Shown here: in pieces, positions 1 through 64,000 of the stretch
How positions within the stretch are numbered: the first letter of the stretch is position 1
Layout of the letters: each line of letters starts with the position of its first letter
Assembly: GCA_964577565.1 (NCBI GenBank)
Contig: CAZNZL010000001.1
Coordinates: 206,566-270,565 of the forward strand
Length of the DNA: 64,000 bases
Source: an uncultured Candidatus Saccharibacteria bacterium
GTDB lineage: Bacteria; Patescibacteriota; Saccharimonadia; Saccharimonadales; JAGQNJ01
Direction: 5' to 3'
The notes under the pieces: model-generated
Told to the model about the DNA's origin: nothing
Database searches by the model: none
Seen by the model: the letters and a program-made list of their open reading frames with translations, nothing else
Position numbers and translations under genes: made by a program

Positions 1-55
1 CAGAGAAATCACGATTAGACATACCGCGACGTGCAGGAGTAGTAGGTTTATACAT
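1..55 (-). CDS. rplB: 50S ribosomal protein L2, N-terminal fragment (gene continues off the left edge)
   Basis: Reverse complement of 1-55 reads MYKPTTPARRGMSNRDFS, the conserved L2 N-terminus. It lies directly downstream of rplW, as in S10 operons. Confidence 0.75.
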   Translation of the reverse strand, partial: MYKPTTPARRGMSNRDFS

Positions 56-66
56 AGAAATAGCCA

Positions 67-522
67 TTACTTCTTCTCCTTCTTATCGTCTTTTTTAGCG
101 GTTTTCTTCTCATCTTGCTTGTCAGTTTTAGCAGATTTATCTTCAGCTTCACCGAAAATATTAATGCTACTACCTTCTGCTAAGCGTACATAAGCTTTCT
201 TGGCTTTTGCACGCACACCAGCTACTGGTCGGTTCCGCTTTTGGTAAGACTTTTTGACTTTACCCTTTACTACTACAACTTTTACGTCTTGCACGGTAAC
301 GCCAAATTGTTCTTGAACAGCAGCAGTAATCATCATTTTGTTAGCAGTTACCGGTACATCAAACACATAGGTGTTTAGGGCCAGGCTTGTGCCATAGGCT
401 TTTTCGCTCATGCGGGGCTTCAATACGACGGTTTTACTCATACCGTTAGAAATTACTTTAGAGGTAGATTTTCTATCAGTATTAGCTGTGTTCATTTTTG
501 CGCGATTTCTAACGGGACTCAT
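67..522 (-). CDS. rplW: 50S ribosomal protein L23, with an N-terminal extension and a Lys-rich C-terminal tail
   Basis: The core VVLKPRMSEKAY...VTANKMMI...FGVTV..V matches L23. The ATG at 522 overlaps the rplD stop (TAATG) and has GGGGGTGA 8 nt upstream. An alternative start at M28 (441) lacks an SD. Confidence 0.9.
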   Translation of the reverse strand: MSPVRNRAKMNTANTDRKSTSKVISNGMSKTVVLKPRMSEKAYGTSLALNTYVFDVPVTANKMMITAAVQEQFGVTVQDVKVVVVKGKVKKSYQKRNRPVAGVRAKAKKAYVRLAEGSSINIFGEAEDKSAKTDKQDEKKTAKKDDKKEKK

Positions 523-1154
523 TATTTGTCACCCCCAAGCCACTCGTTAATGATATCGAGTGATTTCTTAGTAATAATGATCGAATCAGCATTAAGAACA
601 TCATAAACATTCACATACTTTGCTTGCACTAAAATCACGTATGGAACGTTGCGGCTAGCTCGCACTAGCTCACTAGACTTGTTATCTACAACAACCAGCA
701 CGTTTCTGTTAGCACCAATTTTATTAAGCAAGGCCACAAATGGTTTAACTTTGCCGTCGTTGCTTTCAATACTGTCAATTACATTAATAGCTTTCGACTT
801 TAAGCTTAATGCTTGTCGAAGAGCAGTTTGTTTTGCTGCTGTGTTGAGCTTTCGACTGTAGTTTTCATTGCCGGTTGGGCCAAACACAATACCACCACCA
901 CGCCAAATTGGGTTTCGAGATGAACCAAAACGTGCACGGCCGGTACCTTTTTGGCGCCATGGCTTTCTACCGCCACCGCGAACTAAGCCACGAGTTTTAA
1001 CCACAGCATTATTTTCTCGGCCATTTGCTAGGTATGATAAATAGGCTTGCTTTAAGAGGTCGTGGCTCTCAACTGTTATGCCAAATACTTTTTTATCTAA
1101 CTTAACAGGAGTTGTTGCTTTAGTGCCTGATTTTGTATAGGTAGGAACGCTCAT
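522..1154 (-). CDS. rplD: 50S ribosomal protein L4
   Basis: 210 aa with an L4/L1e signature (KTRGLVRGGGRKPWRQKGTGRAR). GGAGGTG SD 8 nt upstream. S10 operon context. Confidence 0.97.
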   Translation of the reverse strand: MSVPTYTKSGTKATTPVKLDKKVFGITVESHDLLKQAYLSYLANGRENNAVVKTRGLVRGGGRKPWRQKGTGRARFGSSRNPIWRGGGIVFGPTGNENYSRKLNTAAKQTALRQALSLKSKAINVIDSIESNDGKVKPFVALLNKIGANRNVLVVVDNKSSELVRASRNVPYVILVQAKYVNVYDVLNADSIIITKKSLDIINEWLGGDK

Positions 1155-1258
1155 TATTTTTCACCTCCGGTTAACGAGACAAACCTACGGTTTTTCTCAT
1201 CGCGCAAGGTTTTGAATGAATCAAAACTTTGGCTGCTCTTTTCCCTTGAGAAATACAT
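1154..1258 (-). CDS. Intercistronic mini-ORF A (34 aa, MYFSREKSSQSFDSFKTLRDEKNRRFVSLTGGEK); novel small protein or relay ORF
   Basis: The ATG (1258-1256) overlaps the rplC stop as TAATG. The stop TAA (1156-1154) overlaps the rplD ATG as TAATG. The span is exactly 105 nt with no internal stop. The core 1171-1247 is repeated at 14020-14096 with 3 mismatches. It is too short for the supplied ORF track. Confidence 0.5.
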   Translation of the reverse strand: MYFSREKSSQSFDSFKTLRDEKNRRFVSLTGGEK

Positions 1259-1869
1259 TACTTAACCTCCTTCAGTAAAACTATGCCTTTTCGAGGCCCA
1301 GGCACAGCGCCGGCTATACCAATGATGTTTAGCTCGGTATCAACAAGCGCAACCTTAAGGTTTTTAACCGTTACACGCTCGTGACCCATTTGGCCGGCCA
1401 TTTTCTTACCCTTAAAAATCTTTTGTGGGTACATAGAACCAATTGAACCAGGGCGTCGATAACTGCGGCCACCATGTGTTTTACGGCCACGATGAAAGTT
1501 ATGGCGCTTAATAGTACCGGCAAAACCTTTACCTTTGCTTGTTCCGGTTACAGATACAACATCTCCAACAACAAAAGAATCGGCTGAAACTGATTCGCCG
1601 ATCTTCATATCTTCACTTATTTCGTCAATGCGGAATTCACGCATAATCTTTGGTGTTGTATTGGCTTGCTTTACGTGGCCCGCTACTGACTTGCTGAGCT
1701 TTTTACCATCTTCAAAGCCAAGCTGTACGGCCGTATAGCCGTCGCTCTCAACGTCTTTTACTTGCGTAATAACGTTAGGACTAGCGGAAAGCAAGGTAAT
1801 AGCTTGAACCGTACCGTCTTCAGAGATGGTACTTGTCATGCCTACCTTTCGTGTGATTAGAGCTTTCAT
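1258..1869 (-). CDS. rplC: 50S ribosomal protein L3
   Basis: 203 aa. MKALITRKVGMT...FKGKKMAGQMG is typical L3. AAAGGAGAA SD upstream. Confidence 0.97.
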   Translation of the reverse strand: MKALITRKVGMTSTISEDGTVQAITLLSASPNVITQVKDVESDGYTAVQLGFEDGKKLSKSVAGHVKQANTTPKIMREFRIDEISEDMKIGESVSADSFVVGDVVSVTGTSKGKGFAGTIKRHNFHRGRKTHGGRSYRRPGSIGSMYPQKIFKGKKMAGQMGHERVTVKNLKVALVDTELNIIGIAGAVPGPRKGIVLLKEVK

Positions 1870-1911
1870 AGTTCTCCTTTAGCGACCTTTGTGCCAGCAT
1901 ACATACGATTT

Positions 1912-2020
1912 GACAAAGCCAATTGTTTGTCTGCTTCCTGGCAAATTGCTGCGTCATAAGCTCCGTTGCTCACTCATCGTATGTATATACGCTTCGCTAC
2001 TGCTACTCGCTTTTTCCTTG
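1912..2020 (-). repeat. Degenerate fourth copy of the mini-ORF/RNA element, inside the rplC 5' leader
   Basis: The gene strand carries the same ordered blocks as copies A-C: CAAGGAAAAAG (2010-2020), AGCAG-rich segment, hairpin CGUAU-AUAC-AUACG, CGAUGAG (1973-1979), GGCUUUGUC (1912-1920). There is no ATG-initiated frame. Confidence 0.3.
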
Positions 2021-2175
2021 CACTTTGCACAGGCACTAAACTCGCTTGTTAATGTTGTACATTGGTCTAGTGACAAGACATAGACATAAAAAGGCTTGGT
2101 ATATTGCAGTTTTCACCTCTGTTAAGAGCGCGAACTTACATGTATACACCAAGTAAATTACAAATATACTATTAC

Positions 2176-2205
2176 AGAGTAACAGAAAATCGCTACCTCT
2201 GTCAA
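2176..2205 (-). promoter_or_regulatory. Putative promoter of rplC (TTGACA-N18-TGtTACTCT)
   Basis: The reverse complement reads TTGACAgaggtagcgattttcTGtTACTCT, 9 nt after the stop of the upstream orphan. It would give a roughly 300-nt leader. Confidence 0.4.
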
Positions 2206-2213
2206 TATGTTGT

Positions 2214-2699
2214 TTATTCTACACTGACGGGTTGAAGGTCTACAACTTCTCTGACGAGTCTGGCGCCTTCTTCATAAATTCTTCCGGGTAAATAATAAAA
2301 ATCACTAATATCTAATATTCTCGTAAAGCCGGCTTCTTCTAATGGAAATTCAAGGTTTTCTGGTATTCGTCTGAAAGGCACATAAACCGTCAGGGTATTC
2401 TCAATACCAAGTTGCTGAAGTTGAAAAGGGGCAAAATCGGCCATGTCACCAGACCTCCAAGTGCTTTCCGGTATAAAACCAAATACCGCTAGAACACCAA
2501 GTCCGTCGCGTCGAATCGCGACTTCTTGCCGCTCTAAATCCCACAAAGAGTTTAGTTTAAAGTCTACCCATAAGCCAACTCTATCTAGAGCCAGCTTAGC
2601 TGGTGTTTGAAATAAACGCGGTGCAAGCACCGAAACACGACGCGGGTCGTCAAGATACTCTTGCATAACTCTATCTGTCCATTCTGAATCGTATTCCAT
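2214..2699 (-). CDS. Hypothetical acidic cytoplasmic protein (161 aa from MEYDSEW...)
   Basis: Long ORF in the rpsJ-rplC gap. The start at 2699 is preferred because TGaTATAAT sits 7 nt upstream. The track's upstream extension to 2768 overlaps the previous ORF. No recognisable domain. Confidence 0.6.
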   Translation of the reverse strand: MEYDSEWTDRVMQEYLDDPRRVSVLAPRLFQTPAKLALDRVGLWVDFKLNSLWDLERQEVAIRRDGLGVLAVFGFIPESTWRSGDMADFAPFQLQQLGIENTLTVYVPFRRIPENLEFPLEEAGFTRILDISDFYYLPGRIYEEGARLVREVVDLQPVSVE

Positions 2700-2706
2700 A
2701 TACGGG

Positions 2707-2715
2707 ATTATATCA
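2707..2715 (-). promoter_or_regulatory. Extended -10 promoter (TGaTATAAT), 7 nt upstream of the ATG at 2699; leaderless configuration
   Basis: Reverse complement of 2700-2715 = TGATATAATCCCGTAT, followed by ATG. Confidence 0.5.
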
Positions 2716-2727
2716 GAGAAATTATTG

Positions 2728-3063
2728 TTATATTGATACAAAAATACCGATAGGAGTCCAAAAACCAACCAGCATAGCTACTAACAATACGGCGTAACCA
2801 AGTTTACGGTCTTGTTTTATGCTCTCTTTTGAAACAAGAAACAAGCCTGCAATCAAACCTATTGGCAGGGGTAGCTGCCATGAACTGCCTTTACTAGCTT
2901 TGAGCCAGATTGATCCAACAATTACTAATATAACGAGTTTTAAGAAAAAGCCGCTATCGGTGTTGTTTGAAGGTTTTTGTTTTCTTTTTGTCACTAGTTT
3001 TATTATAGCAAAAATACAAATTAAGAAAGTATGTTTGCGCTTGTCTCTTAACTTAGCTAACAA
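2728..3063 (-). CDS. Hypothetical integral membrane protein (111 aa, about 4 hydrophobic segments)
   Basis: Hydrophobic stretches FLICIFAIIKLV, LVILVIVGSIWL, LPIGLIAGLFLV and AVLLVAMLVGFWTPIGIFVSI. It follows the previous ORF after 8 nt. Confidence 0.5.
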   Translation of the reverse strand: MLAKLRDKRKHTFLICIFAIIKLVTKRKQKPSNNTDSGFFLKLVILVIVGSIWLKASKGSSWQLPLPIGLIAGLFLVSKESIKQDRKLGYAVLLVAMLVGFWTPIGIFVSI

Positions 3064-3071
3064 ATTTTAAA

Positions 3072-3314
3072 TTAGCTATCGGTAGTTTGTCCTGCTGATT
3101 GTGCATCGATGGCACAGGGTTCTTTTAGTATATCCTTACCGATTTGTATGCTGCCACCCATTAGCATGCATCCCCCCAAGGCCACAAATAGTAGACCTTC
3201 ACCATCAACTTTAGAATGTATCTCTGCGACTAAGCCGCCAAGGGATAGTATGCCGCCACTAATACCAAGCTTCATGCCCGGTTCTTTTATGAATTCTCCT
3301 ACGCGTTGTAGCAT
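3072..3314 (-). CDS. Hypothetical small Gly-rich membrane protein (80 aa, two Gly-zipper-like segments)
   Basis: Segments LGISGGILSLGGLVAEI and LLFVALGGCMLMGGSIQIG. It starts 12 nt after the rpsJ stop, with AAAGG upstream. Confidence 0.5.
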   Translation of the reverse strand: MLQRVGEFIKEPGMKLGISGGILSLGGLVAEIHSKVDGEGLLFVALGGCMLMGGSIQIGKDILKEPCAIDAQSAGQTTDS

Positions 3315-3326
3315 GGAAGCGCCTTT

Positions 3327-3662
3327 CTACATCTTAATTTCGGCGTCGCAGCCAGCTGGTAGGCTCAGGTTCATGAGGCTATCAATTGTCTTTGGCGTTG
3401 GTTCAAGAACGTCAATAATGCGCTTATGAATGCGCATTTCAAACTGTTCACGGCCTTTTTTAAAGACGTGCGGGCTTTTTACTACCGTGTATGTTGTTCG
3501 TTGGGTTGGCAGTGGAATGGGCCCTGCTATTGTGGCGCCAGTACGCAAAGCTGTATCTACAATTTGCTTCGCAGACTGGTCAATTACTTTATGATCATAT
3601 GCTTTAAGGCGAATCCGGATTCGTTGTTTACCGGCTTCCTTACTAGCGGATGTTGCACTCAT
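3327..3662 (-). CDS. rpsJ: 30S ribosomal protein S10
   Basis: [24 protein letters not shown]...[23 protein letters not shown] is canonical S10. Confidence 0.97.
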
Positions 3663-3725
3663 AAAATTCCTTTCTCTTAGAGCACTCTAACATGTACAAC
3701 CGTTAGAAGTTTTTATTAATACCTT

Positions 3726-3754
3726 ATTGTACAACAAATCGTATATAAATCCAA
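3726..3754 (-). promoter_or_regulatory. Putative rpsJ promoter (TTGGAT-N17-TACAAT)
   Basis: Reverse complement = TTGGATttatatacgatttgttgTACAAT, 12 nt after the stop of the upstream orphan. Confidence 0.45.
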
Positions 3755-3765
3755 GAGTTTACTAC

Positions 3766-4185
3766 CTATGTTGTGCTACTGCGGGATGGGGGTGACAAAC
3801 GAGGAATCGTAGGGTCATCTTTGAGTACTCTTAGTAAGTTGCCGAAGTTATAATGAGGTGCGTCATAACCACTATAAGTTGTACCTAAAATTCGACAGCC
3901 AGCTCTCCTTTCTAAGTCGGACGGGTACTCAACCTTATCGGTTGAAGCTACCTCAAGCTCTCGATATTCATTAATATAAACAGCATTGTCAGTATAACCA
4001 CCAAAGTGCTCATCTAAAAAAGCTCTAAATATGCCGTTAAGTGCAAAAAGCGACCAGCGTAATTGCACGGTCACAATGCATAAAAGATCGCTCGATCGTT
4101 CAATATGCTCAGCTAGTTCGTCAGAAAAAGCCGGTAATCCTGAAGTTGGCAGCTCTAAGGCTGTTACTCTTTCTAATGTTGTCAT
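3766..4185 (-). CDS. Hypothetical acidic protein (139 aa)
   Basis: ORF between the tuf terminator and the rpsJ promoter. No recognisable motif. Confidence 0.55.
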   Translation of the reverse strand: MTTLERVTALELPTSGLPAFSDELAEHIERSSDLLCIVTVQLRWSLFALNGIFRAFLDEHFGGYTDNAVYINEYRELEVASTDKVEYPSDLERRAGCRILGTTYSGYDAPHYNFGNLLRVLKDDPTIPRLSPPSRSSTT

Positions 4186-4337
4186 GGCATGTACCCCGAT
4201 TATTCGTTATAGCGTACGCCCATACTGCTCATGTTAAAAGACGTTAAATTTACACCATCATACTTTTCGATATAGTAGCCAAAAAAGAGCCAAGATTTCT
4301 CCTGACTCTTTTTTCGAATATAAACAAATATGGGTGC

Positions 4338-4379
4338 CAAAAGCAAAATCCCAGAAGTCATTGACTTGCTTCTGGGATT
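4338..4379 (-). terminator. Rho-independent terminator after tuf
   Basis: Gene-strand RNA AAUCCCAGAAG-(11 nt loop)-CUUCUGGGAUU followed by UUUGCUUUUGG. An 11-bp perfect stem, 20 nt after the tuf stop. Confidence 0.75.
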
Positions 4380-4399
4380 TACGGTGCGTTTATCTAAGA

Positions 4400-5581
4400 T
4401 TATTTTGTAATCTTTGTTACAACACCGGCACCAACAGTTCGGCCACCTTCACGGATAGCAAAACGTTGACCGTTATCCATAGCAATTGGCTGGATTAGTT
4501 TAACCTTAAAGGTTACAGTATCGCCAGGCATGACCATTTCTTTGTCTGCCGGAAGCTCAACCTCACCTGTTACGTCCGTAGTACGGAAGTAGAACTGAGG
4601 CTTATAACCTTTAAAGAATGGCGTGTGTCGTCCACCCTCTTCTTTGGTTAGGACATAAACTTCTGCATCAAATTCGGTGTGAGGAGTGATTGTACCTGGT
4701 TTAGCCAAAACTTGACCGCGCTCAATGTCATCACGCTCAACACCACGAAGCAAGATACCAACATTGTCACCAGCTTGACCTTGATCAAGGTTTTTCTTGA
4801 ACATTTCAACGCCGGTTACAACACTCTTCTTCGTGTCACGAATACCAACAATCTCAACTTCGTCGTTAACTTTAACGATACCTTGTTCAATACGGCCAGT
4901 TGCAACAGTACCACGACCTTTAATTGAGAAGACGTCTTCGATTGCCATCATGAATGGCTTGTCTAGATCACGCTTAGGCTCGGGGATGAAATCATCCATA
5001 GCTTTTACAAGCTCCATAATAGCGTTCTCATCTTCTTCTGAACCTTCAAGAGCTTTAGTAGCAGAACCTTTGATGATTGGCGCGTCTTCGTCGAAGCCGT
5101 TCTTAGCAAGAAGTTCACGTACATCCATTTCAACTAGCTCAACGAGTTCAGGATCAGCAAGGTCCATCTTGTTGAGGAATACAACGATCTTTGGTACGTT
5201 TACCTGGCGAGCAAGCAAAACGTGCTCACGAGTCTGGGGCATAGGACCGTCAGCAGCTGATACAACCAAAATAGCACCATCAACCTGTGCAGCGCCGGTA
5301 ATCATGTTCTTGATGTAGTCGGCGTGACCAGGCATGTCAACGTGTGCGTAGTGACGCTTTTCACTCTCGTATTCTTGGTGAGAAACGGCAATCGTAATAC
5401 CACGCTGCTTTTCTTCTGGTGCGTTGTCGATTTGATCATAGTTAATCGGCTTGTTAATGTCACTTGGCAATTTCTTAGCCAAAGTGTGGGTAATAGCCGC
5501 GGTTAGTGTTGTCTTACCGTGGTCAACGTGGCCCATGGTACCAACGTTCACATGCGGTTTGCTTCTGTCGAAGTCAGCCAT
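4400..5581 (-). CDS. tuf: Elongation factor Tu
   Basis: 393 aa with [17 protein letters not shown] and NKMD GTPase motifs. AAGGAG SD. Confidence 0.99.
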
Positions 5582-5736
5582 TAGTGTTAGCTCCTTTTAT
5601 TTAACTTAATCTTTAACGTGAGTAAATACATACTCACACGAGTACCGTTACAACTGTACTACATCTGTTAATAAGTAGCAATATATACTGCCAATTTAAA
5701 AACTCATGCAGTTGTAACGGCACGAGTTACCAAGTC

Positions 5737-5764
5737 ATTCTATCTGATAACAGCGTATTTGTAA
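5737..5764 (-). promoter_or_regulatory. Putative tuf promoter (TTACAA-N16-TAGAAT)
   Basis: Reverse complement = TTACAAatacgctgttatcagaTAGAAT, beginning 2 nt after the stop of the upstream orphan. Confidence 0.4.
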
Positions 5765-5766
5765 AG

Positions 5767-6036
5767 CTATAAGCTTACATGAGTTTCGTACGTTTCTATA
5801 TCACGTAAGGGGCAAATAGTTTTAGTCCCTAAATTAACACCAAGAATACTTGTTCTGCCGAAAAGTGTTCGTTGTGTATCAATCGCACCGGGGCATTCTG
5901 GATCACATACTATAGACTCTGGATCAGCGGCATCTTTGGATACGGGTACGATTCGCATTCCATCTGACATTAAATCTACAGAAACACAACTTCCTGCCTT
6001 TGTTGGACATATATTGAAATTTGTAGAGCTTTCCAT
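5767..6036 (-). CDS. Hypothetical small Cys-Pro motif protein (89 aa), paralog-like to the ORF at 9444-9677
   Basis: Contains ICPTKAG, VCDPECPGAID and ICPLRD. By eye it shares the blocks xCPxxxG, [IV]D[IL]M, [KR][LI]VP[MV]xK[ED] and [LI]VxxxxCP[AG] with the 77-aa ORF. Confidence 0.5.
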   Translation of the reverse strand: MESSTNFNICPTKAGSCVSVDLMSDGMRIVPVSKDAADPESIVCDPECPGAIDTQRTLFGRTSILGVNLGTKTICPLRDIETYETHVSL

Positions 6037-6059
6037 AACAACATCGTAAATTATTTAAT

Positions 6060-6512
6060 TCATTTGTCAATTACTTCAGTAATAATGTCTGGAAATTTCT
6101 CCATATCAACATCAATATTACTAAAAATCGCACTACTCGCAGCCCAAACAACTCTGTCACTCAACCGCTCCCAGCCTCTAAATTTATCTATTGGGTGAAT
6201 AGAATCATGAAACCGGGCGCTACTAAAAGCCGTTAGGGGGTCTTGCTGAATCAATGCTGTCTCGGCTAAATTTGTAGCCATTCGAAGAGTCAGTGCTAGT
6301 CTTTGGCCTGGAATATATGACCGAAACAAATGTTCTCGCGAGGCTACATAGCTAAGTCTACGTATTAGATCTTGCGCATAGTCAGCGTGACTCATGGGTA
6401 GTCGATAGCCTAAATTACGTATATCGAAATAGAGTTCGTCGCTAATGTCTTCAGGATGGCCCATGGATAGGTTACTTGTGGCTCTGAGTTCTGCCTCGTG
6501 TCGGTTTGTCAT
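6060..6512 (-). CDS. Hypothetical protein (150 aa)
   Basis: A 453-nt ORF starting 11 nt after the fusA stop. No SD and no recognisable domain. Confidence 0.55.
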   Translation of the reverse strand: MTNRHEAELRATSNLSMGHPEDISDELYFDIRNLGYRLPMSHADYAQDLIRRLSYVASREHLFRSYIPGQRLALTLRMATNLAETALIQQDPLTAFSSARFHDSIHPIDKFRGWERLSDRVVWAASSAIFSNIDVDMEKFPDIITEVIDK

Positions 6513-6523
6513 GGGTAGATTGC

Positions 6524-8611
6524 TTACTTAGCGTTTTGAGCAACAATCGCTTCCGCAACATGACTTGGCACGTCTGCGTAGTGGTCAAGTTCCATACTAG
6601 AGCTGGCGCGACCTTGCGTCATAGACCGCAAGTTGGTGGTGTAACCAAACATTTCACCAAGCGGCACAAAGGCGGTAATTTCTTTGATACCAGCCTGCAA
6701 ATCTTCCATTGACTCAATGCGCCCCCGCTTAGAGTTAAGATCACCTATGACATCACCCATAAACTCTTCAGGTGTTACCACAACAACTTTCATAACGGGC
6801 TCAAGAAGCACAGGGTTGGCTTTGCGTACACCTTCTTGTAATGCCATAGAACCGGCAATCTTAAAGGCCATTTCGCTAGAGTCAACATCGTGATAGCTAC
6901 CATCATAAAGTTCAGCTTTAATGTCAACGACTGGATAGCCAGCTAATACACCGTTAGACATAGCCTCTTCAATACCAGCACGCACAGGGTTGATGTACTC
7001 TGCTGGAACCACGCCACCCTTTATAGAGTTAATGAACTCAAAACCTTTACCGGCCTCATTTTGGCTTAGTCGCAACCATACATGACCATATTGACCACGG
7101 CCACCGCTTTGGCGAACGAACTTGCCTTCTACCTCAACGCCATCTTTTCGAATGGTTTCACGGTAGGCTACCTGAGGCTGACCAATGTTTGCATCAACAC
7201 TAAATTCACGCTTCATGCGGTCAACCAAAATCTCAAGGTGAAGTTCACCCATACCACGAATAATAGTCTGACCAGTTTCGTCATCAACATGAACCCTAAA
7301 AGTAGGATCTTCTTCTGCCAGGCGTTGCAGCGCAAGACTCATCTTTTCTTGGTCACTCTTAGTCTTTGGCTCAATAGCAATACTAACAGGCGGCTCTGGG
7401 AAGGTTATGCTCTCGAGCACGATCGGATTGTTTGCATCACACAAGGTGTTACCGGTAGTAGTTCCTTTTAGACCAACAATAGCAGCAATGTCACCGGCAC
7501 CAATTTCAGTGATATCTTCACGCTTGTCTGCTTGCATGCGAACCAAGCGACCGATGCGCTCTTTTTCACCAGTTGAGCTGTTGTATACATATGAACCGGC
7601 CTGAAGTTTACCCGAATACACCCGGAAATAAGCCAATTTACCAACGAACGGATCGGTTGTAATTTTAAAAGCCAGGCCTGCAAGCGGCTCAGACTCTGAA
7701 GTTTTACGTTCAACACTCTCGCCGGTTTTTGGATGCGTACCCCAAACAGAATCTATATCTTTTGGAGACGGCAAAATGTCAACTACAAGATCGAGCACTT
7801 TTTCTACGATCACACCGCGGCCATCACCACCAGTAACTGGGTAGAAATTGCCGCTAATAGTTGCGGTTCGTATTGCTTGGGTAATTTCTTCTTCAGTTAA
7901 GCCGTCTTCACCCACCTCAAAGTACTTCTCTAGCATCGCTTCGTCTTCTGCAACGGCATTTTCAATCAAAAGGCTACGGTATTTCTTGGCTTTATCAAGC
8001 ATATCCTCTGGAATTTCGCCTTCAACTAGCTCTTTGTCGGTATAGTCTTTGTAGGTATATGCCTTCATGCTAATTAAATCAACCACACCGTTTATACTTT
8101 GTTCAAAGCCAATCGGCAAATGAATCGGGAATGATCGCTTACTTAAGCGATTATGAATCGTGTCAAGTGACTTATAAAAATCGCCGCCTGTTTGGTTAAT
8201 TTTGTTAATAAAGCAAATGCGTGGCACGCTGTATTTATCAGCTTGTCGCCAAACGGTTTCAGATTGCGATTCAACACCCATCTTACCGTCAAAAACAACC
8301 ACAGCACCGTCAAGAACACGAAGCGAGCGCTCTACCTCAACAGTAAAGTCAATGTGCCCCGGTGTGTCGATAATGTTTACTTGGTGATCTTTCCAGAAGC
8401 AGGTTACGGCAGCAGATACAATCGTAATACCGCGCTCTCGTTCTTGCGCCATCCAGTCGGTTGTCGACTCACCTTCATGAGTTGTACCAATTTTGTGTTT
8501 GATACCAGTACGATACAAGATACCTTCTGTTGTGGTAGTCTTACCCGCGTCAATGTGGGCAATGATACCAATGTTTCTAATTTTATCTAATGCGTATTTT
8601 TTTGCTGCCAT
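6524..8611 (-). CDS. fusA: Elongation factor G
   Basis: 695 aa with [17 protein letters not shown] and NKINQ motifs, plus EF-G domains IV/V. AGGAGA SD. Confidence 0.99.
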
Positions 8612-8622
8612 TCATTTCTCCT

Positions 8623-8964
8623 TTAATATGCTGATGTCCTTTTGAGTACGAGATTCGAAACAGTGTTCATTGCGGGACATGCAACAAGTGCATCTTCTAT
8701 TGTTTCTGAGCCATCTCTCCCAGGACATTGATCGTATATCCGAGAGACTTCCTCTAAGCTTACGCTTTCATGAACCACTAAAGTATCAAGTCCCCTACGA
8801 TTTGTCTCCACAAAGCACATCACTAGATCTCCTAGCACTCTTTCCTTACCGCCTCTTAAGATTCCTAAAAGAGAAGGTTGCCTTACCGTTAAGGATCTTT
8901 CTAGTGTGTCCTCATTCCCCATGCGGCACCCATGACAGCGCTCAACTTCAATTCTACTTGCCAT
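8623..8964 (-). CDS. Hypothetical Cys-containing protein (113 aa; CHGC, QCPG, ACP)
   Basis: The ORF fills the whole rpsG-fusA gap. It starts 3 nt after the rpsG stop, and its stop is followed immediately by the fusA SD. Its Arg codon usage differs from neighbouring genes. Confidence 0.55.
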   Translation of the reverse strand: MASRIEVERCHGCRMGNEDTLERSLTVRQPSLLGILRGGKERVLGDLVMCFVETNRRGLDTLVVHESVSLEEVSRIYDQCPGRDGSETIEDALVACPAMNTVSNLVLKRTSAY

Positions 8965-8967
8965 TTT

Positions 8968-9444
8968 TTACCTAGCAAAGTGAGCGAAGGCGCGGTTGGC
9001 TTCTGCCATTTTGTGCGTGTCTTCACGTTTTTTAACTGCCGTACCGGTATTGTTGTACGCATCCATTAACTCTTGAGCGATGCGGTCTTCCATACTCATG
9101 CCTTTACGAGCGCGAGCAGCTTGCACAAACCACATAATGGTAAGGTGTTGTTGGCGCTGACCTTTAACCTCAAACGGAATCTGATAGTTAGCACCACCTA
9201 CACGTCGTGAACGAGTCTCTAAGTGCGGCTGGACGTTCTTCATTGCTTGTTCAAATACTTCGAGCGGATTTTTAACTTTTAGTTTGTCGGCAGCTTTTTG
9301 CATACCACCGTACACAAGGCGTTCGGCAATTTGCTTTTTACCGTTTAGCATCACGCGATTAATAACTTTTTGAACCTGAACGCTGTTATACAAACGATCT
9401 GGCGCAACTTCTCGAACTAAACTCTTTGTCTTTTTTCTCGGCAT
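8968..9444 (-). CDS. rpsG: 30S ribosomal protein S7
   Basis: 158 aa. The N- and C-terminal sequences are typical S7. GGAGGTGA SD. Confidence 0.97.
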   Translation of the reverse strand: MPRKKTKSLVREVAPDRLYNSVQVQKVINRVMLNGKKQIAERLVYGGMQKAADKLKVKNPLEVFEQAMKNVQPHLETRSRRVGGANYQIPFEVKGQRQQHLTIMWFVQAARARKGMSMEDRIAQELMDAYNNTGTAVKKREDTHKMAEANRAFAHFAR

Positions 9445-9677
9445 TAAACTTCACCTCCAACCCTAAGAACCTCACCTAAATCTACTGCTGTTGACTCTTC
9501 TCCAAGCCCTAAATCATGCCAAAGTTGAGCCGGACAATCAGCTTCTTCTACTAAAGATGCCTTGCCTACTTCTTTAAACATGGGTACAAGCTTTTTTTCA
9601 CAGTAGTCAGGACCCATGATGTCTATTGCGATCCCTTGAATAGGACAAACCGAATTCTTACCACATTCAAAGCCCAT
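9444..9677 (-). CDS. Hypothetical small acidic Cys-Pro motif protein (77 aa)
   Basis: It fills the rpsL-rpsG spacer exactly. The ATG is 2 nt after the rpsL stop, and the stop overlaps the rpsG ATG (TAATG). The rpsG SD is encoded by its last codons (GGEV). Motifs VCPIQG and DCPAQ. Confidence 0.5.
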   Translation of the reverse strand: MGFECGKNSVCPIQGIAIDIMGPDYCEKKLVPMFKEVGKASLVEEADCPAQLWHDLGLGEESTAVDLGEVLRVGGEV

Positions 9678-9679
9678 AC

Positions 9680-10093
9680 TTATTTACCTGCCTTTTTCGT
9701 ACCGTATTTAGAGCGGCCTTGCTTGCGGTTTTCTACACCCTGAAGGTCGAGCGCACCACGAACAATGTGGTAGCGTACACCCGGTAGGTCCTTTACGCGG
9801 CCACCGCGAATCATAACAACCGCGTGCTCTTGCAGGTTGTGGCCTTCACCACCAATGTAAGCCCATACTTCATGACCGTTTTGCAAACGAACACGAGCTA
9901 CTTTTCGAAGCGCTGAGTTTGGCTTTTTTGGTGTTTTGGTGGTTACCTTTACACACACACCGCGCTTAAATGGTGATGGCTTTTCGTAGTTGTTGTTTTT
10001 AAGATTGTTAACCACGCGATGAAGCGCAGGTGATTTTGATTTACTATGCACCTTCTTGCGTGGCTTTCTAACTAGTTGATTAATTGTTGGCAC
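9680..10093 (-). CDS. rpsL: 30S ribosomal protein S12 (GTG start)
   Basis: [12 protein letters not shown]...[15 protein letters not shown]...[21 protein letters not shown] is canonical S12. The start codon reads GTG, with AAGGAG 6 nt upstream. Confidence 0.97.
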
Positions 10094-10187
10094 TTATACT
10101 CCTTTAAAGTTTGTGATCTGCTGCAGCAGTGCGAATGCCTGCGCACTGGCTCGAACCACTTAGTTTAACCTGGTTATTTTAACACCT

Positions 10188-13100
10188 TTAGGCGTCAACT
10201 TCAACCTCTTGATCTTCTTTCTTCTTGGCATAGGCATTATATCCTGTACCTACCGGAATCATACGGCCCAAGATAACATTTTCTTTCAAACCATACAGAT
10301 GATCGACCTTGCCACTGGTTGCCGCGCTAATGAGTACACGGGTTGTGTCCTGAAAGCTCGCAGCACTCAAGAACGATTCGGTTGAAAGCGAAGCTTTAGT
10401 AATACCAAGTAGTAATTGGTTGTACTGAATCTGCTCTTTGCCAACTTTAGCCAATTTTTCGTTTTCTTCTTGGACGGCAATTTTACTGACAATATCGCCG
10501 GTAATGAAGTCGCTGTCACCGGCGTCTTCAATTTGTACGCGAGAAAACATTTGTCGCACAATAATTTCAAGGTGCTTATCGGCAATATTTTGGCCCTGGC
10601 TGGCAAAAATCTTCAAGATTTCGTTCATGATGTAGCGCTGTGTAGCCTCTACACCTTGCAGACGCATTAACTCGTGAAGGTTGATTGAACCGTTTGTCAG
10701 GCGTTGTCCGGCAACAACCTCATCGCCATCTTTAACCTGCAACTGCTTGTAACCAGGGATCTCATAGCGCACGACACTTTGCTTGCTTGGCGTAATGAAG
10801 ATTGATCTCTTGGTAACCTTAACTTTGCCGGCCACCGGTGCAATGAGCGGGTTCGCGCCTTCTTCTTCAGACGCCATAACATCGCCAATGTTAACATTTG
10901 AACCGTTTTTGATCTCTACCTTGCGTCCGTTCAGCGGGTATTCAACTGACGCGTCATCTTTAGCGGTAATTTCAACGATATAGTGGTCGCCTTCTTCCCA
11001 GGTTTTTACGACACCAGAAATGTCGGCTAGGAACGCCTGGCCTTTAGGTGTACGTACCTCAAACAGCTCTTCAACTCGAGGTAAACCGGTCGTAATGTCT
11101 TCACCAGCTACACCACCCGAGTGGAAGGTTCTGAGTGTCAACTGCGTACCTGGTTCGCCAATACTCTGAGCGGCAATAACTCCAACGGGGTGGTATTTTG
11201 CAACGATATCACCGGTGGCAGGGTCAAGGCCGTAGCTTTCGCGACTTATACCGCGCACACTGCTACAACTTAAGACACTCATAATGCGCACTGTATCGAT
11301 GTTTTTATCGCTATCGATAGCAAGGGCAACTTCTGGGCTAATCAGCTCGCCAGCTTTAACATGACCCTTAACAGCTTCTGCTGTAAAGCGGCCTTCAAGC
11401 CGAGAAGCAAAGGTAACGCCAATTTCTTCAGAGTCGGCACGGTAAATTGCAAAGCCTGGGTCTTCACACTCCTCGTCAGTTGTGAAGACGTCTTGGCTAA
11501 CGTCTACCAAGCGACGCGTCAAGTAACCTGAGTCCGCGGTCTTAAGTGCCGTGTCAATCATACCCTTACGGGCGCCGCGTGTTGCGGTAAAGTATTCAAG
11601 CGGACTAAAACCATACTTATAGTTTGATTTCACCGGCAATTCAATAGTGCGTCCTGTTGCATCTGCAACTGGGCCCAACATGCCTACGGCTGTTTTTACC
11701 TGACCAATATTACCACGAGCACCAGAGACAACAGCGGTAGACATAGCGCTGTCTTCGTTAGCAAATTGCTCGCTTAAGGTTTTTTGCACTTCACTGTCAA
11801 CATCTTGCCATGTTTCAATGGTTAAACGGTATCGCTCTTCATCGGTAATGAAACCCTGTTCGTACTGGTCGCTGATGTTGGCAACGCGTTCTTCGCCTCG
11901 TTCTAATATTGCTGCCAGTTCGGGCAGATCGGTAAAGTCATCCATACCCAAGCTCAAGCCTGACTGGGTCGCATACTTAAAACCAATGTCTTTTAAGTCA
12001 TCGGCAATGTACGCGGTTTTATCTTGGCCATAGCGCTGATAAACCTTTGACATGACGTTTGACAGCTTCTTTTTTGTCATGGTTTCGTCTTGGAACGGAA
12101 AATCTTCAGGGAAGATCTCATTAAACAGCAACCTACCCAGCGTTGTATTGCGCATTTCGCCGCGGAACGGTACCATCACACGGCTTTGCAGCTGGATTTT
12201 ACCAGCATCATACGCCATGAGTGCTTCGGCTAGATTTACAAACGGCTGAGCCTCATTTGAAGCACCCATGCGTTCGTAGGTTAAGTAGTAGCAGCCTAGT
12301 ACTATATCCTGGTCAATATGAAGAATTGGTGATCCGTCAGCTGGTTTTAATAGGTTCTTGTTTGAGGCCATGATCTCTCGCGCTTCTGTTTGTGCTGCGT
12401 CTGATAGCGGTAAATGTACGGCCATTTGGTCGCCGTCAAAGTCAGCGTTAAAACCTTTACATACCAGTGGGTGAAGCTGAATAGCCTTACCTTCAATCAA
12501 AACAGGCTGAAAAGCCTGAACACTCAAGCGGTGTAATGATGGCGCTCGGTTTAGAAGGACATATTTACCTTTAATGACTTCATCTAGGGCGTCCCAAACG
12601 GCAGTTTCACCCGCCTCGATCATTCTAGTTGCTGACCTAATATTATGAGCAAATTCATTAGAAATGAGGTGGCCAATCACAAATGGCTTAAATAGCTCCA
12701 AGGCCATCATTTTTGGCAGACCACACTGGTTAATTTTAAGTTCAGGACCAGCAACGATCACCGAACGACCAGAGTAGTCTACGCGCTTACCAAGTAAGTT
12801 TTGACGAAAACGACCTTGCTTACCCTTAAGCATATCGCTGAGTGATTTTAGACGTCGGCGCTGGCCAGTAGCTGCCACTGCGCGCCCACTACGAGCATTG
12901 CCGTTATCAATTAAAGCATCAACAGCTTCTTGAAGCATGCGTTGCTCATTACGCCGAATAACCTCAGGGGCATTCAATTCAATGAGTTTCTTCAAGCGAT
13001 TATTACGGTTAATAACACGACGGTAAAGATCGTTTAGGTCTGAGGTTGCAAAACGGCCACCCGTTAATTGAACCATCGGTCGGAGATCAGGAGGAATTAC

Positions 13101-13997
13101 CGGCAAAACCGTTAAGCACATAGAATTAGGCTTAATATCTGCTTGCTCCATACTTTCAAGCAAGCGCAAGCGCTTCATTAGTTTCTTTTTGCGCTGACCT
13201 TTCGCTTCTTCAGCTTCTGCGGTGAGGTCTTTAATTAGCTTCTTCAGATCAATTTGATCAAGTAGGTCTTTTAAGGCTGTACCACCCATACCGACCTCGA
13301 TGATATCTGCTAATTCATCTGGTAAATTGTGGTAGTCACTTTCGCTAATAAGGTTAAGCTTAACCAATGAATCAACCTGAGCCTTAAAGGTTTCAAAGCT
13401 TTGCGTAATCTCTTCGAGCTCTTTGGTACGCATTTCTGCCAAAGCCTTAACGTTGGCATCGTCTTTTGCAGCCTCTGCTTCATAGCGAGCTTTGATTGCT
13501 TCTTGTGCGGCAGCAAATTCTGCCTCTTTGTCTGCTAGTAGCTGGTCTCGCTTAGCTTCATCAACAGACTTAATGATATAGCTCGCAAAGTAGGCGACCC
13601 GTTCTAGGTTTTTTACCGTTAAGCCTAGGAGTAACCCTACGGCTGATGGTGTACCACGAAGAAACCAAATATGCGCTACGGGGCTTGCTAAACTAATATG
13701 ACCCATGCGCTCACGTCGAACAATTGATTTGGTGACGATTTCGCCATTTTTATCAACTGCCGCCTCACGAGAACGAACACCTTTATATTTTGCGTCATGG
13801 GGGTTTATATCTTTGACGGGGCCAAAGATGCGCTCACAGAATAGACCATCACGCTCTGGTTTTTGTGTTCGATAGTTAATAGTCTCTGGTTTTGTGACCT
13901 CGCCATGTGACCAATCTAAAATGTCATCTGCACTTGCTACCGCAAGGCGAACAGCATCAAAGTCTGAGATGGTGGGGCCGCTAGAGTAACGTCGCAT
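10188..13997 (-). CDS. rpoC: DNA-directed RNA polymerase subunit beta'
   Basis: 1269 aa with the [12 protein letters not shown] catalytic motif. Confidence 0.99.
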
Positions 13998-14107
13998 TAG
14001 TTTACCTCGCTTTCGCTCATTAATGAGACAAGCCTACGGTTTTTCTCATCGCGCAAGGTTTTGAATGAATCAAAACTCTGGCTGCTCTTTTCCCTTTTGA
14101 AAACCAT
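13997..14107 (-). CDS. Intercistronic mini-ORF B (36 aa, MVFKREKSSQSFDSFKTLRDEKNRRLVSLMSESEVN); paralog of mini-ORF A
   Basis: The ATG (14107-14105) overlaps the rpoB stop as TAATG. The stop (13999-13997) overlaps the rpoC ATG as TAATG. The span is 111 nt, in frame. Of the 3 substitutions against copy A in the 77-nt core, 2 are synonymous (CAA/CAG, TCG/TCA) and 1 is F->L. Confidence 0.5.
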   Translation of the reverse strand: MVFKREKSSQSFDSFKTLRDEKNRRLVSLMSESEVN

Positions 14108-17100
14108 TATTTTGCCTCCTCTTCGTCTTCATCGTTAGTGTCGTCATCGTCATCAGCCGATGCAGCCGCTACGCCCGCAGGCATGTGGTCGTCAAGTTCA
14201 ATTAAATCAAACTCGTCGATACCTTCTGCCGCAGTAACGTCAATTTCTGACACTTCTGGTGCCGGTACATCAACTTCAGATTGGTTGACTGCTTCGTCTT
14301 TAATGTTTTCAGCTAGAATTGCTTCGGCATCAACGGTGGTTTCTGAAGCGATCAGATCCACCTTAAGCCCAAGGCCCTGGAGCTCTTTAACGAGCACGTT
14401 AAAGCTTTCGGGTACCTTAGGACCAACAATCTCAGTCCCTTTAATGATTGACTCATATGCCTTCGAACGGCCATATACATCGTCAGACTTAATTGTCAGC
14501 ATTTCTTGCAGCGTATTTGCTGCACCATATGCCTCGAGGGCCCATACTTCCATCTCACCAAAGCGCTGACCGCCATTTTGAGCTTTACCACCAAGTGGTT
14601 GCTGCGTCACCATAGTGTAGGGGCCAGTTGAACGAGCATGAATCTTATCAACGATCATGTGGTTGAGCTTGATCATATACATGCTGCCAACCGTAGTTCT
14701 CTCAGAAAACGGCTCGCCGGTACGACCATCAAACAGCTGCTGTTTACCATCTTCTGGAAAGCCAGCTTCTTTTAGTAAGTCTTGAATCTTGCTAATTGGG
14801 ACACCGTTGAATGATGGCGAGGCAACATGTATACCAAGGGCACGAGCCGCCATACCAAGGTGGGTTTCAAACAACTGCCCAATATTCATACGCGACGGCA
14901 CACCTAGCGGGTTCAGCAAAATATCAACAGGAGTGCCATCTTCCATGAACGGCATGTCTTCAACAGGCAATATACGTGCAATCACACCCTTGTTACCGTG
15001 TCGACCACCTAATTTGTCACCAACTGCAATTTTACGCATTTGGGCCACAAAGACCTGAATTTGCATAATCACGCCAGCTTTTAACTCATGGCCGTTTTCG
15101 CGGCTAAAGACCTTTACGCCCACAACCTTGCCGTGCTTGCCGTTACTCATACGCTGAGAGGTATCGCGAACATCTTTAGCTTTTTCGCCAAAAATGGCTC
15201 GCAGTAAGCGCTCTTCGCTCGAAAGCTCTTGCTCGCCTTTAGGGGTAATCTTACCTACTAAGATATCGCCAGGATGCACATCAGCGCCAATACGTACAAT
15301 ACCGTCTTCATCAAGATGACGCAGAGCTTCTTCGGACACGTTTGGAATGTCTCGTGTAACTATTTCAGGGCCGAGCTTAGTCTCGCGAACCTCAGTCATA
15401 TAATCAACGATATGAATCGATGTTAACGTATCGTCCTCAACTAAGCGGCGTGAAACAATAATAGCGTCCTCAAAGTTGTAGCCCTTCCATGGCATGAACG
15501 CAGCTATAACATCTTTACCAAGTGCTAGTTCGCCGCCATCAATGGACATCCCTTCAATAAGAATATCGCCTGTCTTAACTTTATCGCCACTATTTACGAC
15601 AACCCTTTGGTTTATACATGAGCCTTCATTGCTGCGCACAAAGTGTTGCGGATAGTAATGCACCTTTCCAGCATTCTTGTACTTCACAATAACTTCAGAA
15701 GCGGTTGCTGATAAAACTTCACCGTCTTCTTCAGCCTGAACGAGCTGGCCGGTGTTTCGTGCCACTACCGATTCTAAGCCGGTTCCAACAATAGGCCGCG
15801 ATGGACTGATTAGAGGCACGGCCTGGCGTTGCTGGTTACTACCCATTAAGCTTCGGTACACGTAGTTCTTTTCAATAAACGGAATTAAACCAGCACTTGA
15901 ACCAATGATTTGCCGCTTTGAAGCATCAATATGAGTAATATCATCGGCGTCTACCTCACCTGAAATCAAACGATTTCGTGCCGAAACACGCTCGTTTACA
16001 AAGTAGCGTTCATCTGTCAATTCCTCGCTACCGCTTGCAATAACAGCTTGCTCTTCTTCAGCCGCATCGAGATACTCAACTTTTTTGGTAACCTTCGCTT
16101 TTACTGGCCAAGATTTTTGATTTTTAACCGAGGCCAGTTTTTTAACGTCAGCTGCTGTAATGGTTGAACCGGCCTTAACCAGTACCTTACCATTTTCGTC
16201 TTCAAGATTAACACGAGCTATGTGGCCTACAGCCTCTTTAGGCGTAACGGCATTTTGCACCTTAAGGTAGGGGGTTTCAATGAAACCATATTCATTAATT
16301 CGTGCATACATACCCAGGTTTAAAACCAAGCCAATATTAGCGCCTTCTGGCGTCTCTACGGCACATATGCGTCCGTAGTGCGTGGCATGGGCATCGCGAA
16401 CTTCAAAACCGGCACGCTCGCGACTTAACCCGCCAGGACCCATTGAACTTAGACGTCTTTTATGCGCCAATTCGCTCAAGGGGTTAATCTGATCCATAAA
16501 CTGAGAAAGCTGTGAGCTGGCAAAAAACTCACGTACTGCTGCCACAACAGGCCGCGCGTTAATGAGTTGTCCAGGTGTTACGGTCTCGATCTCGCTCATA
16601 CTCATTCTGTCTTTTGTGTTTCGCTCCATACGAAGTAAACCGATACGGAATTGGCGTTGTACGAGCTCACCAACCAACTTAACACGTCGATTAGCAAGGC
16701 TATCAATGTCGTCGGCTGGCTCTTGTGTATTATTGAGGCGAATAACCTCAGCCACAATAGCAACAAGATCGTCAATGCGCATTACACGGTTTTCAGCAGT
16801 GTTTGGCACATCAAGATTAAGGCGCTTATTGATTTTGTAACGCCCAACACGGCTAAAATCAAAGCGCTTAAAGTTATAGAACATGTTTTCAAGAAGTGAG
16901 CGTGCGTTATCAACGGTAGCTAAATCGCCCGGACGTAAGCGACGATAAACCTCAATTAGTGCCTCGTTGGTACCTTTAGCCGGATCTTTATCGAGGGTTG
17001 CTGTAATAAAGCTATCTTTTCCTTGATCTACGTGTGCAAAGCTTTCTTTAATCCTAGCCTCTGTGAGGCCTAACGCGCGTAGTAAGGTAGTAACAGGAAT

Positions 17101-17658
17101 TTTACGTTTGCGATCAATCTTAACGTATATTGCGCCATTGGCGGCGGTCTCAAATTCTAACCATGCACCACGGCCAGGAATAACCTTAGCGCCGTAAAGA
17201 TTGCGTCCACCATGGACATCGGCCGTAAAGAATACGCCGGCCGAGCGGATCAACTGGCTTACGACAACTCGCTCGGCACCGTTAATAACAAACGTACCAC
17301 GAGAAGTCATCCATGGATAATCACCCAAGTAAATCTCTTGTTCTTTAACTTCGCCAGTAACTTTGTTAGTCAAAATAACCGTTGCCTTTAGCGGAGCCTC
17401 AAACGAAACATTGTTTTCACGAGCCTCTGCTTCAGAGATTTTTGGCTCTTCAAAACGATAATCTTTAAAACTTAGTGATAATTTTGTACCGGTGTAATCA
17501 TCAATAGGACTAATTTCGGCTAACAATTCGCCGAGTCCCTCTTCAATAAACCACTGGAACGATTTGTTTTGATGATCTACAAGGTTTGGTAGATCTAAAA
17601 TATCATCTTTTTGTGTAAAGTACATGCGCTGCTGCGCAGATGTGGAAGCTTTTGCCAT
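14107..17658 (-). CDS. rpoB: DNA-directed RNA polymerase subunit beta (acidic C-terminal tail)
   Basis: 1183 aa with conserved beta-subunit blocks (GRHGNKGV, NPLGVPSRMN). It ends in a DDDDDTNDEDEEE tail. Confidence 0.99.
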   Translation of the reverse strand: MAKASTSAQQRMYFTQKDDILDLPNLVDHQNKSFQWFIEEGLGELLAEISPIDDYTGTKLSLSFKDYRFEEPKISEAEARENNVSFEAPLKATVILTNKVTGEVKEQEIYLGDYPWMTSRGTFVINGAERVVVSQLIRSAGVFFTADVHGGRNLYGAKVIPGRGAWLEFETAANGAIYVKIDRKRKIPVTTLLRALGLTEARIKESFAHVDQGKDSFITATLDKDPAKGTNEALIEVYRRLRPGDLATVDNARSLLENMFYNFKRFDFSRVGRYKINKRLNLDVPNTAENRVMRIDDLVAIVAEVIRLNNTQEPADDIDSLANRRVKLVGELVQRQFRIGLLRMERNTKDRMSMSEIETVTPGQLINARPVVAAVREFFASSQLSQFMDQINPLSELAHKRRLSSMGPGGLSRERAGFEVRDAHATHYGRICAVETPEGANIGLVLNLGMYARINEYGFIETPYLKVQNAVTPKEAVGHIARVNLEDENGKVLVKAGSTITAADVKKLASVKNQKSWPVKAKVTKKVEYLDAAEEEQAVIASGSEELTDERYFVNERVSARNRLISGEVDADDITHIDASKRQIIGSSAGLIPFIEKNYVYRSLMGSNQQRQAVPLISPSRPIVGTGLESVVARNTGQLVQAEEDGEVLSATASEVIVKYKNAGKVHYYPQHFVRSNEGSCINQRVVVNSGDKVKTGDILIEGMSIDGGELALGKDVIAAFMPWKGYNFEDAIIVSRRLVEDDTLTSIHIVDYMTEVRETKLGPEIVTRDIPNVSEEALRHLDEDGIVRIGADVHPGDILVGKITPKGEQELSSEERLLRAIFGEKAKDVRDTSQRMSNGKHGKVVGVKVFSRENGHELKAGVIMQIQVFVAQMRKIAVGDKLGGRHGNKGVIARILPVEDMPFMEDGTPVDILLNPLGVPSRMNIGQLFETHLGMAARALGIHVASPSFNGVPISKIQDLLKEAGFPEDGKQQLFDGRTGEPFSERTTVGSMYMIKLNHMIVDKIHARSTGPYTMVTQQPLGGKAQNGGQRFGEMEVWALEAYGAANTLQEMLTIKSDDVYGRSKAYESIIKGTEIVGPKVPESFNVLVKELQGLGLKVDLIASETTVDAEAILAENIKDEAVNQSEVDVPAPEVSEIDVTAAEGIDEFDLIELDDHMPAGVAAASADDDDDTNDEDEEEAK

Positions 17659-17860
17659 AACTTCTAGCCACTCTCCTTAGACGTGCCCTCTAAAAAAGAC
17701 TGGTCTTGTTGATTTTCAACACCCAAACACCATGAAAATCGCCAAAAGATCAGTTTACCGGGCTTAATTATTGATAACGCGCACGAAGATCCTAAGCTAT
17801 ATTGGGCTACTACCGAAGGGTACCAATAGCAAAGCCCGCTTACCCTACTTCTTGAACTAT

Positions 17861-17889
17861 AGTATGGGGCCCTATTACAATAATGTCAA
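17861..17889 (-). promoter_or_regulatory. Putative rpoB promoter (TTGACA-N17-CATACT)
   Basis: Reverse complement = TTGACAttattgtaatagggcccCATACT, starting 6 nt after the clpP stop. It implies a roughly 200-nt leader. Confidence 0.4.
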
Positions 17890-17895
17890 GCTTCT

Positions 17896-18489
17896 TTACG
17901 TTAATACCTTGTCAATAAGGCCATATTTTTTAGCTTCTTCGGCGCTCATCCAGAAATCACGCTCAACATCGGTTTCTATTCTTTTAATTGGCTGACCGGT
18001 GTTTTTTGCTAAAATTTGGTTAAGTAACTGCTTTAAACGCAACCCTTCTTTAAGGTCAATTTCCATATCGCTCACACGCCCTCGCGTACCGGCAGAAGGT
18101 TGGTGAATCATGACGGTTGCGTGCGGCAATAAGTAGCGTTTGCCCTTGGCACCCGAACTAAGCAGAAAGGCTGCAGCACTTGCCTGAACGCCAATACCAA
18201 CGGTTTGGACATCGCTTTTTACGTATTGCATGGTGTCATAGATTGCAAACGCATCGTAAACACTGCCACCAGGGCTGTTTATATAAAATTTAATGTCTTT
18301 TTTTGGGTCTTCATTTTCTAGAAATAACATTTGTGCTACCACTAAGTTAGCGGTATGCTCATTTACCTCGGTACCCAAAAAGATTATACGGTCTTTGAGT
18401 AAGCGCGAATATATATCAAACGCGCGCTCTACACGTCCCTCATTCTCAATAACCGTTGGAACTAGAACTGAATTTTTTGTATGTATCAT
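17896..18489 (-). CDS. clpP: ATP-dependent Clp protease proteolytic subunit
   Basis: Catalytic Ser ([10 protein letters not shown]), His (MIHQP) and Asp ([10 protein letters not shown]) contexts are present. The start is set at MIHTKN (18489), which has AAGGA upstream. The track's longer ORF would read through the CIRCE/promoter. Confidence 0.95.
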
Positions 18490-18524
18490 CTGTGCATCCT
18501 TATACGTTATAAATACATACCTTA

Positions 18525-18554
18525 AGTATAGCCAAATTAGCACTCGTCAGTCAA
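18525..18554 (-). promoter_or_regulatory. clpP promoter (TTGACT-N18-TATACT) overlapping CIRCE
   Basis: Reverse complement = TTGACTgacgagtgctaatttggcTATACT. The -35 box lies in the CIRCE spacer. Confidence 0.6.
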
Positions 18555-18563
18555 GAGTGCTAA
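18537..18563. promoter_or_regulatory. CIRCE operator (HrcA binding site), perfect consensus
   Basis: TTAGCACTC-gtcagtcaa-GAGTGCTAA matches TTAGCACTC-N9-GAGTGCTAA exactly. Confidence 0.85.
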
Positions 18564-18779
18564 TTTATTATGCTCTGCTTTTTCAAATGCAGCTAACAAA
18601 TCATACGCCTCTTCATTGCAACGAGCCTCAGCAATAACACCAATGAGAATTTCAAGAGAATGTCCTTGAGTTATAAGTGCCAAGCCAAGTGTCTCGACAT
18701 CATAACGTGTAATTACGTTATGTTCGGGGCGGTATCTGAAACTTGCTGTAGATGGTGTCTCATGAGCGTTTTCACTCAT
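18537..18779 (-). CDS. Hypothetical protein (80 aa) between tig and clpP; uncertain
   Basis: The ATG overlaps the tig stop (TAATG). The last 9 codons (KLALLTDEC*) are the CIRCE sequence itself. No recognisable domain. Confidence 0.35.
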
Positions 18780-20068
18780 TATTTTTTAGCGGTTGCGTTG
18801 TCTATAAGCATTCTAACGGTTTTTTCCGTTACCAGGCGGGAAGCTATTTCTTGACGGGCTGAAGGCTTATCAAGCTCTGCTTGCATGGCTGCATCTTGGT
18901 ACTGTGCTTTAAGAAGTTGTAACTGCTGATCGATCTCTTCAGGTGTTACATCAACACCTTCTTTCGATGCTATTTCTGCCAATACCAGGCCCGTTTTGAC
19001 TCTTCGTTCTGCTTCAGGACGAAGTTCTTTCGCAACAAATGCATCTTCGGTTGTACCCTCAGCTTCAAGCATCTCTTGCCAGGTTTGACCACGATAGGTC
19101 AAATTCTGCCGGACTTCTGTTTTAAGACGCTCTGTTTGCTCGTCAACCAGCTGCACAGGCAAGCTGACGTTGCTTTGATTGACAATTTCGCTAACTAGCT
19201 CATTTTGTAGCTGGCTGTCAGCTTGTTTTTGTTTTTCATGGTGCAGCTGCTTTTTAATGTCGGCTTTAAGATCTTCAAGTGTTTTGAATGGCCCAACCGT
19301 GCTTGCAAACGCATCATCAATCACTGGTTTTGTTATAGCATGCACTTTCTTTACTTTAACGGTAAACGTAACTTTCTTATTTGCAAGGGTTTTTACGCCG
19401 TAATCTTTCGGAAATGTTAATGTAAACGTTTTATCATCACCCGTTTTCATACCGACCACGTTATCTTCAAAACCTGGAATAAAGCTATTGCTGCCAAGCA
19501 CCAGCGGATAATCTTCGGCTTCGGCACCATTAATCGGCTGCTTCTTTGCATCTTCGCCCTTAAAATCAATAACGACTTCGTCACCTGATTTAGCGGGACG
19601 CTTAACTTCTTCGCGCTTGGCGGCTCTTTCGCCTAGGCTTTCAATCACCCCTTGCACATCTTGTGCTAATATTTTGACCGTCGGTTTCGTTTTTTTAATT
19701 TTTGTATAGTCGGGTAACGTTACGGGCCCTAAAATTGTAACTTCCGCCTTGAACTCAAGCTCGGTATACGGTACAAATTTTTGTAATTGCACATTGGGGT
19801 TATCAATAGGGCGGAGCTTTGCCTCCTGAAGTGCCTTTTGATACAAGTGATTAATTGCCTCTTCTACGAATTCGGCTTGTAACTGGTTTTGATCAACGTG
19901 CTTTTCAACAACTGAAAGCGGCGCCTTACCGGCACGGAACCCGGGCAACTTTATTTTTTGAGCAAAATGCGAAAGAGTGTGCTGTTTTATGGCGTCTAGA
20001 TCAGATTGGCTTGCCTTAATGATTAGATCTATGTGGGTAGGAGATTCTTGTTTCTTCGTTACGTGCAT
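18779..20068 (-). CDS. tig: Trigger factor
   Basis: 429 aa with the N-terminal GFRAGKAP ribosome-binding signature and a central FKBP-like region. Confidence 0.95.
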   Translation of the reverse strand: MHVTKKQESPTHIDLIIKASQSDLDAIKQHTLSHFAQKIKLPGFRAGKAPLSVVEKHVDQNQLQAEFVEEAINHLYQKALQEAKLRPIDNPNVQLQKFVPYTELEFKAEVTILGPVTLPDYTKIKKTKPTVKILAQDVQGVIESLGERAAKREEVKRPAKSGDEVVIDFKGEDAKKQPINGAEAEDYPLVLGSNSFIPGFEDNVVGMKTGDDKTFTLTFPKDYGVKTLANKKVTFTVKVKKVHAITKPVIDDAFASTVGPFKTLEDLKADIKKQLHHEKQKQADSQLQNELVSEIVNQSNVSLPVQLVDEQTERLKTEVRQNLTYRGQTWQEMLEAEGTTEDAFVAKELRPEAERRVKTGLVLAEIASKEGVDVTPEEIDQQLQLLKAQYQDAAMQAELDKPSARQEIASRLVTEKTVRMLIDNATAKK

Positions 20069-20076
20069 GAGTTACT

Positions 20077-20085
20077 ACTCTAACA
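20077..20085 (-). promoter_or_regulatory. Extended -10 (TGtTAGAGT), 8 nt upstream of the tig ATG
   Basis: Reverse complement of 20069-20085 = TGTTAGAGTAGTAACTC, then ATG. Confidence 0.4.
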
Positions 20086-20113
20086 GATAGAGCTACATCA
20101 GTCCAGATGTTGG

Positions 20114-20575
20114 TTAAGAAAAAAGCAATCTGTTGAGTAATAATACCGCTGCGACAAACCATATAATCTCAATAATCCAGCCAGAAGATAACTCCCACTG
20201 CTGAATTTTTTTATGATAATAGCGCATTTTATCCCAATGCTTTTCTTCACCCCGCAAGTCGTTCTGATAGTGTTTTAACCACATTATATCGGGTACTACT
20301 GCCAACAACGCACCTAACGGTAGAAGCCACCAATCTATACCCACGCTATGACTTGCAAAAGAGACGGCAACAAGTATGGCAATCAATAACACCCCGTCAA
20401 AGGTCAAGATGCCAGTAAATTCTCGGCTGCCTGCTTTTGCCTTGGTGTGGGCTCCAAAATGAGGCAGTGAATCTAAGGCAAAATGTGACATTAACGCGAG
20501 CGGCAAACCAATAATTGGGTTTGTAACTGCTGCAACAATTATGGCACCGGTGACGGCATGATTCGTAGCAGTCAC
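20114..20575 (-). CDS. Membrane protein, possibly a YdjM/DUF457-like membrane-bound metal-dependent hydrolase
   Basis: 153 aa, multi-TM, with N-terminal TNHAVTGAII and His/Asp-containing loops. 4-nt overlap with hisS. Confidence 0.4.
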   Translation of the reverse strand: MTATNHAVTGAIIVAAVTNPIIGLPLALMSHFALDSLPHFGAHTKAKAGSREFTGILTFDGVLLIAILVAVSFASHSVGIDWWLLPLGALLAVVPDIMWLKHYQNDLRGEEKHWDKMRYYHKKIQQWELSSGWIIEIIWFVAAVLLLNRLLFS

Positions 20576-21882
20576 GCTGTATGCCTATAGTCTTTAATAA
20601 TGGTTGCAATTCGCTCAATGCTATGCGTCTCTTCTTTGCCAGTGTGCAAATTTTTTAGTGTATACTGGCCAGACCCTAACTCTTTTTCACCAATGAATAA
20701 TACATAGCGGATACCCTTTTTAACGGCAGCTTTTATTTGTTTGTCAATTTTACGATTTGTATCATCTACCGTTACATTTACTTCCATCTCGCGAAGTAGC
20801 TCGATTACTTTCATTGAGCTTTCAAAAACATTGCCGAGAAACGCCACGTATACATCGGTCTCCGTTTGTAAAGCAGGCATCAGGTTATGTAAGAGCAAAA
20901 AATTATACAGGGTGGCATCTCCCATACCAAAGCCGACGGTCGGAACAGGCTCTACACCAAACATACCTACTAAGCCATCGTAACGTCCACCACCAAACAT
21001 AGATCGGTTATTTTCAGGATGCATGTCAAACACTTCAAATACTATATCGGTGTAATAATCAAACCCGCGAGCTAGGGTGATGTCAAACTCAATGTTCGTA
21101 ATACCATCTTTATGGGCTAAATCAAGAGTTTTTTGAATGTCAGCAACTGATTTATGTTTTACAATTTCAGCAGGTAGTTCATCAATCTTTTTCGCCGATA
21201 AAATTTGTGTAATTTTGTCTTCTGTGCCGTCATCTCGTTGTGAGGGTGCTAATAAAGCATCGAGCTTAGCTACAAATTCGCTCGCTTCGATCTTGTGCAT
21301 TTTATCAATTAAGCGAATTAATGATTCAGTTTGAACGTCATCAAGTTTAAGGTAATCTTCAAAGATGTAGTTCATTAATTTACGACTATTAATTTTAATA
21401 GTATACATCTGGGCGCTAGCACCGAACGCCTTCATAATCTCATGGCTCAGCTGGATCATTTCAAAATCTGCAGAAATAGCATCAACCCCAAAAAGATCAA
21501 CGTTCAACTGCCAAAACTCACGCAAACGGCCTCGTTGTGGGCGTTCGTATCGCCATAAATTAGGAATAGAATACCAGCGCAATGGATAGGCTAGCTCTTG
21601 CCGTTTAGCAGCTACCATACGACTGACGCTCGGGGTCATTTCAGTTCTGATAGTTACACTGCGATCACCGCGATCGGTAAAGGTATAGGTTTGCTCACTT
21701 ACAATCTCTTCACTTGTTTTACTTGCATAGAGCTCGGTAGGTTCAAGTAATGGAGCATCGTATTCCTCATATCCAAAACGCTCAACCACCTCGCGCCATG
21801 TATTAAACATCCATTTTTGCAGGCGTTTGTCTTCTGGATAAAAATCTCTGGCTCCCTTATAGGGTTGTACTGATAAGCTCAT
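20572..21882 (-). CDS. hisS: Histidine--tRNA ligase
   Basis: 436 aa with a class II aaRS HisRS pattern (GARDFYPED, RYERPQRGRLREFWQ, GGGRYDGL). Confidence 0.95.
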   Translation of the reverse strand: MSLSVQPYKGARDFYPEDKRLQKWMFNTWREVVERFGYEEYDAPLLEPTELYASKTSEEIVSEQTYTFTDRGDRSVTIRTEMTPSVSRMVAAKRQELAYPLRWYSIPNLWRYERPQRGRLREFWQLNVDLFGVDAISADFEMIQLSHEIMKAFGASAQMYTIKINSRKLMNYIFEDYLKLDDVQTESLIRLIDKMHKIEASEFVAKLDALLAPSQRDDGTEDKITQILSAKKIDELPAEIVKHKSVADIQKTLDLAHKDGITNIEFDITLARGFDYYTDIVFEVFDMHPENNRSMFGGGRYDGLVGMFGVEPVPTVGFGMGDATLYNFLLLHNLMPALQTETDVYVAFLGNVFESSMKVIELLREMEVNVTVDDTNRKIDKQIKAAVKKGIRYVLFIGEKELGSGQYTLKNLHTGKEETHSIERIATIIKDYRHTA

Positions 21883-21933
21883 AGCTGGTTATTCTTATTC
21901 TAGCATTCGTTATATAAAAACGACATGCGATTA

Positions 21934-21963
21934 CAAATAAAATACGACCTTTCCTGGTCGTAT
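21934..21963 (-). terminator. Rho-independent terminator after tRNA-Leu
   Basis: RNA AUACGACC-AGGAAA-GGUCGUAU followed by UUUAUUUG. The stem starts at the tRNA 3' terminal A. Confidence 0.6.
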
Positions 21964-22047
21964 GGTGGGCGAGAAAGGACTTGAACCTTCACGCCTTGCG
22001 GCACTAGTTCCTAAGACTAGCGTGTCTACCAATTCCACCACTCGCCC
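21963..22047 (-). tRNA. tRNA-Leu (anticodon UAG), CCA encoded
   Basis: The reverse complement folds as GGGCGAG / D arm GGUGGAAUUGGUAGACAC / anticodon loop CUUAGGA / long variable arm / T arm GAAGGUUCAAGUCCUUC / CUCGCCC-A-CCA. Confidence 0.93.
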
Positions 22048-22128
22048 AATTTAGTTCAAATCATTAATTATTTTACAACGATTAACGCTTGAAAGCTAGT
22101 CTATTATTGCGTGCAATAATTTTAGTTC

Positions 22129-22659
22129 CTACCGTTTATAAGCCTTAATAATTGCGTCGCCATACTCTTTGATGTTTACAAGGTTTATTCCCTCTAGCTG
22201 CAGATCTGACAACGATGGAGGCAATGAAAGAATGAGTAATCCACCTGGCGTAAGACGAGCGGTGGTCATTTGAAGTGTCTTGAGATTAATGTTGTTATAG
22301 GGCGGATCACACACGATAATATCAAATTTAACGGCAGGATTATTATCGAGCCAAGAACTAACATTAGCACGAGTGGCTTTAATGTCCGTAACATTGAGCA
22401 GTTCTATGTTACGGTTTATTATGTCGAAGGCATGTTTATCTTTTTCAACTGCTATAACCGGCTTAGCACCTCGGCTGACAGCCTCGATTGCTATAGCACC
22501 GCTACCAGAATATGCGTCTAATAAACGTAGGTCTTGGATGTCACCAATCATATTAAAGATAGCACCGCGTATTTTCTCGCTCATCGGATGCGTTTTATAA
22601 CCAGCCGGAGCCTCAATGAGACGGCCACCGTATATGCCACTGATTATTCTAATCTTCAT
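22129..22659 (-). CDS. rsmD: 16S rRNA (guanine966-N2)-methyltransferase RsmD
   Basis: 176 aa with LDAYSGSGAIAIEAVSRGA (SAM motif I) and the DPPY catalytic motif. Confidence 0.85.
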   Translation of the reverse strand: MKIRIISGIYGGRLIEAPAGYKTHPMSEKIRGAIFNMIGDIQDLRLLDAYSGSGAIAIEAVSRGAKPVIAVEKDKHAFDIINRNIELLNVTDIKATRANVSSWLDNNPAVKFDIIVCDPPYNNINLKTLQMTTARLTPGGLLILSLPPSLSDLQLEGINLVNIKEYGDAIIKAYKR

Positions 22660-23480
22660 GAACTTTTATACTGAATAACTTTTGCTTCAAGCAGCGCAGC
22701 ATACCAAAAAAGAGTTATTGTTTTGGCAATTGACGGCGCCAGTTTGTTGCGCACATCAATAACAAGCTTTGTCGTCCAGCCGCGTTCATAAAAACGCTCA
22801 TACATATCTAAAACAGCAATTTCTTTTGCAACACGCTTGAAAATTTCTGTCGGTCCAATTTTTTCAACCAGCGCGACATCTTTATCAGTTGGCATGGCAT
22901 TTGACATACCCAGCGGCGTAATCAATGTTGCTATGCCCAGCTCGAACAAGCCATGGGTGGTAAGCAACCCCTTTGGCCCCCATACCTTCCAATTTTTTCT
23001 CAGCTGGTCGCGGCGCGTTTTACCTTGAATGAAAACTTTCTTTTTTATGGTTGTTCTTGTTTCAAGACCTTCGCCCCTGAGCTCGCTTAATTTTTCTTCA
23101 TATGGATAATGGTGTGCGGGCGTTAAGCCGTCAACAATGGCATGTGCAAGCCAAGCCGCCTCAAAAGCAACCCGTTCTTTGTTGTCCTTCTTTAGCTCTT
23201 TGACGAGTTGCTTGTAATGATCTTGAATGAGATCAATTAACATTGAGTCGTCATCATCAAAGGGGCTGTAATAATGCCAGGGTTCATCTTTAGAGGGGCT
23301 TTTGCGCTTAATTGCATCCGGCCCTTTTCTGCCCTCAAAGTGAATAATTTCATTGGCGCTTGGAAAAGCGGTTTTCTCTGGCAACAGATATTCTAAATGC
23401 CTTCGTGCGACACGATCAAGCTTCTGATGCGCACCCATAAGTCGCCCAGACAATGGGGTTAGTGTTGTTCCTGAATACAT
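22656..23480 (-). CDS. Hypothetical protein, possibly zinc-dependent phospholipase C-like
   Basis: 274 aa with His/Asp clusters (GAHQKLDRVA, AWLAHAIVDGLTPAHH) reminiscent of the Zn-PLC/S1-P1 fold. This is weak, by-eye evidence only. Confidence 0.35.
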   Translation of the reverse strand: MYSGTTLTPLSGRLMGAHQKLDRVARRHLEYLLPEKTAFPSANEIIHFEGRKGPDAIKRKSPSKDEPWHYYSPFDDDDSMLIDLIQDHYKQLVKELKKDNKERVAFEAAWLAHAIVDGLTPAHHYPYEEKLSELRGEGLETRTTIKKKVFIQGKTRRDQLRKNWKVWGPKGLLTTHGLFELGIATLITPLGMSNAMPTDKDVALVEKIGPTEIFKRVAKEIAVLDMYERFYERGWTTKLVIDVRNKLAPSIAKTITLFWYAALLEAKVIQYKSS

Positions 23481-23482
23481 AT

Positions 23483-25525
23483 TTAATTTAGGTGAACTAC
23501 ATGTTGTAGCTCAGTAATTCGCTTTCTAATATAAGGGTATTGTAGCAGACTTTTATCTGCTGCGAGAATATGCTTTGCCTCCATGCGTGCTCGAGCAATA
23601 AGCCGTGTATCGGTAAAATCTGCAATTCTCAGATCAAGCACACCATGTTGGCTAATGCCATATAGTGCCCCTGCGCCCCGTATGGACAAATCAAGCTCAG
23701 CCAGTTTAAAACCATCTTGTGTGGTTGTAATCGCATGCAAACGTTTTGACACACCGGTACTATCGCTGAGCATTACATAGCAGTGACTCTGAACGTTACC
23801 GCGCCCGATGCGACCTCGCAGTTGATGCAGCTGAGCGAGACCAAACCGTTCTGGCGATTCAATCATCATAACGGTAGCATTCGGAACATCGACGCCAACT
23901 TCAATCACTGTCGTTGCGACAAGAATGTCAAGCTTGCGATCAATGAAGTCTTGCATAACGTGCTGCTTGTTGTCATGGGACATCCTACCGTGAAGCAAGC
24001 CGACCCGATAGTTTTTAAAGTCAGTGTTTTTCAATTGTTGATAGGTTGCTTCTGCCGACTTTATGTTGATGCGCTCGCTCGTTTCTATCAACGGACACAC
24101 TACAAACATTTGTTGCCCGCGATCTAAGCGCTGTTTAACTTGGCTGTAGACTTTTAACCTATCAGTCGGATTAATGAGTTCAGTAACAACCGGTTTTCTG
24201 TTTTTTGGTTTTTGATCGAGAATACTTATATCGACTTCACCAAAAACTGTCAATGCAAGGCTGCGAGGTATGGGCGTTGCGGTCATGCTCAGCATGTGCG
24301 GTAGGTGGCCGGTATGAGCCAACAAACGCTTTCGCTGCTCAACGCCAAAGCGATGTTGCTCGTCAATAATAACCAGACCAAGATTTCGAATATCAACATT
24401 CTCCTGAATCAGAGCATGAGTCCCAATTAAAAACCGCACTTTGCCTGACGCAATATTTTTGTAGGCGTTGGTCTTTGCTTTGACTTTCAGGCTACCCGTG
24501 AGTAACGACACATATTTATCAAAACCCACAGGTTTTAAGGCGGCATGAATAGTTTCGGCGTGCTGCCGCGCAAGTATTTCTGTCGGCGCCATAAGTGCAA
24601 CTTGATAGCCCGCCTCAACCACCATAGCGCCTGCCATGGCAGCCACGACCGTTTTGCCCGCACCAACGTCACCCTCAAGTAACCTGTTCATGGGTTTGTT
24701 TTTTTGTATGTCAGTATAAATTTGCCAGATGCTTTTTCGTTGGGCGTCAGTTAATGTAAACGATAGATGCGACACAAATTTTTTAGCCAACCGCTCGTTA
24801 AATGGAATTTGCACGGTTGTTTCATGGCTGATCAACTGGCGGCTATAGAGACTTGCCAGAATCAATTCAAATAACTCTTCAAAGCCTAATCGTTCATCGG
24901 CTAATTCAATGTCATGATTGTTGGTTGGAAAGTGCTTTTTAAAGAGGGCTGCTTTTTTTGTAAGTAACTTTTGGCGCTTTATAATAGCTGGCGGCAAAAA
25001 CTCTTCAAGGGTTATTCCTTCAGAAAATATTGTCTTCAGATTTTTACGTATTTGAACTGACGTAAGCCCTGCTGTTTCCGGATAAATAGGTACAATCCGT
25101 GCTGCGTTTACCGGAAACGCGCTGGCCAGCTCTATACTGGGATTTGTAATCGCAAGCCGGCCTCGCTTTAGGTCAAACTGGCCAGAAAGATAATAAACGG
25201 CACCTTGGTTAATAGCATCTTGCCGGTATGGCTGATTAAACCACACTACCCTTACACTACCGGTCGAATCTTGCGCAATAGCCTCTGTGACATGTAAGCC
25301 GCCACGTACATATCTACCTTTTACATGTGTTATATGGGCACGAATACTAACCTTGCCTGGTTTTAAGCGGGCAATAGGTATGAGCTTAGAATAGTCCTCA
25401 TAGCGCCGTGGAAAATGAAATAAGAGATCCCGCACTGTTACTATCCCAAGCTTCTTGTATTTTTCACCCAAGGCAGGGCCAACGCCTTTTATCTTCTGAA
25501 TATTGTCAGAGACGCTATAGTCCAT
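23483..25525 (-). CDS. recG: ATP-dependent DNA helicase RecG
   Basis: 680 aa with a wedge domain, then GDVGAGKT (Walker A), DEQHRFG, and helicase C motifs. Confidence 0.95.
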   Translation of the reverse strand: MDYSVSDNIQKIKGVGPALGEKYKKLGIVTVRDLLFHFPRRYEDYSKLIPIARLKPGKVSIRAHITHVKGRYVRGGLHVTEAIAQDSTGSVRVVWFNQPYRQDAINQGAVYYLSGQFDLKRGRLAITNPSIELASAFPVNAARIVPIYPETAGLTSVQIRKNLKTIFSEGITLEEFLPPAIIKRQKLLTKKAALFKKHFPTNNHDIELADERLGFEELFELILASLYSRQLISHETTVQIPFNERLAKKFVSHLSFTLTDAQRKSIWQIYTDIQKNKPMNRLLEGDVGAGKTVVAAMAGAMVVEAGYQVALMAPTEILARQHAETIHAALKPVGFDKYVSLLTGSLKVKAKTNAYKNIASGKVRFLIGTHALIQENVDIRNLGLVIIDEQHRFGVEQRKRLLAHTGHLPHMLSMTATPIPRSLALTVFGEVDISILDQKPKNRKPVVTELINPTDRLKVYSQVKQRLDRGQQMFVVCPLIETSERINIKSAEATYQQLKNTDFKNYRVGLLHGRMSHDNKQHVMQDFIDRKLDILVATTVIEVGVDVPNATVMMIESPERFGLAQLHQLRGRIGRGNVQSHCYVMLSDSTGVSKRLHAITTTQDGFKLAELDLSIRGAGALYGISQHGVLDLRIADFTDTRLIARARMEAKHILAADKSLLQYPYIRKRITELQHVVHLN

Positions 25526-25543
25526 AGCCTTTAGTATAGGTTA

Positions 25544-26329
25544 CTAGGAGGCTTTTTTGACAAGCAAGAAAATACTAGGACCAAAATATGTCTTGGCAAG
25601 CGCCAGTTGCAAGAAGGTTTCAAGCGATAACATAACACTTTGCGGTACAATTTTCTTTAAGGCGGGTGAGCGTAGGTTTGAAACCGACAAAACACGCTCT
25701 ACCTTTAAGCCGGCGTGCGCTAACTGTTTAACTACAGTGCGTGGATTATGGTTTACAAACGGAATCTCTTCACGACGGCGGTTTTTTGCGCTGCGTATGT
25801 CAACTGGTTCAAGCGGTAGTTTCTGCAATTTAAGTGCGTGCTTTAAGCGGTTTCGCCCATGCGCATAATTAGCCATTTCTAAGACAAGGTAGCCGTCATC
25901 GGCAAGAACGCGTGCCAGTTCAGCAAATTCAGTAGTAGGATCAGGCAAATGATGCATAACCCTGATCATTGTAATTAAATCTTTTGACCCATCTTTAAAC
26001 TTTAGATCATCAGCCTGCATTTGCTTCTGCTCTATATTAGAATGGTCTTTTAAGAAATTTTTGGCAATTTTAAGCTGTTGCTTGCTGGGTTCGGCTAAGG
26101 TAACTTTATCGGCGTATTGCTCAAGCAAGAGGCACAAACGTCCATAACCACCACCAATATCCACCGCCTCTCTAAAGCGCCTTCCGTTAAGCAGCCTGCG
26201 GATAGCTAGCTCTTCTGCAGCGTGTTCGTAGTCGCGCCCCTGCCAATAATCTAGATAATTATAGTTATCATTATCGTATTGATTGGCGATTTTTTTTGTC
26301 GATGTTTTATTAGTGCTTTTCTTTTTCAT
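25544..26329 (-). CDS. Class I SAM-dependent methyltransferase
   Basis: VDIGGGYGRL motif I and an acidic loop at LAEPS. 261 aa. Confidence 0.8.
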   Translation of the reverse strand: MKKKSTNKTSTKKIANQYDNDNYNYLDYWQGRDYEHAAEELAIRRLLNGRRFREAVDIGGGYGRLCLLLEQYADKVTLAEPSKQQLKIAKNFLKDHSNIEQKQMQADDLKFKDGSKDLITMIRVMHHLPDPTTEFAELARVLADDGYLVLEMANYAHGRNRLKHALKLQKLPLEPVDIRSAKNRRREEIPFVNHNPRTVVKQLAHAGLKVERVLSVSNLRSPALKKIVPQSVMLSLETFLQLALAKTYFGPSIFLLVKKAS

Positions 26330-26337
26330 ACCGAACC

Positions 26338-26346
26338 AGTATAGCA
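26338..26346 (-). promoter_or_regulatory. Extended -10 (TGcTATACT), 8 nt upstream of the methyltransferase ATG
   Basis: Reverse complement of 26330-26346 = TGCTATACTGGTTCGGT, then ATG. Confidence 0.4.
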
Positions 26347-26350
26347 GTTT

Positions 26351-27601
26351 TTAATTTGCACGCTTAATAATAGCGTTATTATTTTTGCCCCTCCGCAGAA
26401 TCACAATACGGTTTTTTAGCCAATCTTCAGCTTTAAGTGTCGTATCAAGACCTATTTGATTACCGTTCAGGTAAACACCGCCCTGTTCTAAGAATCGCCT
26501 TGCTTCGCTGTTAGAATTAGCCAAATGCGTTTCGGTCAATAGTGACACAATCTCGTCACCGGTTTTCGCACTCGCGCTTGGCAGCTCGTTTATAAGGACT
26601 TCGATGTCTGGTTCGGTAAGGTCAGCGTATGATCTACCACCGAACAATACATCGGTAACCCGCACACTCATATCAGCAGCATCGACTCCATGTACATTTT
26701 TTGTAACTTCGTAAGCTAGCTTGCGCTGGGCCTGGCGCTTCGCTCTGTTGGCGTTGAATTCTGCCATAAGTGCCATAAGAGCAGGCTTATCAATTTCGGT
26801 ATAAAGCTTCAGGTAATCCTCGACACTCTCATCATCGACATTTAACCAAAATTGATAAAACTGATAAGCCGAGGTAAGCGTAGCGTCAAGCCAGATAGCA
26901 CCCGCTTCAGTTTTGCCAAACTTCACTCCTGTTTCTTTGTTTATTATGAGCGGAAATGTCCATACATGTGCCTCTTTGCCCGTTTTTCGGCGTATAAGAT
27001 CAACCCCCGCTATACTATTACCCCACTGGTCAGCACCGGCTAATTGCAAGCTAACACCGTGATGTAAAAACAAATGCAAGAAATCGTAACCCTGTATAAG
27101 TGAGTAACTAAACTCAGCATAGCTAATGCCCGCACCGTCTTTTTTCAGTCGTGCTTGTACAAATTCTCTACCCAGCATCATACGCATTGGCACATGTTTG
27201 CCAACCTCCCTTAGAAATCTAAGATACCCCATGTCTTTAAACCAATCGTAATTATCAACAATCTTAAATTCAGTGCCATTAAATAAGGTTTTGTACTGAT
27301 TTGCGAGCGCAGCCTTGTTTTTTGCAATTTCGTCAGGCGATTTTAAGTCGCGTTCTTGTGCCTTGCCATCGGGGTCGCCAATTAATCCAGTAGCACCACC
27401 TATCAGTAAGATGGGTGTGTAGCCATGCCGTATAAAGAGTTTAACCATCATTGCTGCCGCTAAATGGCCTATGGTCATCGAAGCAGCACTCGGGTCGACT
27501 CCCCAGTAAAAAGTACGTGTCTGATGATCAAGTTCTGTAATGTCGTTGAACGTAGTTTGATTAACAAAACCACGCCAGGTGAGTTCTTCTGATAATGTCA
27601 T
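26351..27601 (-). CDS. tyrS: Tyrosine--tRNA ligase
   Basis: 416 aa with a HIGH-like TIGHL, a KMSKS-like KFGKT, and a C-terminal S4 domain. Confidence 0.93.
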   Translation of the reverse strand: MTLSEELTWRGFVNQTTFNDITELDHQTRTFYWGVDPSAASMTIGHLAAAMMVKLFIRHGYTPILLIGGATGLIGDPDGKAQERDLKSPDEIAKNKAALANQYKTLFNGTEFKIVDNYDWFKDMGYLRFLREVGKHVPMRMMLGREFVQARLKKDGAGISYAEFSYSLIQGYDFLHLFLHHGVSLQLAGADQWGNSIAGVDLIRRKTGKEAHVWTFPLIINKETGVKFGKTEAGAIWLDATLTSAYQFYQFWLNVDDESVEDYLKLYTEIDKPALMALMAEFNANRAKRQAQRKLAYEVTKNVHGVDAADMSVRVTDVLFGGRSYADLTEPDIEVLINELPSASAKTGDEIVSLLTETHLANSNSEARRFLEQGGVYLNGNQIGLDTTLKAEDWLKNRIVILRRGKNNNAIIKRAN

Positions 27602-27608
27602 ACTACCT

Positions 27609-27617
27609 ATAATGCCA
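27609..27617 (-). promoter_or_regulatory. Extended -10 (TGgCATTAT), 7 nt upstream of the tyrS ATG
   Basis: Reverse complement of 27602-27617 = TGGCATTATAGGTAGT, then ATG. No SD. Confidence 0.4.
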
Positions 27618-27689
27618 GAAGTCTGTCCAAATAACTACCGTAGCCCCACAATAAAACATAATTATTATTGTGTTTACGACAGGTATTTT

Positions 27690-27698
27690 TGTTATAAT
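27690..27698 (+). promoter_or_regulatory. Extended -10 (TGtTATAAT) for the PBP1A gene
   Basis: tttTGtTATAAT lies 29 nt upstream of the ATG at 27728. A GGAG SD is present in the leader. Confidence 0.5.
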
Positions 27699-27727
27699 AA
27701 TGTAATAGTAATGGAGCAACAATACAG

Positions 27728-30676
27728 ATGAAAACCTCTAGACGCCGTAGTCGTGTGAGTAAGAATGTATTTACGACACGCAGCGGCAAGTCAGTTAAAC
27801 TAAACCGAAGTTTATCTGAAAGAATGAAGGGACTAAAAGACAGTAAAGCGTTACGAAAAGCGGAACGCCTTAGCGGCATGCCAAAATCCCGCCTCAAACG
27901 ATTCTTTTATCGCCTCCATCCACAACGCATGGCCCAGTACTGGTTTAGCCGTGAAGGCGGCATTATGGCCCTTAAAATTACCGGCATTGGGCTTATTAGC
28001 GGCTTTCTTATTTTAGTTGGTTTGTTTGCCTTCTTTAGAAAAGACCTGCCTAACTTACGCGATATTTCTGGCAACAACATAGGTGGGAGCATCCGCTACT
28101 ATGACCGTACGGGTCAAACGCTGTTATTTGAGGATTATGACGCCGTAAAACGCATTCCTATTAAAGGTGATATGATCAGCCAAAACATGAAAGACGCTAC
28201 GATTGCTATTGAGGATAAAGACTTCTTTAAGCATGGCGGTTTTGATGTTCGAGGTATTATGCGTGCTGGATTCAACAACGCGTTTGGACGTTCGGGTGGC
28301 CAGCAGGGTGGCTCAACAATTACACAACAATTAGTTAAGTTGTCACAAGATTGGACCAAAGACCGCACCTACACCCGTAAGATTAAAGAACTTATTTTAG
28401 CAGTCGAGCTAGAACGAACTTATTCCAAAGACGAAATCTTAGCTGGTTACCTTAACACTGCACCGTACGGAGGTATTGAATACGGCGTCGAAGCCGCTGC
28501 TCAAAACTACTTTGAAAAATCAGCCAAAGACCTCACCCTTGACGAGGCAGCTATGTTTGCAGCCATTCCAAAATCGCCAAGTTTTTATTCACCCTATAGC
28601 AACGACTTTGATCGCGAAGCATTCATTGGTCGACAACATTATATTTTAGACTTAATGGCCCAGCAGGGTATGATTCGCAACGAGGAGCGTGACGCAGCTA
28701 AAAAAGTAGACACCCTAGCTAAAGTTAAGCCTCGAAAACCAAAGTATGATGGTATACAGGCACCGTGGTTTGTGTTGGCTGCCAAAGAACAACTTGAAGA
28801 CACTCGAGGACAAGATGCCGTACAGCGTAGTGGCTGGAAGGTTACCACAACACTTGATCTAAATTTGCAAAAGGCCGCCGCAGAACAGGTTCAAAAAGGC
28901 ATGACTCAAGTACGTCGCCAGGGCGGTGATGTTGCAGCTTTTGTGGCTGAAGACGTTAAAACAGGCCAGATTGTAGCTTTGGTTGGCGGTACAGACTTTT
29001 CTAACCCAGAGTTTGGCCAGAATAACTACGCACGTTTGCGCTTACCCCCTGGCTCGAGCTTTAAGCCATATGATTATGCTGCTCTCATTGAAAACACTAC
29101 TAATTCTGGTGCAGGTTCAGTCTTATACGACACACAAGGGCCCATTGAAGGTTATCCTTGTACTAACAAACAGCGTCCAAAGCAGGGCGGTAATTGTTTG
29201 TGGGATTACGATTTTCGTTACCCTGGACCATTAACATTACGTTATGCACTGGGCGGCTCACGAAACGTACCCGCGGTTAAGGCAATGTTGATTGCCGGCG
29301 TCGATAAAACCATACAAACAGCTGAAAAGCTTGGTCTCAAGAGTGGTTATAAATGTTTCTTGGACGAATCGTTCACCCAAGAACAACAATGTTACGCTTC
29401 ATCAGCTATTGGTGACGGTGCATACTTGCGAATGGATGAACATGTTCATGCCTATGCTTCACTATCACGAAATGGCCTTAACATACCACAAACCTACATT
29501 TTAAAAATTGAGGATGCAAATAATAAAGTTGTTGACGAATGGAAGCAACCTAAAGGCGAACAGGCTGTTCGTGAAGAGACCGCATATATAATCTCAGATA
29601 TTTTATCTGATCCTAAAGCCAGCTATTTCTCACGTAAGGCACATGATTATCGTGGCCACAAGTACTCACTCAAGACCGGTACCACCAACGACACCAAAGA
29701 CGGTTGGTTAATGGGTTATTCTACGCACTATGCTGCAGGCGTATGGGTTGGCTACCACACTCGCCAAAAAGAAATGACCGGATTCATGGAAAATATGACA
29801 CGCCCGATCTGGAAAGGTTGGATGGATGAAGTCCACAGTAATTTACAGCCCGAAGAACGCAAAAAGCCAAACGGCCTTCAAACAAGCCAGGCATACGTCG
29901 TTCGTACTGCTGTTGGTGGCGGCGCAGTTGTACCAAGTCCTGCCCAAGACATGTTCCCTTCATGGTACAAAAATTCTAGAAGGGCATCTAACACCAAACA
30001 AACAATCGATATTGTATCGAACAAGCTAGCAACCGACTGTACACCGCCACGTGCCCGCAAAGAGACAACAGACGCTCAAGCCGATGCCTTTTCTAGTGAT
30101 ACATTTGTCGGCACCGGCGGCGGGGGTAACAATACCTCAGCCGAAAAAGATGACGTTCACAGATGTGAAGACGCCAAGCCTAACATTACGCTAACGGTTC
30201 AGCAATCAGGCGACTCATATAATTTGATTGCCACGGTAAGTCAGGGTACGCACCCGTTGTCCAGTGACCGCTTTAAGGGTAATGTTACCTTTAGTGTTAA
30301 TGGCCAGGCGCTGCCTGGTGGTTCATATGAAGTGGGCAGCCCCAGCTCAATCGTGTATCAAAACTATAAACCGTCGGGATCGGTTACGGTAACTGCTACG
30401 GTAGTAGATAGCGTTTTGTATGACGCAACCGATAGCGCAACCGTGGGAAAGAATGGAGACATTTCTTTAATCAGCGCCACGAAGAGTGGCGGGACACTAA
30501 CCGTGGTATGGACAGGCGCAACCGGCAACGTGACGATTAGAAAAGGTAATACCATCATCCCTTGTAACGTATCGGGGTCAGGTTGTACGTCAAATACAAA
30601 TGCAGTCAGTGTTGGAGATACAATCATTGCAACTGATGGTTCAGGCAAGTCTGATTCAATAAAAGTTAAAAACTAG
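27728..30676 (+). CDS. Class A penicillin-binding protein (PBP1A type: glycosyltransferase plus transpeptidase) with a long Thr/Ser/Gly-rich beta-type C-terminal extension
   Basis: GT51 motifs EDKDFFKHGGFD, GGSTITQQL and RKIKE. Transpeptidase motifs SSFK, SRN and KTGT. N-terminal TM anchor. Confidence 0.93.
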   Translation: MKTSRRRSRVSKNVFTTRSGKSVKLNRSLSERMKGLKDSKALRKAERLSGMPKSRLKRFFYRLHPQRMAQYWFSREGGIMALKITGIGLISGFLILVGLFAFFRKDLPNLRDISGNNIGGSIRYYDRTGQTLLFEDYDAVKRIPIKGDMISQNMKDATIAIEDKDFFKHGGFDVRGIMRAGFNNAFGRSGGQQGGSTITQQLVKLSQDWTKDRTYTRKIKELILAVELERTYSKDEILAGYLNTAPYGGIEYGVEAAAQNYFEKSAKDLTLDEAAMFAAIPKSPSFYSPYSNDFDREAFIGRQHYILDLMAQQGMIRNEERDAAKKVDTLAKVKPRKPKYDGIQAPWFVLAAKEQLEDTRGQDAVQRSGWKVTTTLDLNLQKAAAEQVQKGMTQVRRQGGDVAAFVAEDVKTGQIVALVGGTDFSNPEFGQNNYARLRLPPGSSFKPYDYAALIENTTNSGAGSVLYDTQGPIEGYPCTNKQRPKQGGNCLWDYDFRYPGPLTLRYALGGSRNVPAVKAMLIAGVDKTIQTAEKLGLKSGYKCFLDESFTQEQQCYASSAIGDGAYLRMDEHVHAYASLSRNGLNIPQTYILKIEDANNKVVDEWKQPKGEQAVREETAYIISDILSDPKASYFSRKAHDYRGHKYSLKTGTTNDTKDGWLMGYSTHYAAGVWVGYHTRQKEMTGFMENMTRPIWKGWMDEVHSNLQPEERKKPNGLQTSQAYVVRTAVGGGAVVPSPAQDMFPSWYKNSRRASNTKQTIDIVSNKLATDCTPPRARKETTDAQADAFSSDTFVGTGGGGNNTSAEKDDVHRCEDAKPNITLTVQQSGDSYNLIATVSQGTHPLSSDRFKGNVTFSVNGQALPGGSYEVGSPSSIVYQNYKPSGSVTVTATVVDSVLYDATDSATVGKNGDISLISATKSGGTLTVVWTGATGNVTIRKGNTIIPCNVSGSGCTSNTNAVSVGDTIIATDGSGKSDSIKVKN

Positions 30677-32013
30677 TTTTCTAAGAAACTATTTAACGCA
30701 GCACGTATATCTTTAACTGAATGAAGCATGGCGTTTTTATCACTTGCTTTTGGGCCAATAGCAAGCTTAAAGCCCAGCTTCTTGGCTTCGGCAAGGCGTT
30801 TATCTACCATTGGTACATGTCGTACTTCACCGGCCAGGCCAACCTCACCAAATACAACCGCATTGTCTTTTAACGTAAGTCCTTTGGCAGCCGAGCCGAT
30901 TGCCATACAAACGGCCAGGTCTGCTGCAGGCTCTTGAATGCGAATGCCGCCCACAATGTTAATATAGATATCTTTGTCGGCTAACTGCAGCTTGGTACGC
31001 CGCTCCAGCATAGCGATCAAAACATTAAGGCGATTACTATCAATGCCGCTGGCAGTACGCTTGGGGTAGCCAAAGACACTACGATTTACCAGTGCCTGCA
31101 CCTCAACCAATAGCGGCCGAGAACCCTCTAGGGTAGCGAGTACGATTGACCCATCAACAACTTGCCGTTCTGCCAACAACGCCTTAGAAGGGTTATCAAG
31201 CGGCATGAGCCCATTATCCTTCATTTCAAATATGGCTGACTCGTTGGTAGAACCAAAACGATTTTTTACACTGCGCAGCACTTTAAAGCCGCCATACCGA
31301 TCACCTTCTAGCTGAAAAACGCCATCAACAATGTGCTCAAGCAGTTTTGGGCCAGCGATGTTACCCTCTTTTGTGACGTGACCGACTATTATTAAACAGG
31401 TATCAGATTGTTTAGCAGCCGACATTAACAGGTGGGTACTGCTTGTAATTTGACTCACGCTGCCCGGTGAGCTAGAAACACTCTTACATTGCAGCGTTTG
31501 TATTGAATCTACAATCGCAAGATCATAACTAGAGCTCACCATTGTGGCTGCAATGTCGTCAGCTACTGAGCTCGTAGCTAGTGACAATTCTGGCGTTGTC
31601 ACCCCTAGCCTTTTAGCTCGAAGCCCCACCTGATAGGCAGATTCTTCACCGCTAACATACATTACCTGTTTGCCGCGCGAGGCAATGGCCGATGCAACCT
31701 GCATTAAAAGCGTGCTTTTGCCAATACCAGGTTCGCCGGCAATTAATATAATTGACCCTTTAACCAGACCGCCACCTAAAATGCGATCTAATTCACCATA
31801 CCCTACTTTAATTCTTTCTTCATTTTGGCTCTGCAGGCTGGTTATTGGTCTTAGATTAAGAGATTTGCCGGGCGACGCCTTTGCATCAAACTCTTCAATA
31901 ACCTCTTCTTCTAACGTGTTCCATTCGCCACAAACATGACACCTTCCTGACCATGATGGTGATTCGGCACCACAATTACTACACACATAACGCTTTCCTT
32001 GCTTCTTAGCCAT
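30673..32013 (-). CDS. radA: DNA repair protein RadA
   Basis: N-terminal Zn finger CSNCGAESPSWSGRCHVCGEW, Walker A GEPGIGKST, KNRFG motif and a Lon-like C-terminal domain. Confidence 0.95.
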   Translation of the reverse strand: MAKKQGKRYVCSNCGAESPSWSGRCHVCGEWNTLEEEVIEEFDAKASPGKSLNLRPITSLQSQNEERIKVGYGELDRILGGGLVKGSIILIAGEPGIGKSTLLMQVASAIASRGKQVMYVSGEESAYQVGLRAKRLGVTTPELSLATSSVADDIAATMVSSSYDLAIVDSIQTLQCKSVSSSPGSVSQITSSTHLLMSAAKQSDTCLIIVGHVTKEGNIAGPKLLEHIVDGVFQLEGDRYGGFKVLRSVKNRFGSTNESAIFEMKDNGLMPLDNPSKALLAERQVVDGSIVLATLEGSRPLLVEVQALVNRSVFGYPKRTASGIDSNRLNVLIAMLERRTKLQLADKDIYINIVGGIRIQEPAADLAVCMAIGSAAKGLTLKDNAVVFGEVGLAGEVRHVPMVDKRLAEAKKLGFKLAIGPKASDKNAMLHSVKDIRAALNSFLEN

Positions 32014-32022
32014 AGATACAGT

Positions 32023-32982
32023 CTAGAACGATTGAGGACGGCTATCAATGGCTTGGGCAAGATCTTGTACTTCAATAGCTATATTGTTGCGGGCTTGAAC
32101 AATGTCGTTATAGCGGTTAATGAGCTGATCGGTTTGCCTTACCGTGTTGTTATAGCGAGCTACCTGTTCATTAAAAGCTGGCACGGCTGCGTTATAGGCT
32201 TGTACATGGCCGTTTGTCAGCAACGAATCCATGCGGTTTTTCTGAGCTTGTAGGTTTTTGTATTGAACTGACAGCTCTGTTTTACTACCGTCAATTTCAA
32301 CCTTTAATGAAGCCAGTTGGCCATCATACGCCGCAACTTGGTCTTTTCTGTTTTCAAATTCGGCTTCATAGTGCCGAGACAAATCTACTACTGCTTGACG
32401 ATTGCTAAAATACTTCTGATAGTAAACTTCTAAATCAGGCGGTAACTCTTCAACCTCTGTTGGGAGTATAGAGTGAAGTTCGTTTGGAACTATACCTGGG
32501 TTTTGCCGCTGATAGCTTGCAATGTTGCTCCGAACACGTTCGTTTGCAACCTGTTGATAGGCCTGTAGGGTTAATTGATCAATATGGTCACGCTCTTTAT
32601 TACTCAAACGATCATATGCGGCGTGAAGCATCTCGTGAGCAGCAGTCACTTCTACAACTCCCTGCAATCGAGGATCATTAATGTTGTATAGGTAAATACC
32701 GTCGTTAGGAATATAGCAGCCCAATACGATACTCGCTTCAAGCTGACATTTTTGATTAAATTCAGTCTTATTTGCAATTACCGGCTGATTAACATAAAAG
32801 AGTCTTCGACCATACTCGGTCATAGTGGTTTTATCTGCAAGCTGGACAATTGCAGCAGGCGGACTGTAATTGCGCAGTTGATACCAATCGTAAATATTTT
32901 GGCGCTGAAACCATACAATGAACAACGTAGAGAGCATAAGCAAACCAAGTACAATACTCAGCAGCTTCTTGGCAACTTTCAT
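32023..32982 (-). CDS. Membrane-anchored hypothetical protein with an HExxH motif and a coiled-coil C-terminal half (putative Zn metallopeptidase)
   Basis: N-terminal TM LLSIVLGLLMLSTLFIVWF, then AAHEMLHAAYD, and a Gln/Asn-rich heptad-like C-terminus. Confidence 0.5.
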   Translation of the reverse strand: MKVAKKLLSIVLGLLMLSTLFIVWFQRQNIYDWYQLRNYSPPAAIVQLADKTTMTEYGRRLFYVNQPVIANKTEFNQKCQLEASIVLGCYIPNDGIYLYNINDPRLQGVVEVTAAHEMLHAAYDRLSNKERDHIDQLTLQAYQQVANERVRSNIASYQRQNPGIVPNELHSILPTEVEELPPDLEVYYQKYFSNRQAVVDLSRHYEAEFENRKDQVAAYDGQLASLKVEIDGSKTELSVQYKNLQAQKNRMDSLLTNGHVQAYNAAVPAFNEQVARYNNTVRQTDQLINRYNDIVQARNNIAIEVQDLAQAIDSRPQSF

Positions 32983-32988
32983 ACTCGT

Positions 32989-32994
32989 ATTATA
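32989..32994 (-). promoter_or_regulatory. -10 box TATAAT, 6 nt upstream of the ATG at 32982 (leaderless configuration)
   Basis: Reverse complement of 32983-32994 = TATAATACGAGT, then ATG. Confidence 0.45.
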
Positions 32995-33015
32995 CCTTTT
33001 TTGCTTTGCGTATGG

Positions 33016-35493
33016 CTATTCGTTGCTCACACTGTAGGCAAGATCTTTATTTTTTGTACCTACTTCAACTACGGTACCCTTGTCGTACATACCATTAATA
33101 AGCTCAACAGCAATATGATCCTCTAATGTGTCTTGTAGTAAGCGTCGCATTGGCCGTACGCCGTTTAATGCATCGTACCCATTTTTAAGAAGGTAGTTTT
33201 TAGCTGCAGGCGTCAGTCTAACGCTGACCCCTCGCTTAGTGAGACGTTGCTTAAGCTCATCAATTTGTAAATCCAGGATTCTAAGAATGTTTTGGCGTGT
33301 CAAAGCCCGGAATACAATAATTTGATCAATTCGGTTTAATAACTCTGGGCGCATCATTTTCTTAAGCTGATCAAGTACCTTGTCTTTATTGGCATCATGT
33401 AACTTGTTAAGATCGTTAAGATCCTCTTTATCAACGGCGCTAAACCCAAGGCTTACTTCTTTTTGGAGCCGTTCCGCACCAATATTACTGGTCATAATTA
33501 CAATAGTGTTCGTAAAATCAATTTTACGGCCCTTTGCATCCGTCAGCGTACCGTCTTCAAGAATCTGCAGCAACATATTAAAGACGTCTGGGTGGGCCTT
33601 CTCAATCTCGTCAAACAACACCACACTGTACGGCTGGCGTCGTATTTTATCGGTCAGCTGGCCGCCATCATCATAACCCACATAACCAGCCGGCGCACCA
33701 ACAAGACGCGCAACATTATGATGTTCACCGAACTCACTCATATCTATTTTTACAAGTGATTCTTCAGACCCAAAAAACTCTCGTGACAATACTCGTGCCA
33801 GTTCGGTTTTACCCACCCCTGTCGGACCTAAGAAAATGAATGAACCAATCGGCCGCTTAGGACTACTAACGCCCGAACGGTTACGGCGAACAGCCCGCGC
33901 CACAGCGTGAACTGCTTCATCTTGCCCAATAACGTATTTGCCAAGATTCTTCTCTAAGTTAAGCAGGTATTTTGCCTCTGATCTGATGACTTTTTGTACG
34001 GGTACACCGGTTGTTCGCGCAACAATTTCAGCTACGTCGTCGCTTGTCATACTGATTTTTTTGGTCTCTTTTTCTGAGGCTTGTAACTTCTTTAAATCGG
34101 CATGAATCTGGCTAGCGCGTTGTTTATGCTGGGCCGCCTTTTCATAATCTTCACTATCAACGGCATCTTCAATGCGCGTATTAATGAGTTTTAGCTCATT
34201 CTTAAGTTTGCGCACTTCTGGCGGCGTGCGGCCCTTATCAATACGCAAATGAGCGGCTGTTTCGTCAAGAAGATCGATCGCCTTATCTGGCATAAATCGA
34301 TCATTAATGTAGCGGTCAGCCAAACCAACAATATCTTCTAATACTTCATCGGCCACGGTAACGCCATGAAAAGCCTCGTAATGCTTACGAAGACCTTTTA
34401 AGATTGCAACTGTCTCTGCTTTATTGGTGGGAGGTACTTGAATGGGCTGAAAACGGCGCTCTAAGGCACTATCCTTTTCGATATGCTTGGTATATTCAGC
34501 TGTAGTAGTAGCACCAATTACCTGAACTTTCCCGCGCGCTAAAGCGGGTTTAAGAATATTACCCGCATCGAGCGCTCCTTCGGCTGCGCCGGCTCCTACA
34601 ATTAAGTGCAATTCATCAATGAAGACAATGGTTTTTGTGTCGTTTTCAAGTTCGGTCATAACCTTCTTTAGACGCTCTTCAAACTCACCCCGATATTTTG
34701 TGCCTGCAATCATAGCGGTTAAGTCAAGCATAACAATACGCTTATCAAGCAGGCTGTCAGGAACATCTTCGCTGATAATACGCTGGGCTAAACCTTCAAC
34801 AATAGCAGTTTTTCCAACGCCGGGCTCGCCTATTAAGACAGGGTTATTTTTAGTACGGCGATTCAAAATGGTTACCATTCGCCTAATTTGGGCATCGCGG
34901 CCAACCACTGGATCAAGCTTAGCGTCACGTGCAGCTTGTGTTAAATCGGTACCAAAAAAATCAAGAGCCGTTTTACGACGTGGTTTTTTACGAGCAGTGC
35001 CCGAACCGTTGCTTGACCCCTCTTCGTATTGCTGACGATTAAGAAACTGCTCTAATTCGTTCATAAGGCCATCTACATTTATCTTCATATCACGCAGCAA
35101 AACAGTTGCGCGGGCATTTTTTTGGCTCAGTATGCTGTACAGAATATGCTCAGTACCACAAAATTCTTGATTATAATCTTGTGCAATATCATAGGCCATT
35201 TTAAGCGTTAATTTGGCGGTTTCACTCAAGCCCTTTGCACCCATATTAATCACCAATGTCTTTGGCGTTAAATTAAGCGCCAGGCGAGCTCGGTCAAGCG
35301 TAACGCCAGCGTCTTGAAGTAATTTTGCGCCCATTGAAGATTCTTGAGCCAACACACCCAAAAGCAGGTGCTCAGTACCAACATAGGGGCTACCAGCTGC
35401 ACGTGCAATACCATCTGCGTGGCGCAAGCTTTGAAGCCCGTTCTCTGTAAGATGATTGATAAATTCTTGAAATTCTGATGAGTTTGGTGGCAT
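33016..35493 (-). CDS. clpC: ATP-dependent Clp protease ATP-binding subunit ClpC
   Basis: 825 aa with duplicated Clp_N repeats, two AAA+ modules ([16 protein letters not shown]) and a short UVR-type linker. Confidence 0.93.
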
Positions 35494-35508
35494 AAATTAT
35501 CGCTCCGC

Positions 35509-35627
35509 TTAATAAGACAAACCTAGGGGTTTTTCTCATCGCGCCAGGCAAAAAGTATGATACTGTACCCCTCAAAATTTCATTTTGTGGGGACCCCAGT
35601 TTTTGCTTGGGCTGCTCTTTTCCCTCC
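35509..35627 (-). repeat. Third copy (C) of the mini-ORF/RNA element, in the clpC 5' UTR; non-coding, with an expanded central hairpin
   Basis: The gene strand keeps GGGAAAAGAGCAGCC and GCGCGAUGAGAAAAACC-loop-GGUUUGUCU. The central hairpin is about 40 nt longer, and the A/B reading frame is broken by stops. Confidence 0.6.
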
Positions 35628-35661
35628 AAAGTGCAGGGGCGGTGGTTTCTCCGCTACTACC

Positions 35662-35691
35662 AGTATAGCGAAATTAGCACTCGTCAGTCAA
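35662..35691 (-). promoter_or_regulatory. clpC promoter (TTGACT-N18-TATACT) overlapping CIRCE
   Basis: Reverse complement = TTGACTgacgagtgctaatttcgcTATACT. Near-identical to the clpP cassette. Confidence 0.6.
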
Positions 35692-35700
35692 GAGTGCTAA
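35674..35700. promoter_or_regulatory. CIRCE operator (HrcA binding site), perfect consensus
   Basis: TTAGCACTC-gtcagtcaa-GAGTGCTAA, identical to the clpP copy. Confidence 0.85.
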
Positions 35701-35717
35701 TTAATTACCGTTGTTGG

Positions 35718-36146
35718 CTAGTTTTCTGGAATATCTTCGACCGACATTATCATTTGCTGACGGAAAAATTGTTTTACATTCTCATCTTTATCGGCACATA
35801 AAGCTTCTATCTTTTCCCGAACAATCTGCGCGCCCTCAGAATCTGTATCTTTTATTTGCCATAAGATACCGGTATATACTCCAGCAAGTGAAATATCATG
35901 ATCCCGAGGGATGAGAATACGTGGAGCTGTTTCGTAAGCTCCTCCCACAAAGTACTGCGCAATATGATCACGTAATCCAGCATATGGCGAAACATCCTCT
36001 AAAGCGCTTAATTGACGCTTTATAACCCACGCTTCATCTGGACTCAATAAAACTGCCTCAGGGCTAATCTCAAAATCTGAGACCTCTAAAAAATCCGGAT
36101 CGCGTTTTCTATCTGCGGGATTAAAACCAGAGAATCTATCTATCAT
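35718..36146 (-). CDS. Hypothetical acidic protein (142 aa), apparently leaderless
   Basis: ORF between nusA and the clpC promoter. A consensus-like promoter ends 6 nt before its ATG. No recognisable domain. Confidence 0.6.
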   Translation of the reverse strand: MIDRFSGFNPADRKRDPDFLEVSDFEISPEAVLLSPDEAWVIKRQLSALEDVSPYAGLRDHIAQYFVGGAYETAPRILIPRDHDISLAGVYTGILWQIKDTDSEGAQIVREKIEALCADKDENVKQFFRQQMIMSVEDIPEN

Positions 36147-36152
36147 AATACT

Positions 36153-36182
36153 ATTTTAGCATAGTTTATCATGTCTTGTCAA
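36153..36182 (-). promoter_or_regulatory. Promoter TTGACA-N18-(TGc)TAAAAT, 6 nt upstream of the ATG at 36146
   Basis: Reverse complement = TTGACAagacatgataaactaTGcTAAAAT, followed by AGTATT and ATG. Confidence 0.6.
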
Positions 36183-36244
36183 GTGCTACATCATTGTACG
36201 TTGCCGTAAACGATAGGTGGCAGAAATGTTTAGTGACAAGTAAT

Positions 36245-37399
36245 TTACTCGCCGTGTTCTTCAATTGCCTCAAGCAAACTACTCTCTAGCTCGCTCTTCT
36301 TCTTGAGTTTTGGCGGTTGCTTCGGGGTGTCCGCTGGTTTTTCTTCAACTTCAGCGGCTTCTTTCTTGCCCTCTATATCGATCTCAAAACCAGTGAGCTT
36401 ACTTGCCAAGCGTACATTTTGACCATTTTTACCAATTGCCACACTCAACTGATCTTCTGGAACAGAAACAACTGCTTTATTTTTAGCCGTATCAATGGTA
36501 ACTTTACCTACTTTAGTCGGGCTTAAGGCGTTAGTAATGTACACAACGGGGTCTTCATTCCACACCACGATATCTATCTTCTCTTGTTCGCCAATTTCGC
36601 TCATGACGGCATTCACACGCGTACCATGACCGCCTACAAATGTACCAACAGGATCCACGCCTGGTACCGTACTGACGACCGCTATCTTACTGCGCACCCC
36701 AGCCTCACGAGCAATACCTTTAATAGCAACAGCGCCGCTTTCCATTTCTGGCACCTCAGCCCTAAATAGCCACTCAACAAATTCAGTATTCCCACGTGAA
36801 AGAATCAGCTGCGGCCCCCGGTTGCCTCGTTCGACATCTTTTAAGAAAACTTTAAGGCGTTGACCAGGGTAGTAATGTTCACCCTGAATTTGCTCACTAA
36901 CAGGTAAAATGCCTTGGGCTTTACCTAAATCAACACGAACAAGCCGACCTTCTACGCGCGAGACAATACCGTTTATAACGGTACCAATTTTATCTTGGTA
37001 TTCGTTCACAATAATCTCACGCTCCGCTTCACGCAATCGCTGCAAAATAACTTGCTTAGCAGTTTGAGCAGCAACGCGGCCAAAGCTGGTAATATCTTGG
37101 TGCAACTCAACTGTTTCGCCTACGGCTGCATTTTTGCGCCTAGCCTGGGCTTCGGTCAACGAAATCTCGTATTCAGGATCATTAACAGTGTCGACAATCT
37201 CTTTCGTTATATATGCATCTACATCACCAGTATGTAAGTTTACACTCACCCGCACTTCTTGTTCTTTATCACCATAATCTCGCTTATAGGCTGCTGCAAG
37301 AGCTTGCTCAACTATTTCTTGAACTGTCTCTTCTGGAAGGTTCTTTTCTTCTGCGATTGCCTTTAGGGCAATAGCCAATTGCTTGATATCTAGTTCCAT
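36245..37399 (-). CDS. nusA: Transcription termination/antitermination factor NusA
   Basis: 384 aa with the N-terminal domain, S1 and two KH domains (GxxG: IGKNGQNVRLA), plus an acidic/Lys-rich tail. Confidence 0.93.
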   Translation of the reverse strand: MELDIKQLAIALKAIAEEKNLPEETVQEIVEQALAAAYKRDYGDKEQEVRVSVNLHTGDVDAYITKEIVDTVNDPEYEISLTEAQARRKNAAVGETVELHQDITSFGRVAAQTAKQVILQRLREAEREIIVNEYQDKIGTVINGIVSRVEGRLVRVDLGKAQGILPVSEQIQGEHYYPGQRLKVFLKDVERGNRGPQLILSRGNTEFVEWLFRAEVPEMESGAVAIKGIAREAGVRSKIAVVSTVPGVDPVGTFVGGHGTRVNAVMSEIGEQEKIDIVVWNEDPVVYITNALSPTKVGKVTIDTAKNKAVVSVPEDQLSVAIGKNGQNVRLASKLTGFEIDIEGKKEAAEVEEKPADTPKQPPKLKKKSELESSLLEAIEEHGE

Positions 37400-37427
37400 A
37401 AATAAGGTCCTTTCGGTCTATTTCATT

Positions 37428-37451
37428 AAAAAAGCCGACCTGCCGGTCGAC
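37428..37451 (-). terminator. Possible leader attenuator upstream of nusA (short GC hairpin plus U6)
   Basis: Leader RNA GUCGACC-GGCA-GGUCGGC followed by UUUUUUAAUG, between the promoter (37465-37493) and the SD GAAAGGA. Confidence 0.3.
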
Positions 37452-37464
37452 GTGTACATAAACT

Positions 37465-37493
37465 ATTGTACCTAAACCTACGTGACTTGTCAA
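37465..37493 (-). promoter_or_regulatory. nusA promoter (TTGACA-N17-TACAAT)
   Basis: Reverse complement = TTGACAagtcacgtaggtttaggTACAAT. Confidence 0.55.
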
Positions 37494-37534
37494 TTTAATG
37501 ACAAACACCTTTCGAGTCATGGTAATCTATAATA

Positions 37535-40102
37535 ATGAGCAAAAAAGCAACCCACCTTGTTAATCAGTTCCGGCCCGATCATTACAGGCTTAATATAGAA
37601 CTTGATAAATCAGCCATGACTTTTCGTGGTACCGTTACAATATCTGGCCATAAGATCGGCCGACCCAGTAAGCGAATTACCTTTCATCAAAAAGATCTTA
37701 CTATTACCGCAGCAAGCATTAAGCGTCATAGCAAACAAGGCACCGAAGAGCTGCCGGTTAGCCGTATTGTTCACCATAAAAGTTATGATGAAATACGACT
37801 GCATACCAATGAGTTAATGCGCAATGGATCTTTTGAGGTTGAACTTACGTTTAATGGAAGTATCACTGATGAAATGGTAGGTATTTACCCGTCGTACTTC
37901 ACGCATAACAACAAAAAAGAAACAATTATTGCAACTCAATTTGAAAGCCACCACGCTCGTGAGGCGTTTCCCTGCATTGATGAACCAAGCGCTAAAGCTA
38001 CCTTTAGCCTTACTGTTACAACAGACAAAAGCGATGTAGTACTTTCTAACACACCGATCAGAAGTAATACGACCTCTAACGGCAAGAACACGGTAATCTT
38101 TGAAACTACACCGCGCATGTCTACCTATTTACTAGCCTTTGTTTCGGGTAATTTGCACGGCGTTAGCTCTACTACAAAAGATGGCATAACGGTAACAAGC
38201 TGGGCTTCAAAAGCAAGAGCCAAGAAGGAACTTGAATATGCAAACCAAGAGGCAGTCAACCTGCTTGAGTTTTACGCCGAGTATTTTGGGGTTCCATACC
38301 CGCTCGCAAAGTGTGACCAGGTAGCCTTACCCGATTTCGATGCCGGCGCCATGGAAAACTGGGGCTTAGTTACTTACCGTGAAATTGCCCTGCTCACTGA
38401 CCCAGACAACCGCTCAATCACTAATGAGCAATATGTTTCTTTGGTTGTGTCACACGAGCTTTCGCATCAATGGTTTGGCAATTTAGTAACCATGAAATGG
38501 TGGGATGATTTATGGCTTAATGAAAGTTTTGCCAGTTTTATGGAGCATTTAGCCCTTGATCGTCTCCATCCCGATTGGCACCAATGGGAGCTATACACAG
38601 CCAGCGACGTACTTAACACGACTAATCGTGACATATATAAAGATATTCAACCCGTCGGAGTAGCAGTAACCGACCCTGACCTTATTGAAACCCTGTTTGA
38701 TCCGGGCATTGTCTACGCAAAAGGCGGACGCTTACTCAAAATGTTGCGAGATTACATTGGCGATGGCGCTTTTAGAACTGGCTTGCAAGCCTACTTTAAG
38801 AAACATGCCTTTAACAATACTAGCCGTGAAGATTTATGGTCAGCTTTATCTGAAGCCAGCCATAAAGATATCTCAGCTTTGATGACTCCCTGGATTACCC
38901 AGTCTGGCATGCCGATACTACGCGTTGACCAAGAAGGTTCGCAGGTGCGGCTTTCTCAAGAGCGCTATGTACTTGATAGCAGTAATGATACAACTGTTTG
39001 GCCGATTCCCCTATTGTCAGAACAAGCATTATCATCATATATGCTCGTTAAAAGAACTGACACACTTCAGCTTAAAGATGAAGCGTTTATCTTAGTAAAT
39101 CACAGAGCAAGTGGTCACTATTTTACCCATTATGTAAACGAAAAACATCGACAGTCTTTGATAAAATCTTTTGCGAATTTACCAACCGAGTCGCGCATTA
39201 ATATTCTAAACGACAGCTATATGCTTGCGCGGGCAGGAGAAGCCTCGCTTGTTGATGGACTACAAATGATTCTTCCCCTACAAAATGAAGGTCGTGATAG
39301 CGTATGGGTGCTGATAAGCCGTATCATCGGAACTGCCAGCCAGCTAACCGAAGGCGACGAACAAACCGAAGACCATATTAAGCAATTTAAAATTACTATG
39401 GCCAGCAAGAAACACCGTGAGCTTGGCTGGAACAATAAACCGGGTGACGACACAAACACCAAACAACTCCGTCATACCATGATTTCATATATGCTTGGCG
39501 GTGAAGATGAAACTGCAATCGCGCACGCCCTAGAACTTTTCGCGCAAGCAGACAATCCGGCAGCAATAGACTCAGAAATAAGAAACAGTGTCTTAAGTGC
39601 TGTGGTGCGTCATGGTAGCTCAGATGATCGTAGCGAGCTGATAGATATATATCCCGAGGCGTCCCCCGACCTTCAACTTGACATTACCTCAGCCCTCACC
39701 AGCACTAAAGATGCTGCGTTTGCTGCATTAATTGTTAAGAATGCGCTCGGCAAGGGTGGCTTCGTGCGAACCCAGGATGTCATGCGTTGGTTGGCCTTAC
39801 TACTTCGAAACCGCTATACACGCCATGTAGCGTGGGATTTTTTAACTACGCAATGGGCTTGGTTAGAGCAGACAATTGGTAAAAGCAAATCATTTGATTT
39901 CTTACCTGTTTATGCCGCTAGCGCAATGAATTCACGCGAGTGGCAGCAAAGATATCGCACTTTCTTTGAGCCAAAACTTGATAACAAAGTACTAGCGCGC
40001 AACATTAAGGTCGGCTTAGCGGACATAGCCTCACGCGTTGCCTGGCGAGACCGCGACGAGTTAGCAATTAAACACTTTCTTCAAGAAATGGTAAAAACGT
40101 AG
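37535..40102 (+). CDS. pepN: M1-family aminopeptidase N
   Basis: 855 aa with the GAMENWG exopeptidase motif and HELSHQWFGNLVTMKWWDDLWLNESFA (HExxH-x18-E). Confidence 0.93.
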   Translation: MSKKATHLVNQFRPDHYRLNIELDKSAMTFRGTVTISGHKIGRPSKRITFHQKDLTITAASIKRHSKQGTEELPVSRIVHHKSYDEIRLHTNELMRNGSFEVELTFNGSITDEMVGIYPSYFTHNNKKETIIATQFESHHAREAFPCIDEPSAKATFSLTVTTDKSDVVLSNTPIRSNTTSNGKNTVIFETTPRMSTYLLAFVSGNLHGVSSTTKDGITVTSWASKARAKKELEYANQEAVNLLEFYAEYFGVPYPLAKCDQVALPDFDAGAMENWGLVTYREIALLTDPDNRSITNEQYVSLVVSHELSHQWFGNLVTMKWWDDLWLNESFASFMEHLALDRLHPDWHQWELYTASDVLNTTNRDIYKDIQPVGVAVTDPDLIETLFDPGIVYAKGGRLLKMLRDYIGDGAFRTGLQAYFKKHAFNNTSREDLWSALSEASHKDISALMTPWITQSGMPILRVDQEGSQVRLSQERYVLDSSNDTTVWPIPLLSEQALSSYMLVKRTDTLQLKDEAFILVNHRASGHYFTHYVNEKHRQSLIKSFANLPTESRINILNDSYMLARAGEASLVDGLQMILPLQNEGRDSVWVLISRIIGTASQLTEGDEQTEDHIKQFKITMASKKHRELGWNNKPGDDTNTKQLRHTMISYMLGGEDETAIAHALELFAQADNPAAIDSEIRNSVLSAVVRHGSSDDRSELIDIYPEASPDLQLDITSALTSTKDAAFAALIVKNALGKGGFVRTQDVMRWLALLLRNRYTRHVAWDFLTTQWAWLEQTIGKSKSFDFLPVYAASAMNSREWQQRYRTFFEPKLDNKVLARNIKVGLADIASRVAWRDRDELAIKHFLQEMVKT

Positions 40103-40421
40103 TGACCTCAAGTTTTAAGCCAGTTACTTCAATGGCACTTAAAGTATAATCACCCGACCATTGCTTACTAGAAATCCAAAACTCAGCTGCAAACTTCATT
40201 TGCTGCAATTTACTACGAGTTATGTAGTCCAAGCCACTTCCCCAATCGTTGTTTTTACGAAATTTAACCTCTACAAAATAGATGGTGGCATCCTTTTTAG
40301 CAATTATATCAATCTCACACCAGCGGGTCCTCCAATTTTGCTCGATAATATCATAACCCAGCTGTTCTAAATGTCTGGCTGCGACTGCTTCTGCCTGTCG
40401 GCCAATACTAAAGGTTGTCAT
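40068..40421 (-). CDS. YraN/UPF0102 family endonuclease-like protein
   Basis: 117 aa. GRQAEAVAARHLEQLGYDIIEQNWR...CEIDIIAKKD..IYFVEVKFR is the typical YraN pattern. It overlaps the pepN 3' end convergently by 35 nt. Confidence 0.8.
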   Translation of the reverse strand: MTTFSIGRQAEAVAARHLEQLGYDIIEQNWRTRWCEIDIIAKKDATIYFVEVKFRKNNDWGSGLDYITRSKLQQMKFAAEFWISSKQWSGDYTLSAIEVTGLKLEVTTFLPFLEESV

Positions 40422-40972
40422 AGATACGCCTGCAATGGTTTATATGACAACCGGTGAAGTGAGGTTACGCCATGGGCTTGAAGTGCATCACGATGTGTTT
40501 TTGTACCATAACCTACATGACTACTAAAGCCATGGTCTGGATAATGGTCATCCTGTGCGGCCATCAGAGCATCACGGGTAACCTTGCCGTAAATGCTCGC
40601 TGCGCTCACAATTGGGTGGAGCGCATCAGCTTTTATCACGCAGCGAACAGCGGTAAATAGCGGGTCGCAGTAGTTAATGTGGCCGTCTAAAATTATCGAT
40701 TCAGCTTCAGTAGCATTTATGGCCTTAAGAGCCCTCAATACTCCTAAACGCATCGCTGCAGTCAATCCTAATGTATCAATCTCAGATGGCTCAACCCAAC
40801 CCTCACCTATTTCACAGGCCGTCTGTATGTCCGGAACCAATTCGGCACGAGCTCGTTTAGTAAGACGTTTTGAGTCTGCTAGGCCAACCGGTAAATCACT
40901 TACTTGACGAGCGGCCACTACCAACAATGGACCTGCCCAGGCACCTCGACCAACCTCATCAATCCCAATCAT
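40418..40972 (-). CDS. rnhB: Ribonuclease HII
   Basis: MIGIDEVGRGAWAGPLLVVA carries the DEVGRG catalytic motif. 184 aa. Confidence 0.92.
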   Translation of the reverse strand: MIGIDEVGRGAWAGPLLVVAARQVSDLPVGLADSKRLTKRARAELVPDIQTACEIGEGWVEPSEIDTLGLTAAMRLGVLRALKAINATEAESIILDGHINYCDPLFTAVRCVIKADALHPIVSAASIYGKVTRDALMAAQDDHYPDHGFSSHVGYGTKTHRDALQAHGVTSLHRLSYKPLQAYL

Positions 40973-40983
40973 AAAATCATAGT

Positions 40984-41015
40984 AACAAAAAACCGCTCCT
41001 TTTTGTGAGCGGTTT
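40984..41015 (-). terminator. Rho-independent terminator after rplS
   Basis: RNA AACCGCUC-ACAAAAAG-GAGCGGUU followed by UUUUGUUAC, 6 nt after the rplS stop. Confidence 0.7.
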
Positions 41016-41020
41016 AAGAT

Positions 41021-41452
41021 TTATTCGGTGGGTGTTTCTTGGTTGGTAGTTTGCGGTTCTGGTTCTGCGGGTTTTTCTTCAACCGTGTTTACGGCCTCTT
41101 TGTCGAAAGCAACGCCCGTTAAACGAGCTGACTTACCAGTAAGCTTTCGCATGTAGCTTAAGTAGTTGCGGCGTACTTTGCTACGCTTGACCACCTCAAC
41201 TTTAATGATAAGCGGCGAATGTAATAAATAACTCTTTTCAACACCAATGCCGCTTGCAATACGCCTAACGGTAATAGATGCTGTGTGGCTACCTTTTCGA
41301 TCAGTACGAATTACCAATCCTTCAAACACCTGTACGCGTTCTTTGTTGCCTTCTTTAATTTTTTGGTGAACACGTACAGTGTCACCAGAATGCACATCAA
41401 CGATCTGGTGCTTCTTATATTTTTCTTCAATTTTCTGTGTAACAGATTGCAT
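41021..41452 (-). CDS. rplS: 50S ribosomal protein L19 (with an acidic/Pro-rich C-terminal extension)
   Basis: HSGDTVRVHQKIKEGNKERVQVFEGLVI...ITVRRIASGIGVEKSYLLHSP is canonical L19. Confidence 0.95.
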   Translation of the reverse strand: MQSVTQKIEEKYKKHQIVDVHSGDTVRVHQKIKEGNKERVQVFEGLVIRTDRKGSHTASITVRRIASGIGVEKSYLLHSPLIIKVEVVKRSKVRRNYLSYMRKLTGKSARLTGVAFDKEAVNTVEEKPAEPEPQTTNQETPTE

Positions 41453-41527
41453 AGACGAATATATTTTACACGCTTTATCTGATTATTGCAACACTAAGAC
41501 ACGCCCTGTTAAAGTTAGCATATGAAA

Positions 41528-41536
41528 TGATATGAT
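41528..41536 (+). promoter_or_regulatory. Extended -10 (TGaTATGAT), 6 nt upstream of the malic enzyme ATG (leaderless configuration)
   Basis: aaaTGaTATGATtaacacATG. No SD. Confidence 0.45.
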
Positions 41537-41542
41537 TAACAC

Positions 41543-42682
41543 ATGACTAAAGATTACTCCCGAGAGGCACTAGACCAACATAAAAAGTTAAAAGGAAAGA
41601 TTAGCGTTACCCTAAACGATAATCTTGACACCAAAGATAAGCTAAGTACGCATTACACTCCTGGAGTTGCCGCCGTCAGTAGCTTTGTAGCAAGCCACCC
41701 CGACAAAGCAAGAGACTATACCTGGCTTAATAATAATGTAGCGGTTATTAGTGACGGGTCAGCAGTATTAGGGCTTGGTAACATCGGGCCCCACGGTGCA
41801 CTGCCAGTTATGGAGGGCAAATGCATGCTCTTTAAACACTTTGCCAATATTGACGCCGTACCGATTGTCTTGAATGTTCATACTCCCGATGAGATTGTTG
41901 CAGCCGTAAAGGCAGTTGCCCCCAGTTTTGGCGGTATTAACTTAGAAGACATTGCCGCTCCGATTTGCTTTGAGGTAGAAGACAGGCTTAAGGGTGAACT
42001 CGATATACCTGTTTTTCACGATGACCAGCACGGAACAGCCATAGTGGTATTAGCTGGCTTGATAAATGCCATGAAGATCACCAATAAGCATTTAGAAGAT
42101 TGTCGAATCGTAGTTGTCGGAGCGGGTGCAGCTGGGACTGCTATTATACGCCTTCTGCATCGTTTTGCGCGTCCAGAAATACTTGCCGTTGATAGTAAAG
42201 GAATCATACATAATGCGCGCAAAGACTTAAATGCAGAGAAAAGCAGTTTACTGCAATTTACTAATCCCGACAACAAGAAAGGTACGTTAGCCGATGCCTT
42301 AAAAGGTGCTGATATTTTTATTGGCGTTTCGCGTGGTGGTTTGCTGACGCAAGACATGGTTCATTCAATGGCAAAAGACCCCATCATATTTGCTATGGCT
42401 AATCCTGTTCCAGAAATTATGCCTGATGAAGCTAACCGCGCGGGGGCAGCTATAATTGCAACCGGTCGAAGTGACTTCCCTAATCAGGTTAATAATGCCC
42501 TGGCTTTTCCCGGTATCTTTAGAGGAGCATTAGACAATCATGTTGGACGCATTACTGAAGAGCATAAAGTAGCCGTTGCTCAAACTATTGCTAGTTTAGT
42601 TGAACACCCAAACCCAGAACATATTATTCCAAGTGTTCTTGACGAACGGCTTGTTTCAGAAATCGCCAAAGTCATAACATAA
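41543..42682 (+). CDS. NAD(P)-dependent malic enzyme (short bacterial form)
   Basis: 379 aa. YTPGVA, VAVISDGSAVLGLGNIG, FGGINLEDI and GAGAAG Rossmann motifs are typical of malic enzymes. Confidence 0.9.
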   Translation: MTKDYSREALDQHKKLKGKISVTLNDNLDTKDKLSTHYTPGVAAVSSFVASHPDKARDYTWLNNNVAVISDGSAVLGLGNIGPHGALPVMEGKCMLFKHFANIDAVPIVLNVHTPDEIVAAVKAVAPSFGGINLEDIAAPICFEVEDRLKGELDIPVFHDDQHGTAIVVLAGLINAMKITNKHLEDCRIVVVGAGAAGTAIIRLLHRFARPEILAVDSKGIIHNARKDLNAEKSSLLQFTNPDNKKGTLADALKGADIFIGVSRGGLLTQDMVHSMAKDPIIFAMANPVPEIMPDEANRAGAAIIATGRSDFPNQVNNALAFPGIFRGALDNHVGRITEEHKVAVAQTIASLVEHPNPEHIIPSVLDERLVSEIAKVIT

Positions 42683-42704
42683 TAATATAGGTCGGGAAGC
42701 TATC

Positions 42705-43043
42705 ATGTCTGAAACAATCAATTTTTGTACACCAGAAGGTCAACAAATTTCATTTGATGAAAGCTGGCTTAATCAAGCAGTATTAGATGATTCTGTTGTG
42801 TTGGCGGGCAGTAATGCCCTTGAGGGTGTCCGATTCGGGGATATGCGCATTGAACTATTTGAAGGTGAATACTGTGGTGATGGGGGTACTGCTCATGGAA
42901 TTGAAGTTTATCCCTTGGATGGTCAGAATAGTCCTGTATTCGTAAATTTAGATAGATATTTTGATATAGAGAATCCCTATCATCTTACTGCGCTTATTCG
43001 GAGTGCCCTTCACGCAAGATCTAGTCAATTAAGTTGTAGTTAA
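42705..43043 (+). CDS. Hypothetical acidic protein (112 aa)
   Basis: ORF 22 nt after the malic enzyme stop. No recognisable domain. Confidence 0.5.
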   Translation: MSETINFCTPEGQQISFDESWLNQAVLDDSVVLAGSNALEGVRFGDMRIELFEGEYCGDGGTAHGIEVYPLDGQNSPVFVNLDRYFDIENPYHLTALIRSALHARSSQLSCS

Positions 43044-43049
43044 TAACTA

Positions 43050-44654
43050 TTAACCAAGGACGCGGCTTACTTCATTAAGCGTCGTTTCGCCGGCACAAAC
43101 TTTCAAAATTGCATCGTGTCGCATTGTTTTCATGCCACTTTTAACAGCCGCTTGTTCTATCTCGGCAGCTGTCGTAGCTTTATTGCCGCCCTGCATGAGC
43201 GACAAAATCTCACCACTCATCAAAAACTGTTCCCGCAGGGCTAGCTGCCCCCTATACCCGTATGGATTATCGGGTGACTCACCTGCCCGGTACAATTGAA
43301 GGCCGTCAAGATTCGGCTTGTCGATGCTTTCAGGCATTGTTAATAAAACAGAGTTAATGTAGCCGATTTCAGCTGGGCTTGGTGTGTAGGCTTGTTTAGT
43401 TGCGTCATCAAGCCGACGAACCAAGCGCTGCGCCATAACCAACCTAATAGCAGAAGCGAACAAGGGGTTGGTACCAATAACGTCAAGTAACCGTGTTAAA
43501 GCTGCAGCTGCCGAACCGGCATGGAAGGTAGACAACACAAGGTGCCCCGTCAATGAAGCCTGCAACGCCGTGCGAGCTGTATCCATGTCTCGAATTTCAC
43601 CCACCATTACGACATCTGGGTCAAGCCGCAGTACCGCACGCAGCTTTTCTGCGAAGCTTATGTCATTAGCCCCTTTACTCGTCACAGAAATTTGGGTGAC
43701 ACCATCAAACTGGTACTCAACCGGATCTTCAATGGTAATAATCTTACGGCTTTCATTGTTTAGCGAATTCAACATTGAATAAAGTGTTGTCGTCTTTCCG
43801 GAGCCTGTCGGTCCAACCGCAAGCACTAGGCCACTCGGTTTTGCGATAATATCATCTACAACCTGACGTTCGACTTTATTCAACCCAAGCTTTTCGAGAC
43901 TGTACATTTCTTGCGACATGTTAAATAGACGCATAACAATGTCCATGCCATTAATTGCCGGTACTGTTTCAATACGAAGATTTACATCAACTTCACCACC
44001 ATCTGCCATACGCACACGTTGGGCGATATGGCCCTGCTGGGCATCATCTGCTTGTGTTGAGATATTAGCCGCACTTGCAATCGCAGATATTAGGATTCTA
44101 TATTTTTCTGGCGGCAATTTAGCGATTGGATGAAGAACGCCATCAATCCTAAACCGTATTCGTATAAAATCGCGCTGACATTCTGTATGAATATCAGACG
44201 CTTTTAGCTTGTGGGCCTGTTGTACTAAATAGGCAAGCATGTCGTCGGCTCGTACCTGCATTAGGGTGGCTGAAACGCGAGCAATTAAATCATCGGTACC
44301 AGCTGTCGTTAGCTCAATATCTTGGTACACGATTTTCTTAGGGGGATCATACAGTTTCATGTATTCTCGGTAACCAGCATCAGAAATTAAAGCAAAAATT
44401 ATTCGTTGGTCAAGAAAACGATGCTTCAGGTCCTTCATTGTAGATTGCGAAGTTGTGTTTGTGACGCCAAAAGTAATGTTATGTTGATCTGCTTGAAGTG
44501 GTATAACTTTTAAGTCGTATAATTCAGCTGCGCTTAATAAATCTTTATATATGGTTTTATTAGGGTTTGCTGAGGTGTCAAAATAGGGCAAGCCCAAAAT
44601 ACGCGCGCGGCGTACTGTCGCTTGTTCTTCATCAAGTCGGGCGTCTTGGCTCAT
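43050..44654 (-). CDS. GspE/PilB-family secretion ATPase (type IV pilus/T2SS assembly ATPase-like)
   Basis: 534 aa with an N-terminal T2SSE_N-like domain, Walker A GPTGSGKTTT, Walker B DPDVVMVGEIRD and a His box GHLVLSTFH. The usual C-terminal tetra-Cys motif is absent. Confidence 0.88.
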   Translation of the reverse strand: MSQDARLDEEQATVRRARILGLPYFDTSANPNKTIYKDLLSAAELYDLKVIPLQADQHNITFGVTNTTSQSTMKDLKHRFLDQRIIFALISDAGYREYMKLYDPPKKIVYQDIELTTAGTDDLIARVSATLMQVRADDMLAYLVQQAHKLKASDIHTECQRDFIRIRFRIDGVLHPIAKLPPEKYRILISAIASAANISTQADDAQQGHIAQRVRMADGGEVDVNLRIETVPAINGMDIVMRLFNMSQEMYSLEKLGLNKVERQVVDDIIAKPSGLVLAVGPTGSGKTTTLYSMLNSLNNESRKIITIEDPVEYQFDGVTQISVTSKGANDISFAEKLRAVLRLDPDVVMVGEIRDMDTARTALQASLTGHLVLSTFHAGSAAAALTRLLDVIGTNPLFASAIRLVMAQRLVRRLDDATKQAYTPSPAEIGYINSVLLTMPESIDKPNLDGLQLYRAGESPDNPYGYRGQLALREQFLMSGEILSLMQGGNKATTAAEIEQAAVKSGMKTMRHDAILKVCAGETTLNEVSRVLG

Positions 44655-44745
44655 GTCGTTACAATTGCATTATTTTGTATACACATCAGTACTATTTAAG
44701 CATAAACGAAACCATGCAGCCAGACGATATGTTGAAACTGCAAGA

Positions 44746-44754
44746 TGTTACACT
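44746..44754 (+). promoter_or_regulatory. Extended -10 (TGtTACACT), 6 nt upstream of the ATG at 44761
   Basis: gaTGtTACACTagctacATG. Confidence 0.4.
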
Positions 44755-44760
44755 AGCTAC

Positions 44761-45255
44761 ATGCGTGAGATCTCGATCATACTACACGATATCAGAAGTA
44801 CCCATAATGTTGGATCGCTGCTGCGGACGGCTGATGGGTTTGGTGTTTCTCAGGTATTCTTTACTGGCTATACTCCCTATCCTGAGCTACCTAACGATGA
44901 TCGTTTGCCCCATATTAGACGTAAGCTTTCTGATCAAATTCATAAAACTGCATTAGGCGCCGAACACTCGGTAACGTGGTTATATCACCCTGATATAACC
45001 GAGCTAATTAAGCAACTGCAAGCTAAAGGTTACACTGTGGTTGGCCTAGAGCAATCCCCAGATTCAATACCACTTGCCTCATTAAAACCTCAGTCTAAAT
45101 GCGTCCTTTTACTCGGACGTGAGGTTGAGGGCATCGAACCCAACATACTCTCTTTGTGTGACATAATCACCGAGATCCGTATGTACGGCCAAAAAGAATC
45201 GTTTAACGTTGCCCAGGCAGCAGCAGTTGCCTTATATCATTTGCGTGAAGCGTAA
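44761..45255 (+). CDS. TrmH/SpoU-family RNA 2'-O-methyltransferase
   Basis: It begins MREISIILHDIRSTHNVGSLLRTADGFG (SpoU motif 1), followed by LLLGREVEGI and ESFNVAQAAAVALY. The track's upstream extension (44653) lacks homology and overlaps the pilB start. Confidence 0.85.
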   Translation: MREISIILHDIRSTHNVGSLLRTADGFGVSQVFFTGYTPYPELPNDDRLPHIRRKLSDQIHKTALGAEHSVTWLYHPDITELIKQLQAKGYTVVGLEQSPDSIPLASLKPQSKCVLLLGREVEGIEPNILSLCDIITEIRMYGQKESFNVAQAAAVALYHLREA

Positions 45256-45257
45256 GC

Positions 45258-46133
45258 ATGTTATATAGTACTGACATGCCTACCATTCAGAAGCGGCAAA
45301 GTCCAAATTTGCGGCCAAAACATAAACATACTAAAAAATACCTTAAACACTATTACCCGTTTATTCCATTGTTATTAAGTATCGGGGCACTGCTTATGGT
45401 TGTATTAAGTCCTTATATGCAGTCGCATCAAGAAGTGCTGGCACGTACCATTGACATATCAGAAACAGGATTATTAGAAGCAACGAACTCGCAGCGAGTT
45501 CAGGCAGGCATTGCCACGCTGTCATTAAATAACCAACTTTCTACGGCAGCTCAAAATAAAGCAAATGACATGGCCAAAAAGAATTACTGGTCTCATGAGA
45601 CACCTGAGGGTAAGCAACCATGGGTCTTTATTGCTCAAACAGGATACATTTACAACAAAGCAGGTGAAAACTTAGCGTTTGGCTTCGATACTAACAATCA
45701 AGTTATTGATGGCTGGCTTAACAGCGCAACGCATCGTGCTAATATGCTTGATAGTAATTTTCAAGAGGTTGGTTTTGGGATTACCCGTCACCCCAACTAT
45801 CAATCTAACGGGCCCGCAACTATTGTTGTCGCCATGTATGCTACACCGAGCAATAGCTCAGTAGCAGCCTCCACCTCAAATGTACCAACCGATGAAGAAC
45901 GAGCCGTACGGCGCATAAGTATGTTAACCGGCGCCGACTGGTCTGTTATTGCTGTTGCATCATTAATGAGTGCCGGCGCAACCTACCTTCTGTTGACTCA
46001 CAGTCTAGTACTAAAACGGGTAATAACAAAAGGTGAACGTTTTATTATCCGCAATCCACTTCTCGATAGCATTGTTATAGCCATGATTGCCCTAGGAATC
46101 GTCCTACTGCGAACGACTGGCGTGATTTTATAA
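45258..46133 (+). CDS. Membrane-anchored CAP/SCP (YkwD-like) domain protein
   Basis: N-terminal TM, a CAP-like core (NSQRVQAG...WSHETPEG...GENLAFG...GWLNSATHRANML) and two C-terminal TM segments. Confidence 0.65.
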   Translation: MLYSTDMPTIQKRQSPNLRPKHKHTKKYLKHYYPFIPLLLSIGALLMVVLSPYMQSHQEVLARTIDISETGLLEATNSQRVQAGIATLSLNNQLSTAAQNKANDMAKKNYWSHETPEGKQPWVFIAQTGYIYNKAGENLAFGFDTNNQVIDGWLNSATHRANMLDSNFQEVGFGITRHPNYQSNGPATIVVAMYATPSNSSVAASTSNVPTDEERAVRRISMLTGADWSVIAVASLMSAGATYLLLTHSLVLKRVITKGERFIIRNPLLDSIVIAMIALGIVLLRTTGVIL

Positions 46134-46135
46134 AC

Positions 46136-49100
46136 CTACTTAACAATTACGTTTTCTTTGCCGGCAATCGAGTGCAAATGATCGAGCGACTCATCATTAA
46201 GAGCTATACCTTGAGGCAAACGAATTACTTGTTTTTGAGCCTCTTGACCAAGTACAAGTACAACCTCTGTATTACCGATATAGGTCGAAAGCGAATCTTT
46301 TAATGATAAGAGCCGGCCATTCTCTTTTGTGTCATGTATGCGAATATATAGGCGCTTGGGTACGTCAGTGGTAGCTTGGGTAATCGTAGCGCTCATAACC
46401 TTGGGGTTCTTTTTTGGTGAGCGGGGTTTTTTGCCAGTAGGTTGGTACGCTTGGGCTTGTTCTAGAGTAATTTCTCGGGCATCATCGACTAATATTTTAA
46501 TATCAGTCGTTACGTTGCCCTCTTTATCCTGGGCAGAAATTTTGCCCTTTATGTAAACCACCGTGTCTTTTGACCAAATACCAAGCGTCTGCTGATAGAT
46601 TGAAGGGAATGCAATAACTTCTATATCCCCATGTTCATCGCTCAGAGATATAAACGCCATTTTTTGGCCATTTTTGGTTGTAATCTCTCGCATGGCGGTG
46701 ATAACTCCGCCAACTGAAACAGCTTTATTGTGATGTGCTGCTTCAATTGAGTTGAGCGGAACCGTTGTTTCTTCTAAAATCGACCTAAACGATTCAAGCG
46801 GATGCTGCGACAAATATAACCCCAATAATTCACGCTCCCAACGCAAACTATCTTGTATAGTATAGCCCGATGTGGTTTTACTTAAAGAAAGAGCTGGTCG
46901 CGAAACTGTATCGACACTGTTACCAAATAAATCTGTTTGACCGCTCAGGGCTTCTTTTTGAATTTTTGATGCGTAGGCAAGCAACATATCAATATTATCA
47001 AGTAATGTATGGCGATCACCCAATACGTCAAACGCCCCAGACTTAATAAGGCTTTCTATGGCCTTTCTGTTAACAATACGGCAATTTACTCGTTTAAAAA
47101 AGTCTTCTAGCGAGGTAAAGTGACCATTTTCGCGTGCTCGTAGAATTTCTTCGACAGCACCGGTGCCAACGTTCTTGATAGCATTTAGACCAAATCTAAT
47201 CTGGCCGGTTTTCGGCACCACGGCAAATTCTAGAAACGACTCATTCACATCCGGCTGTAAGACATCAAGTCCCATATGTTTACACTCGGTGATTTCAATT
47301 GCCAGACGATCAGTATCATCATAATCGCTGGTCATTAAAGCCGCCATAAAGGCTGCTGGATAATGGGCCTTAAGATAAGCCGTTTGATACGCAATAAGAC
47401 CATAGCACGCCGCATGCGACTTGTTGAAACAGTATGCAGCAAAATCTTCAAGCTGCTTCCAGAACTTCTTCATGAGAGCTTCGTCAATATTTGAATGCTT
47501 CTGACCACCGTCAATCATTTTGTCTTTCATTTTGGCCATGAGTTCAGCATTCTTCTTACCAATGGCTTTACGCAACGTATCGGCCTCGCCACCGGTAAAA
47601 CCACAAACTTCTTTACTGATCTGCATTACCTGCTCTTGGTACACAAGCACACCATAGGTATTTTTAAGCGCGTTCTCCATTGAGGGGTGAGGGTACACGA
47701 TTGCACGCTTACCGTGTTTACGGGCAATGAAATCATCGATAAATTGCATTGGACCCGGCCGATACAGGGCAACCATAGCTACAATATCTTCAAACACGGT
47801 TGGCTTTAACTCTTTAAGATAGCGTTTCATGCCGGCAGATTCTAACTGAAATACCCCAGTTGTATCGCCTCTTTGAAAAAGCTCGTAGGTTTTTTTATCA
47901 TCGAGCGGCAAATGATCAATGTCAATATCTTTGTTGTACACTTTTTTGATAATTCTGAGAGCATTCTTAATGATTGTGAGGTTAGACAAACCTAGAAAGT
48001 CCATTTTTAGCAGGCCAAGCTCTTCTACTGGCCCCATAGAATACTGAGTAGCCACTACACCTTTTTGTGCTTTTTCTAATGGTGTAAACTTTACAATGTC
48101 ATCGGGCGCTATGACGACACCGGCTGCATGCACACCATGTGACCGAATGGTTCCTTCTAGCTGCATTGCTAAATCGAAAACGCGCTTTGATACCTCGTTA
48201 GATTGATATTCGTGCTTTAAGTCATAGTTATCCTTCAAAGACGTAGCAAGCGGGATGTGACGGCCTTGAACGGGCGGCGGAATCATTTTGGCAAGCCGGT
48301 CAGCTTCTGCGTACGGTACTTGTAAAACGCGAGCTACATCACGCACAGCATTTCTAGCTGCCATCCGACCAAAGGTAACAATATTTGCTACTCTGTCATC
48401 GCCGTACTTATCTACACAGTATTGAATTACTTCATCGCGCCGCGTATCTTGAATGTCAATATCGATATCAGGCATCGAGATACGTTCAGGGTTTAAAAAC
48501 CGTTCAAAGAGTAAGTCATAGTTTAACGGATCAAGCTCAGTTATGCGCAAGGCATAGGCTATGATTGAACCGGCAGCACTACCCCGGCCCGGCCCAAAAA
48601 CGATACCGTTATTTTTACCCCAATTAATGAAATCTGAAATTATTAAGAAGTAGCCATTGAAACCCATATTGTTGATAACGTCAAGCTCAAACGTCGTTCT
48701 TCTTGCGACCTCGGGGGGCAGCGTCTTTTTGGCATCACTCACCGATAGTGTGTGGACTTTATCGTACGGAGTGCCGCCGTAGCGCCAGGCCAGACCTCGA
48801 TAGACTAATTTCTCTAAATAGCTTTTTTCAGTCTCTCTTTGCGGTACTGGAAACTTAGGTATAAGAATATTGCCTAGCTCTAGGGTCACATTACAGCGTT
48901 CGGCAATTGCTTTTGTATTCGTTATTAGTTGAGGGTGGCTTTTGCCCCACCGCTCGATAATTTCGTTAGGATCTGTAACATGAAGGGGGAAGTCTTTAAG
49001 GCTCATGCGTTTCTCGTCGCTTAAGAACGACCCGGTTCCAACGCACAACAGCACCTCGTGAGCTTCTTGGTCAGCGTGTTTCAGATAATGCGCATCACAT

Positions 49101-49747
49101 GTTACAACTGCAGGTATATCAAATTCTTCGGCCAACTGTAAGACTTTTTCATTAATTGTATGTTGTTCAGGATTTGTTAATGGATTGTTTGGGTGCCCAT
49201 GATCTTGAACTTCTAAGTAGTATCGGTCACCAAAAACGTCTTTATACCAACGAACAATTTCTTTTGCTTGATCGAGCTGGTTATTCTTTAAGGCCTCGCC
49301 TAACTCACCGCCCATGCAGCCACTTAATACAATGATACCTTCATTGTGCTGTTTTAGCAGCTCTCGATCAATGCGCGGAAAGTAATAGTAGCCATCGAGG
49401 TTGGCGATTGTACTTAGCTTCATAAGGTTAGCGTAACCCTGGTTATTCATAGCAAGCAATATCAGGTGGAAGCGCTGTTTGTCTTTGACGGGGTCTTTAT
49501 CGGTATGCTTACGAGCAGCCATATAGGTTTCAATGCCGATTAAAGGTTTAATGTTCTCTTCTGTAGCATTTTTATAAAAATCTACCGCTCCGGAAAGCGT
49601 ACCGTGATCAGTAATTGCTACTGCTTCCATGCCACTTTGTTTAACAAAATTTATGAGATCAGGTAATTTTGTTAACCCATCGAGTAGGCTGTATTGGGTA
49701 TGGTTATGCAAGTGCACATAGTCACTAGTGGTAAGTCTTTTGGTCAT
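46136..49747 (-). CDS. dnaE: DNA polymerase III subunit alpha
   Basis: 1203 aa with an N-terminal PHP domain (HLHNHTQYSLLDG), polymerase core, OB fold and C-terminal tail. Confidence 0.97.
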   Translation of the reverse strand: MTKRLTTSDYVHLHNHTQYSLLDGLTKLPDLINFVKQSGMEAVAITDHGTLSGAVDFYKNATEENIKPLIGIETYMAARKHTDKDPVKDKQRFHLILLAMNNQGYANLMKLSTIANLDGYYYFPRIDRELLKQHNEGIIVLSGCMGGELGEALKNNQLDQAKEIVRWYKDVFGDRYYLEVQDHGHPNNPLTNPEQHTINEKVLQLAEEFDIPAVVTCDAHYLKHADQEAHEVLLCVGTGSFLSDEKRMSLKDFPLHVTDPNEIIERWGKSHPQLITNTKAIAERCNVTLELGNILIPKFPVPQRETEKSYLEKLVYRGLAWRYGGTPYDKVHTLSVSDAKKTLPPEVARRTTFELDVINNMGFNGYFLIISDFINWGKNNGIVFGPGRGSAAGSIIAYALRITELDPLNYDLLFERFLNPERISMPDIDIDIQDTRRDEVIQYCVDKYGDDRVANIVTFGRMAARNAVRDVARVLQVPYAEADRLAKMIPPPVQGRHIPLATSLKDNYDLKHEYQSNEVSKRVFDLAMQLEGTIRSHGVHAAGVVIAPDDIVKFTPLEKAQKGVVATQYSMGPVEELGLLKMDFLGLSNLTIIKNALRIIKKVYNKDIDIDHLPLDDKKTYELFQRGDTTGVFQLESAGMKRYLKELKPTVFEDIVAMVALYRPGPMQFIDDFIARKHGKRAIVYPHPSMENALKNTYGVLVYQEQVMQISKEVCGFTGGEADTLRKAIGKKNAELMAKMKDKMIDGGQKHSNIDEALMKKFWKQLEDFAAYCFNKSHAACYGLIAYQTAYLKAHYPAAFMAALMTSDYDDTDRLAIEITECKHMGLDVLQPDVNESFLEFAVVPKTGQIRFGLNAIKNVGTGAVEEILRARENGHFTSLEDFFKRVNCRIVNRKAIESLIKSGAFDVLGDRHTLLDNIDMLLAYASKIQKEALSGQTDLFGNSVDTVSRPALSLSKTTSGYTIQDSLRWERELLGLYLSQHPLESFRSILEETTVPLNSIEAAHHNKAVSVGGVITAMREITTKNGQKMAFISLSDEHGDIEVIAFPSIYQQTLGIWSKDTVVYIKGKISAQDKEGNVTTDIKILVDDAREITLEQAQAYQPTGKKPRSPKKNPKVMSATITQATTDVPKRLYIRIHDTKENGRLLSLKDSLSTYIGNTEVVLVLGQEAQKQVIRLPQGIALNDESLDHLHSIAGKENVIVK

Positions 49748-49756
49748 TTAGTGCCT

Positions 49757-49762
49757 ATTATA
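49757..49762 (-). promoter_or_regulatory. -10 box TATAAT, 9 nt upstream of the dnaE ATG
   Basis: Reverse complement of 49748-49762 = TATAATAGGCACTAA, then ATG. Confidence 0.4.
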
Positions 49763-49804
49763 GAGAAAAATATAAGCGTCTTGTAGGGGCTTAAATACAA
49801 CAAT

Positions 49805-50080
49805 TTATTGTGACTTTTGAGAGTTTTCTATTGTTTGCCGAAAATTTTCTACGGTTGGACCAATCAACGGTATATTGTCAAACAGCGATAGTATCCATAA
49901 GCCTAAACCAAGCAATAGAGCAGCCCCAAAGATACTTCCCATACTAAAGAACATGCCACGAATAAAATTAGCTTTATACAGATCTTTTTTACTGACATAC
50001 TCCGTTGTAAAGAGTACCTCTAACGCCTTGGCAGCCTGACTTGCTTCGTCTTTGGTCAGATTAGGTTTTTTCTTTGCCAT
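49805..50080 (-). CDS. Small membrane protein (DUF5665-like)
   Basis: 91 aa. NFIRGMFFSMGSIFGAALLLGLGLWILS is a single hydrophobic hairpin. The start overlaps the stop of the YtxH-like gene. Confidence 0.5.
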   Translation of the reverse strand: MAKKKPNLTKDEASQAAKALEVLFTTEYVSKKDLYKANFIRGMFFSMGSIFGAALLLGLGLWILSLFDNIPLIGPTVENFRQTIENSQKSQ

Positions 50081-50484
50081 CAGCTTTTAAAAAACTTCTT
50101 TAAACTGTCTTTGGCCTTCGTCACTTCTTTAATAGCAGTTTCTAGCTCAGGATTAGCTGTTTCACCGCTTCGAATAGCACTAATCACTTCTTTGGCTTTT
50201 ACCTGAGCCGTTGTAGCAACTTCGATGGCTTTTTGTAACTCATCTTTAGCTTTCCCGGAGCGTGAAGATAATTCTTTATTGCCCTTTGTAATCAGGTCGG
50301 CGAGTTCGCTGTGAAGAACTTTGAGGCGTTTTTCTGCTTCGGCAAACACCTTGCCAGCCGTATCTTTAATGTCGCGGCGAGTTTCTTTACCACTCTTTGG
50401 CGCGGTCAACAAACCAGTTATGACTCCTGCTACGACACCTATAACTGCACCCAGTGCAAATTTTTTACCACTTTCTTTACTCAT
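50080..50484 (-). CDS. YtxH-like general stress protein
   Basis: N-terminal GAVIGVVAGVITGLLTAPKSGKETR, followed by a long helical Lys/Glu-rich region. Confidence 0.65.
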   Translation of the reverse strand: MSKESGKKFALGAVIGVVAGVITGLLTAPKSGKETRRDIKDTAGKVFAEAEKRLKVLHSELADLITKGNKELSSRSGKAKDELQKAIEVATTAQVKAKEVISAIRSGETANPELETAIKEVTKAKDSLKKFFKS

Positions 50485-50744
50485 TTTTTACCCTTCTTTC
50501 CTTTGAATTCTGTTACTTTAGAAACGATGTTGCTCAGTAACGTTGTAATTGCAACCGTACCTGTTGACTTCTTAAAAAAATCGCTGACGGCCTCTACATC
50601 ATGCATAATTTCATTGGCAGTGTCGGTAATCTCACGCAACTTTTTAACAAGTTTTAGTACGCTGACAACCAGAACAATTGAGGCAATTAACAAGACCAGC
50701 AACGTTACCGAAAGTATGACAACAAGAATATCAAACGAGTCCAT
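50481..50744 (-). CDS. DUF948-like membrane-anchored protein
   Basis: 87 aa with an N-terminal TM and a helical region. 4-nt overlap with the YtxH-like gene. Confidence 0.5.
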   Translation of the reverse strand: MDSFDILVVILSVTLLVLLIASIVLVVSVLKLVKKLREITDTANEIMHDVEAVSDFFKKSTGTVAITTLLSNIVSKVTEFKGKKGKK

Positions 50745-50750
50745 ACAGTA

Positions 50751-50756
50751 ATTCTA
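50751..50756 (-). promoter_or_regulatory. -10 box TAGAAT, 6 nt upstream of the ATG at 50744
   Basis: Reverse complement of 50745-50756 = TAGAATTACTGT, then ATG. Confidence 0.4.
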
Positions 50757-50784
50757 CAACGTTTTACTATTTTTAACCATGGCC

Positions 50785-52248
50785 TTAAACTTTAAGCTGT
50801 GCTTTTATGATTTTTTGTACTAAACCTGGGTTAGCTTTGCCTGCAGACGCTTTCATTGCCTGACCGACCAGAAAGCCAATTGCCTTGGTCTCGCCTTTTT
50901 GTACATCTGCTACTGCCGATGGGTTATCTTTAATAACTTGAGCAACCAGGGCTTCAAGTGCAGTCTCGTCAGATTGCTGCAGAAGGTCGTGTTCTTTGGC
51001 AATTGTCAGCGGATCACCGCCGCCTTTAACCATGACCCTTAAGACTTGTTTTGCTGCCGTTGAACTAATCTGGTTATCTGAAACCAGCTCTTCCAGGCCG
51101 AGCAACCCCTCCACTGAAAGCGTAACTGCATCCCAGGTTAATGCTGAACTTGTTATCATTGCTTGCACTTCCGAGGCTAACCAGTGGGCAATACGACGAG
51201 CTCGAGGCGGTTCAGTCTGCTCTATGACTTGTAGCATTACTCTCCCGGCAGGTAGCGCATCAATGAGCGTTTCTACCGTAGCATTGTCGAGACCAATGGT
51301 GCGCAATTTTTCTCTCAGGGTCCAGGGCATAACCGGCATCGTTTGCGTAACACTTGTTACATGTTGCTCATCAATTACCACTGGCGGTATATCGGGTTCA
51401 GGAAAGTAACGGTAATCGTGAGCTTCTTCTTTGCTACGCTGGCTAAAAGTTTTTTGTTTGGCATCATCCCAGCCACGTGTCTCTTGAACAACCGTACCGC
51501 CAACTTTCAAAACATCAACCTGACGTTTTATTTCATATTCTACGGCTTTCTCAACGCTCTTAAATGAATTTAGGTTTTTGGTTTCAGTCCTGATACCAAG
51601 CGTCTTCGGATCTTGGCTTACTGACACATTAACGTCAAAACGCATATTCCCATGGTACATATCGGCGTCTGATATATCCGCGTAGCGCATTAACAGGTAT
51701 AACTCCCGTACGTATGCCTTGGCTTCAGCGGGCGAATGCATATCCGGTTGCGAGACGATCTCTAACAACGGTGTGCCCGCACGATTAAGATCAACCAGAC
51801 TGTAATCTTTCCCGGCAGGGTGAGTATTTTTACCAGCGTCTTCTTCTAACTGCACTCGATCTAAATGAACGGACCGCTTTTCGTTATTACTCTCTATTAG
51901 CACTGTTCCACCAACCACGATTGGCTTACTAAGCTGGGTTATTTGATAGCCCTTGGGTAAGTCAGGGTAGAAATAATGCTTACGCTCAAAATAACTGTAC
52001 GGTTGAGGGACTGTATTAAAAGCAAGCGCGGCACGGATTGCGTACTCAACAGCCTGTTGATTCAATACAGGAAGTGCTCCTGGCATGCCGAGGCAAATAT
52101 GACTGATGAGCGTATTCGGTGCTGCATTGCGTGCATCATTGCCTACACCCGCAAAAAGTTTAGTCTTAGTCTTTAGCTGCACATGGCACTCAATGCCAAT
52201 AGTCGGAAAGTATCCCTCATATGTTTTTATAGCATCTTTGTTGCTCAT
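50785..52248 (-). CDS. gatB: Asp/Glu-tRNA amidotransferase subunit B
   Basis: 487 aa. N-terminal GIECHVQLKT and the C-terminal YqeY-like tail are typical GatB. Confidence 0.95.
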   Translation of the reverse strand: MSNKDAIKTYEGYFPTIGIECHVQLKTKTKLFAGVGNDARNAAPNTLISHICLGMPGALPVLNQQAVEYAIRAALAFNTVPQPYSYFERKHYFYPDLPKGYQITQLSKPIVVGGTVLIESNNEKRSVHLDRVQLEEDAGKNTHPAGKDYSLVDLNRAGTPLLEIVSQPDMHSPAEAKAYVRELYLLMRYADISDADMYHGNMRFDVNVSVSQDPKTLGIRTETKNLNSFKSVEKAVEYEIKRQVDVLKVGGTVVQETRGWDDAKQKTFSQRSKEEAHDYRYFPEPDIPPVVIDEQHVTSVTQTMPVMPWTLREKLRTIGLDNATVETLIDALPAGRVMLQVIEQTEPPRARRIAHWLASEVQAMITSSALTWDAVTLSVEGLLGLEELVSDNQISSTAAKQVLRVMVKGGGDPLTIAKEHDLLQQSDETALEALVAQVIKDNPSAVADVQKGETKAIGFLVGQAMKASAGKANPGLVQKIIKAQLKV

Positions 52249-52652
52249 AGCACATCCAGATCACGTAAACCTTGCCGAAGGCTTAAAAGCGCATCTTTAA
52301 CATCTTTTTCTTTTAATCTTGATTTAGGATGTTCTTTAACTTTAGTAGTTAATTTGTGCGCATACCAAATAGCATCATTGTCAGAAAACACCTTTTGAGC
52401 AGCGACAAGTCGTTCGCCCATATTTTTACCTTTATATCGTCGACGCTTGAGTGCAAGTTCTAATAAGTCATCTGCCTTAATTAAAGCTGTTGGCCACGTT
52501 TCTTTATGGGCACAATAGGCTTGCAGCTCTTTCCATGCTGACTGAAACTTTGATTTTTTTGTTGGCTTTGGCGCAAAACGCACCGCAATAATACCAACCA
52601 CAATGAGTATAAGTATACCTCCCGCAACGGCAACAACTGCTTCAAAACTCAC
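52245..52652 (-). CDS. Hypothetical membrane-anchored helical protein (135 aa) inserted between gatA and gatB
   Basis: N-terminal TM AVVAVAGGILILIVVGIIAV, then a basic helical domain. 4-nt ATGA overlaps with both gatA and gatB. Confidence 0.6.
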   Translation of the reverse strand: MSFEAVVAVAGGILILIVVGIIAVRFAPKPTKKSKFQSAWKELQAYCAHKETWPTALIKADDLLELALKRRRYKGKNMGERLVAAQKVFSDNDAIWYAHKLTTKVKEHPKSRLKEKDVKDALLSLRQGLRDLDVL

Positions 52653-54076
52653 ACTAATACTCCTTCGGCTTGCATGGCAAGTGACAATAAAGCTCGGTCA
52701 TGCTTTTGTGGCGCCATCAATTGTAAACCAACCGGAAGTCCATTAACTTTACCGGCAGGAAGGCTAATTGCCGGGATGCCTACTAAATTAGCTGCAACTG
52801 TCATAATGTCGGTTACATACATAGAAAGTGGGTCAGTAGTATGCTCCCCTAGCTTAAAAGCTGTACCTGGTGCGGTTGGACCCGCCAAAAAATCAACTTG
52901 TTTATATATGTCATTAAATTCGTTAATAAGCTTCGTCCTCACTGTTTGAGCCTGTTTATAATACGCATCATAATATCCACTACTCAAGACGTACGTACCA
53001 ATCATGATTCGCCTTTTCGCTTCTTTTCCAAACCCCTGGCTTCTTGATGCTTCGTAATACGCTTCTAGGGTCTTGGCATTCTGTTCGTGATGACCATAGC
53101 GTATGCCGTCATAGCGGCTTAAATTACTGGAAACCTCGGCGGGGCAAATTATATAATAACACGCTAAGGCAAGCGGCAGTGAGGGTAAGCTTACTGACGT
53201 AACAGTGTGACCCTGACGAGCTAGTTGATTAATTGCTGATTCTATCAATTTTCTTATATTAGGGTCAACATCGTCACTAAAATACTCCTTCACTACGCCG
53301 ATACGCTGCTTACGAGGTGTGTCGAAGTTAGTGTATGGCTCAGGGTCTCTTTCTATAGTAGTGCCGTCATACGAGTCTCGCCCGCTCATTATGTCAAGTA
53401 CCAACGCTGCATCGGCGACTGTTCTTGTAATAGGACCGATTACATCGGTACTACTTGCCATGGCAATAACCCCATTACGTGAAACCAAACCATACGTTGG
53501 CTTGTAGCCAACCGCTCCACAAAAACTAGCAGGCTGCCGAATTGAACCGCCCGTGTCAGTGCCAAGCGCAAATGGTGCCATATCGAGCATGACCCCAGCT
53601 GCCGAACCGCCTGATGAACCCCCCGGCACACGAGTTTTATCGTGAGGATTGAGCGTCGTAAAGAAATCACTGTTTTCAGTACTTGAGCCGTGGGCAAAGG
53701 CATCTAGGTTAGCTTTAGCCACACAAATAGCTCCTTCTGCCTCTAGCTTCTCAATGGCTGTAGCCTGGTACGGGGCCTTAAAGCCACGCAACATATTGCT
53801 GGCTGCTGTTGTCTCGCTACCAAACGTCAAAAAATTATCTTTTGCAATAAAGGGCACGCCGGCTAATCTGCCAACCCGTTCGCCCTCTTTTATTTGTGCA
53901 TCAATTTGTTTCGCTCGCTCCTTTGCCCGGTCGTCGATAGTAGCAATGACTGCTTTATGCTCTTGATGTCGATCGATCTGTTCCAATGCTTTTTTAACGG
54001 TAGCTGTGGCGCTGAGCTCTCCCCGTGAGACTTTTTCAACAATTTCAGCAATTGAAGGCCAGGCTGGTGTAGCCAT
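52649..54076 (-). CDS. gatA: Glutamyl-tRNA(Gln) amidotransferase subunit A
   Basis: 475 aa with the amidase signature GGSSGGSAAGV. Confidence 0.96.
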   Translation of the reverse strand: MATPAWPSIAEIVEKVSRGELSATATVKKALEQIDRHQEHKAVIATIDDRAKERAKQIDAQIKEGERVGRLAGVPFIAKDNFLTFGSETTAASNMLRGFKAPYQATAIEKLEAEGAICVAKANLDAFAHGSSTENSDFFTTLNPHDKTRVPGGSSGGSAAGVMLDMAPFALGTDTGGSIRQPASFCGAVGYKPTYGLVSRNGVIAMASSTDVIGPITRTVADAALVLDIMSGRDSYDGTTIERDPEPYTNFDTPRKQRIGVVKEYFSDDVDPNIRKLIESAINQLARQGHTVTSVSLPSLPLALACYYIICPAEVSSNLSRYDGIRYGHHEQNAKTLEAYYEASRSQGFGKEAKRRIMIGTYVLSSGYYDAYYKQAQTVRTKLINEFNDIYKQVDFLAGPTAPGTAFKLGEHTTDPLSMYVTDIMTVAANLVGIPAISLPAGKVNGLPVGLQLMAPQKHDRALLSLAMQAEGVLV

Positions 54077-54369
54077 TATTCTATGATCCTTTTTACTTTT
54101 ATTAACCCGTTTTCGGTTGAAGGAACATTTTTTAATAGGCTGTCATGAGACTCTTTATAATCAACAATTACGTCTGGTCTGGTAATGTTTTGTAGACCAG
54201 TTACTTGTGACGTCGGTTCCAGTCCAGATGTGTCGACCTGCCCCAGTTGCTCAACATATCCCAAAATTGCACTGAGTTCAGCTGCAAATGTGTGCAGCTC
54301 TTCATCAGTCAACTGTAGTTTGGCTAGACGTGCCAGCCTTAACACATCTTGTGTAGTTAATTTCGCCAT
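54076..54369 (-). CDS. gatC: Asp/Glu-tRNA amidotransferase subunit C
   Basis: 97 aa. LARLAKLQLTDEE...ILGYVEQL is typical GatC. Its stop overlaps the gatA start. Confidence 0.9.
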   Translation of the reverse strand: MAKLTTQDVLRLARLAKLQLTDEELHTFAAELSAILGYVEQLGQVDTSGLEPTSQVTGLQNITRPDVIVDYKESHDSLLKNVPSTENGLIKVKRIIE

Positions 54370-54379
54370 TTCTTACAGT

Positions 54380-54388
54380 AGTATAGCA
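54380..54388 (-). promoter_or_regulatory. Extended -10 (TGcTATACT), 10 nt upstream of the gatC ATG
   Basis: Reverse complement of 54370-54388 = TGCTATACTACTGTAAGAA, then ATG. Confidence 0.4.
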
Positions 54389-54468
54389 AATATATGCATT
54401 TTCTTCTTGGTGAAACGCAGCGGTTACACTACGATATAAGTAAGCATTAGCAGGCAAAGGACTTGTGC

Positions 54469-55533
54469 ATGGCGCTCAGCAGTAATCCCGAAACATTTGA
54501 CCGCTCACCTGAACAAGGAGCGACTGCTGGGCACGACGCCACTATTTCTCACCTTAAACACCCCCTAACAATATACGATGTGGGTGTTAGGAGTGTTGTT
54601 TCTGACTCTTTAAAATCAGGGTCAGGTCAATTTGGCACATGGAAGTTAGAAACATGGGAGATGGATGACGACACCCGATATCAGGTCTGCAGTATTGACC
54701 CCGTTCGGCGTCGCACTAATGTAGCGGTTGCTACAGGCACACCGTGGGGCACACAAATAGAAGGCATGAACATGCACGCCGGTATAGATATGGCACATCA
54801 TGGTTTGCCGGTCATAATAGTAGGGCCGGAAATGAATGCATCACTACCTATTTCTCAAAGTGCACACAATCAACTACAAATTATAAATCGTATTGAAGAT
54901 ACTGGTTTTTCAGAACCAAAAGTTTCCATTTTTAAAGGCTTCTCACGGCAAGCAATGATCATGTTCGGATTGTTTGCATATTCCCCCTCTGATGAACGTC
55001 AAGTACTCTATGGAGAGGCGGTTGATCCATGCCTTGCCGTACCGTTAAAAGACATGGTTAGTGAATTGGACCCCCGTGGCATTATCGAGACACTTGAATA
55101 TAGTGCTCAGGAAATTATCGGCAGTTTACATCTCGTTGCCAGTATTTTACGTGATCCACGCAGACGGCGGCATTATACACACACGGTAGATGCAAGCATT
55201 GATGGCTTGAGACAATTTATACGCACCGGTAAACCGTTATTTAGTGGTGAAGCCGGTGAACTTGCTCTTCATGTTCCTACTGATGCCCACATGAATATTG
55301 GCTTTTTACTTACCAGTCTTGCAAATCAAAAAGATAAATTTGAACAGCGCCTCACCGATCACCCTAACGTTACTTATAGTGACTACGAAGGCTGTCATAC
55401 CCAAGGGGTGCGCCGACGTATTATGCAAGACACGTCACGTAGACTTTCGGGTTTAACGCTACAGCTTAGCCTTGGCGTACCCTATGACGAAATTGACTAT
55501 ACGCTTATAAATCTACCTGCAGAACGACCTTAA
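54469..55533 (+). CDS. Hypothetical protein (354 aa), possibly alpha/beta-hydrolase-like
   Basis: The ATG at 54469 is preferred over the track's TTG at 54463, with AAAGGA 9 nt upstream. GFSRQA resembles a nucleophile elbow, but the match is weak. Confidence 0.55.
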
Positions 55534-57491
55534 AGTTTTGCTTTGATTTCACTAATTAAATCGCGCAACTCAGCAGCTTTTTCAAATTCTAGGTTGGCGG
55601 CGGCAAGATCCATCTGTGAAGTTAAGTCTTTAATTAATTGACCGTATTCATCTTTCGGAATCTTTTTAAGATCAAGCTTCTTTTTATCCAGTTTTTCACT
55701 CTGTGGCAGCATACGCTCTTCAATTTTTTTAGCAATACTCTGGGGCGTGATACCGTGTTCTTCATTATAGCGTTTTTGAATTTCTCTACGGCGATTCGTT
55801 TCGTCGATAGCTCGCTTCATGCTACCCGTCATCGTGTCTGCATACATAAGCACACGACCCTCAAGGTGTCGTGCTGCTCGGCCAATAGTCTGTATAAGAG
55901 CTTGTTCGCTGCGCAAGAAGCCTTCTTTATCAGCATCTAAAATAGCCACTAGGCTGACTTCTGGCAAATCTAACCCTTCACGCAACAAATTAATCCCGAC
56001 TAAAACGTCATACGTACCAAGGCGCAGCTCACGCAAAATATCGGTCCGCTCTAACGTATCAACCTCGCTGTGCAAATACGTAACTTTAATGCTTAACTCT
56101 TGAAGATACTCGGTCAAGTCTTCAGCCATACGCTTCGTAAGCGTCGTAACAAGTACCCGTTGCCGCTTGGCCACAGTGTCGCGAATCTCAGCCAGCAGGT
56201 CATCAATCTGACCCGTAACTGGCCTGACGTCAATGCGAGGATCAAGCAAGCCGGTCGGGCGAATGATTTGTTGCACCGGCTTGCCGCCCCGTGATAGCTC
56301 ATAATCGGCAGGTGTGGCACTTACGTAAACTACCTGATTAACATGCCGCTCAAATTCGCGAAACGTTAAGGGGCGATTATCAAGGGCACTTGGCAGACGA
56401 AAGCCATGTTCAACTAATACCTCTTTGCGCGCGCGATCACCATTGTACATACCTCTAATTTGGGGAATCGTCATGTGTGATTCATCAATAAACATCAGAT
56501 AATCATCCGGAAAATAATCCAGGAGAGTAGCTGGCTGCTCGCCTGGCTCACGATTCGTCAGATAACGACTATAATTTTCAATACCCTTCACAAAGCCTGT
56601 TTCTTCAAGCATCTCTAAGTCGAAATTGGTGCGTTGCTCAAGGCGTTGGGCTTCGAGTAATTGCCCATTTTGCCTAAAATAACGCAGGCGTTCGTCAAGT
56701 TCGTGTCGGATATGCCCAAGCGCTACCTTTAGTTTTTCTTGTGGAGTAACATAGTGTGAGCTCGGAAAAATTTGCAATCTACTCGGCTTTGCGAGCACTT
56801 CGCCCGTTAACGGGTCAAGCTTAAAAATACTTTCTACTTCGTCGCCAAAGAAATCTACACGATAAGCAATTTCTTCGCTGGCTGGATAAATATCGACCAC
56901 ATCGCCGCGCACTCTGAAAGTTCCACGATGAAAGTCAATATCGTTACGCTGGTATTGGATATCCGTTAGCTGCCGTAGTAATTTATCGCGCACTCTCCGT
57001 TCGCCCTTTTCAATTTTGAGCGACATGCCTCCATAATCTTCAACCGAACCAATACCATAAATACAACTCACACTCGCCACAATTAAAACATCCCGTCTGG
57101 ATAACAGTGCATCGGTAGCAGCGTGACGCAACCGATCAATTTCTTCATTGATTTGGCTATCTTTTTCTATGTAGGTGTCAGAGCGCGGTATATAGGCCTC
57201 TGGCTGATAATAATCAAAGTAACTAACAAAATAGTGAACTGCATTATTTGGAAAAAACTGTTTAAATTCGTTATACAGTTGGGCAGCTAGCGTCTTGTTG
57301 TGGCTGAGCACAAGGGTAGGCTTTTGCACATTAGCGACAATGTTAGCCATAGTAAAAGTCTTGCCGGAACCGGTCACGCCTAGCAATACCTGCTCTTCTG
57401 CATTATGACGTATGCCATTGGTTAACGCTTGAATTGCAGCAGGCTGATCGCCAGTTGGTTTGTAGGTTGCTTTTAGCTCAAATTTTTGCAC
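55530..57491 (-). CDS. uvrB: Excinuclease ABC subunit B (GTG start)
   Basis: 653 aa with [12 protein letters not shown], helicase C motifs and a C-terminal UVR domain. The start codon reads GTG. Confidence 0.96.
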
Positions 57492-57497
57492 AACCTT

Positions 57498-57506
57498 ATT
57501 GTATCA
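57498..57506 (-). promoter_or_regulatory. Extended -10 (TGaTACAAT), 6 nt upstream of the uvrB GTG
   Basis: Reverse complement of 57492-57506 = TGATACAATAAGGTT, then GTG. Confidence 0.35.
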
Positions 57507-57520
57507 AACTACCTCTGTAA

Positions 57521-58174
57521 CTACTCTGCAAACCAAAATTTATTGCCATCTTTATAGTCTAGATAGATATCATGGTACTTCTCTTCAAGGATGGTTTCAA
57601 TTTTTTCTACTAATATTTGAGGATCGGTGTCATAAACAACCAGACTCCGCCGCGGATTTTCAATGTTTTCTAGCAGTGTTGGAATCATGTCAGCAGTCCC
57701 GCCGCTTCCAAGCAGCACACCGCAAGGCTTGCCAGCTTCAAGAGCTGAAATAAACTCGTGCAGGCTCCCAAACCTACCACCCACACTGATTACTGCGTCG
57801 CTAGACTGCACCAAATACAGATCTCGGCCAACGTACTGCATACCGGTAAAGTTAATGAAGTCAAAATATTGAAAAGGCAGTCTATACTTGCGCAAATGTT
57901 CTCGCAGGGAGGCGGCTGGCGAAAAACCAATACTTACCCCACCAGCTTTCGTGGCACCTTTGGCCGCATAATATGGTAAACCAACGGTGGCGCCTGTTGT
58001 AAGAATATGGCCATGTTTGGCAATTTCTTTCCCGAGCGATTCAGCTAAGTCGGCTGATTCTTTTACGGTAACGCCACCTGCTGCTCCCGAGACACAAATC
58101 GTAAAGCGCAAATGGACACCATATTTTTTTGTTTTCTTTGAAGGGTGAGGATCCGGCTGAAAAAGGTAACTCAT
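57521..58174 (-). CDS. LOG/TIGR00725-like (SLOG superfamily) Rossmann-fold protein
   Basis: ICVSGAAGG N-terminal Gly-rich loop and a VGGRFGSLHE motif (GGxGT/SxxE type). 217 aa. Confidence 0.65.
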   Translation of the reverse strand: MSYLFQPDPHPSKKTKKYGVHLRFTICVSGAAGGVTVKESADLAESLGKEIAKHGHILTTGATVGLPYYAAKGATKAGGVSIGFSPAASLREHLRKYRLPFQYFDFINFTGMQYVGRDLYLVQSSDAVISVGGRFGSLHEFISALEAGKPCGVLLGSGGTADMIPTLLENIENPRRSLVVYDTDPQILVEKIETILEEKYHDIYLDYKDGNKFWFAE

Positions 58175-59409
58175 AGTTTTTTTGGCACAATCATGTCGTT
58201 GTCTAGTTGCTGCAGTATTTGCTGTTCAAGATTCTTCTGGCCCATGTAGCGTATAAACAGCTCGTTCCAAAGCGATTCTCTAAAATGATAGATAGCTCGC
58301 TCTTTATAAGAAGAATTGTTTACATAACTAGCTGCCACATCAAGCATGTTGAGCGTAACCGGCCGGCCATCTTTATCCATTAAACCGACATAGTCGAGAT
58401 CTTCCCAAAATGCCAGCTCTTTATCTAACTCATACAATAATTCTCCGGCTTTTCGCCAGTGCAGGTCTTCGGGCTGTACGTGTGGTTCAAAAATTTCAGG
58501 ATGTTTTTCATTTTCTAATTTGCCAAAGTAGCGCTGAATCACTCTCCAATGAATTTTCTGTCCAGCCATAATTGCATGCTGACCTGGGTCAGCAATTAGT
58601 GTTTCAACGATTACCTTACCAAAGTGTGGCTTGACTTGTTGTAGCTTGAAGAAGGCCGAATACAATCTAATTTCGTGCAAATAATGGAACAACAACGGCA
58701 AGGTAAAAATAGCAATGCCCCGTAAGGTTGCTTTTTTTGTAATGGGCAACATTAAAATAACACCCAGTTCTTTCAGGTGCGTTATATTGTGGCGTTTTTT
58801 ATGAATAAACGGCTCGGCAATATCGCCCCAACGCTCAAGAGACATTTCAATAATTTCAATCTTTCTGGTTTCAAAATCTTGAGGTTTCAACGATTTATAC
58901 AGCTCGTTAAACTCGTTAAGCCATTCAGGCGTTTCTGCAAAGCGCAGCGCTCCGTATATTTCTCCGAGCTTTTCGTGCTTGAGCATGCTTTCAACTGACC
59001 GGTAGCCTAGGTGTGCCATAATTTGCTTGGGAGGCATTTTTTTGAGCATATTCTTTGCCACGGATTTCTTTAGTACCCAACAGCTTTTTGGCGCATCAAC
59101 CTTTTCCCAAGCTTTTTTCATCAGCGGCATGAGCTCCGCTGGGTCATCAGGGTTTTTACCGCCAATTTGTTTAACAAGATGTCTGTTGTGTTCGTCTATC
59201 TTAGCAAGTAGCGCATGATGCAATTCTTTGGGTGTGGTGTCGTTTGGATCTAACCCAAGCTCGGCGATTTTGAGCCGAACCTTACCAACAATTTCTGCCG
59301 TTAGACGAACATCGGCACTTGGATTGCCGCTTGCCTCTTCTAACTGTTTTACGGCTAGTGAAAACAATGGCTCAGTTGCGCCCAAAAGTTCTGAAATCAT
59401 GCGAGACAT
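58171..59409 (-). CDS. Hypothetical protein (412 aa, mostly helical)
   Basis: Long ORF, translationally coupled (4-nt overlap) to the LOG-like gene. No recognisable motif. Confidence 0.65.
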   Translation of the reverse strand: MSRMISELLGATEPLFSLAVKQLEEASGNPSADVRLTAEIVGKVRLKIAELGLDPNDTTPKELHHALLAKIDEHNRHLVKQIGGKNPDDPAELMPLMKKAWEKVDAPKSCWVLKKSVAKNMLKKMPPKQIMAHLGYRSVESMLKHEKLGEIYGALRFAETPEWLNEFNELYKSLKPQDFETRKIEIIEMSLERWGDIAEPFIHKKRHNITHLKELGVILMLPITKKATLRGIAIFTLPLLFHYLHEIRLYSAFFKLQQVKPHFGKVIVETLIADPGQHAIMAGQKIHWRVIQRYFGKLENEKHPEIFEPHVQPEDLHWRKAGELLYELDKELAFWEDLDYVGLMDKDGRPVTLNMLDVAASYVNNSSYKERAIYHFRESLWNELFIRYMGQKNLEQQILQQLDNDMIVPKKL

Positions 59410-59466
59410 AGTTATCTCTAGGTTAGCATAAGCGTATCATGAAGGCAAAGTAACAGAAGGTAATAC

Positions 59467-60429
59467 TTAGTCGATTTTTGTTTTGGTAATAGACATGGTT
59501 CGTAAACCGTTGGTAGAACGCAAAATACCTGTTTTTGCACCAAGCGTGCTCACCACACTGGTAGAATTTGCACTGCCAAATGTTATGGCTTTTTCAACGC
59601 TTTCATTGGTTGCGATCATAGCCACAAAACCGCTGCAAAACGCATCGCCTGCACCAGCCCGGTCGACCACTTTTACATCTTTATACATACCAGCTTTATA
59701 AATGTACTCCCCGTCAATGACATATGATCCTTTAGGACCATCAGTCACAACTACGATGGGTATATCTTTATTCGCTTTCTTTAAGAGCGTGTATAAATCA
59801 GCGGTGCCAAATAAAGCCTCTAGCTCTTCTTTATTGATACTTAACAGAGAGAAATTTGGCAATAATTGGCGAAATGCACCAGATCGCAATTCTCCCTGAC
59901 CCGGATTAATTGCAATTTTGATATCATGCTTTTTAGCATATTCAACAATAACTTTAAGCGTATCCACGTCACCCGATAGTGAACTTATATAAAACCAGTC
60001 AGGCTTAACACCTTGAAAATGTTTGTGTGCAAGCTCATACTGAGCCGAAGCGCCACGATACGTTAGTATCGTTCTCTCGCCGCTTGGTGACAGTAAAATA
60101 GTAGAGTAACCCGTGCCATATTTTTCAGTATGCCATACTAACTTGGTGCTAACCTTTTCTTCTGCCAGATCTTCTAGAACTGCCTTGGCGGCGATATCCT
60201 CACCCAAACGACCCATATAGCTACTGAGCATGCCGAGCCGAGCAAAGGTTACACTGGCATTAGTTGCTCCGCCACCAGTACTGTATGTGACAGCCTCCAC
60301 CTCATTTTTGGTACCAAGCTCAAACTGCGCAACAAGATCACCATCATCTTTCTTGGGCTTAAAAATTTTCCCTTGCAAAAAAACATCTTGAACGGCTGCC
60401 CCAATTGAAACAATATGTACCTTCTTCAT
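59467..60429 (-). CDS. PfkB/ribokinase-family sugar (phosphate) kinase
   Basis: 320 aa with an N-terminal GAAVQDVF and the C-terminal signature DRAGAGDAFCSGF. It starts immediately after the aldolase stop (TAAATG). Confidence 0.85.
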   Translation of the reverse strand: MKKVHIVSIGAAVQDVFLQGKIFKPKKDDGDLVAQFELGTKNEVEAVTYSTGGGATNASVTFARLGMLSSYMGRLGEDIAAKAVLEDLAEEKVSTKLVWHTEKYGTGYSTILLSPSGERTILTYRGASAQYELAHKHFQGVKPDWFYISSLSGDVDTLKVIVEYAKKHDIKIAINPGQGELRSGAFRQLLPNFSLLSINKEELEALFGTADLYTLLKKANKDIPIVVVTDGPKGSYVIDGEYIYKAGMYKDVKVVDRAGAGDAFCSGFVAMIATNESVEKAITFGSANSTSVVSTLGAKTGILRSTNGLRTMSITKTKID

Positions 60430-61470
60430 TTATAGATCCTGGCTGTGTGATACAAAATTATCTACTTGTGTTGACTCATCTAATGATCCGCGAGTTGCCT
60501 GAGCCGCAAGCTTAAGCTGATCTTGGTAAACCGCGCCAGCAGCTTTAGCATCACGATTCTTCGCCCATGCCTTTAGTACAGGATCTTGAATTGCGCGAGA
60601 AAACGAGAACGTCAACCCCCAAGAAAACGGCCCAGCTTGCTTGATACGATTAAGATTAACGAAGGCATCTTTTGGCGTTTGCCCGCCCGACAAGAACACT
60701 ACACCCCCAAGCTCAGACGGAACTTCTGCCTTTAGAAGATCGGCCGTTTTAGTAGCAACCAGTGCATTGTCAATGCCCACGCCGCTATCTTTGCCGGGTA
60801 AAACCATGCTTGTTTTCAGAATAACACCCGGTAAATGCACACGGTAGTAACGTAAAAAGCTAACTAATTTTCGAAATGTACGCCGCATAACTTCTTCACA
60901 CTGTTCAATGGTGTGTGTGCCATCAAACAACACCTCGGGTTCAACAATCGGCACTATAGTATTGTCTTGGCATATTCGAGCATACCGCGCTAAAACAAAG
61001 CAATTCGCATCAATACACGCTTCTGTGGGAATCGAATCATCAATTGTTATTACTGCCCGCCATTTTGCAAACTTTGCACCCGCTTGTGCGTATTTTTGCA
61101 TTCGTTCCGGCAGATTATCAAGGCCCTTGGTAAGCTTTTCGCCAGGAAACCCCGGCATGTCTATTAAACCCTCATCAACTTTTATGCCGGGCAATACCCC
61201 TCGCTTTGATAAATAGTCTTTAAACGGCACGCCGTCGTCGGTCTGCTGCCAATATGTTTCATCATATAAAATGACACCGCTTACGTAGTCTTCTATGTTT
61301 GGTGCAGTAATTAAAATCTGTCGATACTGTCGCCTGGTTTCTTCTGTACATTCTACGCCAACTGCATCAAACCGCTTTTGACAGCTTTTACTGCTTTCAT
61401 CGGCTGCTAATAACCCTTTGCCCTCTTGCACTAATTGTTTTGCTGCTTGTTCTAGTAATGCTTTATCCAT
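60430..61470 (-). CDS. Class I fructose-bisphosphate aldolase
   Basis: 346 aa with GLLAADES, the Schiff-base Lys context VILKTSMV, and LSGGQ. It resembles eukaryote-type class I aldolases. Confidence 0.9.
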   Translation of the reverse strand: MDKALLEQAAKQLVQEGKGLLAADESSKSCQKRFDAVGVECTEETRRQYRQILITAPNIEDYVSGVILYDETYWQQTDDGVPFKDYLSKRGVLPGIKVDEGLIDMPGFPGEKLTKGLDNLPERMQKYAQAGAKFAKWRAVITIDDSIPTEACIDANCFVLARYARICQDNTIVPIVEPEVLFDGTHTIEQCEEVMRRTFRKLVSFLRYYRVHLPGVILKTSMVLPGKDSGVGIDNALVATKTADLLKAEVPSELGGVVFLSGGQTPKDAFVNLNRIKQAGPFSWGLTFSFSRAIQDPVLKAWAKNRDAKAAGAVYQDQLKLAAQATRGSLDESTQVDNFVSHSQDL

Positions 61471-61477
61471 ACGGTGT

Positions 61478-61483
61478 ATTGTA
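61478..61483 (-). promoter_or_regulatory. -10 box TACAAT, 7 nt upstream of the aldolase ATG
   Basis: Reverse complement of 61471-61483 = TACAATACACCGT, then ATG. Confidence 0.4.
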
Positions 61484-61510
61484 AATGGTTATGTTTTTCT
61501 TTGCTAGGCA

Positions 61511-62482
61511 TCAATCCATGAGTTGGTGCGCCGCGAGCGCTATGTGTTTTGCTGTTAAACCAAAGTGTTTAAGTAGTTCCTCGGGATCGCCTGACTCACC
61601 AAAACGATCTTGCATTCCTATGCGACGTACGGGTACCGGATAATGCTCGGCAGCAAACTCTGCTATAGCACCGCCAAGGCCTCCAATAATTTGATGTTCC
61701 TCAGCAGTAACAACTCGACGCGTTTTTTTAATACTTTTCAATATTGTGGCAGCATCTAATGGTTTAATGGTTGGGCAATGAATAACTTCTGCATCTATCC
61801 CTTCTTTATAAAGCATTTCTGAGGCCAGTAGGGCTTGGTATGTCATAGTACCGGTTGCAATAATTGTTACATCAGTTCCGGGTGTGTAAACGTACGCTTT
61901 GCCGATTTCAAATGGTGTCTTATCAGTAGTCATGATAGGTGTTGCTTCACGCGCCAACCTCATATACGCTGGTCGTTTATTAAGCGCAAAGGCTTTGGTT
62001 GCACGCTCAGCCTCTAGACTGTCACCCGGTGCAACCACAATCATATTTGGTAGCGCGCGCATTAAGGCAATATCCTCGAGCATTTGATGGGTAGCACCAT
62101 CGGGCCCAACACTGACACCTGCATGAGAGCCAATTACTTTAACGGGTTGATCGTTAAGACATATAGTCGTTCTAATTTGCTCCCAGTTGCGGCCAGGGCT
62201 AAACGCAGCGTAGCTACTTACAAAAGGGATTTTCTCTTGTGCGGCCAAGCCAGAGCCTACCGTTACAAGATTTTGTTCGGCTACGCCTATTTCTATAAAA
62301 CGCTCCGGAAAAGCATCCCGAAACAAATGCATCTGGGTTGATTCAGTTAAATCGGCGCAAGCGGCTACAATTGCTTCGTTGTGTTTGGCAGCCTCTAGCA
62401 AACCGCGGCCAAAGCCTTTTCTAATAGGTTCCGCTATAACATTGGTACCGGTCCAGTGTTTATGTACAAGATGTAGATCCAT
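61511..62482 (-). CDS. Transketolase, C-terminal (pyrimidine-binding) subunit
   Basis: 323 aa with FIEIGVAEQNLV and GPDGATHQ motifs. Split-type transketolase. Confidence 0.92.
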   Translation of the reverse strand: MDLHLVHKHWTGTNVIAEPIRKGFGRGLLEAAKHNEAIVAACADLTESTQMHLFRDAFPERFIEIGVAEQNLVTVGSGLAAQEKIPFVSSYAAFSPGRNWEQIRTTICLNDQPVKVIGSHAGVSVGPDGATHQMLEDIALMRALPNMIVVAPGDSLEAERATKAFALNKRPAYMRLAREATPIMTTDKTPFEIGKAYVYTPGTDVTIIATGTMTYQALLASEMLYKEGIDAEVIHCPTIKPLDAATILKSIKKTRRVVTAEEHQIIGGLGGAIAEFAAEHYPVPVRRIGMQDRFGESGDPEELLKHFGLTAKHIALAAHQLMD

Positions 62483-63342
62483 TATTGATGCTCACTCCTG
62501 ATTTTTCCTTTTAAAGTCCTGATGTCACGGAGTGCTTCTTTGGCTTGTTCTTTGTTTGGTGGTTTACCATGCCAGTTAAAATCATATTCCATGAAGTCTA
62601 CCCCTTTACCGGGTACTGTATGAGCTATAATCATCGTCGGCTTGGTCGTAATAGCTCTTGCCATTGAGCAAGCATCAATAATCGCCTCAATGTTATTGCC
62701 GTCAATCTCTAGAACGTGCCAGCCAAAGCCCTCCCACTTGGCTTTTAAATCTTCAAGTGGCATTACTTCTTCGGTTGGGCCATCAATTTGAATATCGTTA
62801 CGATCTGTAATGGCAATGATATTATGCAGGCTATATTTAGAGGCTAACATGGCGGCTTCCCACACATTGCCCTCATTTTGCTCACCATCACCCATTACTA
62901 CGTAAAGCCAGCGATGTGTGTCGTTGTTCATTTTCATTGCGAGTGCCATGCCACAGGCTTGGCTCAGGCCACATCCCAACGGGCCACTTGTATTTTCTAG
63001 ACCCGGTAATTTTGTGCGCTCTGGATGTCCCTGAAGTCGAGAACCAAACTGGCGCAGTGTCATTAACTCTTGTTTATCAAAATAACCAGCATGCGCCATA
63101 GCGGCATACTGTACGGGGACGCAATGACCATTGCTGAGCAGTAGTATATCGCGCTCCTTCCAGTTCGGTTTACGTGGGTCGTGTTTAAGAATATCAAAAT
63201 AAAGCGCCGTAAAGATATCGGCCAGACCAAGCGGTCCGGCACTGTGCCCACTGCCGGCGCGTTCGAGCATTTTAATTATGTCTTCTCGTACGCTGTTAGC
63301 AATAAGGTCTAATTCGTGCAATGAATGCTTTTGTCCGCCCAT
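62482..63342 (-). CDS. Transketolase, N-terminal (TPP-binding) subunit
   Basis: 286 aa with the SGHSAGPLG and GDGEQNEGNVWEA ThDP motif. Its stop overlaps the start of the C-terminal subunit. Confidence 0.92.
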   Translation of the reverse strand: MGGQKHSLHELDLIANSVREDIIKMLERAGSGHSAGPLGLADIFTALYFDILKHDPRKPNWKERDILLLSNGHCVPVQYAAMAHAGYFDKQELMTLRQFGSRLQGHPERTKLPGLENTSGPLGCGLSQACGMALAMKMNNDTHRWLYVVMGDGEQNEGNVWEAAMLASKYSLHNIIAITDRNDIQIDGPTEEVMPLEDLKAKWEGFGWHVLEIDGNNIEAIIDACSMARAITTKPTMIIAHTVPGKGVDFMEYDFNWHGKPPNKEQAKEALRDIRTLKGKIRSEHQ

Positions 63343-63353
63343 ACTTATGGCAA

Positions 63354-63362
63354 ATTATAACA
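63354..63362 (-). promoter_or_regulatory. Extended -10 (TGtTATAAT), 11 nt upstream of the transketolase ATG
   Basis: Reverse complement of 63343-63362 = TGTTATAATTTGCCATAAGT, then ATG. Confidence 0.5.
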
Positions 63363-63366
63363 TGCT

Positions 63367-63996
63367 TTAGCTTATAATTCTTTGTAAGTATAAGAAATTC
63401 TGGCGCGGCTCAACTGCATTTTGAATATAGCCACCAACATTTAAGACATCGACACCGCCTTCTACAAGTTTGGCAGCATTCGAATCATTAACGCCACCAT
63501 CCCAACCAATCTCTAGCTCTGGCTTCCATTCCTTTAGTTGCCGCACTTTGGTTAGCAGCGATAAATCGGCTATGCCGCCAAACATACCAAGGTCACCACT
63601 AAACATCATAATGTGATCAATGTATTTTAATGATGGCTTTAAGACGTGGGTTGAGGTTTTCGCGAGTAATGCCACGCCAGTTTTGATTGCATGCTTGTCA
63701 AGTTTGCTTTTAATGTTATAGAACACGCCTTCTGCCTCGGCATGAACAATAACCATATGCGGCTTTAAACGAATGCAATCATGTAAGACTGCTTCTGGAT
63801 TTTTGTACATAAGATGAAGATCGGCCTTAATGGTTGCAGGTAACCATACCTGCTCAAGCGTTACCGTCGTATTTTTAGCAAAGTCACCATCGGTTACGTC
63901 TATTTGTATACGATCTGCAAAACCCTCGACGCGCTTTATTTGGGTTTGATACTCGTGAGCGTCTCGAGCTAAAACAGCCGGACAAACTATTGCCAT
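63367..63996 (-). CDS. Ribulose-phosphate 3-epimerase-family protein
   Basis: 209 aa TIM-barrel pattern (IQIDVTDGDF, VIVHAEA, MFSGDLGMFGG, GWDGGVN), next to transketolase. Confidence 0.65.
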   Translation of the reverse strand: MAIVCPAVLARDAHEYQTQIKRVEGFADRIQIDVTDGDFAKNTTVTLEQVWLPATIKADLHLMYKNPEAVLHDCIRLKPHMVIVHAEAEGVFYNIKSKLDKHAIKTGVALLAKTSTHVLKPSLKYIDHIMMFSGDLGMFGGIADLSLLTKVRQLKEWKPELEIGWDGGVNDSNAAKLVEGGVDVLNVGGYIQNAVEPRQNFLYLQRIIS

Positions 63997-64000
63997 ACTA

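Follow-up and report, generated by a model that had tools for sequence, protein, structure and literature searches.

The window analysed here, a 64,000-nucleotide stretch of DNA from an uncultured Candidatus Saccharibacteria bacterium, contains three copies of a short sequence element, all on the minus strand. Copy A lies between rplC and rplD, copy B between rpoB and rpoC, and copy C in the 5' UTR of clpC (Table 1); the flanking genes were assigned by Pfam as L3/L4, RpoB/RpoC and ClpC, respectively. As stated in the preliminary description of this DNA, copy C retains the 5' and 3' sequence blocks of the other two copies, and both blocks are exact in all three. The string GGGAAAAGAGCAGCC has exactly three matches in the window, all on the minus strand (1231–1245, 14080–14094 and 35610–35624), GCGCGATGAGAAAAACC also has exactly three (1189–1205, 14038–14054 and 35528–35544), and the joint pattern of both blocks, with three window matches, is expected 0.00 times from shuffled sequences. 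Three copies per 64 kb would correspond to a few dozen per genome if this density holds. The distance from the end of the second hairpin to the SD sequence of the following gene is short, as had been noted, although the range is about 5–14 nt rather than 5–12 nt. A search of the whole window against Rfam 15 at the gathering threshold returned a single tRNA and no family for the element; at E ≤ 10, the regions of copies C and A gave chance-level 11-bit matches only, with no ribozyme, leader, riboswitch or sRNA family. The sole tRNA gene of the window has no element upstream.

Table 1. Coordinates of the element copies and associated features in the window
Feature	Position	Strand	Remarks
Copy A	1174–1246	−	rplC–rplD spacer; covariance model 85.3 bits
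Mini-ORF spanning copy A	1154–1258	−	34 codons; ATG overlaps rplC stop (TAATG); stop overlaps rplD ATG (TAATG)
Copy B	14023–14095	−	rpoB–rpoC spacer; covariance model 82.7 bits
Mini-ORF spanning copy B	13997–14107	−	36 codons; overlaps rpoB stop and rpoC start likewise
Copy C	35512–35625	−	5' block, P1 split by nested module, GCGCG linker, P2
5' block of copy C, AGGGAAAAGAGCAGCC	35610–35625	−	Purine-rich, mostly single-stranded; identical in A, B and C
P1 of copy C	35545–35609	−	5' arm CAAGCAAAAA (35600–35609); 3' arm TTTTTGCCTG (35545–35554); conserved A.C mismatch; loop is the ~45-nt insert
Nested hairpin module, GGGGTCCCCACAAAATGAAATTTTGAGGGG	35568–35597	−	Member of a separate, widely distributed family; single such site in the window
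P2 of copy C	35512–35539	−	ATGAGAAAAACC-CCTA-GGTTTGTCTTAT; conserved A.G mismatch
3' tail of copy C, TAAGCGGAGCGATAATTT	35494–35511	−	Sole SD-like GGAG (35503–35506) ahead of clpC ATG (35491–35493)
clpC promoter with CIRCE operator	35662–35700	−	CIRCE 35674–35700; −35 TTGACT in CIRCE loop; −10 TATACT 35662–35667 (sequence, promoter scan)

Across the family the element is built of a purine-rich, single-stranded 5' block (AGGGAAAAGAGCAGC), a first helix (P1) whose distal portion is able to vary, shrink or branch, a conserved second helix (P2) of the form AUGAGAAAAACC-loop-GGUUUGUCUCAU and, often, a short SD-bearing tail. Copy C scores 28.4 bits against the covariance model (E 9e-6) with 46 nt inserted in the P1 loop, and the last three bases of its 5' block extend the base of P1. 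RNA folding recovers both P1 and P2, in agreement with the earlier statement that the second hairpin is retained, and places an extra hairpin in the P1 loop. Copy C had been described as non-coding, and it is: the frame used by A and B reads AAA ATG AAA TTT TGA, with no in-frame ATG upstream. It is also correct that the base of the helix is kept (AAAG/CCTT in A, AGAG/CCTT in B, CAAG/CCTG in C), with an A.C mismatch at the same place in all three copies. In copy B, the second pair of this base becomes G.U. The hairpin had further been reported as about 40 nt longer in copy C; extra sequence is indeed present, yet it does not form an elongated P1 but consists of a 30-nt module plus about 15 nt inside the P1 loop. 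The same module was found in P2 of another copy of the element (L078), within loop P12 of one RNase P RNA, in rRNA regions and in many unrelated contigs; it occurs in at least 120 metagenome contigs. The longer hairpin of copy C is a nested foreign module, and the GGGGUCCCC-hairpin module could represent a second, cross-phylum element that invades the apical loops of structured RNAs. It merits separate study.

The region containing CIRCE and the promoter is conserved in four relatives. This region is the clpC promoter, so that copy C lies in the 5' UTR, about 30 nt past the likely transcription start. RNA folding of this leader revealed neither a terminator nor an SD-sequestering expression platform. 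No element is present in the clpC leader of the four nearest relatives found (ClpC identity 92, 88, 86 and 83%), whereas two more distant genomes, L032 and L048 (ClpC 76–77% identical), carry one there. The element-free relatives have a different SD sequence (GAGGGT) within the segment that copy C replaces, and SD-bearing tails like that of copy C (AAGCCGGAGGCG, AAGGCGAAGCC) trail copies of the element in other genomes.

The helices of the element are genuine and under selection. In an alignment of 116 related copies that was fitted to the model and evaluated with partner-slid and shuffle controls, 90% of cells are paired compared with 40–54% when the partners are slid, and 379 cells carry double changes compared with at most 101 in the slid controls; the observed values were reached by none of 500 shuffles. 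Double changes occur in 22 of the 25 pairs, and over about 120 copies the sequence of P1 varies freely while its pairing stays. The P1 pair singled out in the preliminary description is CG in 72 sequences, GC in 24, AU in 22 and UA in one (RNAalifold, plain MAFFT alignment). The proposal that the helix is kept by paired changes gains support family-wide, although the particular exchange on which it was based, A-U in A and B to C-G in C, is not compensatory evolution within a single locus. Copy C belongs to a different subfamily from A and B and, with the four nearest relatives element-free, is an independent, lineage-specific insertion, so that the exchange is a difference between subfamilies inserted independently and not a change at one locus. 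The junction core is retained even in divergent copies, in which P1 is minimal (GC-GAA-GC) or branched, or P2 is truncated. The bulk of the alignment was gathered by an exact pattern that partly forces the invariance of the 5' block, and the conservation of the two blocks is therefore overstated; about two-thirds of the additional copies met by chance in the same loci fail this pattern. Covariation fits DNA folding as well as RNA folding and does not single out RNA. At variable pairs, G.U is more frequent than A.C (48 versus 18), an excess that speaks for folding of the sense strand. The most conserved mismatch, the A.C in P1, would pair as G.U on the opposite strand.

Three further resemblances were considered and set aside. 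In some leaders and in the 23S copies, CUGCUCU(C/U)UUUCC could pair with the 5' block as an upstream helix, P0; across all copies the best-stem distribution equals that of the control, and P0 is accordingly no general feature. By eye, GCGAUGAG is like the hammerhead core CUGAUGAG; here, however, AUGAG is paired with CUCAU and the stem is not followed by GAAA, and a hammerhead was rejected. A boxA-like GCUCUUU in the complement of the 5' block is regarded as coincidence, as it lies on the non-transcribed strand in most copies.

An exact-pattern scan found the element in at least 118 stretches, all from Saccharibacteria or Patescibacteria MAGs; no copy of the main element was found in viral contigs, and literature searches by organism, topic and exact sequence strings returned no description of it. 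Among closed Saccharibacteria genomes, CP025011.1 and OZ246413.1 each contain copies. The position of the copies relative to genes is far from random. In 56 of 98 copies, a tRNA gene or an SD sequence with an ORF start follows on the same strand no more than 70 nt past the 3' end of the element, compared with eight in the mirror test (26 versus two for tRNA genes alone). Among tRNA genes up to 150 nt downstream, 36 of 37 share the strand of the element; most downstream tRNAs start 3–12 nt past P2, and at least 15 different amino acids are represented. At 16S rRNA the element lies about 20 nt or less upstream, and the downstream protein genes include those for the ribosomal proteins S17, L4, L2, S14, S18, S7, L16, L13 and S9 as well as ClpC, Pth, TrmD and RNase III. 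The majority of sampled copies are thus in sense orientation just 5' of a functional unit, and the tail supplies the SD sequence of protein genes. Other sites are the msrA gene, where the element is antisense, and a 23S rRNA helix in two genomes, where it resembles an intervening sequence. Random, MITE-like scatter had been named as the observation that would speak against an RNA function. The copies are not scattered at random with respect to genes, and yet they are MITE-like in part, given the flank duplications and the variable presence described below.

This distribution bears on two alternatives. That copy C lies in a heat-shock gene's 5' UTR, right after a CIRCE-controlled promoter, might suggest a gene-specific regulator of clpC or, for the other copies, of r-protein operons, for instance a riboswitch, an RNA thermometer or an r-protein operator. 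Against this, the element also precedes tRNAs, 16S rRNA and many unrelated genes, for which reason a gene-specific operator role is unlikely, and the clpC leaders of the closest relatives do without it. Of the features of a cis-regulatory RNA, a structure supported by covariation is present (in related sequences, from a model-fitted alignment), whereas a coherent gene set and an expression platform, be it a terminator or SD sequestration, are absent, as is any Rfam match. A regulator of this kind is largely refuted by the distribution of the element, and we consider it very improbable. The second alternative places the hairpins in single-stranded DNA, where they would be acted on by a strand-specific enzyme of the REP/RAYT or IS200/IS605-derived type, the sense bias being a by-product of gene orientation with respect to replication. 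Two imperfect hairpins with conserved sequence do recall transposon-end hairpins, many copies end in ...CATTACC, the conserved A.C would be a G.T pair on the other strand, and covariation does not distinguish the folding of DNA from that of RNA. However, only 60% of nearby coding DNA lies on the strand of the element, which ties the orientation bias to the adjacent gene and not to the strand in general, and some copies are antisense within uniformly opposite neighbourhoods; an orientation driven by replication was rejected on these grounds. HUH-type elements are not known to make a target duplication, unlike the element studied here, with its duplications of 17–70 nt, and no associated transposase gene was seen in loci of 8–22 kb. 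A DNA-level element is in our opinion decidedly improbable.

Copies with an in-frame ATG, A and B included, form a class of 24 among 126 copies. The copies sampled from the spacers of operons have such an ATG, and the length of their core is a multiple of three. Every member of the class has a core of 48 or 51 nt, compared with 31 of the 102 others, the first P1 pair is A-T in 18 of them compared with five of the 102 others, and in 20 of the 24 the stop codon ends no more than 1 nt from the next start. An internal ORF that overlaps the stop and start codons of its neighbours is a MIRU-like trait. Both the uniform core length and the position of the stop codon would suit a gene for a small protein of about 35 aa (M-x4-8-[RK]EKSSQ...LRDEKNRRFVS), of which copy C would be a pseudogene. 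Yet 102 of the 126 copies lie outside the mini-ORF class, mostly with no in-frame ATG; the same nucleotide blocks are equally conserved in the leaders of tRNA and rRNA genes, which lack an ATG and have a core of 49 or 50 nt. Moreover, the covarying hairpin encodes the central segment of the peptide, which shows no conservation at the protein level, and antisense copies too are crossed by a coupled upstream ORF, in another frame and on the other strand. The ORF therefore looks like the price of a place between coupled genes, and a protein-coding origin of the family is hardly credible.

Spread of the element has taken place within genomes as well as between them, and duplicated target DNA bounds the new copies: 17 of 124 copies have flank duplications of 17–70 nt (score ≥15; control maximum 14), some of them perfect across 42–50 nt. 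Presence of the element varies between relatives, as in the clpC leader, and in being small, non-coding, multicopy and insertion-polymorphic between relatives it resembles a MITE. No transposase, reverse transcriptase or other mobilizing gene was found in host-genome pieces of 8–22 kb, and the loci examined contained no convincing orphan 5' or 3' blocks flanking a gene, as an autonomous parent would. On reading, no terminal inverted repeats were evident (the 5' end AGGGAAAAGAGCAGCC and the reverse-complemented 3' end, ATGAGACAAACC..., are dissimilar), and no fixed flanking tetra- or pentanucleotide was noticed. A short target-site duplication of fixed length was likewise not seen, the lengths being variable. 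There are no tandem arrays; each spacer holds one unit, and the nearest copies are about 400–700 nt apart with genes between them (L031, L040). To our knowledge, long variable duplications together with the replacement of a leader segment at clpC match no standard bacterial transposition chemistry. Copies at the same site in different species are 82–90% identical, compared with 66–71% for the adjoining coding DNA. That same-site conservation exceeds that of the flanks could also be due to gene conversion between copies and not to selection acting site by site.

We consider it probable that copy C is a recent, lineage-specific insertion in the clpC 5' UTR and belongs to a family of non-autonomous structured repeats of about 85–95 nt found across Saccharibacteria. 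The structured-RNA idea of the preliminary description is supported in part. A host-functional cis-RNA, that is a generic leader signal selected at each site with spread by duplication as a secondary matter, is also possible, if rather unlikely; it might be an endonuclease processing site, a 5' stabilizer or insulator keeping the SD sequence or the RNase P site accessible, or an undescribed self-cleaving RNA that defines the downstream 5' end. The 3' end of the element lies directly against the 5' ends of tRNAs, 16S rRNA and protein-coding regions; like a typical functional RNA, the element has variable peripheral stems about a conserved junction core; and same-site copies are more conserved than the neighbouring coding DNA. 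The element has turned up in the same leader several times (three lineages for clpC, three species for msrA) and persists in small, compact genomes; these encode RNase III, and the copies in the 23S rRNA helix are like intervening sequences. On the other hand, its absence from clpC in close relatives and from the one tRNA gene of the window makes the element dispensable at any given site. Some copies are antisense to their entire neighbourhood, ribosomes reading through the operon copies would melt the fold, and no Rfam ribozyme or leader family is matched even at E ≤ 10.

Our working hypothesis remains that of an inserted repeat. Between operon genes, ribosomes that initiate at the duplicated start codon would translate the element as a mini-ORF. 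The helices would be selected in a single-stranded form, most likely the transcript, and the conserved core may serve as a recognition surface for a putative trans-acting factor, which could be a host protein that processes or binds RNA or else the apparatus by which the element is copied. At clpC, the insertion would result in a longer, highly structured leader behind a CIRCE/HrcA-controlled promoter, plus a swapped SD sequence; a clpC-specific regulator is not implied by copy C. It is tempting to speculate that the element is a mobile leader at the RNA level, a tentative proposal that we regard as fairly improbable and that could take two forms. In the first, the element would be a SINE-like retroposed tRNA leader, a unit that seems to begin near the transcription start of tRNA-type promoters (tails starting TGTTG or TTTGC) and to stop a few bases short of the RNase P site. 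Such a unit would be the by-product RNA set free from every pre-tRNA; it has one sharp and one ragged end, and its target duplications are of varying length. In the second, a new processing signal or small self-cleaving RNA would set the 5' ends of tRNAs, 16S rRNA and single cistrons in Saccharibacteria.

Saccharibacteria live as ultra-small episymbionts; their genomes measure about 1 Mb and are commonly considered compact and streamlined, and we are aware of almost no studies of RNA metabolism in this phylum. If selfish, the element would be a neat natural case of an insertion that survives in a gene-dense genome by duplicating the start or end of its target gene, bringing its own SD sequence and maintaining a reading frame, which preserves translational coupling. 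Were it functional, it would act throughout the lineage as a signal for the definition or stability of RNA 5' ends. In practical terms, automated gene calling will yield spurious annotations of peptides of about 35 aa where the element lies, and the element can be used as a sequence marker for the Saccharibacteria lineage.

Several known repeat systems resemble the element in part. Correia elements (CREE), ERIC, RUP, BOX and the Rickettsia palindromic elements are hairpin-forming, non-autonomous multicopy repeats of about 100 nt that are co-transcribed with host genes and have a fixed duplication of 2–10 nt. The element shares with such MITE-type repeats its size of about 100 nt, its non-autonomy, the many copies per genome, the co-transcription with host genes, the stable hairpins and the variable presence between relatives, and with the Rickettsia palindromic elements it shares a tolerance of translation. 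In contrast to them, it has no terminal inverted repeats, its duplications vary from 17 to 70 nt, it is sense-biased by about 7:1 directly 5' of gene starts, and its core is conserved across many Saccharibacteria species. REP/BIME sequences, which are mobilized by RAYT, are single palindromes of about 35 nt usually found 3' of genes and are not known to make a target duplication. The element is likewise hairpin-forming, strand-specific and located in transcribed intergenic regions of operons, but it is larger, has two hairpins, lies 5' of genes with duplications, and no RAYT gene was seen in the 8–22 kb loci.

With regard to the duplications, IS1634 reportedly generates extended direct repeats whose length ranges from tens to hundreds of bp, and we know of no other bacterial transposition system with long variable direct repeats. 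Elements of the IS1634 type, however, are of kilobase size with a transposase and inverted ends, and no such ends or gene accompany the element described here. The rRNA genes of CPR bacteria reportedly contain intervening sequences and unexplained insertions, and the presence of the element in a 23S rRNA helix and of the nested module in the P12 loop of RNase P RNA is reminiscent of these, although most copies of the element lie outside rRNA. MIRUs are reportedly short intercistronic repeats of mycobacteria, oriented with the genes, whose small ORFs overlap the stop and start codons of the neighbours such that coupling is kept. In a similar manner, copies A and B and 22 others carry ORFs that overlap the flanking stop and start codons in gene orientation. 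MIRUs, however, form tandem arrays, and no conserved two-hairpin fold is described for them, whereas the Saccharibacteria element is single at each site, also occupies tRNA and rRNA leaders and 5' UTRs, and combines strong helix covariation with long flank duplications.

Each of the two conserved blocks of the main element, a repeat of about 85–95 nt with a purine-rich 5' block and two hairpins (P1 and P2), occurs exactly three times in the window. The joint two-block pattern gives three matches against 0.00 expected, and when the whole window was searched with the covariance model, unfiltered, copies A, B and C were the sole matches, as the preliminary description had held. The source belongs to the Saccharibacteria (TM7), judging by the names of all genomes that share the repeat and of the closest ClpC relatives. 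Copy C lies about 30 nt 3' of a promoter whose –35 box sits in the loop of a CIRCE operator, and hence in the 5' UTR of clpC. The claim that this copy is non-coding and retains its helices also stands: the frame used by copies A and B meets TGA, an upstream ATG is absent, and both helices are recovered in the predicted fold.

A scan of one genome per species yielded at least 118 stretches matching the exact pattern; among the matches listed, all come from Saccharibacteria, Saccharimonadales or unnamed Patescibacteria MAGs, several of which give more than one contig. The copies were gathered with two exact anchors, so that the invariance of the anchors is partly circular, and about two-thirds of the extra copies met by chance in the same loci with the covariance model do not fit the exact pattern. 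No copies were found in the viral contigs searched, no matching family was found in Rfam, and the element was not found described in the literature, whether searched by topic or by sequence string. Present across the Saccharibacteria in many copies, the element has two hairpins with strong covariation.

Among 120 aligned copies the distal P1 sequences are unrelated yet paired (CAAAAATCACATTTTTG, ACTTTGGCTTTGCCAAAG, CGACGGATTTACTCCGGCG and AAAATGTATTCCATTTT). With RNAalifold on a plain MAFFT alignment, the pair singled out in the preliminary description is CG 72 times, GC 24, AU 22 and UA once, and many double changes lie deeper inside the helix. In the model-fitted alignment (116 copies) 90.0% of cells are paired, against 40–54% when partners are slid by 1–3 columns; 22 of the 25 pairs have changed on both sides, 379 cells show double changes, the slid controls having no more than 101, and 0 of 500 shuffles attains any observed pairing measure. 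Conservation extends to two non-canonical positions, A.C in P1 and A.G in P2. Which parts can be spared is seen in divergent copies: P1 may be reduced to GC-GAA-GC or turned into a three-way junction and the upper half of P2 is missing in some, while the junction core AGGGAAAAGAGCAGC / GCGCGAUGAGA...UCUCAU is kept. A general pairing partner for the 5' block was sought across copies and not found. The subfamily in which a three-way junction (ACC-hairpin-hairpin-GGU) replaces P1 also has compensatory changes in P2, AUAGG/CCUAU for AUGAG/CUCAU.

At the variable pairs G.U outnumbers A.C by 48 to 18, a mild indication that the sense strand is the one that folds; the conserved A.C of P1, which would read G.U on the opposite strand, counts against this. 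A hairpin element operating at the DNA level appears quite unlikely. We hypothesize that the element is probably a mobile structured repeat under RNA-level constraint, in which the folded form under selection would be that of the transcript and the conserved core would be recognized by a trans-acting factor.

A tRNA gene lies within 150 nt downstream of 37 of 126 copies, on the same strand in 36 cases; most of these tRNAs begin 3–12 nt past P2, and many of the leaders have a –10 box 25–45 nt upstream of the element. Two copies adjoin the 5' end of 16S rRNA, and 41 are followed next by an SD and an ORF, the products including S17, L4, L2, S14, S18, S7, L16, L13 and S9 as well as ClpC, Pth, TrmD and RNase III. 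A symmetric test finds a same-strand gene start within 70 nt past the 3' end of 56 of 98 copies, whereas the mirror case, an opposite-strand start past the 5' end, is seen in only eight (tRNAs alone, 26 versus 2); of the coding DNA in these loci, only 60% shares the strand of the element, and the few antisense copies sit amid wholly opposite-strand neighbourhoods. The orientation bias is local, with a strong preference for a sense position just 5' of genes. Such placement could also be that of a processing or insulating leader maintained by the host, a possible but less probable reading that is compatible with a mobile structured repeat. The element is unlikely to be of a less usual kind, namely a tRNA leader spread by retroposition or a processing RNA of a new type.

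In loci such as L043, L106, L103, L005, L013 and L109, the tRNA promoters have a –10 box that is often preceded by TG; downstream of the box come a C-rich discriminator and the motif CCYCTGTT. A similar TGTTG or TTTGC opens the 5' tails of some copies elsewhere, and the tail of copy C contains CCGCCCCTG. In two genomes the element lies within a 23S rRNA helix beside an inverted partial copy; this upstream copy is of P2, accompanied by CUGCUCUCCUUUCC, a potential partner of the 5' block, and these elements may represent an intervening sequence or expansion segment.

In 24 copies, A and B included, an ATG lies 4–8 codons upstream, in frame with AGG GAA AAG AGC AGC. The core is 48 or 51 nt long in all 24; in the remaining 102 copies, lengths of 49 and 50 nt predominate and 31 cores are divisible by three. 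P1 opens with an A-T pair in 18 of the 24 and in 5 of the 102. The stop of the mini-ORF ends within 1 nt of the next start in 20 of 24 and shares one base with it (e.g. TAATG) in 13; the mini-ORFs of copies A and B have start/stop bases in common with the neighbouring genes. These frames are very probably translated, and translation may be a condition for survival between translationally coupled genes. They would not indicate a protein product, because the middle of the peptide, encoded by the covarying hairpin, is not conserved and the same nucleotide blocks are conserved in untranslatable tRNA leaders; a peptide gene is highly improbable. Gene callers are likely to label the mini-ORFs of copies A and B as hypothetical peptides, or to overlook them.

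The four closest ClpC relatives found (92, 88, 86 and 83% identity) have a clpC leader without the element and retain CIRCE, the promoter and a short leader with the SD GAGGGT; the window lacks about 35 nt of this leader, the old SD included, and has in their place the element between a first tail of 26 nt and a second of 14 nt that bears GGAG. Two more distant genomes (ClpC 76–77% identical) have the element between CIRCE and clpC, with differing tails and, in one, a P1 of a different type. Repeated independent insertion into this leader would be the simplest reading; AAAG/CCUU versus CAAG/CCUG would then separate subfamilies, and the compensatory substitution at one site previously proposed is not upheld. 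A regulator specific to clpC is scarcely credible.

The CIRCE operators of clpC and clpP are near-identical (TTAGCACTC-N9-GAGTGCTAA) and lie within a 46-nt repeat, 96% identical between the two; at clpC the –35 TTGACT is followed by a –10. This points to HrcA as a regulator of the Clp protease genes here, at the level of the lineage, and CIRCE is kept in the clpC leaders of six other genomes.

The extra 40 nt of copy C, previously taken for an imperfect, longer hairpin, are a distinct module, GGGGTCCCCACAAAA-TGA-AATTTTGAGGGG, set within the P1 loop. Several further copies of the element hold this module, on the same strand in five of five scored. It also occurs in at least 120 metagenome contigs (L124–L243) of unrelated composition and context, usually at the tip of another hairpin. 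An RNase P RNA (L195) has it inside its P12 loop, and it is also present near rRNA genes and in four viral contigs (L244–L247). The module spans about 30 nt, GGGGTCCCC-R-CAAAA-loop-TTTTG-Y-GGGG, and UAUAR or AGAGGAGG often comes next; the R position has U as its partner (G.U, A-U or G-C), apparently pointing to the sense strand. Some modules inside the element are flanked by repeated AAAACC. No family covering it was found in Rfam, nor was its sequence found quoted in the literature, and it makes up a family of its own.

Table. Positions of the features described
Feature	Source	Position	Strand	Remarks
Copy A	window	1174-1246 (core)	minus	rplC-rplD spacer; genes by Pfam
Copy B	window	14023-14095 (core)	minus	rpoB-rpoC spacer; genes by Pfam
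Copy C	window	35512-35625	minus	before clpC; gene by Pfam
Mini-ORF, copy A	window	1154-1258	minus	34 codons
Mini-ORF, copy B	window	13997-14107	minus	36 codons
CIRCE operator	window	35674-35700	minus	upstream of clpC
CIRCE operator	window	18537-18563	minus	upstream of clpP
Nested module	window	35568-35597	minus	in copy C
Nested module	L078	~165-208	minus	in P2 of another copy
23S rRNA copy	L124	2519-2592	minus	full element, near model positions 330-400
23S rRNA copy	L082	129-211	minus	full element, near model positions 330-400
Three-way-junction variant	L059	5954-6048	plus	
Three-way-junction variant	L020	7018-7112	plus	
Three-way-junction variant	L124	~330-460	plus	
Three-way-junction variant	L221			
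Three-way-junction variant	L160			

Presence of the element varies between relatives, and it carries long flank duplications. The upstream flank is repeated downstream in 17 of 124 copies at an alignment score of at least 15 (control maximum 14, 99th percentile 10) and in twelve at 20 or more, some repeats being perfect across 42–50 nt. On detailed reading, the duplicated stretch is the gene's first codons, last codons or SD–ATG junction, so that one intact gene copy remains, and the element brings whichever feature is needed, be it a new stop, another SD or an upstream ORF. The upstream duplicate ends 0–20 nt from AGGG; much of this apparent gap is diverged duplicate, and the cases that were read closely leave no more than a few nucleotides. 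A tail of 4–26 nt after the 3' edge, e.g. TAGGCGAAGCCGC, recurs across genomes.

Three species (L054, L096 and L046) have the element antisense at msrA, and in L054 an upstream ORF runs from the duplicated msrA start through the element to TAATG at the real start. Antisense copies at a second gene start (L033 and L045), like those at msrA, each have a duplicate of the first 30–44 nt of the gene in their flank. These same-site copies are 82–90% identical across species, beside adjacent coding DNA at 66–71% and 3' flanks at 57–75%, so that either the element would be under selection or its sequence would be kept alike by gene conversion from other copies. The paired duplicates of a single genome may be identical (44/44 in L054) although species differ by about 30%, as would follow if insertion had recurred at that site or if the duplicates had undergone gene conversion with each other. 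Three copies lie within 1.2 kb in L031, and two each in L040, L025 and L087; some r-protein operons have the element in several successive spacers with P1 nearly identical within the genome, suggestive of recent spread or homogenization.

The element has no evident inverted ends, no associated gene was found in the loci examined, and its flank duplications differ from those of standard transposition. It resembles the MITE-like structured repeats (Correia, ERIC, RUP, BOX and Rickettsia palindromic elements) in size, copy number and co-transcription. The nearest analogues would be the MIRUs, which likewise have overlapping mini-ORFs but form tandem arrays, whereas the present element does not, and these MITE-like repeats, which have inverted ends and a short fixed duplication, neither of which it has. 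REP and IS200/IS605 make no duplication, in contrast to the flank duplications seen here. The element thus departs from the defining features of each of its nearest analogues.
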